This document shows positions 1-64,000 of a stretch of DNA of 64,000 nt, one piece after another; the stretch's first letter is position 1, and every line of letters starts with the position of its first letter. Below the pieces are notes generated by a model that worked only from the letters and a program-made list of their open reading frames with translations, was not told where the DNA came from and did no database searches. The stretch is taken from NCBI RefSeq assembly GCF_963921235.1, contig NC_086108.1, forward strand, positions 73,906,001-73,970,000, given 5' to 3'. This DNA comes from Mobula hypostoma. Its lineage: Eukaryota. A program made the position numbers and the translations under genes.

Positions 1-610
1 AATGTCAAAGAGGATGATTATCCACCATCCACATTACATTAACCTTCACAGGAGTTCAATTTAAAGGTCAGTAATTCAATCCTATAAACTATTTTATCCA
101 TTATATTCATGTAATACGACTTGCATTATACAGCATACATTCGAAGCAATACTTCATCTTATTGCTGTTGGCTACTTCTTTGAAAATTGGCCTTCCAAGC
201 AGAGCTACAACAGGGCTGTTATTTAAAACTAGTTTTCCGAAATACTAGTGGCATATGACCTAGACTAAGACCACTAGTACGCTGTAACTAAATCAGATGT
301 AATGTTCATGATTTTTAACTGTGGAGCATCAGCTAAATAATAATATTGCACCCTATTATATTATGGCAGTCCACTAAATTAGATGCAGAGGATATAAAGA
401 TATATTTATCTTGAAATGCTCAGGAACTTTCAACACTTCCTGTGAGATTTTATTGTACCGATACTGAACACTGTACAGTTGGTTAGTTTAGACCAGGGTT
501 CCCCAATTAGTTTTCCACAAGGGCCAAATTATGCCAAGCATGTCAAGCCAAAGGCCAAAATGTCCAGGGCTTTTTTTTCATTGCACCAGTAAGTTGTTTT
601 ATGGGCAGAT

Positions 611-686
611 GTTGTTGTTGCTGCTATTACCATTATTATTATTATTATTAGTAGTAGTAGTAGTAGTAGTAGTAGGAGTAGTAGTA
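611..686. repeat. Compound trinucleotide microsatellite (GTT/GCT/ATT/AGT)n inside the hAT element
   Basis: Read directly. It explains the poly-L/poly-I ORF 529-744. Confidence 0.95.
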
Positions 687-1108
687 ATTTAGGCCTGGGA
701 TTCTCAAAGCCTTTGTCGTGGGTCACACAAGAAAAAAAATGCACTCTTGAAACAAAATAAGTCCAAAACCAACCATTTAATTATGACTCTAGCTATCACA
801 ACTGTCAGCTGTCACATTGAGAACTCATCTGGGACTTAAAATACATGTGTACACAAACACACACACACATGCACTCTGTAAACATGGTAGTCTTCACCAC
901 TTCTCTTCCACACAAAGAGTTTTAGTAGTACTGCCTCTTCCACTGTTTCTGTTCTCTCATTTAATCTATTTGTTCTTTTTAATTGAGCTATGTAGCATTT
1001 GAAGTATGAAGTGTAGCTATAAATGAAATCATCAGTATTATTGTTGTAATATTATTATACCACAATAAGATTGACAAATGGACGAAAACAAATTGATTCA
1101 CTCACCAA

Positions 1109-2962
1109 TCAGTGAGAGAATTGACAGCGACAGGGTGAGGCAATCTTTCTGATGTCAGGCCTGTATTCTGTTGTGGCAATCCTGAGGCACTGGCCAAGAT
1201 GTGCATTGGAGAGTCTGTTTCTATCCTGGTTCTTGATAGAATTCATTGATGACTCACATATGTACGTGGAGGGGCAGTTTGAGTAGGAGCATTGCAATAG
1301 CTCTCGGGTTTTTGAATTGAGCTTGGGGAACCACATTGATACAAAAGTCACTCACCCCAACGTCCTTGTCTTGTGCTTTGAGCAAATCAGATGTTCCCAT
1401 TTCCATGACCTCCATCTGAAGAGTTGCCTCATCTATGGAAGGTACCAGCCTTTTGGCCTCTGCAGTCCACTGGCCAAGAGCCAAAATGGAGAACGGCTGT
1501 CTCAGGAAGAGAAGGATGTCACCTGAGAGTTCAGGGGAGCTTTCAAATCGTTCCCTGAAGTTTTCTGCCAGGCTCGTCACAAAATGGATCCTCCCGCATT
1601 TCGTTCTTCTCGCAATGCTCCCGCAGACGTGGAAAGTGCAACTTTCTCTCGTGAATGTTTCTCTCCAAAAGGTTCAGCTTTGACTGGAAAGCTTCAATCG
1701 CCTCATACATGTCCGCAGCTGTGTGGTTGTTGCCTTATAATTGCAGATTGAGTTGATTTAGATGAGATATGATGTCACACAAAAAAAAAGAACATATGCC
1801 ATCACGCTGTTGTCACTTAAAAACCTCTTAAATCCTTGGGCTTTCTGGCTCTGCAGGCTGGATAAAAATGACAAGCTCATCGCACAGGTCGCACACCCTC
1901 TCCAACACATGGCCTTTGCTCAGCCAGCGTACATCATTATGCTGCAAAAGACCTTTGTGTTCCGCTGACATTTCCTCCAGCAATGCTCTGAAAAGGCGAT
2001 GTTGCAGACTAGAACTCTCATGAACGAAATTTACCAGTCTCGTCACAGTATCCATCGCCTCTTGCATTTCCCCACACAGTTTAGCGCACAACACTGATTT
2101 GTGAATAATGCAATGAAATGCCAAGAGTGCTGGGTTAACAGGGGCAAACCTGCTTACCAAGCCCTTGTGTTGTCCCACCATCAACAGAGCCCCATTGGTG
2201 ACAACGGACACAATTTTGCTCACATCCAAACCATTCTTCTCAAACAACTGTGACAATTCATTAAAAATTATTTCCCCAGTTGTGCGCCCAGGCAGAGGAA
2301 GCAAACAAAATAGCTCTTCCCAAAATGTCTTCCCATCAAAAAATCCTGCGAGCACAGATAGCTCTTCCATATCAGTTCGGCCACAGGACCAGTCTATGGC
2401 TAGTGATATAGTTTCTGCTTTTTCCAAGTCGGTGAATAGATTGGAAAAACACTCCTCTGCTAAAACATCTACTCTTCTTGTTGCTGTGTTAGCCAACAAT
2501 GGCACCATCTTTAATAGCTCCACAACCATTAACTTGGTTTTCTCATTATTACTTAAAACTTCGCCAACCATATCAATTGCACACGTTTTAATCAACTCGG
2601 CATCAGCGAATGGCTTTTTAGCTTTGGCAAGATTTCATGACACATGCAATGACGCACCTGTTGCGCTCTCTTGTGCAGATGTTGACTTACAGATAGTAGA
2701 AATGGAGTGCTTGTATGATGTTATCATACTTGCAATGTTTTGTTTGCGTTGATCTGATTTTGCAGGTCGTTGGCATTAAAACTGGCAGCATGCACAGTGT
2801 TGAAGTGCCACTTTAGATTTTCTGATTTGCAGACAGCTACGGACTGCGTGCATATTAAGCATGTCAGTTCAGCATTGGCATGGTCCAAACAAACTGATCA
2901 GTCCAGTCAGATTTGAACTGACGGTTTTCCTGGTTGACTTTGCACTTTTTCGTGCAGGCCAC
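1109..2962 (-). pseudogene. hAT transposase pseudogene (GTF2IRD2/EPM2AIP1-like group), frameshifted
   Basis: N-terminal zinc-finger-like CLICTQSVAVCKSENLKWHF..H. ORF 1828-2595 has SLAID, FHCIIH and VRWLSKG. C-terminal STYICESSMNSIK..RNRLSNAHLGQCLRIATTEYRPDI is the hAT dimerisation region. Confidence 0.9.
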
Positions 2963-4639
2963 GTTGTTCTTGGTTTAGGGTCCGTGACTTACTGCTGGTA
3001 ACAATCCGCTTAGATGACTGAATCGCTTTTAGATGACAGATTCGCTTCTTAGATTACAGGTGGGTAGCTGGTGCGTGCTGCTGTCCAGTCGAGGACCATA
3101 CAGAGCGCGCAGCAAGTCGCGCGCTCTACAGGGACGTGGGTCAAGTGTACTGTTTTGGATGAGGTTAAAATAAATTAGAGCAACGTGCGCCTTATTTACA
3201 TGTTATGACAGGTGCATTCACGTAAGTGCCAATGGGTCGGCGCCGTCCAGACATTTGGACCTGGCCCGCGGTCCGCCTGTTGGGGTTGTCTAGCTTAGAC
3301 CATCTGTTTACCTCATGTAACATGGCTCATCACTTCAACATATGTGACCTCACCACTGTACAGTGCAGTAACAAAAAGAATACAGGGTGTTAGCTCTGCA
3401 CCTCCATGTTTGCAAACTTTCTGACAATTTAACACATGAAGCTCAAATGGTTCGGTGTTTTAAAGTTAGGAGTTTTGTGCAAGTGTTTCCCTTGTTAAAA
3501 GAAAGTTTTAAATCTAGGTAAATTTTTTAGCTCTTAAATATATAATCTAATTTTGCAACTTGTTTTTAATCTTAAAGAAATTTTATAGGTCTGGAAATTA
3601 TTGCATACAACACTTTTTGACCTCACACAAAGGAAGTTAATCTAACTGTACATAAACAGGCTCTTATTTAAAGGTCACATTGTCTGACAATACCAGTGCC
3701 ACACATTCCTGAACAATCACCTCATGTTTAACACCCCATCCTATCTTCTCCTTCGATATTACCCCTTTTCTCTAAAATTCCAAAACCCCAGACTCCAAGG
3801 TGGATATTTGCTTACACACCACCCCCACCAAGTACTCCCCAACATTCCACATACTAACAGGTTTCCTCTGCAAGCTCCACAATGGTCTGTGTCTATATTG
3901 TAAGGCCAATACTTCTTACGCATGGTACTTGAGATCTTGTACTCAACAGAATACTGTTGTTGGGTCCCATGCAAAATACTGGATGTGCCGAGAACCCACT
4001 TCACACATGCCTCATTGATAAAACAAAGAGTATCTGAACCAAGGTCTGTTATAATCATGGATGCAGGAATGGCTTGACCAATGGTGATGCAGCACCTCCT
4101 CCATGCATGTTGTACTTCATGTAAACTAATTGAGACAATATGAAATTGTAACATATTTTGGATTTCAGATGTCACAAATAGAAGTATAAAGCTAGAGTCT
4201 TTCTTTGCCATTGCGCCCAAGAGACTCTGCTGCTTTAAACAGAGTGCATTAAAAAGATATATGCAATGTTTTTAACACCATAATGCATATTTGCATGTAG
4301 AGGTACTTAATAATTCTATATAAAGCAAAGGTAAATATTTATCATATGGTGAGATCTGTACAATCTAGCAATTATATTAAACAGCAACATGAAACTTCAG
4401 TTAATTTTTGTTATTGCTCTTTGTTGGAAATCCTAAACAAAGGGAAGTTGTGAATCTTTAGAAAGTTTTCACTTTGAAACGTTTAGGGTGTTTTTGCAGC
4501 AGAAGATCATCATTCATTGTGAAATGCCATATAAAACAATTGTCTTGGAGATAATACAAAAGGTCAGAATAAAATCTTGAAGCAGAAGGGAGCAAGCAAG
4601 TGGACTTGAATATAGTAATAAATCAAGCCTCCTTCCCCT

Positions 4640-4810
4640 CCTCGTCAGTCATTCCTTTTGGTTAAGAATGACTTGCTTCCATTCCAGTTTTGTGAGTCCT
4701 AAGATGGCTGAAGAGTCCTATCTGGAAACTACACGCTGGGGCAGGCAGGTGAGTCATTTAGGAAGTTCTGAGCTCCTCCTGGAACTTGCTCATTCTGCTC
4801 AGTGTCTTCC
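4640..4810 (-). mobile_element. Possible old RTE-type LINE 3' remnant
   Basis: Resembles RTE 3' ends (aagaatgacttgcttccattcc...gatggctgaagagtcc). Highly degenerate. Confidence 0.3.
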
Positions 4811-6175
4811 CTGATGCAACTGCACTTTAGGTCATCATGCGCCTCAGAGTAGAGTACTTGTTTCAAGAGTCTGGAGTCAGCCAGGCACATTACAGACCCT
4901 GATTATAGACCTGACATAGCAGGATTAGAGACTCAATGCCCCAGGAACCAACACTGAATGATTCTGGAAGATTTTAAGGTGATGATGTTATTCATATTTT
5001 TCCAGATCTTTGGAGTTACCGACTGTGGTTCATCCACATTCCAAAATGAACATGATAGCTGAAAACAATGCAAGTGCTGGGCCTGAGACCCTGGTCTTTA
5101 AACATGCATTCACTCATTGGCTAAAAGCTGTCCTGAGACGATGCATTTGTCTACCTTTGCTGAGAGCCACATCTAAGATACAGAAAGTGATCTATATTTT
5201 CCACTATAACAATAATTGTAAGTACAGTTAAGATGTCAACAATGACTTGCAACTAAACCTTCATACATACACTTCTGCAAACATTAACTTTGTGCAATAA
5301 ATGGTGATGGTGATCTTGGTTCGAGAATGGAGGTCACAAAGATTATGAAAACAGGCAGTTGGGACCTGCTAGAAGGGCTCTTTGAAGACCTTCTCTGAAC
5401 AGTTCATATCTTTGAAGTAAGTGTCTTTGATTTTCTTCCACAATAGTGATACAAACTGGGATTTATTGCTCACCAGCAAGTGATTATTAAGGCAACCCAA
5501 CAATGAAAAAAAATTCCAGTATCTGGCTGACTAGACCCAACACTTACTGCACTGAGTATCCTACCCACAAGAAATCAAAGAACGGCCAGTGTGGTCAGTG
5601 GTCAAAGGGTTCCTCGATGAGTTCAGCTGTTTGCCATCTTAGAAATACAGATCCTATCCATTAAGGATACAACAGACTTGACCTTTATATTTTCACAAAT
5701 CCAAAGACAAGGAAGAGAGCAGCTCCAACTACTACACATGGCTTCCTTCAAATTTAAAAAAGCTTTAGTGCCAATAGCAAAATGAGAAAGCTCACTAGTA
5801 ATTAGTTTCAATATACATTAATTTTGTAATCGTGCATATTATCAGGAAGAGTAGTAGATAAGCTTATTACTGGTAAAAATCAATAAACAAAACACTAATC
5901 ACTGAAAGCAGCAAATGGCTGAACATCACTATAAAATTCTGCAAATTTTACAGAAATTCTTAGTTTATGAAAGAGAATACAAAATTAGAGAAGGGTTATT
6001 TTCAACTTGCATATTAAAGAATGGTTAAACCATGATAACATAGCTGATAAAGATTACAGACATAGAGGAGTATGGATAATATGGGTATGGTATAGTTTAT
6101 GGAGACTTAACCTGTGTATTTGATTGTAAGTGTGTTATCCAGCAAATGACACTTCAATAAATGAACAACACGTCT

Positions 6176-7835
6176 TCAAGTACAGGGAGAAGTCATTCCA
6201 TCCAGAGAGGACAACCCAGTTAGAAAATGGTTTAATGCAACAATGATAGACAGTGCCAACATCACCGACACTGTAAAGCAGACTGAAGAGTGGCTGAAGA
6301 AAATCAACAAAATTGAACCCACTGCTAAATTTAAGACATGGTTATACCAACATTGTCTTCTACCAAGGCTGCTCCAACTTTTCACGGTGTACAAGTTCCC
6401 CATGACCACTGTAGAAGACATCAAGAGGAAAGTTAACAAGTACCTGAGAAGGTGGCTGGGGATCCCCCACCCCCCAAGTTTTCCTTCAGTGGGGCTCTGC
6501 ATTATATCAGGCCAGCTACAGTTCCTGTTGTTATCGGTAGTGGAGGAGTTCAAGGTGGCAAAGTGTAGAGTTGTGTTAACACTGAGGGGCTCCGATGACA
6601 AGCTCATAAATCAAGTAGGAGTCACAACAAGATCGGGCTGAAAGTGGGCCGCCAACTCGGCCTTAGACCAGGCAGTGAGCAATCTGCAATTGAGAGACAT
6701 CACCGGCAACCCATGCCTGGGACGGCAAGGCCTTGGCTCCACACACTACCAACAATGGGGGAGTGCAAATGCAAGGGATGGACAGGACATGGTCCAGTCA
6801 GAGGTACGGAACCTTGAGGACAAAAGGCAGTTATTGAAGTGGAGTTGAGGGGTCACAGAGCGCCTGGACAAAATGGGATCTTCCCAAGTGCAAGATTAGT
6901 TGGGCAGAGCTTTGGAGACTGAAGCCCTTCCATATTTCTTTCCTCTGCAGTCTGTGTATGACACTCTCCCTACACTATTACAACTGCATGCATGGGGGCT
7001 GAGAGAGTATTCTAACCCCAAGTGTTGTCATTAGTGGGGTTCACTGGCACACATACTGTCAGGATGGATGCAAAACAATTTTAACACAAGGACGATATAG
7101 GTGGCGTCATGACAACGCCCTGCGTCCCCTGCAGACACACTGGAGCAGGAGAGGTATAAAAAGAGACCAGCTGGCAGAGAGACAAACAGGGCAGTCATTT
7201 TCATCAAGGAGAGGACCACGCCAGTCATATCAAAGAGGCTCAGATCCAATCTGCTGCAAACTGCCAAACCACGGGATATGAGGGTCGATGTGGGGAGGAA
7301 GATGCAGTTCCTGGAGGTGGTGCAAACCACAGTTTGACCAGATATCGTAGTGTGGTCCACCAAAGACAAAAAAAATCATCCTGGTGGAGCTGACAGTACC
7401 ATGGGAAGAAGGATGCGAGAAGGCTCACGAGAAGAAGGGGTTGAAGTACCAGTCCCTAGTCCAGGACTGCAGGGACAAAGGATGGTGGACGTGGCTATTC
7501 CCTGTAGAGATCGACCACAGAAGGTTCCCAACAAAGTCAGGATGGAGGTTGCCAGCTGCGCTGGACCTTGATGAAAAAAGCAAGAACCATGCTGCTCTCA
7601 GGATGGGTGAGGAAGCAGAAAGAGCCTCTTGCTGAATATGGAGCAGGTAAGACAAGTTGAGCTGGAAGTCAGGAGCAGATAGGCAGTGACTTGGCCACCA
7701 CTGCTGACCTGCCAGCTAGAGAGTGTAGAGGTTAAGGGTTGAAACACTATGAATGTTGGGCAGCACCTGACGACATCTGCCTCTGGCCAAAGGCTACATC
7801 AGGTAACTGAAGAAGCACCCGAATGTATGATGCAA
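6176..7835 (+). mobile_element. 5'-truncated non-LTR retrotransposon with restriction-like endonuclease (HERO-like, R2 group)
   Basis: RT thumb (KFKTWLYQHCLLPRL, YLRRWLGIP), YDTLP, decayed zinc knuckle (AHILSG), GRYRWRHD, and RLE motif PDIVVWS..IILVELTVPWEE..LKYQSL..PVEI. Many stops and frameshifts. Confidence 0.9.
7675..7780 (+). ncRNA. Putative permuted/pseudoknotted hammerhead-like RNA, HERO 3' end, copy 1 (decayed)
   Basis: AGTG-TA (7722-7727) pairs with GAAA-CACT (7741-7748). GACCT (7706-7710)/GGGTT (7736-7740). CTGACGA at 7767-7773. Closing stem GCAGAT/ATCTGC. Same order as copy 2; stem I is only 3/5 paired. Confidence 0.55.
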
Positions 7836-8517
7836 GCAAACAGAACACACAGGTTCAAATCCTACCATCACAGCTAGGCATTTAAATTTTAATTATGGGA
7901 AACAAGTTGTGAATCAGTTATAAAATATTAGTGCATTCATTTATTGCTCTATCTCTTCACTCTCAAATACATTAAAACTGTTGGACTTGAAATTGGTGGC
8001 ACCTTAAACTACTATCTGTCACCTAAATCTTGTTGAGTTTGCTCAGATTCAAAGTCCTGTCCTCCAATAGTCATCAGAATTCTCATAAATATTTGGTTCA
8101 CTGAAAACCTTGCTAAACTTCTAGTCAACTCTTGATTTTTGCACTGCTAATGCTTTGTTGCTCATTAAAATGAATGTATGCTATTGGATTATAAGACAGT
8201 AAGATTTAAAGGATTTACCTGATATTTCAACAATTGAAAGAATGTATTCAAGTCACATCACTGAAAAACAAGTTATCTCAACAGCTGTGATATACTGATA
8301 ACTAGTTTTTTTTTGTGATGAACTCACTCAAATGCTGATTATCACAATCTGAATTTTCCAAATTCAAGTCAACAACCATGGCACAGAAAGAAGGTTATGA
8401 AATTGGCTTCAAAAACAAGGTTTTTGCTTGTCATGCTGATACGAGTGGCCTGTTCAGACTTACAGAATCTGCCATATAAGATCTAAAACTGCTGATCTAT
8501 GTATTCCAAGCTACTGA

Positions 8518-8520
<3 letters not shown>

Positions 8521-8556
<36 letters not shown>
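8521..8556. repeat. (TA)18 microsatellite
   Basis: Read directly. Confidence 0.98.
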
Positions 8557-8558
<2 letters not shown>

Positions 8559-8892
8559 AGTACCAACCTTGCTAGAGTCTAATTGCATTTCCTTCCCTTG
8601 AATTAATTTTCCATGCAATATGTGCACCTCCAATCTAGTTAAATGTTAGAGGTCATCCAAACACCACAAAAATTGTCTGCCAATGTCAAAATGCTGTGTT
8701 CTCACTGAAGCATAAAAGTGATCAAGCTCCTTTCATCTTGCTAGTCAGAAATTTTCCTGTTTCATACTACTTTTACCTTTGCACAGAGGAATTATTTTTC
8801 TGACAATTTCACAACAATTGCAGTTTTCTTTCCACCTTTGCACTTGAGCAAAGTATTATATATTTGGATAAACTATTTCTGAAAGCACAATC

Positions 8893-9402
8893 AAATCAGA
8901 ATCAGGTTTATTATCATCAGCATGTGCTGTGAAATTTGTTAACTTAGCAGTAGCAGTTCAATGCAATACATAATATGGAAGAAAAAAATAATAATAATTA
9001 AATAACTAAATCAATTACAGTATACATATATTGAATAGATTAAAAATCATGCAAAAAAATGGAAATAATATATATAAAAAAGTGAAGTCGTGTTCACGGG
9101 TTCAATGTCCATTTTAGGAATCAGATGGCGGAGGGGAAGAAGCTGTTCCTGAATCGCTGAGTATGTGCCTTCAGGCTTCTGTACCTCCTGCCTGATGGTA
9201 ACAATGAGAAAAGTGCATGCCCTGGGTGCTGGAGGTCCTTAATAATGTATGTGGCCTTTCTGAGACATTACTCCTTGAAGATGTCCTGGATACTTTGTAG
9301 GCTAGTACCCAAGATGGAGCAGGCTAAATTTACAACCCTCTGCAGCTTCTTTCGGTCCTGTGCAGTATCCCCTCCATACCAGACAGTGATGCAGCCGGTC
9401 AG
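8893..9402 (-). mobile_element. Rex1/Babar-type LINE 3' fragment
   Basis: Reverse complement of the 3' end of the element at 36299-39395, including the (GATTCT)n-type tail. Confidence 0.9.
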
Positions 9403-10034
9403 CTACACTGATGAATGTGGCCATATTGGATATAAAAAGTTACTTCTTTCCCTCACTCCTCCCACACCACCACCATCACCTAAAGGGCATTAATGAACCA
9501 AAAAGGTTTTGAACAAAAATCCAAAATTTCATCGTCATTATTGCTGATACTGTACTAGTTTCCACTCCAAAATTTATTTAACTTTTAATAAAAAATTAAA
9601 TTTCCATCCACTACAGTAGGATTTAAACAAATATATTCAGCTATATATTTTGTTTATAGGTGATTTTGATTTGTCATCTATAGTTTTGTTTCAATTAATA
9701 AATTATGAATGAGTGTGGAATCCTTTTAGCATCAATCGTAGTTTAAGCTTGCCAGTGAGGTATGATGGAAAATATATTGAAAAATGTCAAGCTTCATTTT
9801 ATACCAAACCTTCAACCACATATTCAACTCTCTAACCTTATTGAAAGATGATTTCAGGACTGAGTCAGTCACTTTCTGCTAATCCAAAAGGTTTTGAAAT
9901 ATATTATTTGGAATAAAGGAACAACTCTTGGTTTGAGAATGTGACAACCAAAATGGACAAGCCATTCCACACCCAAATCCGGATAAAAATCAGCATAATG
10001 TTTGGAAGAGTTGCTGATTTCCAGCTTTAAGGAA

Positions 10035-10270
10035 CTTAATTCAATCCTGCCTTCTGCTGTAATATGAACCTTCTCATAGCCTGATGGGCTTCTTCTGGGT
10101 ATTATGGCTTTCTCTCACATCTCAAAGGTGTGTGGGTTTGTGGGTTAATTTCCCCTAGTGTGTAGGTAGGCCGGAATTTGAAAAAAGCTGATGAAAATGT
10201 GGGAAGGGTAAAATAGCTTAGTATAGAATAAGTATATTTAACAGCCAGCATGGATGGGTTTCCATGCTAC
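10035..10270 (+). mobile_element. Degenerate V-SINE (HE1-like)
   Basis: V-domain-like gggcttcttctgggtattatggctttctctcacatctcaaagg. Confidence 0.45.
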
Positions 10271-11614
10271 AAAGATTTGCATTACTGGATAACCCACCTT
10301 CTATGCAAATATTCCAAGTGTGATATTTTTACATCATGAAAACAGATAGGAACGGTAGATCACAAATTGAGCCAAAGGCGTATAGCTTGCCACCCAAAGT
10401 TAGCAATTTTAAGGACTGAACAAAAAAAAACTCGAGGTTACTAACACCAACCTCAGTGATATTATTGTCAATATATAATTGGGACAAAAATCATAATATG
10501 ATGACAGAATTTGTAATAGAATTCAATCAAACATTTTCATTTTAATTGCAACATCTATACCACTTAAAGAGGTTTAGTAGGATCAATCTATATGCTCTGC
10601 AAGAACAGCCCATTTTTCCAAGGTTATTATAGAAAAGAGTGGTGATTCAAGAACATCGTTCTCAACTATAAACCAACTGTTGAACCTTGCCCCAACCTAG
10701 AAGTCCTCAGTCAAGTATCTACCACACCACAAAATGTGAGGAATTCACGATTTTTTTTTAATCAGTTACTTTCATTTGGGAGAGTATACCTACAGATACC
10801 AGTAACCTCTATAGCTAACCTCATAAACATGAAGCAACTACATCAAAATTTACAAGCATTTCCGATTCAGAACTCCACAAGTTTGTAACAACGTCTACTA
10901 CTAGCTGACTTGATCCTGTGCCTACCACACTTCTTTAGGACTTTTTTTAAATAGTGCTGTCAATTCTGTTAGAAAAATTACCACTACATCCTTCGAAACA
11001 GTTCTTTTTCCACAGCCTTCAAAACAGCAGCTGTCAAACCCCCCTACTTAGAAAAGCCAAACCTTCATAGTGAGGTACTAGCTAACTACAGGCCTTTATC
11101 AAATCTTCCCTTCCTGGGCAAAATTCTGAATGAGGATAATATTTTAGAAAAGTTTAGAAAATTTAGTCAGCTTTTAGAGCAACGGACACAGCTGTTATTA
11201 AAATAGTCAGTGTACTTTGGCTCAGCACTGATGCCAACAAGGTCTCAGCCATAATTTTCCTAGAAATAATGGCAGTCTTTGACAGAATTAACAACAACAT
11301 TATCCCAGATTGTCTTGAGAATGGGATTGGCCTCTTTGCCAGTGCCCTCAATTAGATTCACTCATATCTGAGAGATTTTTTTTGGCTGTCTTGCAGACTA
11401 CTTTTCTAAGATACAATGCATCTTTTGGTACTCTGAGAAGCTGTCTTGGTCTGCTACTCTTATTGCTACACGTTCCCCTTAGGAGATATCATTACAGAGC
11501 ATAAACTTGATTTCCACAGTTATACAGATGACACACAATCGTACATCTTGGTTGAGCCTGATGATGATAACACCCATCTTCTCTGAAATCTGAAATGGCT
11601 GCAATGAACAAACA

Positions 11615-11820
11615 AGACCAGAAGAACATAAAGTACATGAACAGAATTAGACCATTTGGCCCAGAGTCTGCTCCATCATTTCATCATGTTCAACCCATTT
11701 TCCTTCACAGCCCCAATCTCCTGCTTTCTCCCTATTTCCCTTCATGCCTGATTAATCAGGAATCTATCAACCTTAAATATACTCAATGACCTAGAATCCA
11801 CAGCCACCTGAGGCAACAGA
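11615..11820 (-). mobile_element. CR1 LINE 3' end fragment
   Basis: Matches the CR1 3' UTRs elsewhere in the window (agaattagaccatttggccc...tctgctccatcatt). Confidence 0.7.
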
Positions 11821-12029
11821 TAAACAATGGATGAACAGTAATTTCCTAAAGCTAAATAAAGATACAACTAAAATACTTTTAGATGGTCCCAAAGCCAAAA
11901 GAGATAAACTTCTTGATAAACTTGGGAACTTGGCTCCCTTTATAAAATCAGAAGTAACAACCTTGGGTATTAGCCTTGATTCAGATTTGAACTTTAAATC
12001 TCACCTAAAGCTAATTTAGGTCATTTAAA

Positions 12030-14046
12030 AAACCAACAGTTGGCAATTAAAAAAGCCGTAAGGAAGGAAAGATGAAATATGAAGGTGAGCTAACCAATAA
12101 TATCAGAGGATACCAAAGGTTTTATTTCAGTTATATAGAGTGAAAGAGAGGCAGGAGTAGATATCGGACTATTGGAAAATTATGCTCGAGAGGTAGTAAT
12201 GGGGGGAAAGGAAATGGCAGATGAACTGAATAACATCTTACAACAGTCTTCACTGTGGAAGACACGAGCAGTTTGAGACCGTCAAAGGGGAGAATGAGTG
12301 TAGTTGTTACCATGAGGGAGAAGGTGCTTGGGAAGTTGTAAGGTTTGAAGGTAGGTATGTCATCTGGACCATATGGACTACATCCCAGGGAAGCGAAAAA
12401 GGTCACTAAAGAGATTGTGGAGGCATTAGTAAATGATTTTTCAATGATCACTTGTTCTGGAGTGGCTCCAGAGGACTGGAAAATTGCAAATGTTACTTCA
12501 CTCTTCAAGGAGGGAGGGAGGCAAAAGAAAGGAAATTATGGGCAAGTTAGTCTCAAATCATTAATTGGGAAGATGTTGGTGTCCATTGTTAAGAATGAGA
12601 TTTCAGCATTCTTAAAGAAACATGGTAAAATAGGCCAAAGTCAACATGGTTTCCTTGAGGAGAAATCTTGCCTGACAAATCTGTTGCACATCTACGAGAA
12701 AATAACAAGCAGAATAAACAAAGGAGAATCAGTGGATGTTGTGTACTTCGATTTTCAGAAGGCCTTTGAGAAGGTGTTGTACATAAGGCTGCTTAACAAG
12801 ATAAGAGTCCCTAGCATTACAGGAAAGATACTAGTAAAAAGTTACCATATCATTGGCTGATTGGCAGGAGGCAAAGGCTGGGAATAAAGAGAGGCCTTTC
12901 TAGTTGACTGCTGGTAACTTGTGGTATTCCACAGGGCTCAGTTTTGGGGCAGACTCTTTTTGCATGATATGTCAATGATTTGGATAATAGAATTACAAAC
13001 ACGATAAAATTTGCAGATGTTGGAAATCCAAGCAACACACACAAAATGCTGGAGGAACTCAGCAGGTCAGGCTGATAAAGGGTCTCATCCTGAAACGTTG
13101 ACTGTTTACTCTTTTCCATAGATGCTGCTTGGTCTGCTGAGTTCCCTCAGCACTTTGTGTGTGTTACTTGGATGATGAAATTGATGGCTTTGTGGACGAT
13201 ACTTAGATAGGTGCAGTGGCAGGTAGTTTTGAGGAAGCAGGGAGGCTGCAGAAGGACTTAGACTGTTGGGCCTTGTATGGTCTTGCATCTGGTAGAAGGA
13301 ATAAAGGTGCAGATTATTTTCTGAATGGGCAGAAAATTCAAAACTCAGAGGTGTGAAGGGACTTGGGAGACCTTGTGCAGAACTGCTTGAAGGTTAACTT
13401 ACAGGTTGAGTCAGTGGTAAGGAAGGCAAATGCAATGTTAGCATTCATTTCAAGAGGACTAGAATAAAAAAAAACAAGGATGCAATGCAGAGGTTTTACA
13501 AGGCATTACTGAGGTGAGGCTTCACTTGGAGAATTGAGTAGTTGTAGGTCCTTTATCTAAGAAACAAAGTACTGACAACGGAGAGGGCTCAAAGGAGGTT
13601 CACAAAAGTGATTCTGGGAATGAAAGGCTTATCGAATGAGGAGCGTTTGATAGTTCTGAGCCTGTACTCACTGGAACTTAGAAGAATGAGGGGAGATCTC
13701 ATTGAAACCTATTGAAAGAGTGGATGTGAAGACCATTTTCCCAGTAGTGGGGGAGTCTAGGACCAGAGAGCACAACCTCAGAAGAGAGGCATGTCCATTT
13801 AGAATGGAGATGAGGAGGAATTTCTGTAGCCACAGGATGATAAATCTGTGGAACTCGTTGCCACAGATGGCTGTGGAAGCCAAGTCATTAGGTATGTTCA
13901 TGTCAGAGGTTGACAGTTTCTTGATAGGTCAGGACGTAAAGGGATATGGGAAGAAGGCAGGAAAATGGGTCCACCACGATAAAATGGTGAAGCAGACTCG
14001 ATGGGCCGAATAGGCCAATTCTGGTCCTATGTCTTATAGTCTTATA
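12030..14046 (+). mobile_element. CR1 LINE, 5'-truncated, decayed RT
   Basis: PEDWKIANVTSLFKEG, SQHGF..KSCLTNLL, VDVVYFDFQKAF, RRNFCSHRMINLWNSLP. Tail cctatgtcttatagtctta. Confidence 0.93.
12995..13167. mobile_element. Penelope-type terminal-repeat fragment with fold-back inversion, inserted in CR1
   Basis: Inverted arms (caacacacacaaaatgctggaggaactcagcagg / ctgctgagttccctcagcactttgtgtgtg). Decayed hammerhead CTGATAA..GAAACGTT. Diverged ~15-bp TSD 12980-12994 / 13168-13182. Confidence 0.75.
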
Positions 14047-14312
14047 AACAAAGTAGCCAGAGCAGCATCTCTCTGCTGAATAAATATTGCACAGATATGT
14101 CCATTCCTGCCACATAATGATGATGGGAAACTAATTTACACTTTTATAATCAAATAGACTAGATTACTGCAATGCACATTTTGCTGGCCTTCCAAAGCAA
14201 TCTATTGACAAATCTCAACTTTATTCAGAATGCTGCTGCTAGACCTTTAATTAAAATGTGTATGAGGAAGTATATCACTTCCATCCTAACTACTCTGCAT
14301 TGGCTTCCTGTA

Positions 14313-15645
14313 CACCCTATCCTCATTATATGCGTCTTCAGACAATGCGGATTCACAGTTCTGCGAGGAACCTATTTCTACCAACGTCTCGTTATATATG
14401 TCCAAAACTCACAGTTATGCGAGGAGCACTGCTTTCCCGCTAATACAAGTCATGTGCGCACACCTCAGTCTCACTTTTGGGACAAGAAGCACCGCTTTCC
14501 CGCCAATACAAGTCAGGTGTGCACGCCTCACAATCTCTCTCCCGCCACTCTCGCATTGGTTTTGGCAAGGTGTGGATGAGTGATCTTAAACTTCTGTTGT
14601 TTTTACCTACGGTGCAGTGATCTTGCACTTGAAATATTTAACTATGCCTCCTAAGTGTCTGATGTCATGTCCTGGGCCGTCAGCCAAGCGGCAGAGAACC
14701 ACTTTAACACTTGAAAAAAAGTAGGAAATTATAAACAGCGCGTCATCAGCTGAAGGTAACACAGCTCTGGGACGCTACTGCCGGGAACAGAATCTTGCCT
14801 TTAAAGTTTTTTGTTGCTTGCCAATGCGCCAGCCCATCCTAAACATTTGGACAGCATTCATCCTATCATAACAGTGCGTTTCCTGCCGCTTAACACAACA
14901 TCGCTGATTCAACCACTCGACCAAGGTGTAATCCACATTCAAGGCGTACGTATTTTTTTTTACCGTGAGCTATCTCTCAGATGCTGCAAGCAACCCACGA
15001 TTTTGAAAATCCTGGGAGTTTACCAATGGTGAGGGAATGGTGGAAGTCGGAACACTTGACACAAATGGCAATGAACATGATCCCACGTTTAGAATGGAGT
15101 CAGCATTTCAGTCGTTCCCTGCCGTCAACCCTTCTTCCCTACAAGCAAATTTAAAACAAAATGCTGCCAAACAAACAACCCTCACCACTTTATTCAAATC
15201 AGTAACACCTTCTGCTGCCGGCAGTTCTAAGAGTTCTGTGAGTCTTCCTTCACCCCTTGCTGTGCTTGATATGATCCTGACGACCACAACCATCCACCCT
15301 ATCTATGTAAAGCTGCCCGACACTACAACAATCACTTATCTCCCAGAGCGAACACACCTGCCACTGTTGGTGAGTACTATACACCCCCGGATGTTAACTT
15401 TCTATGATTTATTACATTGAATATTACCTTAAGTTGATGAAATATAATACGGGTGTTGTCTTGTAGTACTGCTTTTGTGTCATATTGGTATGAAAATGTG
15501 AATAAATTACAGATAAAACATATTTAGGAAGCCCTCTGGAACGCATCCCTATTTTCTCCATTTAAATAATTATTCGCATTATGTGATTTCACATTATTCG
15601 TCAACTTCGAGGAACGTATCCCCCGCAAATAACGAGGATAGGGTG
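14313..15645 (+). mobile_element. Tigger/pogo DNA transposon, internally deleted
   Basis: TIRs CACCCTATCCTCATTAT / ATAACGAGGATAGGGTG with TA on both sides. HTH fragment KRQRTTLTLEKK. DDE_1 fragment LLLANAPAHP..FLPLNTTSLIQPLDQGVI. Confidence 0.93.
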
Positions 15646-16593
15646 TATCTTTTAGAATTGATTTTAAAGTTCTCTTACTTGCTTCTAAAGCGCTCAAATT
15701 TTCTGCAGCCAGAGCACATCACAGAATTGCTTTCATTTTATAATCTCATTCGAGCACTCAGGTCTACTTCCAGCAGTCTCTTAAATTTAAACAATCTCCT
15801 TCAAAAGATATTTGACAGGTAAGGTTTTTTGAACAATGCTCCAAAACTGCAGAACTCAAAACTATAAGGGATGCAGACTCAATTGGCACTTTCAAACACC
15901 TGCTTAAAAAACTATATATTTCACCTTGTTTTTAACCAACATCTTTTTGTCTTTAATTTTCATATTTACACTTTATCCCATTGTAAAGCACTTTGGACTA
16001 CATCATTTGTATGAGAAGTGCCTTATAAATATGCTATTATTATATTTACTGCAATCCGGAAGCAAGGGAGTTAACCTTGCTCTGACATTAGATTTTGACC
16101 GGAACAAATTCTGCCAAGCTATCTGCTCTGTCTGGAGAGTCCAGAATGAGGAGATCGAAATTCTTCTTTAAAGATTAAACCATTTAGGATGAAGATAAAG
16201 AAGAATTCTTTACCTATATGGTTGTGGATCTCTACAATTCTCTTCTACAGAGGGCTTAAGACTATAGCAACAGGTCTCTGATGATTTCAAGCAACATCAT
16301 ACAACACTACATAAATATAGCAATTTTAATTCAAAATGCAACATAGCTCTTTACCAAATGTTGTGTGCAGAAGCATTCGGGTGGGTAGTGGCATTGGAAG
16401 CAACCACACAGTCATCTTATCCACGTGATCAATCAAAAATGAAACCATGCAGCAAGAATTTAATCAGTTAATATTAAAGTGGAGTAATATATTCAAAATT
16501 AATTATGTAATCTTATAACTACCTTCCAGCAATGAACAAAAAGGTAATGGTCAAGTTCAGGAATTCTAGTGTAGTTTTTTTTAATCATCCAAA

Positions 16594-17100
16594 AGAAACA
16601 CAGAACATGGAACAGTACAACACAGGAACAAGCCCTTTGTCCCTGAATGTTGTGCCAAACTGAATAAATTAATAATCAAATGGCCAACTGAACTAATCCC
16701 CTTGGACTATAAAATGTTCCTCACATTCGTGTGCCTATCTAAATGTCTCTTAAAAGTCTCTCATATATCTGCTTCTATCACCACCCCAGGCAGCACATTC
16801 CAGGCACCCAACATTGTGTAATATCTCCTCACATCTCCTTTGAAATTACCTCTCTCACCTTGAATCGATGCTCTCTGGTATTAGACATTTCAACCCTGGG
16901 AAAAAGATAATCTGCCCACTCTATCTATGCCTCTCACGTCAGAGCATCCTTCACTTCAGAAAAAACAACCCACATTTGTGAAGCTTCCAGTAATATCACA
17001 CGCAATCTACTCCAGGCAGCATCCTAGCAAACCTCTTCTGCACCCTCTGTAAAGCCACAACATCCTTCCAATAATGGGGCAACCAAAACTATATGCAATT
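16594..17100 (-). mobile_element. CR1 LINE 3' fragment
   Basis: Tail agaaacacagaacatggaacagtacaacacagg plus antisense RT C-terminus. Confidence 0.8.
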
Positions 17101-17922
17101 GACTTAACACCAAGAACAGTGCAAAGACGACTGAAATTCACATCAAATTGGAGATTCCACATTGTAATATCCCACTCCTGTGGAAGAGTAAGATAAGATT
17201 GACAGAAATTTTGAGAGGTTTTTGTTTATCCTCTGATCATAAGAGAGACTTTGAGAGAAACTGCTTATCTCTGAAATTATATTATAGCTCAAGGCTCAAA
17301 TCAATATGGAGATTCTGAGCGCATGAACTTTTGGAAGGTCTTTGACTACTGCACAAGCTGAGTAGCAGATATGATTGAGCAATGTGAGACAATGAGAAGT
17401 AAACCAAACTGTACAGAAAAATATTCAAGAGAAAATGTAGTGTGCTCCTATTCTTCAGAATAGTTGAATGAACAATAATTACTCTGAGTTTATTTCTGGG
17501 ACTGATTCCACTTAAACCTCCAGAGGCAAGAGCATCAAAATTTGAATTTGACTGTAAAGTTAGATCTATAGAAAACCAAAGGAAGCTGCAAAGAGATATT
17601 GATAAGATGGAAGAGATAAGTTACAATGTGTCACTTGCAATTCAACAACTATACACATAAATAGATACATCCTCCAAATGAATGCAGAATAGCAAAAGGA
17701 CTTGGGTTTACAAGGCTTCCTGGAAATTCAAGGTAGCACCTCGGGCAGATAAAGTTATGAAGCAAACCTAATGAAATTCCAACTTTCATTGCAAAATGTA
17801 AAGGATATAAAAGTGGAGAAATAATGACAAGCCTCAGTAGAATGTGAACAAAATTTATTTAGGAGGCTGCATGCCATACCAAGGTCTGAAGTATTAGAAA
17901 TATACTGACACTCAGCATAGAA

Positions 17923-18245
17923 GTGTGGGCACATGGCCAAGTGGTTAAGGTGTTCGACTAGCGATCTGAAGGTTGTGAGTTCGAGCCCCAGCCGAGGGAG
18001 CGTGTTGTGTCCTTGAGCAAGGCGCTTAATCACACAGCGCTCTGCGACGACACTGGTACCAAGCTGTATGGGTCCTAATGCCCTTCACTTGGACAACATC
18101 GGTGTCATAGAGAGGGGAGACTTGCAGCATGGGTAACTGCTGGTCTTCCATACAACCTTGCCCAGGCCTGCGCCCTGAAGAGTGAAGACCTTCCAGGCAC
18201 AGATCCATGGTCTCGCAAGACTAACGGATGCCTTTATTTATTTAT
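17923..18245 (+). mobile_element. tRNA-derived SINE with CORE-like segment, full length
   Basis: A box TGGCCAAGTGG, B box GAGTTCGAGCC, CORE-like tgtgtccttgagcaaggcgcttaa, (TTTA)n tail. Probable TSD agcatagaa (17914-17922) / agcacagaa (18246-18254). Confidence 0.88.
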
Positions 18246-18291
18246 AGCACAGAAAAAATACTGGGATCTCAAGAAATGAAACAGTGAAGAA

Positions 18292-18776
18292 ATAGAAACA
18301 TAGAAAACCTACAGCACAATACAGGCCCTTCAGCCCACAATGCTGTGCCGAACATGGCCTTATCTTAGAAATTATCTAGGGTTACCCATAGCCCTCTATT
18401 TTTCTAAGCTCCATGTACCTATCCAGGAGTCTCTGAAAAGACACTATCGTATTTGCCTCCACCACCATCGTCAGCGCCCATTCCACATACTCACTAGTCT
18501 CCTCTGTATCTACTACCAAGCACCTTAAAACTGCACCCTCTCATGTTAGCCATTTCAACCCTGGAAAAAAGCCTCTGACTATCCACACGGTCAATGCCTC
18601 TCATCTTCTTATACACCTCTATCAGGTCACCTCTCATCTTCCATCGCTCCAAGGAAAAAAGGCCGAGGTCACTCAACCTCATAAGGCGTGCTTCCCAATC
18701 CAGGCAACATCCTTGTAAATTTCCTCTGCACCCTTTCTACGGTTTCCACACCCTTCCTGTAGTGAGGTGACCAGAA
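18292..18776 (-). mobile_element. CR1 LINE 3' fragment
   Basis: ORF 18494-18682 RLSDLGLFSLERWKMRGDLIEVYKKMRGIDRVD; catagaaa tail. Confidence 0.9.
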
Positions 18777-18779
18777 ATC

Positions 18780-18908
18780 ATGAAACCAAGTTGCTAGCTC
18801 GATGCTCAACCCAGCACGAATGGAAAGTGTGCAAGGAGCAGGCCAGATTCAAACCCAGGACCACTTGCCTCGAAGTCCAGTGCAGATGCCACTACACCAC
18901 TGGCCGGC
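18780..18908 (-). mobile_element. tRNA-derived SINE head (second family)
   Basis: Minus strand reads gccggccagTGGTGTAGTGGcatc...GGTTTGAATC (A and B boxes). Confidence 0.7.
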
Positions 18909-19681
18909 AGAAATGTGGGTGTTTCCTTCATTGTAATGTTGTTGAAAAGAGTGCAGACAGAATTGCACTGGTCCCAGTAGGTAATGAGGTGTTAAATGAT
19001 ATACTGAAGTTCAATAGTAGGAAATTTAGACAAGGTAAATTTATTCACACAGAAGTTCAATCTTGTATAATTCATTTCCTGGTTTACTAGTTGAGGCAAA
19101 AATCACTGAACATTTAAAGATAACATATAATAACAAAATCAACAAATAAGGGGTAAAAATAAATGTAAAAAGGAAATGCAGAATAAATGCAAAACAGAAA
19201 TGTCAAATAATTTGTTTCAAACCACCATGCATATATGAACCAGGACAGTGTGCCAGCCTTATCAAGTGTCAAGCAGAAAAAATACATTATTCCAACAAGA
19301 TCTAGCAGCAACCTTGTTGTAATTTGGATTGTCCTGAAGTGTACTTTTCTAAATCTGAGGAAGTTGCAGAGTCTCATTTAGCATATAGCAAATTATTTGA
19401 GGTTTGATTCTCAAAATACTTCTGATGTGCCTAAAAATACCTCGCATAAACAAGATGATTCTTGCAATAAAAATCACACACAAAAATTCAGCTGCTGCAA
19501 TATAACTCTGTTCTCATATTGACCTTTCAGAGAATCTGCTCTAGTGGTGACAACAGCCAGAGACAAGTTAATAATGCAAAAAATAACATAACAAGAAGTT
19601 TATAAACATATGCAAGGCAAAGTTTACTATCAGACTGGAAGCAGAAAGAAATACCATGCCTGCAAAGTTTTGTCACACTAA

Positions 19682-20331
19682 CCGACATCCCACCCTGCAA
19701 AAACTCATTTCAGGGAGGTAGCACCATCAATTTGCGGGAGACTTTTGGAACTTCTGGGAGAGGTGGGATGTCTGCAATAGAGTAGCTCCTTAGCAGCCAG
19801 CCAGCTAGTTTAAATAACGTTAGCTATACTAATGAACGAATGACACCTGTTAAACTCACCTCAACATGTCTTTTACAGTCTTAACCCACCATGGGCAATA
19901 GAAAAGTCACTGTTGCAAACAGTGCAGCGAGCAACATTGTCATTATTTTTGACCCCTATTAGGCAGGGGTACACTTTAGGGTAGTATGGGGTGATGTACG
20001 TTTTACATTTTCTTTTTTTGGAACACTCTCCCATGGCGGATCACGATCGATCTCTCTCTCTCTCTCTCTCGGTTGCTCTCACTTTCTCTCTCTCTCTCTC
20101 TCTCTCTTTTTCTCTCTCTCGGTCGCTCTCACTTGCTTTCTCTCTGTCTCTCTCTTGCTCGCCTGCTCTCACTTGCTTTCTCTCTCACTCGCTGGCTCTC
20201 ACTCTCACTTACTTTCTCGCTCGCTCTCAAAAAATTGATTTCCCTGATATTGTATCTAATTTGCGGGCATCAGGGAGCCACTATTAATATGCGGGAGACT
20301 CCCAAAACTTCCGAGAGAGGTGGGATGTCTG
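19682..20331. mobile_element. Non-autonomous DNA transposon with C(A)GACATCCCACC TIR and 6-bp TSD
   Basis: Ends ccgacatcccacc / ggtgggatgtctg. cactaa flanks both sides (19676-19681, 20332-20337). Internal CT-rich tract 20050-20228. Confidence 0.75.
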
Positions 20332-21677
20332 CACTAATGTCTGTGACAAGCATTAGCCTTCCAAAAGTTGTAGTAATGCTGAAATACTTTGTGCATTTCT
20401 TGTGCCTTTAAATCAATGCAGTTGCATGCATATTATATAAACATGTACTGGTATTGTATTTGCTGACTACGAAGCTCTAAACCCAAACGAAGAGCTTAAT
20501 CCCCATCAGATATAAACAGTCACAAGTACTCTCACTAAAGGGTTATAGTGTAACTACCCAATTCTCAAAGACTAGTTCACTTCCCTGTTTATTCTCCAGA
20601 TCAAGTTTAGCTGCCAACACCCACTATTTGAGCAATGGGTTCCCCCCACTCTACTAAGGAAAAGATACTTCCAGCTAACAAAGTTGTTTAAACACAGTTC
20701 ATTTACTTTCAGTGATACACATTTAAATTGAAACAACTTAAACCACATTTAAAACAGAGGAATTATATCTTATAAAGACTTCAAATTGCAAACTAAAAAC
20801 ACAAAGGATTTCCAAAGCACAGGTACAGAATATGACAAGAATATTTCATTAAATTTGTTGATTTGTGGAGACAATACATTGCAATACATAATAATATAAA
20901 ATACATAAATTACAATAAGAACTATATACAAATTAAATAAGTAGTGCAAAACTAGAGCAAAAGAGGGGGAGGTAGTATACATGGTTCGCTGTTCATTCAT
21001 AAATCTGATGGTGGGGGGAAGAAGCTGTTCCTGAATCATTGATAGTGTGTTTTCACACTCCTGCACTTCTTCCTTGATGGCAGCAATGAGAAGAGGGCAT
21101 GTCCTGAGTGATGGAGGTCCTTAATGATGGATGTGCCTTTTTGAGGCATCACCTTTTGAACGTCCTGCATGTTGGGGAGGCTAGTGCCCATAATGGAGCA
21201 GGATGAGTTTACAACTTTTTGCAGCTTTTTCCAATCCTGTACTTGGTCTCTCTATACCAAGCAGTGATACAACCAGTTAGAATGCTCTCCACAACATATC
21301 TGCAGAAATTTATCAGCTACTTCCTTAACAGACCAAATCTCCTCAAATTCCTAATACAGTCGTTGTTTCTTCTCTGTAAGTGAATCAAAATGTTGGGACC
21401 AGGATAGATCTTCAGAGATGTTGACACCTGGGAACTTGAAATTGCTCATCCTTTCCACTGCTAATCCCTCTATGAGGACTGGTAAGCATTCCCTTGACTT
21501 CCCTTTTCTCAAGTCCACAAACAATTCCTTGGTCTTACTGACATTAAGTGCAAGGTTGCTGTTGTGATCTATCTCACTCCTGTTTGCCTCTTCTCACCAT
21601 CTGAAATTCTGCCAACATTAATTGTGTCACAGGCAAATTTATAACATGGCATTTGAGCTGTGCCTAGCCACAGTCAT

Positions 21678-24398
21678 AAGAGCAAAAGAAATAGGAGCAA
21701 GAGTAGGCCGTCAGGCCCATCAAGCCTGCCCCGCCATTTAATAAGATCATGGCTGATCTGTCCGTAAACTCAGCTCCATCTATCTGCCTTTTCCCCATAA
21801 CCCTTGATTCCCTTACTATGCAAAAATCTATCTAACTGTATCTTAAATATATCTAGTGAAGAAGCCTCAACTGCTTCCCTGGGCAGAGAATTTCACAGAT
21901 TCACCACTCTCTGGGAAAAACAGTTCCTCCTCATCACCATCCTAAATATTCTCCCCTAAATCTTGAGGCAATGTCCCCTGGTTCGAGTCTCACTTACCAA
22001 TGGAAACTTTCCTACTTCTATCTTATCTATCCCTTTCAAAATTTTGGATGCTTCTATAAGGTCCCCTCTCATTCTTCTGAATTCCAGAGTATAGTCCCAG
22101 GCAACTCAATCTCTCCTCATAGGTTAACCCCTTCATCCCTGGAATCAACCTGGTGAACCTCCTCTGCACTGCCTCCAAAACCAATATATCCTTCCTCAAG
22201 TATGGAGACCAGAACTGCACACAGTACTCCAGGTGCAACCTCACCAGTACCCTATATAATTGCAGCATGACCTCTCTGCTCTTGAATTCAATTCCTCTAG
22301 CAATGAAGGCCAACATTCCATCTGCCTTCTTAATAACATGTTGTACCTGCAAGCCAACTTTTTGCGATTCATGAACAAGCACTCCCAAGTCCTTCTGCAC
22401 AACAGCACGCTGTAATCTTTCACCATTTAAATAATAATCTGCTCTTCTATTATTCCTTCCGAAGTGGATGATCTCGCATTTACCAATGTTGTATTCCATT
22501 TGCCAAACCTTGGCCCACTCACTTAACCTATCTATATCCCTCTGCAGACTCTCCACATCCTCTGTACAATTTGCTTTTCCACTCAGTTTAGTGTCATCAG
22601 CAAATTTTGCTACGCTACACTCAGTCCCCTCTTCCAAATCATCAATGTAACTGGTAAACAGCTGCAAGCCCAGCACCGACCCCTGCAGCACCCCACTCAC
22701 CACCGACTGCCAACTGGAGAAACACCCATTTAGACCAACTCTCTGCCTTCTGTCGGTTAACCAATCTACTATCCATGGCAATAAATTTCCTCCGACTCCA
22801 TGCATCCGTATCTTATTTATAAGTCTCTTGTGCGGCACCTTATCGAACACCTCCTGGAAATCCAAGTATACTACATCCACCTGTTCCCCTCTATCCACTG
22901 CACTTATTATGTCCTCAAGGAACTCAAGTAAGTTTGTCAAGCAGGACCTACCCTTTCTGAATCCATGCTGCGTCTGCCTAATGGGACCACTCCTTTCTAA
23001 ATGTTTCACTATTTCTTCCTTAATGACAGCTCCAAGCATTTTCCCCGACTACAGATCTTACGCTAACTGGCCTATAGTTGCCCGTCTTTTGTTTACATCC
23101 GTTTTTAAAAAGTGGCCTGACATTTGCTGTTTTCCAATCCGCCGGGACCTGCCCAGAGTCTAGAGATAATGATTACCAACGCGTCTACTCTAACCTCTGC
23201 CAATTCCCTCAGCACCCAGGGATGCATCCCATCAGGACCAGGGAACTTATCTACCATCAGGCCCTCTAGTTTGCTCATCACTATCTCTTTCGTGACAGTG
23301 ATTTTATCGAGGTCCTCACCTCCCATTTCGTCCATAACATCCTTCTTTGGCATATTAGACGTGTCCTCCACCGTGAAGACCAACACAGAATAGTCGTTCA
23401 ATGCCTCAGCCATTTCCTTATCACCCAATATCAATTTCCCCTTATCGTCTTCCAAGGGACCTTCACTGACTTTAGCCACCCTCTTCCACTTTATATATTT
23501 ATAAAAACTTTTGCTATCTGTTTTTATATTTTGTGCTAACTTACTTTCATACTCACCTTCCCTTATTTCTTGTTTAGTTGTTCTCTGTTGCTTTTTAAAG
23601 TTTTCCTAATCCTCCAGTTCCCACTATTCTTTGCAACTTTGTACACAAGCTTTTAATTTGATACTATCTTTTATTTCCTTAGTTATCCAAGGCTGGCTCT
23701 CCCCACACTTACTGTCCTTACTTTTGACTGGAAGATACTTTTGTTGAGCACTGTGAAAAATCTCTTTGAAAGTATTCCACTGTTCCTCAACTGTCCTACC
23801 AAATAGCCTATGTTCCCAATCCACATTAGCCAACTCCTCACTCATCCCGTTGTAATCTCCCTTGTTCAAGCATAATACACTGGTTTTAGATCTAACTATT
23901 TCATCCTCCATCTGAATGTGAAATTCAATCATACTATGATCATTCTTTTCCTTTACTATTCTTAATCTCTACCCAGATAGACTCAATATTCTGCTCTGAA
24001 GATCTTATATCATCACTCACAATCACCCTGATCTCATCCCTAATCAAGAGCGCCACCCCACCTCCTCTGCCTTCCTGTTAGCTTTCCGTATTACCTGATA
24101 CCCTTGGATATTTAATTCCCAGTCATCTCCACCTTGCAACCAGGTTTCTGAAATGGCCACTAAATCATATGCCCTGGTACTGATCTGTGCCTCAAGTTGA
24201 CTAAACTTGTTTCTAATACTACGGGCATTTAGATAAAGTGCCCTACACTCATTGTCCTTTTAGAATCTGGTGACCTATGTGATTTTTACTTTTATGCACT
24301 CTACTCTTAATCTTTTCTTCACTAACTCTAGCTTTGGTCTCTGCATCACTTCCCTCTTCTTTTTGTGTGGGTTCCATCCCCCTACCATATTAGTTTAG
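21678..24398 (-). mobile_element. CR1 LINE (end of ORF1, APE endonuclease pieces, RT, 3' UTR)
   Basis: YDLVAISETWLQ and NARS APE motifs near 24130-24230. ORFs 23624-23932, 23105-23479 and 22023-23039. Confidence 0.95.
22023..23039 (-). pseudogene. CR1 reverse transcriptase domain, 338-aa open segment
   Basis: QHGFRKGRSCLTNLLEF, VDVVYLDFQEVFDKVPH, SGVLQGSVLG, KFADDTKL, HLEYCVQFWSP. Confidence 0.95.
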
Positions 24399-27089
24399 AC
24401 AGAGTAAAGCAATAGATTAAGCATGCATCCTTGAGGTGCGCCAGTGTTGATTGTCAGCGGGGAGGAGATGTTATCTCCGATCATTGCTGATTGTGGTGTC
24501 CCGAAGAGGAAGTCAAGGATGCCGTTGCAAAGAGAGGTACAGGGGCCAAGGTTTGGGAGCCTTGTTGATTAAAACTAAGAGTACAATTGTGTTGAACACT
24601 AAGCTGTATCAACAAACAGCAGCCTGACGCAGGTTTTGTTAATTGTCCAGGTGATTCAAGACCGAATGGAGAGTTAGTGAGATTGCATCTGCTGTAGACC
24701 TATTGTGATTTATTGCAGTTGTACCTGGTCATGACCAACTTCATCACAGTAGATGTGAGTGCAACTAGGTGATAGTCATTGAAGCAGCTCACCTTGGGCA
24801 TTAATATGATTGTCACTAACATGAATTGTTGAGCTCATCTGGGAGTGAAGCATCACAGCCAGTCATGACAAAAGGTTCACCTTGTAGAAAGTGCAAGGCC
24901 TGCAACCCCTGCTAGAGCTGACGTGCATCCGAATCCAAAACTAACTTCAGTCAGAATTGTTTTACCACACTTAAAATAGCCTTCCATATGTGATTATCTG
25001 GTTTTTCACATATAGTTCTGGATCACCAGTCCTGAATGCCACAGAACTAGCCCTCAGCAGACTATGAACCTCCTGTTTCATCACAGCTTGGGTATATCCA
25101 GTATGTTTTCAAAGGCACACACTCATCCACACAGGTGTTGATGAAGTCAGTCACAACCAAGGCATATTCATTCATATTCCAAGATGAATCCCTGAATATT
25201 GTCCCAATTCAAAGCAGTCCTGTAAGCGCTCCTCCCTGTGAAGCAAAGTGGCGAAGTACCAAAGTGCACAGCAGCCCCTGATGGCCCTCAGGTACTGGTA
25301 TCTTGCTCAGATGTCTTCAGTTTTATTTTCCAGAAAAATGTACATTTGCCAGAAGAATAGTCGGGGGGGGGTGGTGGGGGGTGATTCTCAGGCTTTTAAT
25401 TTTCAATCGTACCTGTAACCCAGCGTGCCTGCCCCGCTGCTTTTTTTTTCCTCCAAAGGGAAACTGCACTCACATCCCAAGATTTCTGTCCAGGGTCCGC
25501 CGATTTTGAGGACTGATAGTTTTATTAATAGTCTTAAAATTGTGTTACTTACTGAGGTACCCATGGATGTGACTGAATTTCAGCTGTAGTAGTCCTGAAG
25601 CGGAATATTGGAGGATTCCAATCGTAGTTGCACATAAAGAGTCACCACTTATCAGCGCCATCAAATTTTAAATTCCTATATGTGAGAAAGTCATACCCAT
25701 GAGCCGCAGACAAACCAGTTGTCCATCACAGAAATGGAAAGCAAACGAATGGATTCCAGTTCATCCCATGTTTCTGTATTGCTTCTTGATGTTTCTGGAC
25801 CATTCCTAATAAGCTTAAACTGCTCTCTACATTTATAGCTTCTTTGCCACTTGAGTGACTTTACACACAGTATTTTTTCAGATACCTTAGAACAAGGTGG
25901 TCCAAATGCTTCTGGAAACAGTTTCCAGATACCCAGAATTAATGCTGTGAAGCTGACTCCCTGAGCATACAAAGGTGCTAAGTGATGTAGTCTGCATGTT
26001 TCCTTGAACTAAACATCTTAGCCAGTACTGTCTGTTTTGAAAGAATCCAAATTAAATAACCCATTGCCTTATACTACTCCTCTTAAGCAGTTAGACCAAA
26101 TGCTGTGGCCAACAAGTCAGCTGCTGTATAGACAGTGCTGTTTGCAAAGCTGTGTTTTTAAACTTCAAACTGACTACTGCTTGCCAGTTACATTGAGAAC
26201 TGAAGACTGGCTTGCATTTATGACCAGAAGTTAAACAAAGAATATTGGATGGAAGATTAACATTCAAAAACAATACTTCGATCTTTACAGCTGTCAGCTG
26301 CTATGTTTAGAAAGCTGAGCTTGGCAAAAAAATACAAGGCCTCCTGGTCCAGGACAATAAATGTCCATCACAAAGAAAGGTGAACTGTGATAGAACTTTA
26401 CATATGGCACAGAATACCAGCTTTGCATTCCTGCCTGATTTTCATCCAGCATCCAAAAGCTCACTCCCCTCAACTTTACACCTTCATGCAGACACTCCAC
26501 ATTCCAATAATCTTCAGTGGAGAGAAAGTTCTCCCAACTCCTCACTTAACTAGAGAATTTGAAGTGGGGTTTGAAGGCCAGTAACTTAAAATCTTAGAAT
26601 GTCCAGTAACTCAAAGAAATTAACAATAAACTTTCTGATTTGGTGCTTTCTTTCAGGGGCTAGGATGGTCACTTTTCTCAAGGTTGGAATGGTATATTTT
26701 AAATTCATAAGTATTTATGATTCGTGCATAAATGCAAATAAAAGTACTGAACTCAAAACAGCCTTTTGAAGAAAAATAACAAGACTCAAAAATTAAAACA
26801 TATCTCATTTTCTATTTCACAATTAAAAACAGAGGGCAGTGGAAGCAAGATGTAAAAATATGAAAGTAACTGTGAGACAAACTATTCTCATGGTTATTAA
26901 TGCCCAGATGGCAAATGCATAATCAGTTCATGCACATCAGCAAGCATTTGGGAGACCATCATGATGGACTGGATTTCTGAATGGAACTGTTCACAAAGGA
27001 ATGAAACTCCATTGTAACCTTGGGGGGTGGGGGGGGAGAAAGACCTCTATCAGCCTAGATTGTGCTTTGAATGCAAGCATGTGACTAAC

Positions 27090-27181
27090 CATTCTTATTT
27101 TCACTAATGGCCAACTTCCAGTTACCAGTGCACCTGCTATAAATGCAAAAATTAATACTCTCCGGTCTAAGATGCATGGGT
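27090..27181 (-). other. Candidate 92-nt spliced exon of an unidentified host gene
   Basis: Strong acceptor ttttcttttgtttttctcttatag and donor ATG|gttagt, in non-repeat sequence. Two frames are open. Confidence 0.35.
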
Positions 27182-27374
27182 CTATAAGAGAAAAACAAAA
27201 GAAAATGTATGAAATTCCTGTAAGGGTGACATAAATAGTAAATGCATACATCAAAATAGGAAGATTGCATATTCTTATACAAACCCCTTTTTAAGATCAT
27301 TAAAGAAATTATTTCCCTTGGATATTAGTTGCTATTGGAGTTTTATTTTGAAGATCTCATATCCTATCTTTTCT

Positions 27375-27490
27375 TAGCCCAAAATATTAACTGTTTACTC
27401 CTCTCTATAGATGCTGTGACGTGGAGTTCCACCTGCATTGTGTGTATGTTTTGCTCTGGATTTCCAGCATCTGCAGAATATCTTGTGTTC
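27375..27490 (+). mobile_element. Degenerate Penelope-type terminal-repeat fragment
   Basis: actgtttactcctctctatagatgctg...ggatttccagcatctgcagaatatcttgtg, the same family as 58302-58765. Confidence 0.7.
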
Positions 27491-27924
27491 ATATTTCTCC
27501 TCTCTTCAATCTTTCTCTTGATTGAGTTTTCCTTCCTTCTATTATGTATTCTTTGTTTAGCTCAAACGCTAATGAATTGGATTTTCCAGTTAGCATTTCA
27601 GTCTGGAATTATCATAAATTTTCTTGCTCAATAGCACATATTTTATTGCTCAAATAACTTCCTTCCTTGCTTTTGATTTTAAAATCATTTCACAAAACAC
27701 CACATATTGGTGCAGAATTATAACTAACTCTACCTTGACATGTTCTGTGTTGATAACTTATCAAACACAATACCAGAAAAAACATGTACAAGAAAGTAAA
27801 CTTGAGCACTTAACCAAATAAAATATTTTTTTCAGAACTAGATGAGAAAATGGCATGACTTGATTGGCTCATTACAATTATCTTAATTGTTCATTGTTGG
27901 CTAATAAGCTCACTTGGATCTTAG

Positions 27925-28080
27925 GCAACAGCAGCAATTGGTACAGCAGTGAGTACTGTAGCATCACAGCTCTGAGGACCCAGATTCAATCTCTACAGAA
28001 TATACATTCATCTTACGGCCAAGTGGCTTTCTCTCAGGCGCCGTGGTTTGTTCACATGTACCAAAGACATGCTCATATCT
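27925..28080 (+). mobile_element. Degenerate V-SINE (HE1-like)
   Basis: tRNA-like head (acagctctgaggacccagattcaatc) and V-domain-like gtggctttctctcaggcgccgtggtttgttcacatgtaccaaagacatgc. Confidence 0.55.
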
Positions 28081-28326
28081 GAAATGGCTTGTGTACATTA
28101 CCTCTCAGTAAAAAGGCGAGATGATGTGCATGTAGGAGAGGAATCTTTTCATGGGGCAAACTAGGGAATGGAACCAATGCAATTGTGACACTGGGAGACA
28201 ACATGCACTCTTTGGGCTCAGTGACCTCCCTCTCTGCAGTAATAAGCAGAACTCTAATGTTTTTTATTATAAGGTCATTTCACAAAACCTTGGATGTAGT
28301 GGTACAAAAATTGAACTACCTCTACC

Positions 28327-28698
28327 TTGACAGTTCCTGTTTCCCTCTCTCACCTTATCTCCTTACCTGTCCATCACCTCTTTCTGGTACTCCTCCTCAT
28401 TCCTTTTTTCCATGGTCTTCTACCTTTTCCTATCAGATTCTCCCTTCTCCAGCCCTTTATCTCTTTCACTAATCAATTTTGCAGCTCTTTACTTCACCCC
28501 TCCCCCTCTCCCGGTTTCACTTATCACCACAATCTTCCCCCACTTCCCCTACATTCTTGCTCTGATTTCTCATCATTTCTTCCAGTCTTGATGAAGGGTG
28601 TTGGCCAGAAACATCGATTATTTACTCTTTTTCATAGATGCTGCCTGGCCGGCTAAGTTCCTCCAGCATTTTGAGTGCATTGTTTTTCTCGTGTTTGT
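28327..28698 (+). mobile_element. Penelope-type 3'/terminal-repeat fragment
   Basis: Pyrimidine-rich body, then cagtc-TTGATGA-agggtgttggcca-GAAACATC (decayed hammerhead) and the conserved tail. Confidence 0.75.
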
Positions 28699-28699
28699 A

Positions 28700-29497
28700 C
28701 AAAGAAGCAGAAGTCAGCCATTTGGCACATCGAGTATGCTCCCCCATTTTATCATGAGCTGATCCATTCTCCCATTTAGTCCCACTTCCCCACCTTCTCA
28801 CCATAACCTTTGATGCCCTGGCTACTATTGGAAAACATTGTAACACTCTGTTTTCTAAGTGTTTATTTAAGTGTGCTTTTATTGCACATCAAGTGTTTAT
28901 TCAGGTGTTTACTATGCCTTTACGCATTAAGTGTCTGTTATTGAGTGTGTAGGGGATTCCTATGGTATTTTGCTATGTAACCATTGATTCATTAGTTACA
29001 GTGAAACCTGTGTACTTTTAACCACATGAGAAAGGAATGTAGCCAAGTAAGAGAGATAAGAGTAATTGATTTATTGGCTGGAGTGAAACTTACAGTGGTA
29101 TGCTAATGAGAGAAGGGGGGCTATAAAGAATGCTGTGTGAAAAAATAGGCAGGCATTCAGTGGCGGGCAATCAGAGGCTAGCCCACTGACTGTCTCAGCT
29201 TTGGTTTGTAAATTAAAGTTTAAACATTTCTTGAAGAATTTTCAGCACCTCCTTGTCATTTGTAAAACCACAACACTGCTCAGATACCTATCAATCTCTG
29301 CCTTTAATACACCCAATGACTTGACCTCCACTGCCGCCCGTGGGAACAAATTCCACAGATTAACCACCCTCTGGCTAAAAAAAATTTCTTCACACCTCTG
29401 TTCTGAATGGGCGCCCTTCAATCCTTAAGTTATGCCCTCTCATACTAGACTCCCCCACCATGGGAAACAACTTTTCCGCATCCACTCTGTCCATGCC
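28700..29497 (-). mobile_element. CR1 3' fragment split by a solo LTR
   Basis: CR1 3' UTR reads through gccctggctac|tcagatacctatcaatc when 28826-29279 is removed. Confidence 0.8.
28826..29275 (+). mobile_element. Solo LTR (450 bp, Gypsy-like)
   Basis: Ends T(A)TTG...CAACA, 4-bp TSD ctac/ctgc, TATAAA near 29122, ATTAAA near 29212. Clean interruption of CR1. Confidence 0.7.
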
Positions 29498-29499
29498 TA

Positions 29500-30882
29500 A
29501 GTAATATTAAGTACTATTAAGTAATATACCACTTTTCAAATAAAAAACTTGATTACTTTGTAGATATATAGCCCAGTGCATGATTAAACAAAGATAACAA
29601 ACAGGATGCTAATGATCAATGACACGAGTTGAATGAACTAAGCTGATTAATTGAAACAGAACAGGTGTAGAAGGAATCAGTCCAGGTAAAAGTCAACCAA
29701 ACTAAAAGGTGAGGGTGTTGCAGATGCGACAGCTTAACCTTCAAAACATCAATTCTTACACCATGGCAAGAATGAGCATAGCAACAAGTCACAAGGCGGT
29801 CACCTGGCATCAGTAAGGTCTGTCCCACTCAGAAATAGCGCAATAGACAGGAGTTACAAGATGTACTGTCCAAGCTCTTCTGAAGAAGCACAAAGGTGGA
29901 AGACAAGAAGAGTGGTGGTCGTCCATGGAAACTGAGTGCTGCAGACGAGAAATACGTCAAACCAATGTTCCTTCTAAATCAGAAGTCCAGCACTGTTCTC
30001 AGCTCTGAACTCACAAAAACCACTGGAACCCAAGTTCACCGTTCTACAGTCTGGAGAATTCTTGTCAGAAGTGATCTGCATAGATGAATTGCTGCCAAAA
30101 AGCCATTCCTCCAAAGTGAAAACAAAGCTAAGAGACTCATTTACGCACAAAAACATAAGGACAGGGGTGCTGAACAATGGCAGCAAGCGCTCTGGACTGA
30201 CAAGTCAAAATTTGAAATTTTTGGCTCTAACAGAAGGCAGTTTGTCTATTGAAGAGCTGTATTGCACTACACAGATGAGTGCCTGTAGCCAACAGTTAAA
30301 GACAGCGGAGTTTCCCTGTGGGTTTGGGGCTGCGTTTCTACAAATGGAGTTGGTGATCTGGTCAGAATTAATGGAATTCTCAATGCTGAGAAGTACAGAT
30401 TCTCAACCATCATGCAATTCCTTGTCTTTGAGATGTCTGATCAGTCCCAACTTCATTCTGCAGGTTCTGTACCAGGACAATGACCCCAAACACATGGCCA
30501 TGGTCATGAAGAACTATCTTCAGTGAAAAGAGGAACAAGGACTTCTGCAACAGATGGGATGGTCTCCACAGATCCTCCTGATCTCAACATATTCGAGGCC
30601 ATCTGGGATTACCTGGCGAGACAGAAGCAAGCGAGACAGCAATTCTGCAGAAGAACTGTGGCAAGTTCTCCAAGATTTTCTTATAAAACTGCATGACAAA
30701 GTACCTAAGAAAAATACGCACTTTTAAAGGCAAAGGGTGATCACACCAAATACTGATTTGATTTAGTTTTTTTTTAATTGCTTACTGCTCTTTATGGTAG
30801 TTTTTTTTGATATTTAGAAACTTTCATTTCATTATTTTTGAAAGCATCTTCACTTTGCATATTTTTTTTTACATGTGCCTAA
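29500..30882 (+). mobile_element. Tc1-family transposon remnant; transposase pseudogene about 29763-30755
   Basis: SGGRPWKLSAADEKY, WTDKSKFEIFG, QDNDPKH, DLNIFEAIWDYL, KAKGDHTKY*. TIRs truncated. Confidence 0.9.
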
Positions 30883-31661
30883 GTAAATCCAAGAAACACA
30901 ACAGAATCAATGAAAGACTGCACCCAATTGGATGGACATACAACCAATGTGCAGAAAACAATAAATTATACAAATACAAAAGAAAACATAATAATAATAA
31001 ATAAATAAGCAATAAATATCAAGAACATGAGATGAAGAGTCCTTGAAAGTGAGTCCACAGGTAGTGGAACAATTCAATGATGGGGATGAGTGAAATTGAG
31101 TGAAGATATCCCCTTTGGTCTAGAGGCTAATGCATGAGGGGTAATAAATATTCCTAAACCTGGTGGTGTCAGTCCTGAGGCTTCTGTACCTTTTTCCTGA
31201 TGGCAGCAGGGAGAAGAGAGCATGGCCTGCACCACATCCACTACTTTTTGTAGGATTTCCCTTTGAAGGGCAATGGTATTTCCATAACAGGCTGTGATGC
31301 AACCAGACAATATACTCTCCACCACACATCTACAGAGGTTTGCCAAATCCTCATAAACTTCTAAAGAAATAGAGGCACTGTCATACTTTCTTTGTAAAGG
31401 TATGGCATGCTGGGCCCAGGCCACGTCCTCAAACGGTAATACATGCTGACCCACTTCACCCCAGTCCCCCGATGAAGCCTGGTTCGTGGACCTCTGGTTT
31501 CCTCCTCCTGGTCAATGATCATCTCCTTGGTCTTGTTGAAATTCACTGTGAGCTCATTGTTGTGGCACCACTCAGCTAGATTTTCAATCTCCCTCCTACA
31601 TGATTATTTGACGTCACCTTTGATTCAGTCAACTATATCGGTGTCATCAGCAAACTAAGTA

Positions 31662-33193
31662 CAGACAGTCTCCAGGTTACAAATATCTGACTTACGAACA
31701 ACTCGTACTCACAAACCGACTGCCATAAGGCCTATTATATTAAAAATTTGAGTTAAATACAATGGTTCGTAATAACGAATGCATGCACTACTCTGTGACG
31801 CTCATGAAAACATTGCGCAGCTTCAGCAGTTCATCGGCTCAAGGAAGGAGAACGCCGTCCGCCATTTTAAGTCAAATCACGTTGCCGTTAACACTGTGTT
31901 GAGTGTGTAACTTTGTACTTGGCTTAAATTTTTCTCTTATTTAGCCATAGTCATAGTCATACTTTATTGATCTCGGGGGAAATTGGTTTTCGTTACAGTT
32001 GCACCATAAATAATTAAATAGTAATAAAACCATAAATAATTAAATAGTAATATGTAAATTATACCAGGAAATAAGTCCAGGACCGGCCTATTGGCTCAGA
32101 GTGTCTGACCCACCAAGGGAGGAGTTGTAAAGTTTGATGGCCACAAGCCAGAATGACTTCCTATGACGCTCTGTGTTGCATCTCGGTGGAACAAGTCTCT
32201 GGCTGAATGTACTCCTGTGTCCAACCAGTACATTATGTAGTGGATGGGAGACATTGTCCAAGATGGCATGCAACGTGGACAACATCCTCTTTTCAGACAC
32301 CACCGTCAGAGAGTCCAGTTCCATCCCCACAACATCACTGGCCTTACGAATGAGTTTGTTGATTCTTTTGGTGTCTGCTACCCTCAGCCTGCTGCACCAG
32401 CACACAACAGCAAACATGATTGCACTGGCCACCACAGACTCGTAGAACATCCTCAGCATCATCCGGCAGGTGTTAAAGGACCTCAGTCTCCTCAGGAAAT
32501 AGGGATGGCTCTGACCCTTCTTGGAGACAGCCTCAGTGTTCTTTGATCAGTACAGTTTATTGTCAATTGTTCTTTGACCAGTCCAGTTTATTGTCAATGT
32601 TCTTTGACCAGTCCATGGTTACAAGTTCTTTACTCTTGTAACCATGCCTCCAAAGCATAAATCCGATGAAAGTGCTGGTGATGCATCAAAGAAAAAGGAA
32701 AACGATCATCATTGAAAATAAAGTGGAAATAATAAAGCATCGGAACAAGGTGAAACGCCATCGGTCATTGGAAAAGCGTTAGCCTACAGTCGGCCAACAA
32801 TCGGAACAATTTTAAAGGATAAAGTGATGATAGTATTTGAGGAAGAAGACTGGGTGGTAAAAACTCCAGAACCAAAAAATTTTTGATGAAAGAGTTAGCT
32901 GAAGCCTTTCATCTCATTGAAACAGGGATTGCAAAGTTAGAGGAGCAAGATCCTAATGCAGAGAGGTTCACCAAAGCTTACTGTACAGTTGCCAAGAGCC
33001 TCAGCTGATACAAGGCCAATCATGACGAGAAAAAGCTCTGCATAGGAAGGTAAAATATGTACTATATACTAAGACAAACATTTGACTAACTGATGCTAAA
33101 TAAGAACCGTATGTACCTGTTCCGACTTACCTACAAATTCGACTTAAAGACAGACTTAGGAACGGATCTCGTTCGTAACCCAGGGACTGCCTG
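31662..33193 (+). mobile_element. Tigger1-like transposon, internally deleted
   Basis: TIRs CAGACAGTCTCCAGGTTAC / GTAACCCAGGGACTGCCTG with TA TSD. HTH (IENKVEIIK..GETPSVIGKAL..TIGTILKDK) joined to C-terminus (ELAEAFHLIE..EQDPNAERF). Confidence 0.9.
31946..32614 (-). mobile_element. Second Rex1/Babar-type family, 3' fragment nested in Tigger
   Basis: ORF 32088-32462 MFYESVVASAIMFAVVCW..HPLH..RCNTERHRKSF; (ACTATG)n tail. Confidence 0.9.
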
Positions 33194-34659
33194 TATGGCA
33201 TTGGAGCTGTGCTTAGCCTTAAAATCGTAAGTATAAAGTGAGCAGAGCAGGGCGTTAAGCACAGAGTCTTGTGGTGCACCTCTGGTAATGGAAATTGTGG
33301 CAATTATGTTGTTGCCAATCTGAAATGACTGGGTTCTGCAAGTGAAGAAATCAAGGATCCAATTGCACAAGAAGTATTGAGGCCAAGGTCTTGAAGCTTT
33401 TCGATTAGCTTTGAGGGAATGACAGTACTGAATGCTGAGATGTAGTCAATAAAGAGCATGCTGATGTATGCATCTTCGCTGTCTAGACGTTCCAGGGTTG
33501 CATGAAGAGCCAAGGACGTGGCATCTGCTGTGGACCTTGTTGTGACAGTATGCAAATTGGGGAGGATCCAAGCTACTCCCCAGGCAGGATTTGATGTTTC
33601 GTCACCAGCCTCTCAAAACACTTCATCACAGTGGATGCAAGTGCTACTGGATGATAGTCATTCGGGCAGTTTACCACATTCTTCTTGGGCATTGGTATAA
33701 TTGAAGCCTGCTTGAAGCTGGTGGGTATCTCAGGCTGCTGACACAAGCGGTTAAAGGTATTGGTGAACACTCCAGCCAGTTGATCAGTACAGGTCTTTAG
33801 TACTTGGTGAGGTATCCCAGCTGGGCCGGATGCTTCTGTGGGTTCACTCTCCAGAAGGATGCTCTCATGTCACCTTAGAGACTAATATCACAGGGTCTTC
33901 ATGGGCTGTGGGAGTTTGTGAAGGTTCTTTCATGTTTTGACAGTCAAATCAAGCATGGACAGCATTGAACTCATCTGGGAGCAAAGCTTTATTGTCATCC
34001 ATGTCATTTAGTTTCACTTTGTAAGAGTTTATAGCATTCAAGCCCTACCATAGCTATCGAACATCCTTCAATGATTAAAGATTTGAAAGAGAAACAGATA
34101 CCCAGCTAATCATGTGTACACATTATGAACTTCCAAAAATGTTGCTTCACAAACTGTTGCCAGAATGGTTCTGCAATAGTTCACGGTAGTGGAAACTCTT
34201 GGAAGAGATTTAGCCTATTCTTCAAAAGTAAACTTTACCTTAACTAAGCTGTGAAAACTTATGATCCCGAACAGTGCAATAACTTCAACTAAAGATTACG
34301 ACTGAAGTACTAAACGGAATTGAAAATAAATAACATTATCTGTTCTACCACTGATTGTACAACACCACATTTCACAAATGCCGACACACGAATATATTAC
34401 TTAGATTGGAATACTGCATAAATGATTCACGGCATTACACATTTCTTATCAACAGCTGAAACCAATTCAATGACAGAAAATAGATAAAAATGCAGAACTG
34501 GAACCAAATAAGAAATATTTATACATCTCTCACAACTTCAGAATATCTGCATAGTTTTTATAATCAACTAATTATTTTTAATAAGTAGATTTGTTGTTGT
34601 CATTCAGTAAAATACAATTTGCTCAAGATCTCAGAAACATGTGCATTGCCTCAAAAGAC

Positions 34660-34995
34660 ACTAGCCGTGGAGATTAGTTGTCGGGGATTCGTAGCCCATT
34701 CCTTATTTAGAGCCTTCAGCATTTTGGGCATCGAGGGAGAGAGGAAGAGAGGAAGAGGACAGCCATCCACAGTACCACCGATGCGGCAGAGAGGGCCTCA
34801 AGATGGCTGTGGCTCAAAAGAGCGGAGCCATGGAGTCACAGGTAGCTAGCCATCTGGACACAAGCTGGGGTCTGATCAGTCCCGGCTGGGTCACCCGGAA
34901 GAGGTTGTATGATGTTGAAAGACCAGAAACACCCGATGATTCCAGGAACATCACTGAAGATGTGTCCAGAAGCATCAATAGATGTATGTACACAG
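34660..34995 (+). mobile_element. 3' fragment of a second, divergent HERO-like RLE retrotransposon
   Basis: AVEISCRGFVAHSLFRAFSILGIEG...AERASRWLWLKR..* parallels the C-terminus of 6176-7835 (PVEI..AERASC*IW). Stop at 34843-34845. Confidence 0.85.
34853..34970 (+). ncRNA. Putative permuted/pseudoknotted hammerhead-like RNA, HERO 3' UTR, copy 2
   Basis: 10-bp closing stem TCTGGACACA/TGTGTCCAGA, GTA 34907-34909, stem I TGATGTT/AACATCA, CTGAAGA 34954-34960, GAAA 34926-34929, stem II GGGTC/GACCA, stem III GGTTG/CACCC. Confidence 0.65.
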
Positions 34996-35597
34996 CAATT
35001 AACACTGGCAACCCACCAGCAGAACTAGCCTGTTTTTCCAAACATTGTACCTTTGCTGCTGAGAATGCAACAATTTATCTGAAGGTGAGCTCTCCAAAAG
35101 TACAGGAATACCACATTGAAACATCAGCCCAGATTGTGCATTTTATTCCTGTAGAGATCTGAAAAAAAAAATTACCTGTGAGCCAAGGCTGATAACAGCT
35201 TTGAATTCATCAGGTGAAATGCAACATTGGCAAGATCCATGTAAATTGGCTTCTGCAAGTCGATGGGCCAAATGGTCTAATTCTGATACAGGGGCTTATA
35301 GTATTATACATATTGTAAATTATAACAATGCCTTGGTTGTGAAACATTAATCCATAGATGCATTTCAAACTTCAGGATAACATAGCATTGTGTATTTGTC
35401 TACTTAAGAAGGCACTGAGAAGTACCATGACAACTAATCCTCATCTAAAGAACCCAGACAGAACAGAACATAAATCTTGTATACAATTCATCTAGCTTGT
35501 TAGACAATAACCAAGATCTGCCTCATCTAGTTTATGCACTGATCTCCTTGTCTCTTAATTCCTTTCATGACTTGACCCAATCTCTATGAATTTCAAC

Positions 35598-35685
35598 CTC
35601 GGCCCAAAACTCTGACTGTTTACTCTTTTCCATAGATGCTACCTGTCCTGCTGAGTTTCTCTAGCATTTTGTGTGTGTTGCTTCA
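35598..35685 (+). mobile_element. Penelope-type terminal-repeat fragment
   Basis: ctcggcccaaaactctgactgtttactcttttccatagatgct...gcattttgtgtgtgttgc. Confidence 0.75.
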
Positions 35686-35699
35686 GTGCACTCAACTGA

Positions 35700-36270
35700 G
35701 CACTAATTACTGCTTCGGATGCAGAAGTCCAAAGATTCATTATCTAAATAAGGAAACTTTTCCTGATCTTGGCCCTAACTGGTCAACCCTCATCATGTAC
35801 TAACAATTACTGGTTCTAGTCTGAGGAAGTAGCCTTTCAACATTCAACTTCTGGATCCCTCTCAAGTTCAATTCAGTGAGCACCTCCAATTCTTCTAAAC
35901 TTCACTCATTTTAGATCCATCCTACTGGAAAGATCCTCAGAAAACCCAAGAAATCCTCCAGAAAAAGCACAGAAAATTGCACTTTATTTCAAACATGGTA
36001 TCACCAAAGGCCTGCGCAGTTGCAACAAATCTTTCTTTCTCTTGTTCTCTACCTATATACTGTCGAGGACAACATAGTATTTGCCTTCCAGATTTCCTTC
36101 TGCATTTTATTTTCCAGCAAACCTAGATTCTTCTGGACTGCCATTTCCTAGTTTCCATACAATCTAAAAAGCTTAATTATTCCTATCAAACAGTAAGCTC
36201 ACATTTTCCCATATTAAACTCCACTCACTTACTGCCCATATCCACTTTCTGTCCTCCTCAAAGCTCACTG
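35700..36270 (-). mobile_element. Very old CR1 remnant
   Basis: Patchy similarity to the antisense CR1 RT C-terminus (tcaccaaaggcctgcgcagttgcaaca, ctcacattttcccatattaaactcc). Confidence 0.4.
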
Positions 36271-36298
36271 CTCTTCATTACTTCCAGGGCACCTAGTC

Positions 36299-39200
36299 AT
36301 GACTCGAGTAGCAGCAGTACTCTCAATGGATACAATTAAATATTCCCATTTCAGCCTGTTACAGCTGAAAAGCACAACTGCTTCCAAGGTCAGTACAGTC
36401 AACAAAGATGTCTTAATGCATTTAAAGGAACTATTGCTGCTTAAAACCGATGCAAACAACACCGATTGTGGTCAGAAGGACCCACAGAGGACACCTCAGA
36501 AGAACCATGGGTGTAGCTCGGGATTACAAGTACATTTAAGGAAAAGGGGTTTTAAGCTGCCTATACCGACTATCTTGCTGGCAAATGTGCAGTGTCTGGA
36601 GAATAAAATTGATGATCTCAGAGCCAGGGTGCTGAATCGGAAGGACAAGAGGGCCACGTGTGTCCTTTGTTTCACGGAATCCTGGTTAGCCCCTTCCGTG
36701 CTGGATGCAGCGATCCAGATCGACGGGTTTACTATACACTGTCAGAATAAATCTATGGAGTCTCTTAAAAGCAGAGGTGGAGGAGTATGCCTCATGATCA
36801 ACTCTTCTTGGTGCACTAATATATCAGTGCTGTCCCAATTCCGCTCACCAGACCTAGAGTATCTAGCAGTAAAGTGCCGTCCTTTTTACCTACCACGGGA
36901 GTTCTCTGGGGTCATTTTGGTAACAGTTTACATTCCACCTCAGGTCAATGTCAAGCAGGCTTTAGATGATCTGAGTAATGGGATCAACATGCACGAAACA
37001 GTGCACCCTAATGCTTTCACCATCGTTTTGGGAGATTTTAACCAGGCCAGTCTGAAAAGAAAAATCACTGAGTAACTACCATCAACAGATCACTTGCAAT
37101 ACCAGAGGAAACAACACACTGGACCATTGCTACACCACCATCAAGAATGCCTACCGAGCTATTCCATGCCCTCACTTCCGCAAGTCTGATCACCTAGCTG
37201 TACTCCTACTCCCTGAGTATAAGCAGAGACAGAAAACTGCAGCAACAGCAGTGAGGACCAAGAAGGTATGGACAATGGAAGCACAGGAGCGCCTACAGGA
37301 CTGCTCTGAATTGGTGGACTGGACTGCATTCAGGGATTCATCGTCGAACCTGGATGAGTATGCTGCAGTTGTTACCAACTTCATTAAAACCTGTGTGGAT
37401 GAACGTGTGCCCATAAAGACTTACTGTACATTCCCAAACCAAAAGCCGTGGATGAAGCAGGAACTACGTGGTCTGCTGAAGGCTAGATCTGTGGCATTCA
37501 AGTCTGGCAACCCAGGCCTGTACCAGAAAACTAGGTGTAATTTATGGAGGGCTATTTCAAGGGCACAGAGACAATTTCGAATGAGGTTGGAGGCGACATC
37601 AAATGCACAGCAACTCTGGCAGGGCCTGCAAGACATTACTTCCTAAAAAGTAAAACCCAATAGCATGAATAGCAGCGATGCTTCACTACCCAATGAACTC
37701 AACGCCTTCTACGCACACTTTGAAAGGGAGAACATAACTACAGCTGTGAAGACCCCTGCTGCACCTGATGACCCTGTGATCTCTGTCTTAGAGGCTACTG
37801 TTAGGCTGTCTTTAGAGAGAGTGAATCCTCGCAAGGTGGAAGGTCCTGATGAAGTATCTGGTAAGACACTGAACATCTGTGCCAACCGACTGGCAGGAAT
37901 ATTCAAGGACATTTTCAACCTCTCATTGCTACAGGCAGAAGTTCCCACTTACTTCAAAAAGGCAACAATTATACTAAGAAGAATAATGTGGTCTGCTTTA
38001 ATGACTATCACCCGGTAGCACTCACATGGATCGTGATGAAATGCTTTGAGAGGTTGGTCATGAGTACACTGAACTCCTGCCTCTGCAAGGACCTGGACCC
38101 ATTGCAATTTGCCTATCGCCACAATAGGTCAACAGCAGACGCAAGCTCAATGGCTCTCCTCACAGCTTTAAACCACCTGGACAACACAAACACCTACGTC
38201 AGGATGCTGTTCATCGACTATAACTCAGCATTTAATACCACCATTCCACAATCCTGATTGAGAAGTTGCAGAACCTGAGCCTCTGTACCTCCTTCTACAA
38301 TTGGATCCTTGACTTCCTAACCAGAAGACCACAATCTGTGCGGATTGGTGATAACATATCCTCCTCGCTGACAATCAACACTGCCACACCTCAGGGGTGT
38401 ATGCTTAGCCCACTGCTCTACTCTCCATGTACACTGACTGTGTGGCTAGGAATAGCTCAAATACCATCTATAAATTTGCTGATGATACAACCATTGTTGG
38501 TAGTATCTCAGGTGGTGATGAGAGAGCATACAGCAGTGAGGTATGCCAACTAGCGGAGTGGTGCCACAGCAACAACCTGGCACTCAACGTCAGTAAGACG
38601 AAAGAGCTGATTGTGGACTTCAGGAAGGGTAAGATGAAGGAACACACACCAATCCTCATAGAGGGATCAGAAGTGGAGAGAGTGAGTAGTTTCAAGTTCC
38701 TGGGTGTCAAGATCTCTGAGGATCTAATCTGGTCCCAACATATCGAGGTAATTATAAAGAAGTCAAGACAGCAGCTATACTCTATTAGGAGTTTGAAGAG
38801 ATTTGGCATGTCAACAAATACACTCAAAATCTTCTACAGATGTACTGCGGAGAGCATTCTGACAGGCTGCATCACTGTCTGGAAGGGAGGGACTACTGCA
38901 GAGAACCGAAAGAAGCTACAGAGGGTTGTAAATCTAGTCAGCTCCATCTTGAGTACTAGCCTACAAAGTACACAGGACATCTTCAGGAAGCGGTGTCTCA
39001 GAAAGGCAGTGTCCATTAATAAGGACCTCCAGCACCCAGGACATGCTCTTTTCTCACTGTTACCATCAGGTAGGAGGTACAGAAGCCTGAAGGTACACAC
39101 TCAGTGATTCAGGAAGCTTCTTCCCCTCTGCCATCTGATTTCTAGATGGACATTGAATCTTTGGACACTACCTTACTTTTTTAAAAATATACATTATTTC

Positions 39201-39395
39201 TGTTTTTGTACTTTTTAAAAATCTATTCAATATACATAATTGATTTACTTGTTCATTTATTATTTTTATTTTATTTATTATTATATTTTCTCTCTGGTAG
39301 ACTATGTATTGCATTGAACTGCTGCTGCTAAGTTAACAAATTTCACATCACATGCCGTTGATAATAAACCTGATTCGGATTCTGATACTGATACT
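36299..39395 (+). mobile_element. Rex1/Babar-type LINE, near-complete APE+RT ORF with several frameshifts and stops
   Basis: [100 protein letters not shown] followed by a GATTCT-type tail. Confidence 0.95.
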
Positions 39396-39895
39396 TGGTA
39401 AACTCAACAGACACTAAAATGTTACAGCCAGTTTTATTCTCCAAGTCAAGAGCAGATTGTAAATATCCAAGGATGCGGTGCTGCACCTAAAGACGCCCAT
39501 CACATCCAAACCTCAGATTGTGTCTGATCAATGAGTCCAACTCATTAAGGATGAATGATAATCACGTTTAATCCTGCCCTCACTAACTATCCACAAACAT
39601 GCACTTTCAAGCATGAATAAACCCCATAATCTCCCTCAAGACTTCATTTGAAGAGGCATGCTAATCATAACCAACTCTGACTGTTATATGCCTGCATAGT
39701 GTTAGCATTACATTCTAATTACATTCCCATCAAGCACAGGAACTTTCTTTGACATTAAAGAGATCATAAAATGTAAGCTGTTGTTACTGTAATTTAAGAG
39801 CACTGCATTTAATAACGCACTGATTATTTCTCTCATGAGGCAACAGAAAAGGATTTAAACATGAAATAGTTCATGAATAAAATAATAAGAAAAGC

Positions 39896-40625
39896 TTGAA
39901 GGCAGAGTACAAGAATAATGGTATGATTCTTCGCAGTGTGGAGAAACAGAAGGATCCTGGGATCCACGCTCCTGAATCCCTCAAAGTTGCCGCACATGTT
40001 GATATGTTGGTTGAGAAATTGTATAGAGTGCTGGGGCTGGAGTTCAAGAGCAGTGAGGCAATGTTGCAGCTCTGTAAAGCTCTAGTTAAACTACAATTGG
40101 AGTATTGTATTCAGTTCTGATCACCTCATTATAGGCAACATGTGGAAGCTTCAGTGACGGTGCAGAGGAGATTTACCAGGACTGCCTGAATTAGACAGCA
40201 CTCTGAAGAAGACAGTTTGAGCAAGCCAGGGCTATTTGTTTTTAGAGTAAAGGAGGATGACAGGCAGCTTGAAAGAGCTGTACAAGATGCTAAGAAACAT
40301 AGATAGAGTGGATAGCCAGAAACTTTTTCCCAGGGCAGAAACAACTAATAAGAGAGAGCATAATTTTAAGGTGATTGAAGCAAAGTATAGAAAGGATGTC
40401 GGAGGTAGACTTTTTATTTTCACTACACAGAATGGCAAGTACATGGAACACAGTGCCAGTGTTGGTGGTAGAGGCATATACATTCAGGACATTTAAGAGA
40501 CTCTTTGTAGGCACATAGATGAAAGAAAATTGGGCTATCGGGGAGGGAAGGGTTAGACTGATCTTGGAGTAGGTTAACAGGTCAGAACATCAAAGGGCTT
40601 GGACTGCAATAACGTTCTATGTTTT
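39896..40625 (+). mobile_element. CR1 LINE 3' fragment
   Basis: GLEFKSSEAMLQLCKALVKLQLEYCIQF; IDRVDSQKLFPR. Confidence 0.9.
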
Positions 40626-41349
40626 TCGTTAATGTGCCAGCACAACTTCTGATTGATTGAGGAAATGGGCATTTGAAGGTCAAGACATGAAATCTGGCAC
40701 ATTGCTCAGGACCTCCTGGGTAGCAGTGATCTCTCTGTGCTTCTGGGACCTGGAAGGCCAATAGATGGCACCTTCTGACAACTGAAAAATACCACTCATG
40801 CTATTGCCATAAAATTTTCCAAATTTGTTGCAAGGACAGTAATCAAGTTAATCACAGAATGAAGCAGCTCAGAATTACGCTCTTTAACCCACTGAGTCAA
40901 TGTTGACATTTATATCAATCCCATTTTATTTTCCCTACATTCCCAGCAAATCCACCACCATTGAATTCTACCATTTACCAGATGGCTAACAGCTGATCTA
41001 CTATCAGCCAGCACATCTTTAGTTAGGGAAGCCTCTCTACCTAGCATCACCACTACTGAGACCCCAATTACATGTTCCCTGGCAACATCATCTGTCTGCC
41101 CCACAACAGGTTCCCAAGCAGATATTCTATTATAGCCTTAAGAAGTGATTTATGACAACCTCTGGTCCACTTAAGGTAGTAAAGTAGTATCTGGGATCAT
41201 ATTTATAACCTTGAGGACCAGGGACAGCAGCACACAGCTGCATAAAGAGTGAAGCACCTCACAAGCTACCCAACCACCTGCTCCATCAGTTACCACTCAC
41301 CATCTGTGGAAAAAGACTGGGCTCGAGTTGTGAGGAGAAACTTGAACTG

Positions 41350-41715
41350 AGTTTTGAGCAAAGGAAGCTAAGGAGTAATCCTTTAGAGGTTTATAAAACC
41401 ATGAGGGGAAGAGATAATAAGATGGCTGGCCACAAGGTGGGACAATCTAATCTTAGGGGACATGGGTTTGAAAGTGAGAGGGGAAAAAATTAAAGGGGAG
41501 CCAAGAAGCAAGTTTGTTTTTTTTAAAATACACAGAAGGTAGTGAGTGTATGGAACAAGATATTAGAAGAAATGGTAAAGGCAGGTACAATGACAATTTT
41601 CAAAAGACTTTTGAACACATTTATGGAGAGGAAAGATTTAGAGGGACATGGGCCAAATGTGTGGATGTTGGGCCGAAAGGCCTGTCTATGCTGTATAACT
41701 CTCTGATTCCACAGT
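41350..41715 (+). mobile_element. CR1 LINE 3' fragment, decayed
   Basis: tttagaggtttataaaaccatgagggg...gggccgaaaggcctgtctatgctgtataactct. Confidence 0.75.
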
Positions 41716-42597
41716 CTCATTAGCCACTTTAGGATGCTAACATACATAAGTATAAATCATCCTTGAACCAAAGGATTACCGAAGGCAAAGTGGTATTTTT
41801 ACACACCTACCTAACAGTATATCCATTAACTGTTTCCTTGCAAATGATCTTTGCCTCTAAGACGTTCAATCTGCTTCTTAAAGCGTTCGCATACATTACT
41901 ATTAGGCGCATGTATATAACTAGGGTGTCTTAGACTTTTGCACATTCTACATTTGTCAACACAGAGCAGAGAGCCAGTTTGCGAATCTGCTGGAAGCAAA
42001 GGACATCGGGAATGGCGAGGGGTGGGGCAGATGGCAAAGAAGAAATGCCTGGGTGGAGGTGGCTTGGGTATATTCACAACCCAGCCCTGAGACACTAGAG
42101 AGGGTCATTTGATTCCAAACAATTGTTTTGATCATTACAGAATAGCTATCTAGTGCTTCCCACTCCCTCTCCTCTTCCTTCCCATTTATCCAACCATGAT
42201 TCTACTCTCCCTGCCCCCTTCCCACTCTCAGTTCATAACAGAGATCCATTTCAGAAACAGGTTTATCATCAGTCACATATGTCATGAAATTTGTTGTGGG
42301 GGGGGGAGGTGAAGAGGAGTTACCATTGGTTTGTAGGTTTGCAGTGAAAAAAACTGAACTAGTGTGTTACTGCAAGTTCTCCTATACAATAATCAATTAT
42401 AATTCCAATTTTCTGCCTCATTTTGTATCATATTCAGACTTTAACATCGGAAATCCTCACTCAGAATTATGCTTTCAGTACTTACCTCAGATTAACAATA
42501 AATCCATCATCAGTAATTTTGTTATAAACTTAATATCTGCAACATATCATGTTATCTACCCTATCCTGGATTGTATGTCACAATTCCAAATATGTGT

Positions 42598-43455
42598 TGT
42601 TACGTACCCCGTAACTGGGTTGCCAAACCAGCAGAAATGGATCACTCAGTTGGAGTCTGGAGTACTAGAACTAAGAAAGTTTTATTAAAGAAACAAGCAA
42701 CACAGTAATCGAAAGGATAATAAATGCAACAGTTCAGTGATGATAAACACACATGTGCACAGAATTAAGATAACAGCATCAATCAAGCTCTATCGTTGTC
42801 TAGGGGTAAATGACCAATTTCAAAATGACTCAAAGTTCAGTCCAGTTTAGTAGTTCAGTTCGCAGTAATCGTTGTCATGGCGATGGACAAGGTGGGGAAG
42901 AGAGACATAGAATAGGAACAACTCATCATTCAGCACAGCTTCACTCACAGACCAGCGAGATGGCTCACAAACAGCATTTGGGCGGGTCCTTGGTGATGTC
43001 ACCTGAGGTCACCGACTGTGACCCCTCCTCCAGATGCGGTCGATCCTCTGCAGTGAACCCGGCACCCAGGCAAGGGCGGACACACACCGGGTTCCCGCTG
43101 ATCGTACCTTTCCACCCTGTGCGTTGTCCGGTTCTTCTCACCACTCGTGAGAGGCGCACCGCTTCCAGGGTCTCGTTACCTCGGGTGGCGTGTGTGTCTG
43201 TCTTAGCGAACCTGTCCCTTTTTATCCCCCTGCTGGGGTATCGCCTGTCCATCACTTCAAACAGTTCAGGGTTCAAAGGGGGGAGCCGCTCCAGACAGCT
43301 CTTCCTCCCACATCCCTTCATTACACATCTCCAGACGCTGCTCCATTGTTCCTTATCTCTCCTTCCCCTGAGGGCAGGTGGCAGACCAACTGCTGATGCC
43401 ACTGATGCTAGCCCAGGCCAGCAAACATCTTAATTTTATGTGTATTCTCGTAACA
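42598..43455 (-). mobile_element. Solo LTR (858 bp, Gypsy-like), young
   Basis: Termini TGTTACG...CGTAACA, perfect 4-bp TSD GTGT, minus-strand AATAAA near 42681-42686, CpG retained. Confidence 0.9.
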
Positions 43456-44992
43456 GTGTATCTCTAGTAATTCCACTGTCCATCTTTATCTGCAATATTC
43501 CCAATGATAAGATCAGAATCAGATTTATTAACACTGATATGAAATTTATTACTTCATCGTAATTTTTCTCATTCTGAATGTACTTTTGGCTAATTCTTAT
43601 TAGACTATTTTTTAAAAAGTGCTTCTATTGTTCAACACCTTGGTGGGATTTAAATGACTTTGCCTAATGTAACACTACACTCAAAGTCTTTAACTGTCAA
43701 AATTACTTGTTTGCTTCTTATCCAGTCGTGCCTCAGCATGTTAGTAGGACCCCTACCCCACCACCCCCTACCCTCAGTCTTGTTCAACACTCTTCAATTC
43801 ATAGACTACTCTGCACCTGGGATTGATTAGTCTTCAATCCTTTAACTAATCCAGTACCCCTGCTACATTGACCTCAGAATCCTCTGGGATACAATGTACC
43901 AGGAACTCAATGTCAGACAAAAAAGGATGGAAATGGAGATATGGAAAACAGAGTTATATGATATTGTACAAATGGATGCATAATGTTCGATGAACTTAAA
44001 AAATACACCATCGTTTATGGGTTTATGAATAAAGTAATAAATGAAGTACTAATCCTACTGATAATAAATCATAGCTTGCAGAAGTAATTTACAGTTTGCA
44101 GCATGATTTGTGAATAAATAGTCTTATTTTTAAAAGGCTTCACTGGCAACCTATTGTTCATCTGGATAAATATTACATCAAATAACTCACCACTTTGATA
44201 TTTCTTGAGGAAAAGCACTAAACTGCTGCTTCACAGTTTTTGTATGTTAATAAAATTTGTGCCAAGTATCACTAACAACAGAACATCAACTTCTGGCACT
44301 AACAATTTGTTTCAACATCATAAAAGAGACAAAGAAAGTCTGACATTCAAAAACATCAAACTAACAACAGCAAATTGAACTCGTACATAATATTTAATGG
44401 TTTCTCCCTGATATGTGGTAACTGCTGAAATTCAATGAGGTTCATGGTCTAAAGATTTTGATTGGCTTTTTCTTTTTATTTCCCTACTTAGTTCACTAAC
44501 ATTATATTTATTGTTCCTGGGTCATTTGCACCACATCAGTCTTTTAAATGAGAAATTAGTTTGATCAATGCCATGTCAGCAGCATGCAAAAGCTGCTTTG
44601 TGCTTTGTGTGGTACTCCCTTGTTCAGCTATATTACTCTGACAGCAATATGAGAAATTATTGACCCATTTCCTGGTTTTCAGTCATGATGCAGAATTTCT
44701 TTCAAATATCAACAAATACCAGGTTACATTGCCAGCCTATTTATCAACTCTTTCGAACTGCGAACTATTTGAGTACCTGGACTTCGCATGCTGGATATAC
44801 TTGATAGAGCTGTTGGGACGGGAATTTGTGCATTCTCATCTAGCAAACATGAAGGATAGTATGTGACCTGCAATGTTGGTGGTAGTGCTCTTTGACTGAA
44901 GTCAAAGGGTGGACAGTCCTTTGTGAGAGGGAAAGAGAGATAGAAAAAAATATATATATATAATAAATTAGGGATGGGGTAAGAAGGGGAGC

Positions 44993-45100
44993 CTCTCCCC
45001 CTCCCCCTTTCAAATCTCTTATTATCTCTTTTTTCCATTAGTCCTGACAAAGGGTCTTGACCCAAAATGTCAACTGTACTTCTTCCTATAGATGCTGCCT
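44993..45100 (+). mobile_element. Penelope-type terminal-repeat fragment
   Basis: agtcCTGACAAagggtcttgacccAAAATGTCaactgtacttcttcctatagatgctgcct. Confidence 0.75.
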
Positions 45101-45729
45101 AACATAAATTTCATTTCTGTTCTGTAGGTTGGTGGTGAAAAGGTTTTCTGACATTATACACCAAGTCCTTCACTACAAAATAATCAGTTTCCAACCTGTT
45201 CTTGTGTTTATATGATAATGTTTCAGGTCAAAAGTGACTGACAGGACATTAATGGTGGTGGATGCTATAAAGTTAATGTCTTCAAACATCAAGGTGAAAA
45301 TGGTTATTGCCTGGAACTGGAATGGTTTCAAGTTGAGGACAATTAGCAGTCTGTGTCTTACTGGACTACCTCCTTATCTGGAGGTATAAATCAAACACAT
45401 TGCTGTAAATACAACTCCCAACTGCAGAACTTTCAATAAATGACATCCACTACTCCTGTCTGTGGATAAATTGTATCTCAGTTCCCACCAACTTCAATTT
45501 CACTGAAGCTCCTTGATTCGACGTTGATGCTACTCTGACATCAAGGGGAGTTATTCTCAACAGGTCTCTGGAATCCAAGTCTCTTATTGAAATTTGAACA
45601 AAACTACAATGAGGTTAGATACTGATTTACCCTAAAACACTAAAGTATAACACTTTTGCGAAAAATGCCAGATTTATAATCCAAATCGCTTCCAGCAGTG
45701 CTCACAAAGAGGAAGTGTTACTTTAACCA

Positions 45730-46843
45730 GATATCAAAGGTTTATTTATCAACAAAGTATACAACTCTGAAATTGTTCAATTTTCCAGGGAGCCATGAAA
45801 CGAAGAAAGAAAAGAAAGGCAGCCGATCATCAACCCCCAAATCCCTCCACCCACACAAAAACTGGGCAAAACGGATCAGGCACATCAATCCCCAAATCCC
45901 TCCACCCACACAAAAACTGGGCAAAACGGATCAGGCACATCAATCCCCAAATCCCTCCACCCACACAAAAACTGGGCAAAACGGATCAGGCACATCAATC
46001 CCTAAATGCCTTCTCCCACCGGGCAAAACAGATCAGGCACATTGACCCCCAAATTCCTCCTCCTGCACAAAAAATTGAACAAAATGGATCAGGCACATCA
46101 ATCCCCAAAACCACCTCCCTGCACAAAAAAAAAAGACCATTGGGCAAGAAAATACAGAATATAAAAACTACAAGACTGGAAAAAAAAAGTCTATAGTCCA
46201 AAGACCAAATCCAAAACGCAGAAAGAAAAACCTGAACACTCTCCGCAGCAGCAGATTTACCCCTCTCTGGTACAGAGCAACCAATCAAAAGGCAAGCAGC
46301 CAGAGCTCATCCTCTGCACTCACTTTGACGCTTCAAACTCCCTAGTTGCTTTAATCAGCAAAATGGACCCAAACATCAGCTTGCGCCCCGTCCTGCAGTC
46401 TGCCCACTCTAAGGTTCGCGCATGCTGCCTCTGCCTCTTGGAATCCTCTCCAAGACTGCAGAGCACTGGAAAACCCAAACGATCTCCAAACTTCCACATT
46501 CTCCTTAGTGTTTCAATCGCCCTTGTCACTTTAATCCGCAAACAATGAAAGCTTTAATGGCAAAATGGGGTCAAACATCGGCTCGCACACTATCCTGCAG
46601 CATTCTCACTACAAGATTCCTTCATGCTGCCTCTGCCTTCCAGAATCCTCTCAGAGACTACAGAGCGTTGAAGCACCCAAACGATCTCCAAACAGCAAAA
46701 CACAGGCTTTAACAGTTCCAGAATCACATTCAAGACAAGAAACAAATGTAAAGGACAAAATAAGTGGAAAAAATGGTTTCATGATCTATCCAGAAGATGG
46801 CAATCAAAGGAGCGTTGTACGCAGGCACCATCTTAACCGGAAG
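45730..46843 (-). mobile_element. Non-autonomous LINE-derived element with internal tandem repeats
   Basis: 5' end cttccggttaagatggtgcc and Rex-like 3' end (ataaataaacctttga). No coding remnant between them. Confidence 0.55.
45828..46130. repeat. 55-bp minisatellite, three near-identical plus about two decayed units
   Basis: atccctccac recurs at 45841, 45896 and 45951. Confidence 0.95.
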
Positions 46844-46964
46844 GACCTGTATTGACAGACACTGACGTACATAATCACATTCAAATAGACAAATGCCTTG
46901 AATTCCACTGCATCCTCACAATCTCCTTGCCATCACTAACTCACAACTGACTCCTTACTCAATT

Positions 46965-47460
46965 TTCAAATTTAAAGTAAATTTATTACTAAGTATGTAT
47001 CTTTCAGTCCTGCTGAAGGGTTTCAGCCCAAAACGTCGACTGTGCTTTTTTCCCCCCCATATATGCTGCCTGGTCTGCCGAGTTCCTCCAGCATTTTGTG
47101 TGTATCGCTCAGATTTCCAGCAACTGCAGATTTTCTCTTGTTTGTGAAAGTATGTATCTGCCACTATATACTACCTTAAGATTTATTTCCTTCCAGGCAT
47201 TTACAGGGAAAGGGAAATACAATACAATTTTGTGAAAAAATATACATAAACACATCTGGCAAACAACAATATAGAAAACAACGTATGCAAATAAAAATAT
47301 TGCTGAGAACACAAATTGAAAAGAGACCTTGAAAGTGAGTGTGTAGGTTGTAGAATCAGTTCAGAGTCATGGTGAATAAAGTTATCCACATAGTTCAGGA
47401 TGCTGATGGTTGGAGGCGAATAACTATTCCTGAAGCTGGTGGTGTGGGACCTAATGCTCC
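46965..47460 (-). mobile_element. Rex1/Babar-type 3' UTR fragment, interrupted at 47003-47147
   Basis: tttaaagtaaatttattactaagtatgtatct...taactattcctgaagctggtggtgtgggacctaatgctcc. Confidence 0.7.
47003..47147 (+). mobile_element. 145-bp Penelope-type insertion with hammerhead motif
   Basis: Perfect 12-bp TSD aagtatgtatct (46991-47002, 47148-47159). cagtc-CTGCTGA-agggtttcagccc-AAAACGTC-gactg. Confidence 0.85.
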
Positions 47461-47632
47461 CCATGTCACTGCCTCTTCATTGTCTCCAACCTTATTCACT
47501 CACCACATCTCTGGAACACTTAGTACTGTATTCCACTCTTGTACAGTAAAACTATTCAATTTACCTGTATGATAGTGCAATACAGCAACTAAACCAGTAA
47601 TATCAGTCTTATAATTACAGACCTTTTAAATG

Positions 47633-48125
47633 AAAACAGAACATGCTGGAAACACTCAGCAGGTCAGACAATGTTTGTGGAAAGAGAAACAGTTCACATT
47701 TCAAGTTCAGGACCAGACAACTTGATTTTTCTTCCTGTTCAAATCAGAACTTGCCATTTGAGCCAGTCAACATTTTGGTTCAGTTTTTTTTATGTCACAA
47801 GTCTGCTGGCTTTGTCCGATAGACTCATCATTAGCAACAAATTACACACAGTACACCAAGAGGCACAATTAGATCTAAACTGCCCCTGAACTGCCATGTT
47901 ACGCCAACACTCTCTCACTTCTGTTTCACGCCATACCCCATTTCCTATTTCCTCTACGCCTTCTCCTCCACTGAAATTAACCACGGAAGTATTTTGTTCT
48001 CACTTCTGAAGAAGGGCCACAGATCTTAAACATTTACTGTTTTTCTCTCCACAAATGCTGTCCAACCGACTGGGAGCTTCCAGCACTTTTTGATTTCTTT
48101 TCAGATTTCCAGCATCCAGTTTTAC
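47633..48125. mobile_element. Older Penelope-type fold-back remnant
   Basis: Minus arm atgctggaaacactcagcaggtcag...gaaagagaaacagt and plus arm actgtttttctctccacaaatgctg...tcagatttccagcatc. Confidence 0.55.
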
Positions 48126-48584
48126 TCTGAATTTTCACTGAGCCATGAAAATCGATATATTTATCCTGGATGTTCTGCTGGACATGTACTTAGCTCTGAA
48201 TTTAGTTCCAGAAGATCAAGCCATCCACAACATGGCTTCAGACCAATTGGCTCCCAGGTTTCAGGCTCACTCAGGTTTTCAGGTAGGCATGCATTTGGTG
48301 GGTACTGAGGCCCTGCACCTCATGTAGGGTGACCTTAGGAATTCCAGCAGAAAGCAGGTGGAAAACATGTCAGAACCACGTATAGTCCCTCACTGTGGTG
48401 CTCCTCCTCATCACCACTTGCCATCTGTGATATCATCAATGGGCCTCCTGAAAGAATCTGAGGGTTGTCTTTGGACAGTCAGGAACAAAAGTTACCACCT
48501 GCCTAGTTTGTTACCATAGTGCCAAAGCAGACAGGGCCAAAGTTTTGTAACTTGGCATTTAGGAAACCAGAGATCTATGAGCCA

Positions 48585-48945
48585 GTTCTCATCAGAGGAT
48601 CAGAGGTGAAGAGGGTCAGCAACTTTAAATTTCTCATATTATCCCTCAACTATCAGGCTTTTGAACCAAAGGGGATAACATCATTCAGCTTCCCATAACC
48701 ACTTTCAAGGACTCTTTATCTCATGTTCTCAATCTTTGTTGCTTATTTATTATTATTGTTTCCTTATTTTTGTATTGGCACAATTTGTTGTTTTCTGCAC
48801 TCCTACACCCCAGTTGGGTGGTCTTTCATTGATTATGTTATGGTTATTATTCTATAGATTTATTAAGTATGCCCACAAGAAAATGAATCTCAGAGTTGTA
48901 ATGCTGTCATATATCTACTTTAATAACTTTACTTGGAATTGTATT
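48585..48945 (+). mobile_element. Rex1/Babar-type 3' fragment with internal deletion
   Basis: tcagaggtgaagagggtcagcaactttaaatt joined to 3' UTR aagaaaatgaatctcagagttgta. Confidence 0.65.
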
Positions 48946-50107
48946 ATACATATTATAGTATTATGACAGATACATATTTCATCTCTATCGATAAACGCCT
49001 TTATTTAATAACTGTCGTTTTAGAACTTGATTTAGCACAATGAAAAAAAACACATCTGCATTGGCAGGTGTCATTCATTACCAATTTTTACACATATGCA
49101 ATGTAAATATACTGTGGGGAAAACCCAAAATGTGCAGAGCCCCATGAATATCCTGAAGCAATATTACATAAATGCAAATTAATCCCACAAGGTCGTGTGT
49201 CAATATGACTTGATATTGCAACATCACTTATTTCAGCTCTGCTCAACTTTCAGAGCTAAGAAGAAAGTTTTCTTGAAAAACAAGTGTAACGTTTTATGGC
49301 AAAGGTCAGAGACCTGACAATTAGTAAAACTGCCATTTTGAATGACAATAAAAAAATTCTCATTTGAAGTACAACACTGTAAATGCTTACTCTTATGTAT
49401 AAATCTAGTTATTTCACATTCACACAGTGATGTACTAAATTCTCCTTTGCAGGGAAAGGGGCATGGTCTTCCCAAGGATAATAAAAAATGTGCTGATATC
49501 ACCAAAACCAGTGGCAATGATATAAAGGTTGCAGTGACAAATAGTGGTTTCTCTCTCCATGGACATGACATTTTCCCTGTACATTTCAAATTGTAGGTTT
49601 CTGACTTTTGATCCTCCAAAACCCAAGCAAGCTTTGGTTGTGCATCCAGCCCACACTCCGGAAACAAGTTCCCAACACAAGAACACCTACTCTCCTCATC
49701 AGGTGTCCCTGACCCTGACTATTAATATTTCTCTTCTCATCAGCAGCAGACATCAAATGCAATCTTACCTAATGCCAAACAGGATTCACCCATCACATGA
49801 CAGTAACTGTTATATTTACCAACAAGCCACACAATACATAACCAGCCACATGAATATGTGGATCGTCAGATAATAAGGGCCAAGAGTACCTATATTTTGT
49901 CCCAATTAAAATGTCTGTTAAGTTAAATATTCCTACTAATTTTTGCAGAATGATCTACAGCAATAAGAACAAGCTATCACTAAAAGACTGGCCTTATTCT
50001 CACCAAATCCTCAGATCTACAAATCCCATGCACTGGGGCCAAATGTGCAACCTTTGTTGTCATGACATAACTTCTATGACTTCAGGTCCATTGCACTATC
50101 TCTAATG

Positions 50108-51323
50108 CAGGGGTCCCCAACCTTTTTGCACTGCGGACCGGTTTCATATTGACAATATTCTTGCAGACCGGCCGACCGGCGGGGGGGGGGGGGGGGGGGT
50201 AGGGTTGCCAACGGACAAGAGTAGCCGTCAAATACGTTGTTTACCCCAAGAGACGACAAGGACCATGAAGCCTTGCGCCGGCACCAGTACGCATGCGTGA
50301 TTTGTGCATGCATGTACGTGCCGATTTTTTCTACAAATCGTTTTTGGCGATTCTGTTCGGGGGGGGTGTTAATCACGACCAGAATATAGGTGATAAGTGG
50401 CTAATACACTCAATTTCGTTTCTAAAAGGGTTTATCTAACAAATTTAATATTAAACACACAGCGCACATTTTCCTCGCATGAATACAGTGATAAGTCAAT
50501 TATCAGGGGAGGACAGGGGAGCTTGAAGTAAGTATTGAACGAACTTCCAGTAGAAGTGGTAGAAGCAGGTTCGATATTATCATTTAAAGAAAAATTAGAT
50601 AGGTATATGGACAGGAAAGAAATGGAGGGTTATGGGCTGAGTGCAGGTCGGTGGGACTCGGTGAGAGTAGCGTTCGGCACGGACTAGAAGGATAGAGATG
50701 GCCTGTTTCCGTGCTGTAAATGTTATATGGTTATATAAGTAAGTCAATAGCATCATAACATTTTAAGTAACGTTTGGATATTAAACACACAGCACATATT
50801 TTCCCCGTATGAACATATAAAATCATTGCAACACACCAATATCGCTGAATCAGTGGGAGCCCTGGGCTTGCTTCCCCGCAACAAGACTGTGCCATCGAGG
50901 GGTTACGGGAGACAACGATACTCGTAGGGGGGTTCCTTAAGTCCAGTCTATTCCGCAATTTGGTTTTCGTTGCATTCATTGCAGAGATATGTTGGAAATG
51001 GAAGCAACGTTTTCAGTGCTTTCTTGGCTAACTCAGGATATTTAGCCTTGACTTTGATCCAGAATGCCGGCAGAGATGTTATGTCAAACATACTTTTCAG
51101 CCCGCCGTCATTTGCAAGCTCGAGGAGTTGATCTTCTTCCCGCGCTGACATGGATGACGCGCGGGTAATGACCTCGCATGCGTAATGGCTCAATAATGCG
51201 TGACAAGGAATGAGGAAAGGTGCAGCTGACTCCTATCGCCAAATCATATCGTTTCCTCGCGGCCCAGTAGCGCATGCTTTGCGGCCCAGTACCGGTCCAC
51301 GGCCCGGTGGTTGGGGACCGCTG
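50108..51323 (-). mobile_element. Non-autonomous hAT (Charlie/Buster-like) with transposase C-terminal remnant
   Basis: TIRs CAGGGGTCCCCAA / TTGGGGACCGCTG, perfect 8-bp TSD ctctaatg. FWIKVKAKYPELAKKALKTLLPFPTYLC and KTKLRNRLD. Confidence 0.95.
50515..50740 (+). mobile_element. CR1 3' end inside the hAT element
   Basis: gaacttccagtagaagtggtagaagcagg...ggcctgtttccgtgctgta...ttatatggttata, flanked by taagtcaat repeats. Confidence 0.8.
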
Positions 51324-52150
51324 CTCTAATGTACACTAACATGCACTAAGCATTAAATACCAAACAAAAATTTTAAAATTGCTTAAATTGCTAAAGTTAT
51401 TGCAGCACATCACATTAAATTAAATTATTTAATTTCCACTTTGTTAAGTTCCCAACCATAGTATCTATTTGCAACTAATTTTGTAACAGCTTTATGAAAC
51501 TACTCTGTGCATCAGCAGGTCATTTTTCTTTAGTATTTTTTCAAGCCATACCCAAACTATGTATTCATTTCATTTTCTATTTTTTTTAAAGTGGGACTTG
51601 CTTTTTAGCAATAAATTTCAACCAATTATCTTTTCTAGTGTCGGAGCAGTTCTCATGTTTCCCAATGCACTGCATTCTTAAAGATTCAGTGTGATGATTA
51701 TGATAACCTGCAAAGAAATAAGAATCATTTCAGTTAGCTGTAGATCAGTATACTGTAAAAATGAAAAACCTGAAGTGAAGTTTAATGCAAATTATTCTTT
51801 CCCCACAGAAGTCTGCATTAATCCCACTCATCACTTAGCAGAAAATGCATGCTGGTCAGTTCCTCCTATATCAAGGCACTGTACTAAAAAATTACCAAGA
51901 AACTCAAGCTACTGAGAAAACTCTGCAAGATTTTTTTCACACTCACATTTATATATTTGGCACCTTCCCACAATGATCGAGATTAAAATCTCATCTTGGA
52001 GAAAGCAACAAAAATAAGAGCCTGCGTAGATAATTCAACTCCCCAAAATTGTTCATGTTTACTTGTAGTAACTCTGTTGAATTATTTATAACTTGTATTG
52101 CTTTTTTTAAAATACAGAAGAGCAAATTTGAAATGATGCACCATACTTAG

Positions 52151-52790
52151 AGTCCGTCTAGGTACCATATCCGATGCGGACTTAGGTGACCATGGTTTTC
52201 CATATAGATCTATCCTTAATTTTTTGGATGACTTCCATTTCCTCGATATGTAGCCACCTGGCTATGCTTTTGATGTACCTCTAGGTTTAGTCTCCTCAAT
52301 CTTTCCAGAGAGATGAACTAGAAAAACTCATACTCTCATCTTTCCTAGGAATCTGAGTTGTCTTTCTCTTATTGTTGGTATGAGTCATCAAACTGCTTGG
52401 GCTCTTCTGAGAACTTCTTCATTTGATGTGTGTGTGGTCCATGATATTTTTAACATTCTCCTGTAGAACCATAATTCAGCTGCTTCTATTCTCTTTTCCA
52501 TTGCTAGAGAAATGGTCCAGCATTCACTTCCATAAGTCAGGATAGAATAAATGTAGCACTGCAGTATTCTGTTTTTAGTGTACATGCTCATCTTTCTGTC
52601 TGTTAATACGGACTTCATTTTTTGGAAAGCTTCTTTCGCCATTGTTATTCTGTATTTGAAATCTGCTTCACACCTGCCATTACTTGTTATTTAGAGTGCT
52701 TTTTCAAAATAGATCAAAAATATCCTTAGATCTTTCTTCATCCTTAGTTCTGTTTCCCTCAGTAATTTCAAGATTCTACAACATTCAATA
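52151..52790 (-). mobile_element. RTE-clade LINE 3' fragment
   Basis: MAKEAFQKM..YIYSILTYGSECWTI..AAELWFYRRMLKISWT..SNEEVLRR. Confidence 0.88.
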
Positions 52791-54689
52791 AAAAGAGTGG
52801 CAAAACATAAATTACAAATGATGTTGTAAATCTTATTGACCAAAGCACTGTAAGCAATGACTTGAATTTAATCACATCTATTCTTAACTGAGTTTTCAAA
52901 TTTTTAGGCAACCCTAATAACACTCAACTCCAGAAACTACTATATTGTTGATTTTAATTCAACAATGCAGTTACTTAAACTTTTAACCGTCTGAACAAAA
53001 TTTTGCAACAAATGACATTTTTGCTTGCAAAACAAAAGGTTTAATTTATTTGAACCTTCTCTATCGGCCAACTCTAAAACCGAAAACAGAAGCGGATAGG
53101 GAAACATTTACAAAACAGTGAAATGAATTTGGGTATTTTGGAAAGTAAAACCAGCAGAATGCAGAACACCTTGGTATAAAATACCTTGATTAAAGTGAAA
53201 GACATCAAAAATACTTTGAGGACTATTCATAACATGCAACATAAATACACCAAATTATAATTTTTCCAAGAATGTGTGCTGCATTCAATTAAAGAAATGC
53301 TCCACATCAAGGAAATGCAATGTCTTCACCCGTGTCTTTTTGTGACCACATCGGTACACTCAAGTATACAAAGGGAAGAATGATGGTTACGAAAATCATT
53401 GTTAAAGTAAATCACTTTGGAAACCTGATTCAAAGACCAACTACCCAAGAGTTTCCACATCAAGGATAAAGCAATCAAAGTACTTAATCTTTACTTTCTT
53501 TGAAGAGGGTTAAATACAAGCAAATACATGTCTCACAAATTGATATATGCATTTCCAATAAGACTATCACAAATATAATTAATTGATTTGCTTTGTGCAA
53601 TTTTCAATTTCATGATATCTTATCTTGATCAATTTTCACTGTCTCTGTCATTAAATTTCATCAGCAATGCAGAGTTAATAAATTCTGGAGTTTATACCAC
53701 AATGTGATGAGAAATATATCTTTCTTTGAAAGAAATCAAAGCATTCATCTCCAATGAATTACAAAATTCCATTAACAATATAAATAAACAATTTCAATTT
53801 ACATCATACATTCCTTGCTCTCATAATTCTGTTGGAAACATTACAAGACTATTAACTTAATAACCTATCAATATTCTTTGTCAGAAACTCTCCTTGAACT
53901 TACAACCTATGAACGTAAACACTGTTAACAAAATAAGAATGATCATTTTCTTTCTGCCCTTTTATGGAAAGAAGTGAACCAATTGATTCCATAATGGATA
54001 ACTGGCAACTTGAATGTCATCAGCATCCCACTTTACTGAATCTGGCAGGATCCTATTCTTCAACATAATTCTTCCCGCCCACACCCCACACACAGATCTT
54101 TTATTTTGCCATGTGTACATTCATCTGAGTCACTATGGCTGACCACCAGATAGGCACATTGCATTTGCTGTAATGTAGATTGAGCCTCAAGACATCACAA
54201 AGAGTTACAGCAGATTCTTACTAAAAAGTGATCAAGCAGAGCAAGCAACTTCATAAATAAACGTCTGTACACTTTTTTTTCAGGGAGAGAAACACAGTTG
54301 CTCGTACTGATGTTATTCAAACCAGGTTTTTTGGCATGGAGTTTGGAGAAAATTTATTGGCAAAAAAATTCAGATTACAACGAACCAAATAAGACAATTG
54401 CATCAATTTTCAGGCACTTGGATAGGTGTATGGGGGGGAGGGGCTTGGAGGATAATTGATTAGCAGGAAGGATGCTGTGGTCAACAGGGACCAGTTAGGC
54501 CTTAGGGCCTCTTTCCATGTTACATTACTGTTGGACTATGACTTTCATACATCAAAACAATGCAGTGAAATCAGCTGTTCTTGTAATATTTGACATTTTT
54601 ATAGAGGGCGCTAATTGCTGAGAAGGTGAGTAGCTTAAGTCTAAATGGGACAAAATGAATGTATCCATTCACTCATTAGGAGGAGCTTA

Positions 54690-55520
54690 GGAGGATTAAT
54701 GGCACCTAATGGCAACTCCTTTGCTTGCGTCTTCGGAAACAACTCTATTTCCACCTTTAATATCTCTATTTTTCCCTTTCAGGGTTCCTTCGAAGACCCT
54801 GACCTGGAGTTACACACTGACTACGGTTCTTTGCGGGAATAGGACAAGCTCTAAGGGTTTCATAAATGGCCGTTGTTTGGCATGCTAAGAGCTCAGCCTA
54901 ACAGCTCAGCTCACCTTCAGAGGACCAAGATCTTGTGGCTCTGGAGACAGGCAGATCGAAGGTCGGTGTCACGGCAGGAAATCAGTGTGTCAGCGGGGAA
55001 GTCAGAAGATCTACAGCTACGTGCCCAGAGATCCGAGATCTTTGGGCACAAAGCTCAGAAAAAGTGACGCAATGGACTTTTAACACAGTAAACCAGCAAG
55101 CTGTTTGTTATGCCTAACCTCTTGCTGTGAAATGGAGCATCCGTTACTCCCTTATTGTGGTGGGGGGGGAGAGTGAGTGAGTGAGAGATAGAGAAAGAGA
55201 GAGAGACACACACACACAGTGGTATGTCGAATATCGGGTGAACAAGTAGTCTTTGGGGTAACTGCAAATCTGTATCCTTGCTCACACTTGATTGCTCGGT
55301 GGCAGGTGCCGATGCTTTTTTTTTGCTGGTGGGGGGAGGGGGATTATTGCTTGCTGCCAGAGGAAGGAGTGGAACTGGGAGGTAGTTTGGAGTTCTAACA
55401 TTTAACTGTCATTCATTCTTTGTGGGGCATTCCTCTGATTTTGTGAATGGTTGCGAAGAAAAAGCATTTTGGGATATATATTGTATACATTTCTCTGACA
55501 TTAAATGTACCTTTGAAACC
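54690..55520 (+). mobile_element. Non-autonomous LINE-derived element (Rex-like 3' end)
   Basis: 5' aatggcacc motif. 3' end gaagaaaaagcatttt..gatatatattgtatacatttctctgacattaaa resembles Rex-type tails. Confidence 0.5.
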
Positions 55521-56012
55521 TCCTTTTCTGCAACTTCCCAGGTAATAACACAGCCTTTGAACATTCAAGTCTTCAAACCATCACCAATTCTAAAATTACA
55601 TCAAAATCATGTGGAAATATTTCTTGAATACAAGACCACAGAACTGAAAGGGATCAGTCCATGGGCCTGTAACTGCTCATGGCATACATTAACAAATTCG
55701 AAGAAGAGACACAGTATAGCATATCTAAGTTTGCTGATGACACTAATCCGACTGGAAGAGCAAATTTTGCAAAGAGATAGATAGGTGAAGAGGGCAAGTG
55801 TCTAGCACAGGGGTAGGCAACCTACGGCCCACTGGCCAGATCCGGCCCGCGAAGGTATTTTGACCGGCCCATGAGCAAATATTACGCTTATCCAGCCCGT
55901 GAGCGATTTTTCCTTATTCTGAGTGTTTCACACGACCACACTGATGGACATGCATGGCGTCTTGTTGCACTGGCCCCAGGTTCCGTTTTGTTCCAAACCA
56001 AACACTGGTATA

Positions 56013-57666
56013 CAGGTGTCCCCTACATTTTGAACGTTCGCTTTACGAAACCTCACTGTTACGAAAGACCTACATTAGTTACCTGTTTTCGCAAACAGAA
56101 GGTGTTTTCACTGTTACAAAAAAAGGCAGTGCGCAAAAGAAATAGAGTGCAAGAAAAAGCAGCACGCCGCGCGCCCCGAGCAGCTGCTCTCCCCCAGATT
56201 CAGAACGGCATTCGTGCCGGCATTGCTTAAACACATGCCTGTGAGCAGCCGTTAGCAAGATGAGTTCTAAGGTATCGGAAAAGCTTGAAAGAGCTCATAA
56301 GGGTGTTGCACTTAGCATAAAATTAGACATAATTAAGCGTTTTGATCATGGTGAACGAAGTAAGGACAAAATAAGTTTGGCTTGTGGAAGTTGATGAAGA
56401 TGATGTTGAAAAGATTTTGGCATCCCATGACCAAGAACTGATAGATGAAGAACTGATGCAATTGGAAGAGGAAAGGATAACAATCAAAATCGAATGCAGT
56501 AGCGAAAGTGAAGTCATCCAGGAACTGAACGTGAAGCAACTGCGTGAGATTTTCGCTGCAATGATAAAGTACGACTTTAATTTTGAAAAGGGTCATCGGT
56601 TTAGGGGATATTTGCAGGATGGTTTGAGTGCTTACAAAGAACTGTATGATAGAAAAATGCGCGAGGCTAAGCAGTCAAACATACTGTCGTTCTTCAAGCC
56701 TTCCACATCAGCCACAGCAGACGACGAACCTCAACCTTCGACATCGAGGCGGGCAGTCATAGAAGAAGATGACCTGCCTGCCCTGATTGACGATGAGATG
56801 ACACCCCCATGTCCCACCACCCCAGTGGTCCCAACCCCCGGGCCGCGTACAGATACCGATTCGCGGAGAATGCATCGGTAGCTGGAAGGCATCCAGCACA
56901 TCTTTAAGAAAAAAGCGGAAATAAACTAGCTAATTAATTAGGTGCCACCCGGCACATAAATTTCGGCCCAGATCAGAGGCGATTGCCGATTGCGTCGCCT
57001 CTGATCTGGGCCGACATTTATGTGCCGGGCGGCATCTAATAAATTAGCTTGTTTATTTCAGCTTTTTTCTTAAAGATGTGCTGGGTGGATCCCGGCCACC
57101 GCTGGACCACTGCATTCTCCACGGATTGGTATCAGTTCGCTGCCCAGAGGGTGGGGACCACTGCACCACCCCAACCTCCGACTACTCAGCCTAACACGCC
57201 ATCATCAGTGTGCTCGATGCTGTCTTCCCGATTTCCGTAAGTGATACTATACTGTACATACATTATTTCTACTTTATATCGGCTGTGTATTTTTACGTGT
57301 TACTTGGTATGATTTGGCAGCTTCATAGCTTAAAAGTTACTGGCGAGCGCTTGCGCCGTGTTTCTGCCGAGAGCGCTTGCATGAGATTTTCGCTACAGAG
57401 AACAGTGCAGGCAATCGTTGTAGAGAAGTATTTCTAGTTTATATAGGCTGTGTATTTATCATATCATTCCTGCTTTTACGATATGTTACTGTTATTTTAG
57501 GTTTTATGTGCTATTTGGCATGAATTGGTAGGTTATTTTTGGGTCTGCAAAAGCTCACAAATTTTTCCCATATAAATAAATGGTAATTGCTTTTTCGCTT
57601 TACGACATTCCAGCTTATGAACCGTTTCATAGGAACGCTCTACCTTCGGATGGCAGGGGAAACCTG
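56013..57666 (+). mobile_element. Tigger-like transposon, internally deleted, nested in hAT
   Basis: TA-CAGGTGTCCCC...GGGGAAACCTG-TA. HTH start MSSKVSEK..SIKLDIIKRFDHGE (56260) and acidic C-terminus (ORF 56384-56881). No DDE domain. Confidence 0.9.
56823..57163. mobile_element. Palindromic hAT-type MITE (341 bp) nested in Tigger
   Basis: Ends CAGTGGTCCC / GGGACCACTG, perfect 8-bp TSD caccaccc (56815-56822, 57164-57171). Arms are complementary almost to the centre. Confidence 0.92.
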
Positions 57667-58358
57667 TATACGAATGACAGGAAGGTAGACTACCTTATTA
57701 ATATGTATTAGATACTCTCCGCGCACGCTCAAGTTTTCAGATAGGATCGTTCAAATTTGTAAACAGAAACAGCGTCACTGTGTTCTAACAAGAAATCCAG
57801 GCTAAATATTCAGATATTTACATGTGCTATGATACTTGTTGAATAACTCACGTTTCGAAATAAAACCAAAGAAAAAAAAATTCCAATGGCAATGAATGCA
57901 AAACCCAGGAAGGTAGACACTGATTGCTGGGATTTCTAAGACACTTGGACACCAGATTACTTCTTATTCGAGCAAGCTGGGAAACCAGTTTGTCTCATTT
58001 ACCGAGAAAATGTTGCTAAGAAGAAGGTGACAAATATCAGGCTCCATTATGAGACCCCCCATAGTGGAAATTTTAACAAGTTTACTGGGCAAGTGAGGAA
58101 ATATAAAGTTGAGCCAGTGAAGGCTAGTTTCGGAAAACAAACTTCATTTTTTGCCAAGAAAAGCAGTGAAAATGACGGAAATACCAGTTCGAGCTACGAA
58201 GTCTCAAAACGTATTGCAGAAAAGATGAAGCCTTTGTCAAAGAATGTTTACTGGCAGTGATGGATAGTGTTTGTCCTGAAAAGAAATCTTTAATTGCATC
58301 TCACATCAAAGTTGCTGGTGAACGCAGCAGGTCAGGCAGCATCTCTAGGAAGAGGTAC

Positions 58359-58394
58359 AGTCGACGTTTCCGGCCGAGACCCTTCGTCAGGACT
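58359..58394 (-). ncRNA. Minimal type I hammerhead ribozyme motif (Penelope type)
   Basis: Minus strand: agtc-CTGACGA-agggtctcggccg-GAAA-cgTC-gact, with stem I agtc/gact. Confidence 0.75.
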
Positions 58395-58628
58395 AACTGA
58401 AGAAAGAGCTGGTAAGAGATTTAAAAGTGGGAGGGGGAGATCCAAAATGATAGGAGAAGACAGGAGGGGGAAGGATGGAACCAAGAGCTGGACAGGTGAT
58501 TGGCAAAAGCGATATGAGAGGATCATGGGACAGGAGCTCCATCCCTCCCCCTCCTGTCTTCTCCTATCATTTTGGATCTCCCCCTCCCTCTCCCACTTCT
58601 AAATCTCTTACTAGCTCTTTCTTCAGTT

Positions 58629-58664
58629 AGTCCTGATGAAGGGTCTCGGCCTGAAACGTCAACT
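58629..58664 (+). ncRNA. Minimal type I hammerhead ribozyme motif (Penelope type)
   Basis: agtc-CTGATGA-agggtctcggcct-GAAA-cgTC-aact, with one stem I mismatch. Confidence 0.7.
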
Positions 58665-59567
58665 GTACCTCTTCCTAGAGATGCTGCCTGACCTGCTGCG
58701 TTCACCAGCAACTTTGATGTGTATTGCTTGAATTTCCAGCATCTGCAGAATTCCTCATGTTTGTGTCTTTAATTGCATCTATCAGCTTGACTTCTATAGA
58801 AAATATATTCATCCAAGTGACAAGTATCCTAGCTTAGTGCACCATTCAAAAAAGATGGCATCATTGTTCGGCAGCACTTATCTGTGTGAGCAATTATTTT
58901 CAAAAATGAAGCACACCAAGAACCATCGGAGAACAAGATTGACTGATGCCCATCTGGAATTGACTCTTGCTCGCGGCATCAACAAGTCTGACACCCAATA
59001 TTGAGAAGCTTTCAAGCAACAAACAGCATCAAGTTTCATATTGATTTATCAACTGTTTACATTAAAATTTTCTTTTTTATTATACTTAATTTACCACCAT
59101 TCAATGCATCATATTCATGTGTTTTATGTTTAAAGATTCTTTGTGTCCTTTTAGTAGATTCAAAACATGCCTTGATTGAAATAAATTGCAACTAAACTGA
59201 GTTCTCCGATTACTAATTGGCATCCCTGGTTAAGCACAAATGATTTTCTAGCATGCGTTATTCATTAACTTGAGGCAAAACATAACTAGATATATTTAAA
59301 AGGATAATTCCCATATTTCAAGTTTTCTATGGCATTTATCTGGCCGACCGTCTGCTCACTAATAACGCAAACCGGCCCACAGAGGCAAAAAGGTTGCCGA
59401 CCCCTGGTCTAGAATATGAAGTATGACGCTGGTAAATTCAAGGTCATCCACTTTGGAAGGAAAAATAAAAGATCAAACTATCACTTAAATGGTGAAAGAT
59501 TGCAGCATGCTGTTGTGCCGAGGGACTTGGAGTGTTTGTGCATGAATCACAAAAGATTGGTTTGCAG

Positions 59568-60118
59568 AATCAGAATCTGGTTTATTATCACCAACATATG
59601 ACGTGAAATTTGTTAACTTAGCAGCAGCAGTTCAATGCAATACATAATCTAACAGAAGAAAATACATATAATAATAAAATAAAAATAATAATAAACAAGT
59701 AAATCAATTACATATATTGAATAGATTTTAAAAACTTGCAAAAACAGAAATACGGTATTTTTTTTTTAAAGTGAGGTAGTGTCCAAGGGTTCAATGTCCA
59801 TTTAGGAATTGATGGCAGAGGGGAAGAAGCTGCTGCTGAATTGCTGAGTGTGCGCCTTCAGGCTTCTGGTAACAGTGAGAAAAGGGCATGCCCTGGGTGC
59901 TGGAGGTCCTTAATAATGGACTCTGCCTTTCTGAGACACCGCTCCCTGAAGATGTCCTGGGTACTTTGTAGGCTAGTACCCCCAAGATGGAGTTGATTAG
60001 ATTTTCAACCTTCTGCAGCTTCTTTCAGTCCTGTGCAGCAGCCAAGCAGTGATGCAGCCTGTCAGAATGCTCTCCACGGTACAACTATAGAAGTTTTTGA
60101 GTGTACTTGTTGACATGC
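59568..60118 (-). mobile_element. Rex1/Babar-type LINE 3' fragment inserted in CR1
   Basis: Reverse complement of 38810-39385 (MSTSTLKNFYSCTVESILTGCITAW); cagaat tail. Confidence 0.9.
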
Positions 60119-62609
60119 TACAGGTGCAACAGGTTATCAAGTCAACTAGAACACCATCCTTCATTACTAGAGGGATTAATTTTAAGAGCAGGGAGGTTAT
60201 GCTGCAACTGTGCAGGATACTGGTGCGGCCATACATGGAGTACTTCATGCAGTTATATTCTCCTTACTAAATGAAATATATACTGGCTTTGCAGGCAGTG
60301 CAGAAGAGGTTCTCCAGGTTAATACCAGATAGGAGGAATTTGCCAATGAATACAGATTAAGTCACCTGGGAATATACTTGCCAGAATTCAGAAGAATAAG
60401 AGGGCATCTTTTAGAAACATTAAATTATGAAATGAATAAACAAGATAGAAGCAGGAAAGTTATTTGTACTGGTGATACTAAGACTTGGAGACAGCCTCAA
60501 TATTCGGGGGAATAGATTTAGTATGCACAAGGAGAAACTACTTTTCCCCGAGAGTAAAAATCTGTCAAACTCTGTCCAGGGAAATAGTACAAGCTTCCTC
60601 ATTAAATATATTTAATGCATGTGGACATGGATTTTTGTCTAGCAGGGGAATTAAGTGTCTAGTGAAAAGGCGAGTAGATGGAACCGAGTCCACAGCAAAA
60701 TCAGCAATGATCTTACAAGGGAGGCTCAACGGGACAGACAGGGTACTCCTGCTCCTATGTCGTATGTTTTTATGTTGTAAAATCAGCATTTATGTTTCAA
60801 ACAATACTCCTAATAGAAGACAACACACTGTTGTTAGAAAATGTCCAGTTACCATTTTAAACTACTCAAATAAATTTGACGGAAAAAGTTTTCAGAATGT
60901 GATCCACAGAAGTCAAATACAATTACGTCTCAGTTAGTCATGTGCAGCATTGTGACGTAGTGTATTAAATTGCTCTGCCAACACTTGTTAAATAGTGCTG
61001 CCATTGTGATTCAATTTGCATTTGTAAAGAAAATATTCACTTCCTTGCAAACAGCTGTCCTATCTGCACTTTCGTTTACTGACAAATCAGTTCTTTGGCC
61101 AGCTGTTTTCATTGAAACGTTCTTTAGAAATGTTCCTCTAATAAAGTGTGCCTCTTACTCATTGTTCCCATTTGTAAGCAGTATTCATTAGAAGTAAATG
61201 TAACAGTTTTCATGAAGATAAACTTCAGGAAGATTTTATTTTTTTGTTTCCCATAGGAGTGATATCTAAAGATCTGCATTTTGTTCAGCTTGCAACATGT
61301 TGGCAACAAAAGCCCTACACATAAATGGGAACAATTTATATTTCATTATATCCAAAAGCCACAAAATAATGACACAAGCCCTCAAAGTCCATGCAACAGC
61401 TAACTGTCGTTACACGGTGTAAGGAAGTCATCATGGGCCAGCCGAACTACATTGCATCCCTTAGCTAATACATAAAAATTTACCATGTCATACTAGAGAA
61501 GTAGCAGATGGCTCTATATTACAATTAGAGATAGAGGAAAATTGCAAAGCCAAAGGGTTGAGTAGAAAAAACATTGCATTCCTGATGATATCCCAAATCT
61601 GAACAACAAAATATTTGTTTTGGTAGAAAAACAACAGCATACCATTAGAAACAAAAAAGAGAAATGTTAGAAAGACCTCAGATTAAGCACCTTTAAATTT
61701 AGCACTTCAAGCCTCTGTCCTTCCATTAGAAGCTCAAGATGAACTACTTGAATGCAAATGCAGAACCAGTAAATGACCAAAGAGGACAGGAAAAGGGTCA
61801 GGATACAGGGCCAAAATGATTAAATGATGTAATAAATAAGAGTACAAAGCCAAAAAGGATGATAATGAATCAATTACAAAAGTAAGAGGTGTATTCAGTA
61901 GCAGTATAATAATTATAGTCATAGTCATAGTCATACTTTTTTGATCCCAGGGGGAAATTGGTTTAAATGGCAGAAGCAGAACAACTGATGTGAAGGAGAG
62001 CATGGAAAACCTATCAAATACAACAGCAAGTTGATTTGGGATTGCTACAAAAGATACACGGCACAAACAGCCACAGACCATTCTGCAGGTAGTGCGTTAA
62101 GAGTTGAACCACAGGACAAGCAGCAGCCCAAATCACTTGGACTTGGACAACCCAAAGCACTCTCAATTTAGTTGTACCACACTACAAGTGACCAATTAAG
62201 CACCTCTGCACTGCCCTACTCTTCCTCCTTCAAGAACGATTCCCAAAGAAAATAGTCAGCTGCCTAAACTGATACTCCACCTGTCTTTTTTGTTGCAATC
62301 TTAATTTATTTCCTTCGATTACTCACTTAAAACTGCATTTATAATTAAACCCTAAATCAAACAAAATCATATTTATAATGATCCCACATCACTCACCAAA
62401 GAAACATTTCAAGTGATATAATATCTTGATATCTTGAGCAGATCATAGGTCCATGGATTTTAAGAAATGGGCTGACACTTCAGTGCAATATCAAGGGAAT
62501 ACTAGTCAGAACTGAGCACCTGTGAAGTATAATGTGAAAGCATAGCTCCATTTCTGATTTTTGGAATAAGAATAAAATGGGTCTATTGTATTAGGTGGCT
62601 GTTATCAAG

Positions 62610-62895
62610 GGGGGAAACTAGGATCAGGACAGTACTACGTGCCCTGTTAATGCCACCGTGTACTGTCCCAAGCCCGGCTGCCAAAGGAGAAGGCTTGATC
62701 ATGGGGCTAGCAACCCAATGCTACAGGACTGCCAACAGAAGCTCCAAGGACCTCATTTCTGGGAGAGGACAGATACACCAAGGAGATGGGCTACAAATGA
62801 AGATAATGTGAAAGACTGGCCCAGGACAGAGGACTCTGGTGAGCTACTGTTGGCAGCCTATGTCCCAGTCAGGGTGATGATGCCTAAGAAGAAGA
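62610..62895 (+). mobile_element. Short RTE-derived non-autonomous element
   Basis: RTE-like 5' motif aagcccgg..aaaggagaagg..ggggctagcaaccc joined to RTE-like 3' end gcccaggacagaggactctgg..ggcagcctatgtccc, with an (AAG)n tail. Confidence 0.55.
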
Positions 62896-63251
62896 CAAGC
62901 CCCTGTAAAAACAAAACTGGGTAGAAAAGTGAGATGCAAGGCGGATGCAGAGCATCAGCACAAGACAGTTTGAATAGATGACAACTTTGAATAGATGATG
63001 ACTGACAAAGGTGGAATTATTTCAGGCACAAGAGCTCAGTGAAGCTTTAAATAATGTGCTCAAAATGAAGAGAAGTTAAACAGAATCAATCAGGACCCAT
63101 TTTCTTCAGCCTACAGATCAATGTGGAAGAAACAGGGTTTAGAAGGGAACTGAGTGAGAGAGAGAGAGAGAAAAAAAATCCCCTAATGGGCAATTTTGAA
63201 ACTCATTGCCACAAGGGATAGTTGGGACAATTTTTTTCCATGCATTGAAGT

Positions 63252-63422
63252 ACATAGAACATAGAAACTTACAGCACATTACAGGCTCTTCAGCCTATAA
63301 TGTTGTGCTGACCATGTAACCTACTCCAGGGACTGCCTAGAATTTCCCCAGCACATAGCTGTCTATTTTTCTAAGCTCCATGTACCTACCTAAGAGGTTC
63401 TTAAAAGACCTTATTGTATCTG
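63252..63422 (-). mobile_element. CR1 3' UTR fragment
   Basis: Similar to 18292-18460 (catagaacatagaaacttacagcac...ctaagctccatgtaccta). Confidence 0.8.
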
Positions 63423-63534
63423 CAAGTCGTAATTAGATGGACACCTGTGGTAATCTCAGACACATGCGACATGAATTTAGTCTTACCATTCTTATCATCT
63501 CCCACAGATTCCAACACTCATCTATATTAGGGAG

Positions 63535-63715
63535 TTAGCGGCCAATTAACCTACCAACCCACAGGTCTTTGGATATGTGGGGAAACCAGAGCATCTGGAG
63601 GAAACCTACCAGATCAGAAGAACAATGGGCAAGCTCCACACAGAAGGCATCCAAAATCATGATTGAAACCAAGTTCCTGGTTCAGTGAGACAGTGGCTCT
63701 TCTAGCTGCTGCACA
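63535..63715 (-). mobile_element. V-SINE (HE1-like), degenerate
   Basis: Antisense V domain tctttggatatgtggggaaaccagagcatctggaggaaacc and a tRNA-like head remnant. Confidence 0.7.
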
Positions 63716-64000
63716 GTGGCACCCAAAGCTTTACCTTGCCAGAACGCTTAATGGTTCAAGTACAAGTCCAGACATAAATATTAAAAGTACAGTGTGGTGT
63801 GGAAAAGATTTTCTGACTTTGGGACCAATCATCTACTACAACATGGAAACCGGCAGTTCAGGCCAACACATTCAGTCTAATCTGCCACTCATCATGCAAT
63901 TCACATTGCCAATATCCCTCTAAGTCTCTTCTATCCATGTATGTCCCCAAATGACTTTTGAATGCTATTATTGTTCCTGTCTCAACTAATTTCTCTGGCA

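Follow-up and report, generated by a model that had tools for sequence, protein, structure and literature searches.

An interrupted hammerhead-like motif in the 3' UTR of R2-like non-LTR retrotransposons and its possible part in a circular RNA template

The element and its copy in the window

The window, by which we mean the whole stretch of 64,000 nucleotides of Mobula hypostoma DNA analysed here, carries a short piece of a non-LTR retrotransposon encoding a reverse transcriptase (RT) and a restriction-like endonuclease (RLE). The original prediction, made from the sequence of this stretch, had placed a rearranged hammerhead-like RNA directly after the stop codon of such an element, and the motif does lie in a retrotransposon 3' UTR, although the copy at this site comprises just the last ~330 nt (34667-34996) of a unit of ~3620 nt. 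The features of the copy are as follows.

34667..34996, + strand: 5'-truncated copy of the RT and RLE non-LTR retrotransposon, with a single motif, no upstream repeat and no poly(A) tail
34667..34845, + strand: frameshifted C-terminal remnant of the element ORF, ending in the stop codon TAG (34843-34845)
34971..34996, + strand: tail up to the fixed 3' end of insertions, continuing directly into the 5' UTR in tandem loci

A 311-nt query yielded 1120 candidates in the 3.48-Gb genome, 40 of which were scored, and the element is dispersed. An exact pattern of the core had 2105 genome matches as against 0 for a control pattern. With a query from the 5' region 612 candidates were obtained, compared with the 1120 for the 3' query, and many copies reach the 5' region. 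Copies stop at one fixed base, lack a poly(A) tail and are flanked by A-rich sequence in only one of 30 cases.

Longer copies carry one ORF in which motifs read from the sequence, as these are generally defined, indicate an RT followed by a CCHC knuckle and then by a PD-(D/E)xK endonuclease. The best matches of the RT among solved structures are R2 proteins (E 7e-17); the C-terminal domain had no match among solved structures. Named homologs come from fishes and lancelet, and the protein is not Penelope-like, lacking the telomerase-like RT with a GIY-YIG endonuclease. The element may belong to the HERO clade, a label consistent with the hosts and the dispersed insertion. HERO elements are described as RLE-encoding non-LTR elements of fish, lancelet and sea urchin that are mostly not site-specific (PMC4640811, PMC9004415).

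Structure of the motif

The motif occupies positions 34853-34970, and every strand named in the original prediction was located there. Its parts, numbered according to hammerhead convention, are listed below.

34853..34862, + strand: 5' strand of helix P0, pairing with 34961-70 right after A9; 10/10 pairs in this copy
34863..34887, + strand: hairpin H, directly adjoining P0 upstream and G10.1 downstream, without spacer bases
34873..34878, + strand: self-complementary hexamer at the tip of H, a candidate kissing or dimer site
34888..34892, + strand: stem II strand 10.1-10.5, supplied from upstream (G10.1 is 34888); pairs with 34921-25, 4/5 here
34894..34900, + strand: 5' strand of extra stem X, pairing with 34940-46 (6/7 here); the equivalent of a stem I/II interaction helix
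34903..34909, + strand: stem III strand 16.x and GUA triplet; 34903-08 pairs with 34929-34 (5/6), predicted cut after N17 (A34909)
34910..34916, + strand: stem I strand 1.x, pairing with 34947-53 (7/7); 5' end of the predicted 3' product
34921..34934, + strand: stem II strand 11.x (34921-25), G12-A13-A14-A15.1 (34926-29) and stem III strand 15.x
34940..34953, + strand: 3' strand of stem X and stem I strand 2.x
34954..34960, + strand: core C3-U4-G5-A6-N7-G8-A9 (CUGAAGA)
34961..34970, + strand: 3' strand of P0, beginning one base past A9

For stem II the prediction needs a correction, as G10.1 is mismatched to A34925, a position that is C in 51 of 61 family copies. Because of this A opposite G10.1, the window's own copy is probably impaired as the predicted ribozyme.

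Taken singly, the window stretch is unremarkable in folding (z = -1.21), and Rfam models detected no hammerhead at E<=10 in the region 30000-37000 and none at gathering score in nine related loci.

Conservation and covariation across relatives

Relatives were gathered by protein similarity alone, giving 79 metagenome loci (43-86% identity) together with further families from the ray's own genome. Their 3' UTRs were parsed for five helices, arranged as in the prediction, and the score took no account of core letters. With this helix-only parse, exact matches to both CUGANGA and GAAA were recovered in 49 of the 82 UTRs of testable length, and in 44 of 72 metagenome loci, as against 0/82 for shuffled sequences; scores of at least 70 were reached by 50/82 real UTRs, the shuffled maximum being 69.

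Fifty-four parses were in register, 28 of the 82 UTRs being out of register and omitted, and 33 representatives sharing <80% identity (mean 49%) were counted. Rows entering the core counts had at most one mismatch per block, G16.2 and a pyrimidine at 16.1, such that N7, N17 and the pair 10.1:11.1 are the unconstrained observations. Under this filter the core letters were present in 33/33 representatives save for C3 (32/33), and U16.1:A15.1 and G16.2:C15.2 were each found in 33/33. All four bases occur at N7 (T16, C7, A7, G3), while N17 is C, U or A (21, 20 and 13 of the 54 parses) and never G. U occupies N17 in 12 of the 33 representatives, a frequency that counts against a working ribozyme, GUU being a slow triplet in ordinary hammerheads. 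The first stem II pair, G10.1:C11.1, formed with the upstream strand, is kept in 29/33 representatives and in 25 of 28 alignment rows.

Since the helix parse favours pairing, the count was redone on a sequence-only MAFFT alignment of 28 rows, from which five poorly parsed representatives and one own-genome row were excluded. Of its helix cells 88.1% were paired, compared with 60.7% after shuffling and 35-43% in slid registers. Double-sided changes occurred in 35/40 pairs and all six helices covary. Helix P0 showed them in 10/10 pairs (88.8% paired) and stem I in 5/5 (91.4%); stem II with its upstream strand was 92.1% paired, and in stem X, 78% paired, compensatory changes were seen in 4/6 pairs. 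RNAalifold, unaided, predicted P0, H and stem II, abutting one another. A palindromic 6-mer at the tip of H was present in 23/32 representatives, where 4.9 were expected, and took the form of four different hexamers.

By strict or relaxed pattern the motif was recognised in 57 of the 69 metagenome loci with a UTR of at least 140 nt, spread across the protein tree (a quick tree of 144 columns); 12/69 lacked it by these patterns, most of them decayed or cut as judged by eye, and ten further UTRs were too short. Four loci (L091, L097, L104 and L108) have related ORFs with, by eye, no recognisable motif after the stop codon. Two of these, L091 and L108, are sisters and possibly represent a lineage in which the motif was lost or replaced.

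The predicted rearranged hammerhead core is thereby borne out, both in its letters and in the covariation of its helices; it is real and deeply conserved. That at least some family members self-cleave is likely.

Relationship to known hammerhead types

The blocks of the motif follow the order S-G-C with crossing stems, unlike types I-III (CGS, GSC and SCG), which lack a core pseudoknot. As had been predicted, the order is no circular permutation of these and the core chain is opened between A9 and G10.1. Eckert et al. (2023) validated a non-circularly permuted hammerhead, type SGC, represented by HRIMA-1 and a variant (PMC10085705). Its examples derive from a screen of hairpin-ribozyme-associated metatranscriptomes and from pattern searches, with no retroelement host found in the sections consulted. 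The motif shares with type SGC the S, G, C order, a short linker between strands of stems I and II, an extra helix joining the far sides of these stems and a full core. It differs in that the 10.x strand precedes block S, and block C is not intact; no stem II strand directly follows CUGANGA. Instead, A9 runs into P0, rather than to G10.1 directly or via one or two bases. In most representatives P0, H and G10.1 abut without a spacer, and the geometry we infer is a four-way helix junction at the A9/G10.1 step, in which P0 and H would be stacked.

The original prediction had left it open whether this arrangement was among those reported. Its order and its stem I-II linker were already known from type SGC; what is new, as read from the sequences, is the broken block C with its putative four-way junction, and this wiring lies outside the six published block orders. 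According to PMC10085705, CUGAnGA is never separated from its stems by more than 1-2 bases in known alignments; the blocks are assumed there to be uninterruptible and form the basis of searches. Hammerheads with a single base inserted between positions 9 and 10.1 occur naturally in Penelope elements (PMC4209133), and other short core inserts are shown in PMC3088659, the consulted parts of which contain no helix at the A9/G10.1 step. We found no report of a hammerhead in HERO or other RLE elements, of a helix between A9 and G10.1, or of activity with a helix junction at that step, in a literature search that covered neither subscription journals nor Repbase Reports.

Two analogies may be drawn. 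The hairpin ribozyme has a natural four-way junction, and a perfect four-helix junction organises the ribozyme; in the element motif the junction interrupts the catalytic core itself. Likewise, the retroviral dimer initiation site has a possible counterpart in the palindromic hexamer loop at the tip of H, which may dimerise RNA.

Head-to-tail copies in the genome

In 14 of 30 loci obtained with the 5'-region query, the 5' UTR is immediately preceded by a 3' end of the element itself. This junction of 3' end and 5' UTR is fixed, with at least 140 matches genome-wide. With a pattern allowing gaps, 83 of the 100 matches listed (of 125) had identical spacing and, by eye, none of those listed had extra bases between intact ends. 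Eighty loci were fetched, of which 73 had measurable overshoots of 27-1890 nt and five more had shorter ones; none extended to a full unit in a check that covered ~3 kb upstream for 60/80 loci and less for most others. The whole motif is contained in 49/78 overshoots, and of 38 loci whose overshoot is long, 19 have both cores intact. The element thus has the head-to-tail copies, longer than one unit and with a ribozyme motif in each repeat, that are characteristic of retrozymes and Penelope-like elements. No upstream flank was common to any of 71 overshoot loci, which have ragged 5' ends and lie in long contigs. Linear read-through from tandem masters is disfavoured by the lack of a shared flank in these 71 loci and of a full second unit in the stretches fetched.

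The 5' ends of copies do not accumulate at the predicted cut, where a pattern used without a matched control had two matches, both resembling small deletions; one of 78 overshoots starts exactly at 87 nt and 57/78 are longer. Of 22 loci extending as far as the junction region, six begin, by eye, within ~10 nt of the junction, and such starts could reflect stalling once the first round is completed or a genuine 5' end of the RNA. Four contig sets from sequencing runs, a kind of data that says little on this point, showed neither a go-back joint nor a start/end site.

The two repeats of a locus tend to share variants. Over 61 loci (19 of the 80 tandem loci lacked one usable repeat and were left out), 104 non-consensus alleles were common to both repeats, compared with 30.8+-5.9 in random pairings; the figures were 68 against 15.7+-4.4 for non-CpG alleles only and 86 against 26.6 when the longest locus was removed. 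A minor allele downstream was accompanied by one upstream in 37/85 cases, as against 29/906 otherwise, from which the share copied from the same template is estimated at 0.42. At site 3602 the repeats disagree in 12/59 cases, and those of L161, L201 and L213 differ at linked sites.

Fourteen internally deleted units were listed, the breakpoints of which all differ between loci. In L183 and L213 the same internal-deletion junction occurs in both the unit and the overshoot, L229 is compatible with a repeated deletion, L163 is ambiguous and in L225 the upstream repeat lacks the deletion. Units of 524-1070 nt that keep both ends (L157, L162-L164, L183, L192, L193, L210, L213, L215, L220, L229 and L232) have left breakpoints mostly at 556-709 and right breakpoints at 3254-3400 of the unit, and similar skips occur in contigs of other organisms. 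These units may be retrozyme- or SIDE-like derivatives. Splicing was rejected as their origin, the junctions not being splice-like.

A head-to-tail layout was also seen in 18/79 metagenome loci. In 13 of these the tail is followed by a 5' UTR signature, the profile for which had been seeded with five of the 13, and in the other five a tail precedes the 5' UTR; assembly collapse may have contributed.

Full units, 44 of which were compared among L156-L235, are mosaics of haplotypes at all distances, with 62-82% four-gamete pairs and no clonal subfamilies, and several of their balanced polymorphisms are A/G or T/C outside CpG. Mosaicism without clonal subfamilies is unusual for a LINE. No decay of linkage disequilibrium with distance was detected in these units (rho 0.04, P 0.84), and it is the mosaicism that suggests recombination.

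Zebulon, an element of pufferfish, was reportedly found by Bouneau et al. in 2003 to have a partial tandem structure. The partial-tandem layout in itself is therefore probably already known; a ribozyme or circular template in HERO or Zebulon elements was not described in the literature searched.

A circular RNA template and its alternatives

The simplest reading of the overshoots is that reverse transcription proceeded more than once round a sealed circle. We moderately favour the view that the motif is a working type-SGC-like hammerhead with a four-way junction and that the element replicates via circular RNA, along the following lines. A locus with an overshoot long enough to hold the whole motif would be transcribed from upstream and, as core conservation suggests, both motifs would be cut after N17, freeing a unit-length RNA. 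Its ends would re-pair through P0, II, X and III (~27 bp), pairings indicated by covariation, and thereby rebuild the core, in which case ligation should be favoured; joining could occur through the reverse reaction or by a host ligase. Target-primed reverse transcription by the element protein would then begin at one constant position inside the RNA, 87 nt beyond the cut. Most runs would end early, as in the window copy, and some would cross the fixed junction, adding a second, truncated tail upstream; such products are observed, and the circle is their presumed template. Copies that overshoot by at least 145 nt hold two motifs and would be the next parents. With less support, the palindromic loop of H may pair two RNAs and so allow template switching.

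The original prediction had proposed 3'-end processing, re-ligation or multimer resolution as possible roles of a cut after 34909. The overshoots fit the latter two, whereas simple processing is not supported, as copies continue 87 nt past the site and show no pile-up there. Absence of a pile-up is as expected for a sealed template, and a cut inside the template need not be fatal, because the overshoots suggest a re-sealed circle as the template. Nevertheless, a single circle predicts near-full concordance between repeats, and the lower estimate obtained means that the model needs template switching or gene conversion in addition. About half concordance would be predicted for a dimer in which switching is frequent; gene conversion and recurrent mutation are alternatives. 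A bolder proposal, to which we assign somewhat less than an even chance, is that a whole clade of autonomous R2-like LINEs replicates by rolling-circle target-primed reverse transcription. The template would be a circular RNA, possibly a dimer, cut and re-sealed by the four-way-junction-interrupted hammerhead, the interlocked ends of which would serve as a clamp for circularisation. Pairing of two genomes through the palindromic loop would drive recombination as in retroviruses, and new lineages would be founded only by overshoots exceeding one ribozyme length.

Many of these observations could also be accommodated without catalysis, if a hammerhead-like fold of silent or negligible activity were kept as a site bound by the element protein on a linear RNA and the RT jumped precisely from the 5' end to the 3' end of the same or a paired RNA. 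End-to-end template jumping is known for the R2 RT, A9 is held in P0 unlinked to G10.1, and all copies span the cut site uncut; starts near the junction are what a real RNA 5' end would give, and partial concordance fits a mixture of same and other RNAs. Such a fold, which we consider unlikely, leaves unexplained the retention of G8, G12 and G10.1:C11.1, the free N7 and the exclusion of G from N17 at 49% mean identity, together with a stem II that is complete and covaries via its upstream strand. R2 jumps use non-templated bases and the junctions here have none added, and nothing else was found that defines the tail-less 3' end. Slightly less probable again is an active ribozyme without a circle, trimming read-through at the upstream repeat only and leaving an 87-nt terminal redundancy for strand transfer, or limiting RNA levels, while a protein-protected uncut tail provides the template. 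It draws on the same core conservation and covariation, on the frequent template exchange that the mosaic haplotypes show and on the precedent of the R2 5' ribozyme, which frees the element from its co-transcript (PMC6765202). It predicts, however, a pile-up at 87 nt, which is not seen, and requires that of two identical motifs only the one at the upstream end be cut.

More conservative readings of the motif fare worse. If the motif were an ordinary type-SGC hammerhead, stem II would be formed by the strand that follows A9, with 0-2 inserted bases, and P0 would act as an off-switch. Such a hammerhead would match the block order and short linker, and in the window family a +1 register could form 4/5 pairs. 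Across relatives, however, the post-A9 strand pairs at only 44%, 55% and 38% for offsets 0, +1 and +2, compared with 92-97% for the upstream strand, and at 55.7% against 49.2% shuffled on the MAFFT alignment; stem II formation by this strand was consequently rejected, and we regard the reading as very improbable. Chance resemblance, with which the weak single-sequence folding and the lack of an Rfam match would agree, is countered by the failure to recover the core from any shuffled UTR, and tandems produced by assembly error or DNA-level duplication by overshoots that lie in long contigs, have flanks of their own and are ragged at the 5' end, as RT products are; we give these explanations almost no weight.

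Comparison with other mobile elements

The closest parallels to the favoured circular template lie in Penelope-like elements and retrozymes, for the former of which such a model was proposed earlier (PMC4209133). These carry a hammerhead in terminal direct repeats and form head-to-tail, more-than-unit copies (PMC4209133; bioRxiv 10.64898/2026.07.22.740005), and they resemble the present element further in the proposed circular RNA template, a natural insert at 9/10.1, palindromic loops and short non-autonomous derivatives. They differ in having type-I or minimal motifs, an insert of one base, and a telomerase-like RT with GIY-YIG or non-coding repeats, whereas the element has an R2-like RT, a C-terminal restriction-like endonuclease and a two-helix insert. 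R2 itself, like L1Tc and RTE, offers a related RT and a ribozyme that frees the element from a longer transcript; those ribozymes are, in contrast, of the HDV-like class, at the 5' end and associated with a linear template. No Rfam match to an HDV-like ribozyme was found in two full tandem loci of the element.

If the favoured reading is correct, the motif would break the stated rule that hammerhead blocks are uninterruptible, and would constitute a natural ribozyme class missed by Rfam and descriptor searches, with thousands of copies per genome in distant hosts. It would also offer a testable account of how LINE insertions come to be partially tandem and without a tail, and replication through circular RNA would no longer be confined to Penelope-like elements and retrozymes but would include R2-like LINEs. 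With its products clamped by ~27 bp, the ribozyme could serve as a small module for self-circularisation, and R2-like proteins able to copy a circle would be relevant to RNA-templated gene insertion.

Other features of the element and the window

No relatives of the element were found in a viral collection, and among prokaryote genomes there were only two short fragments without a UTR, on marine bacterial assembly scaffolds (L113, L114), which are probably host contamination. The ray genome also contains one or more older families bearing this motif (L116, L118, L121-L125). Target-site duplications are limited to six weak candidates among 58 loci. Elsewhere in the window, broken pieces of other retroelements with an APE-type endonuclease and RT lie at 36218-39107 (+), 22023-23048 (-), 33304-33869 (-) and 12342-12860 (+).

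The 5' UTR of the element (L176:3002-3140; metagenome loci L042, L052, L078, L086 and L099) contains short hairpins arranged in a row; their loops are rich in purines and UGAC stands before each hairpin. The row is kept in distant families (folding z -1.6) and could be a protein-binding array or a signal for cap-independent translation.
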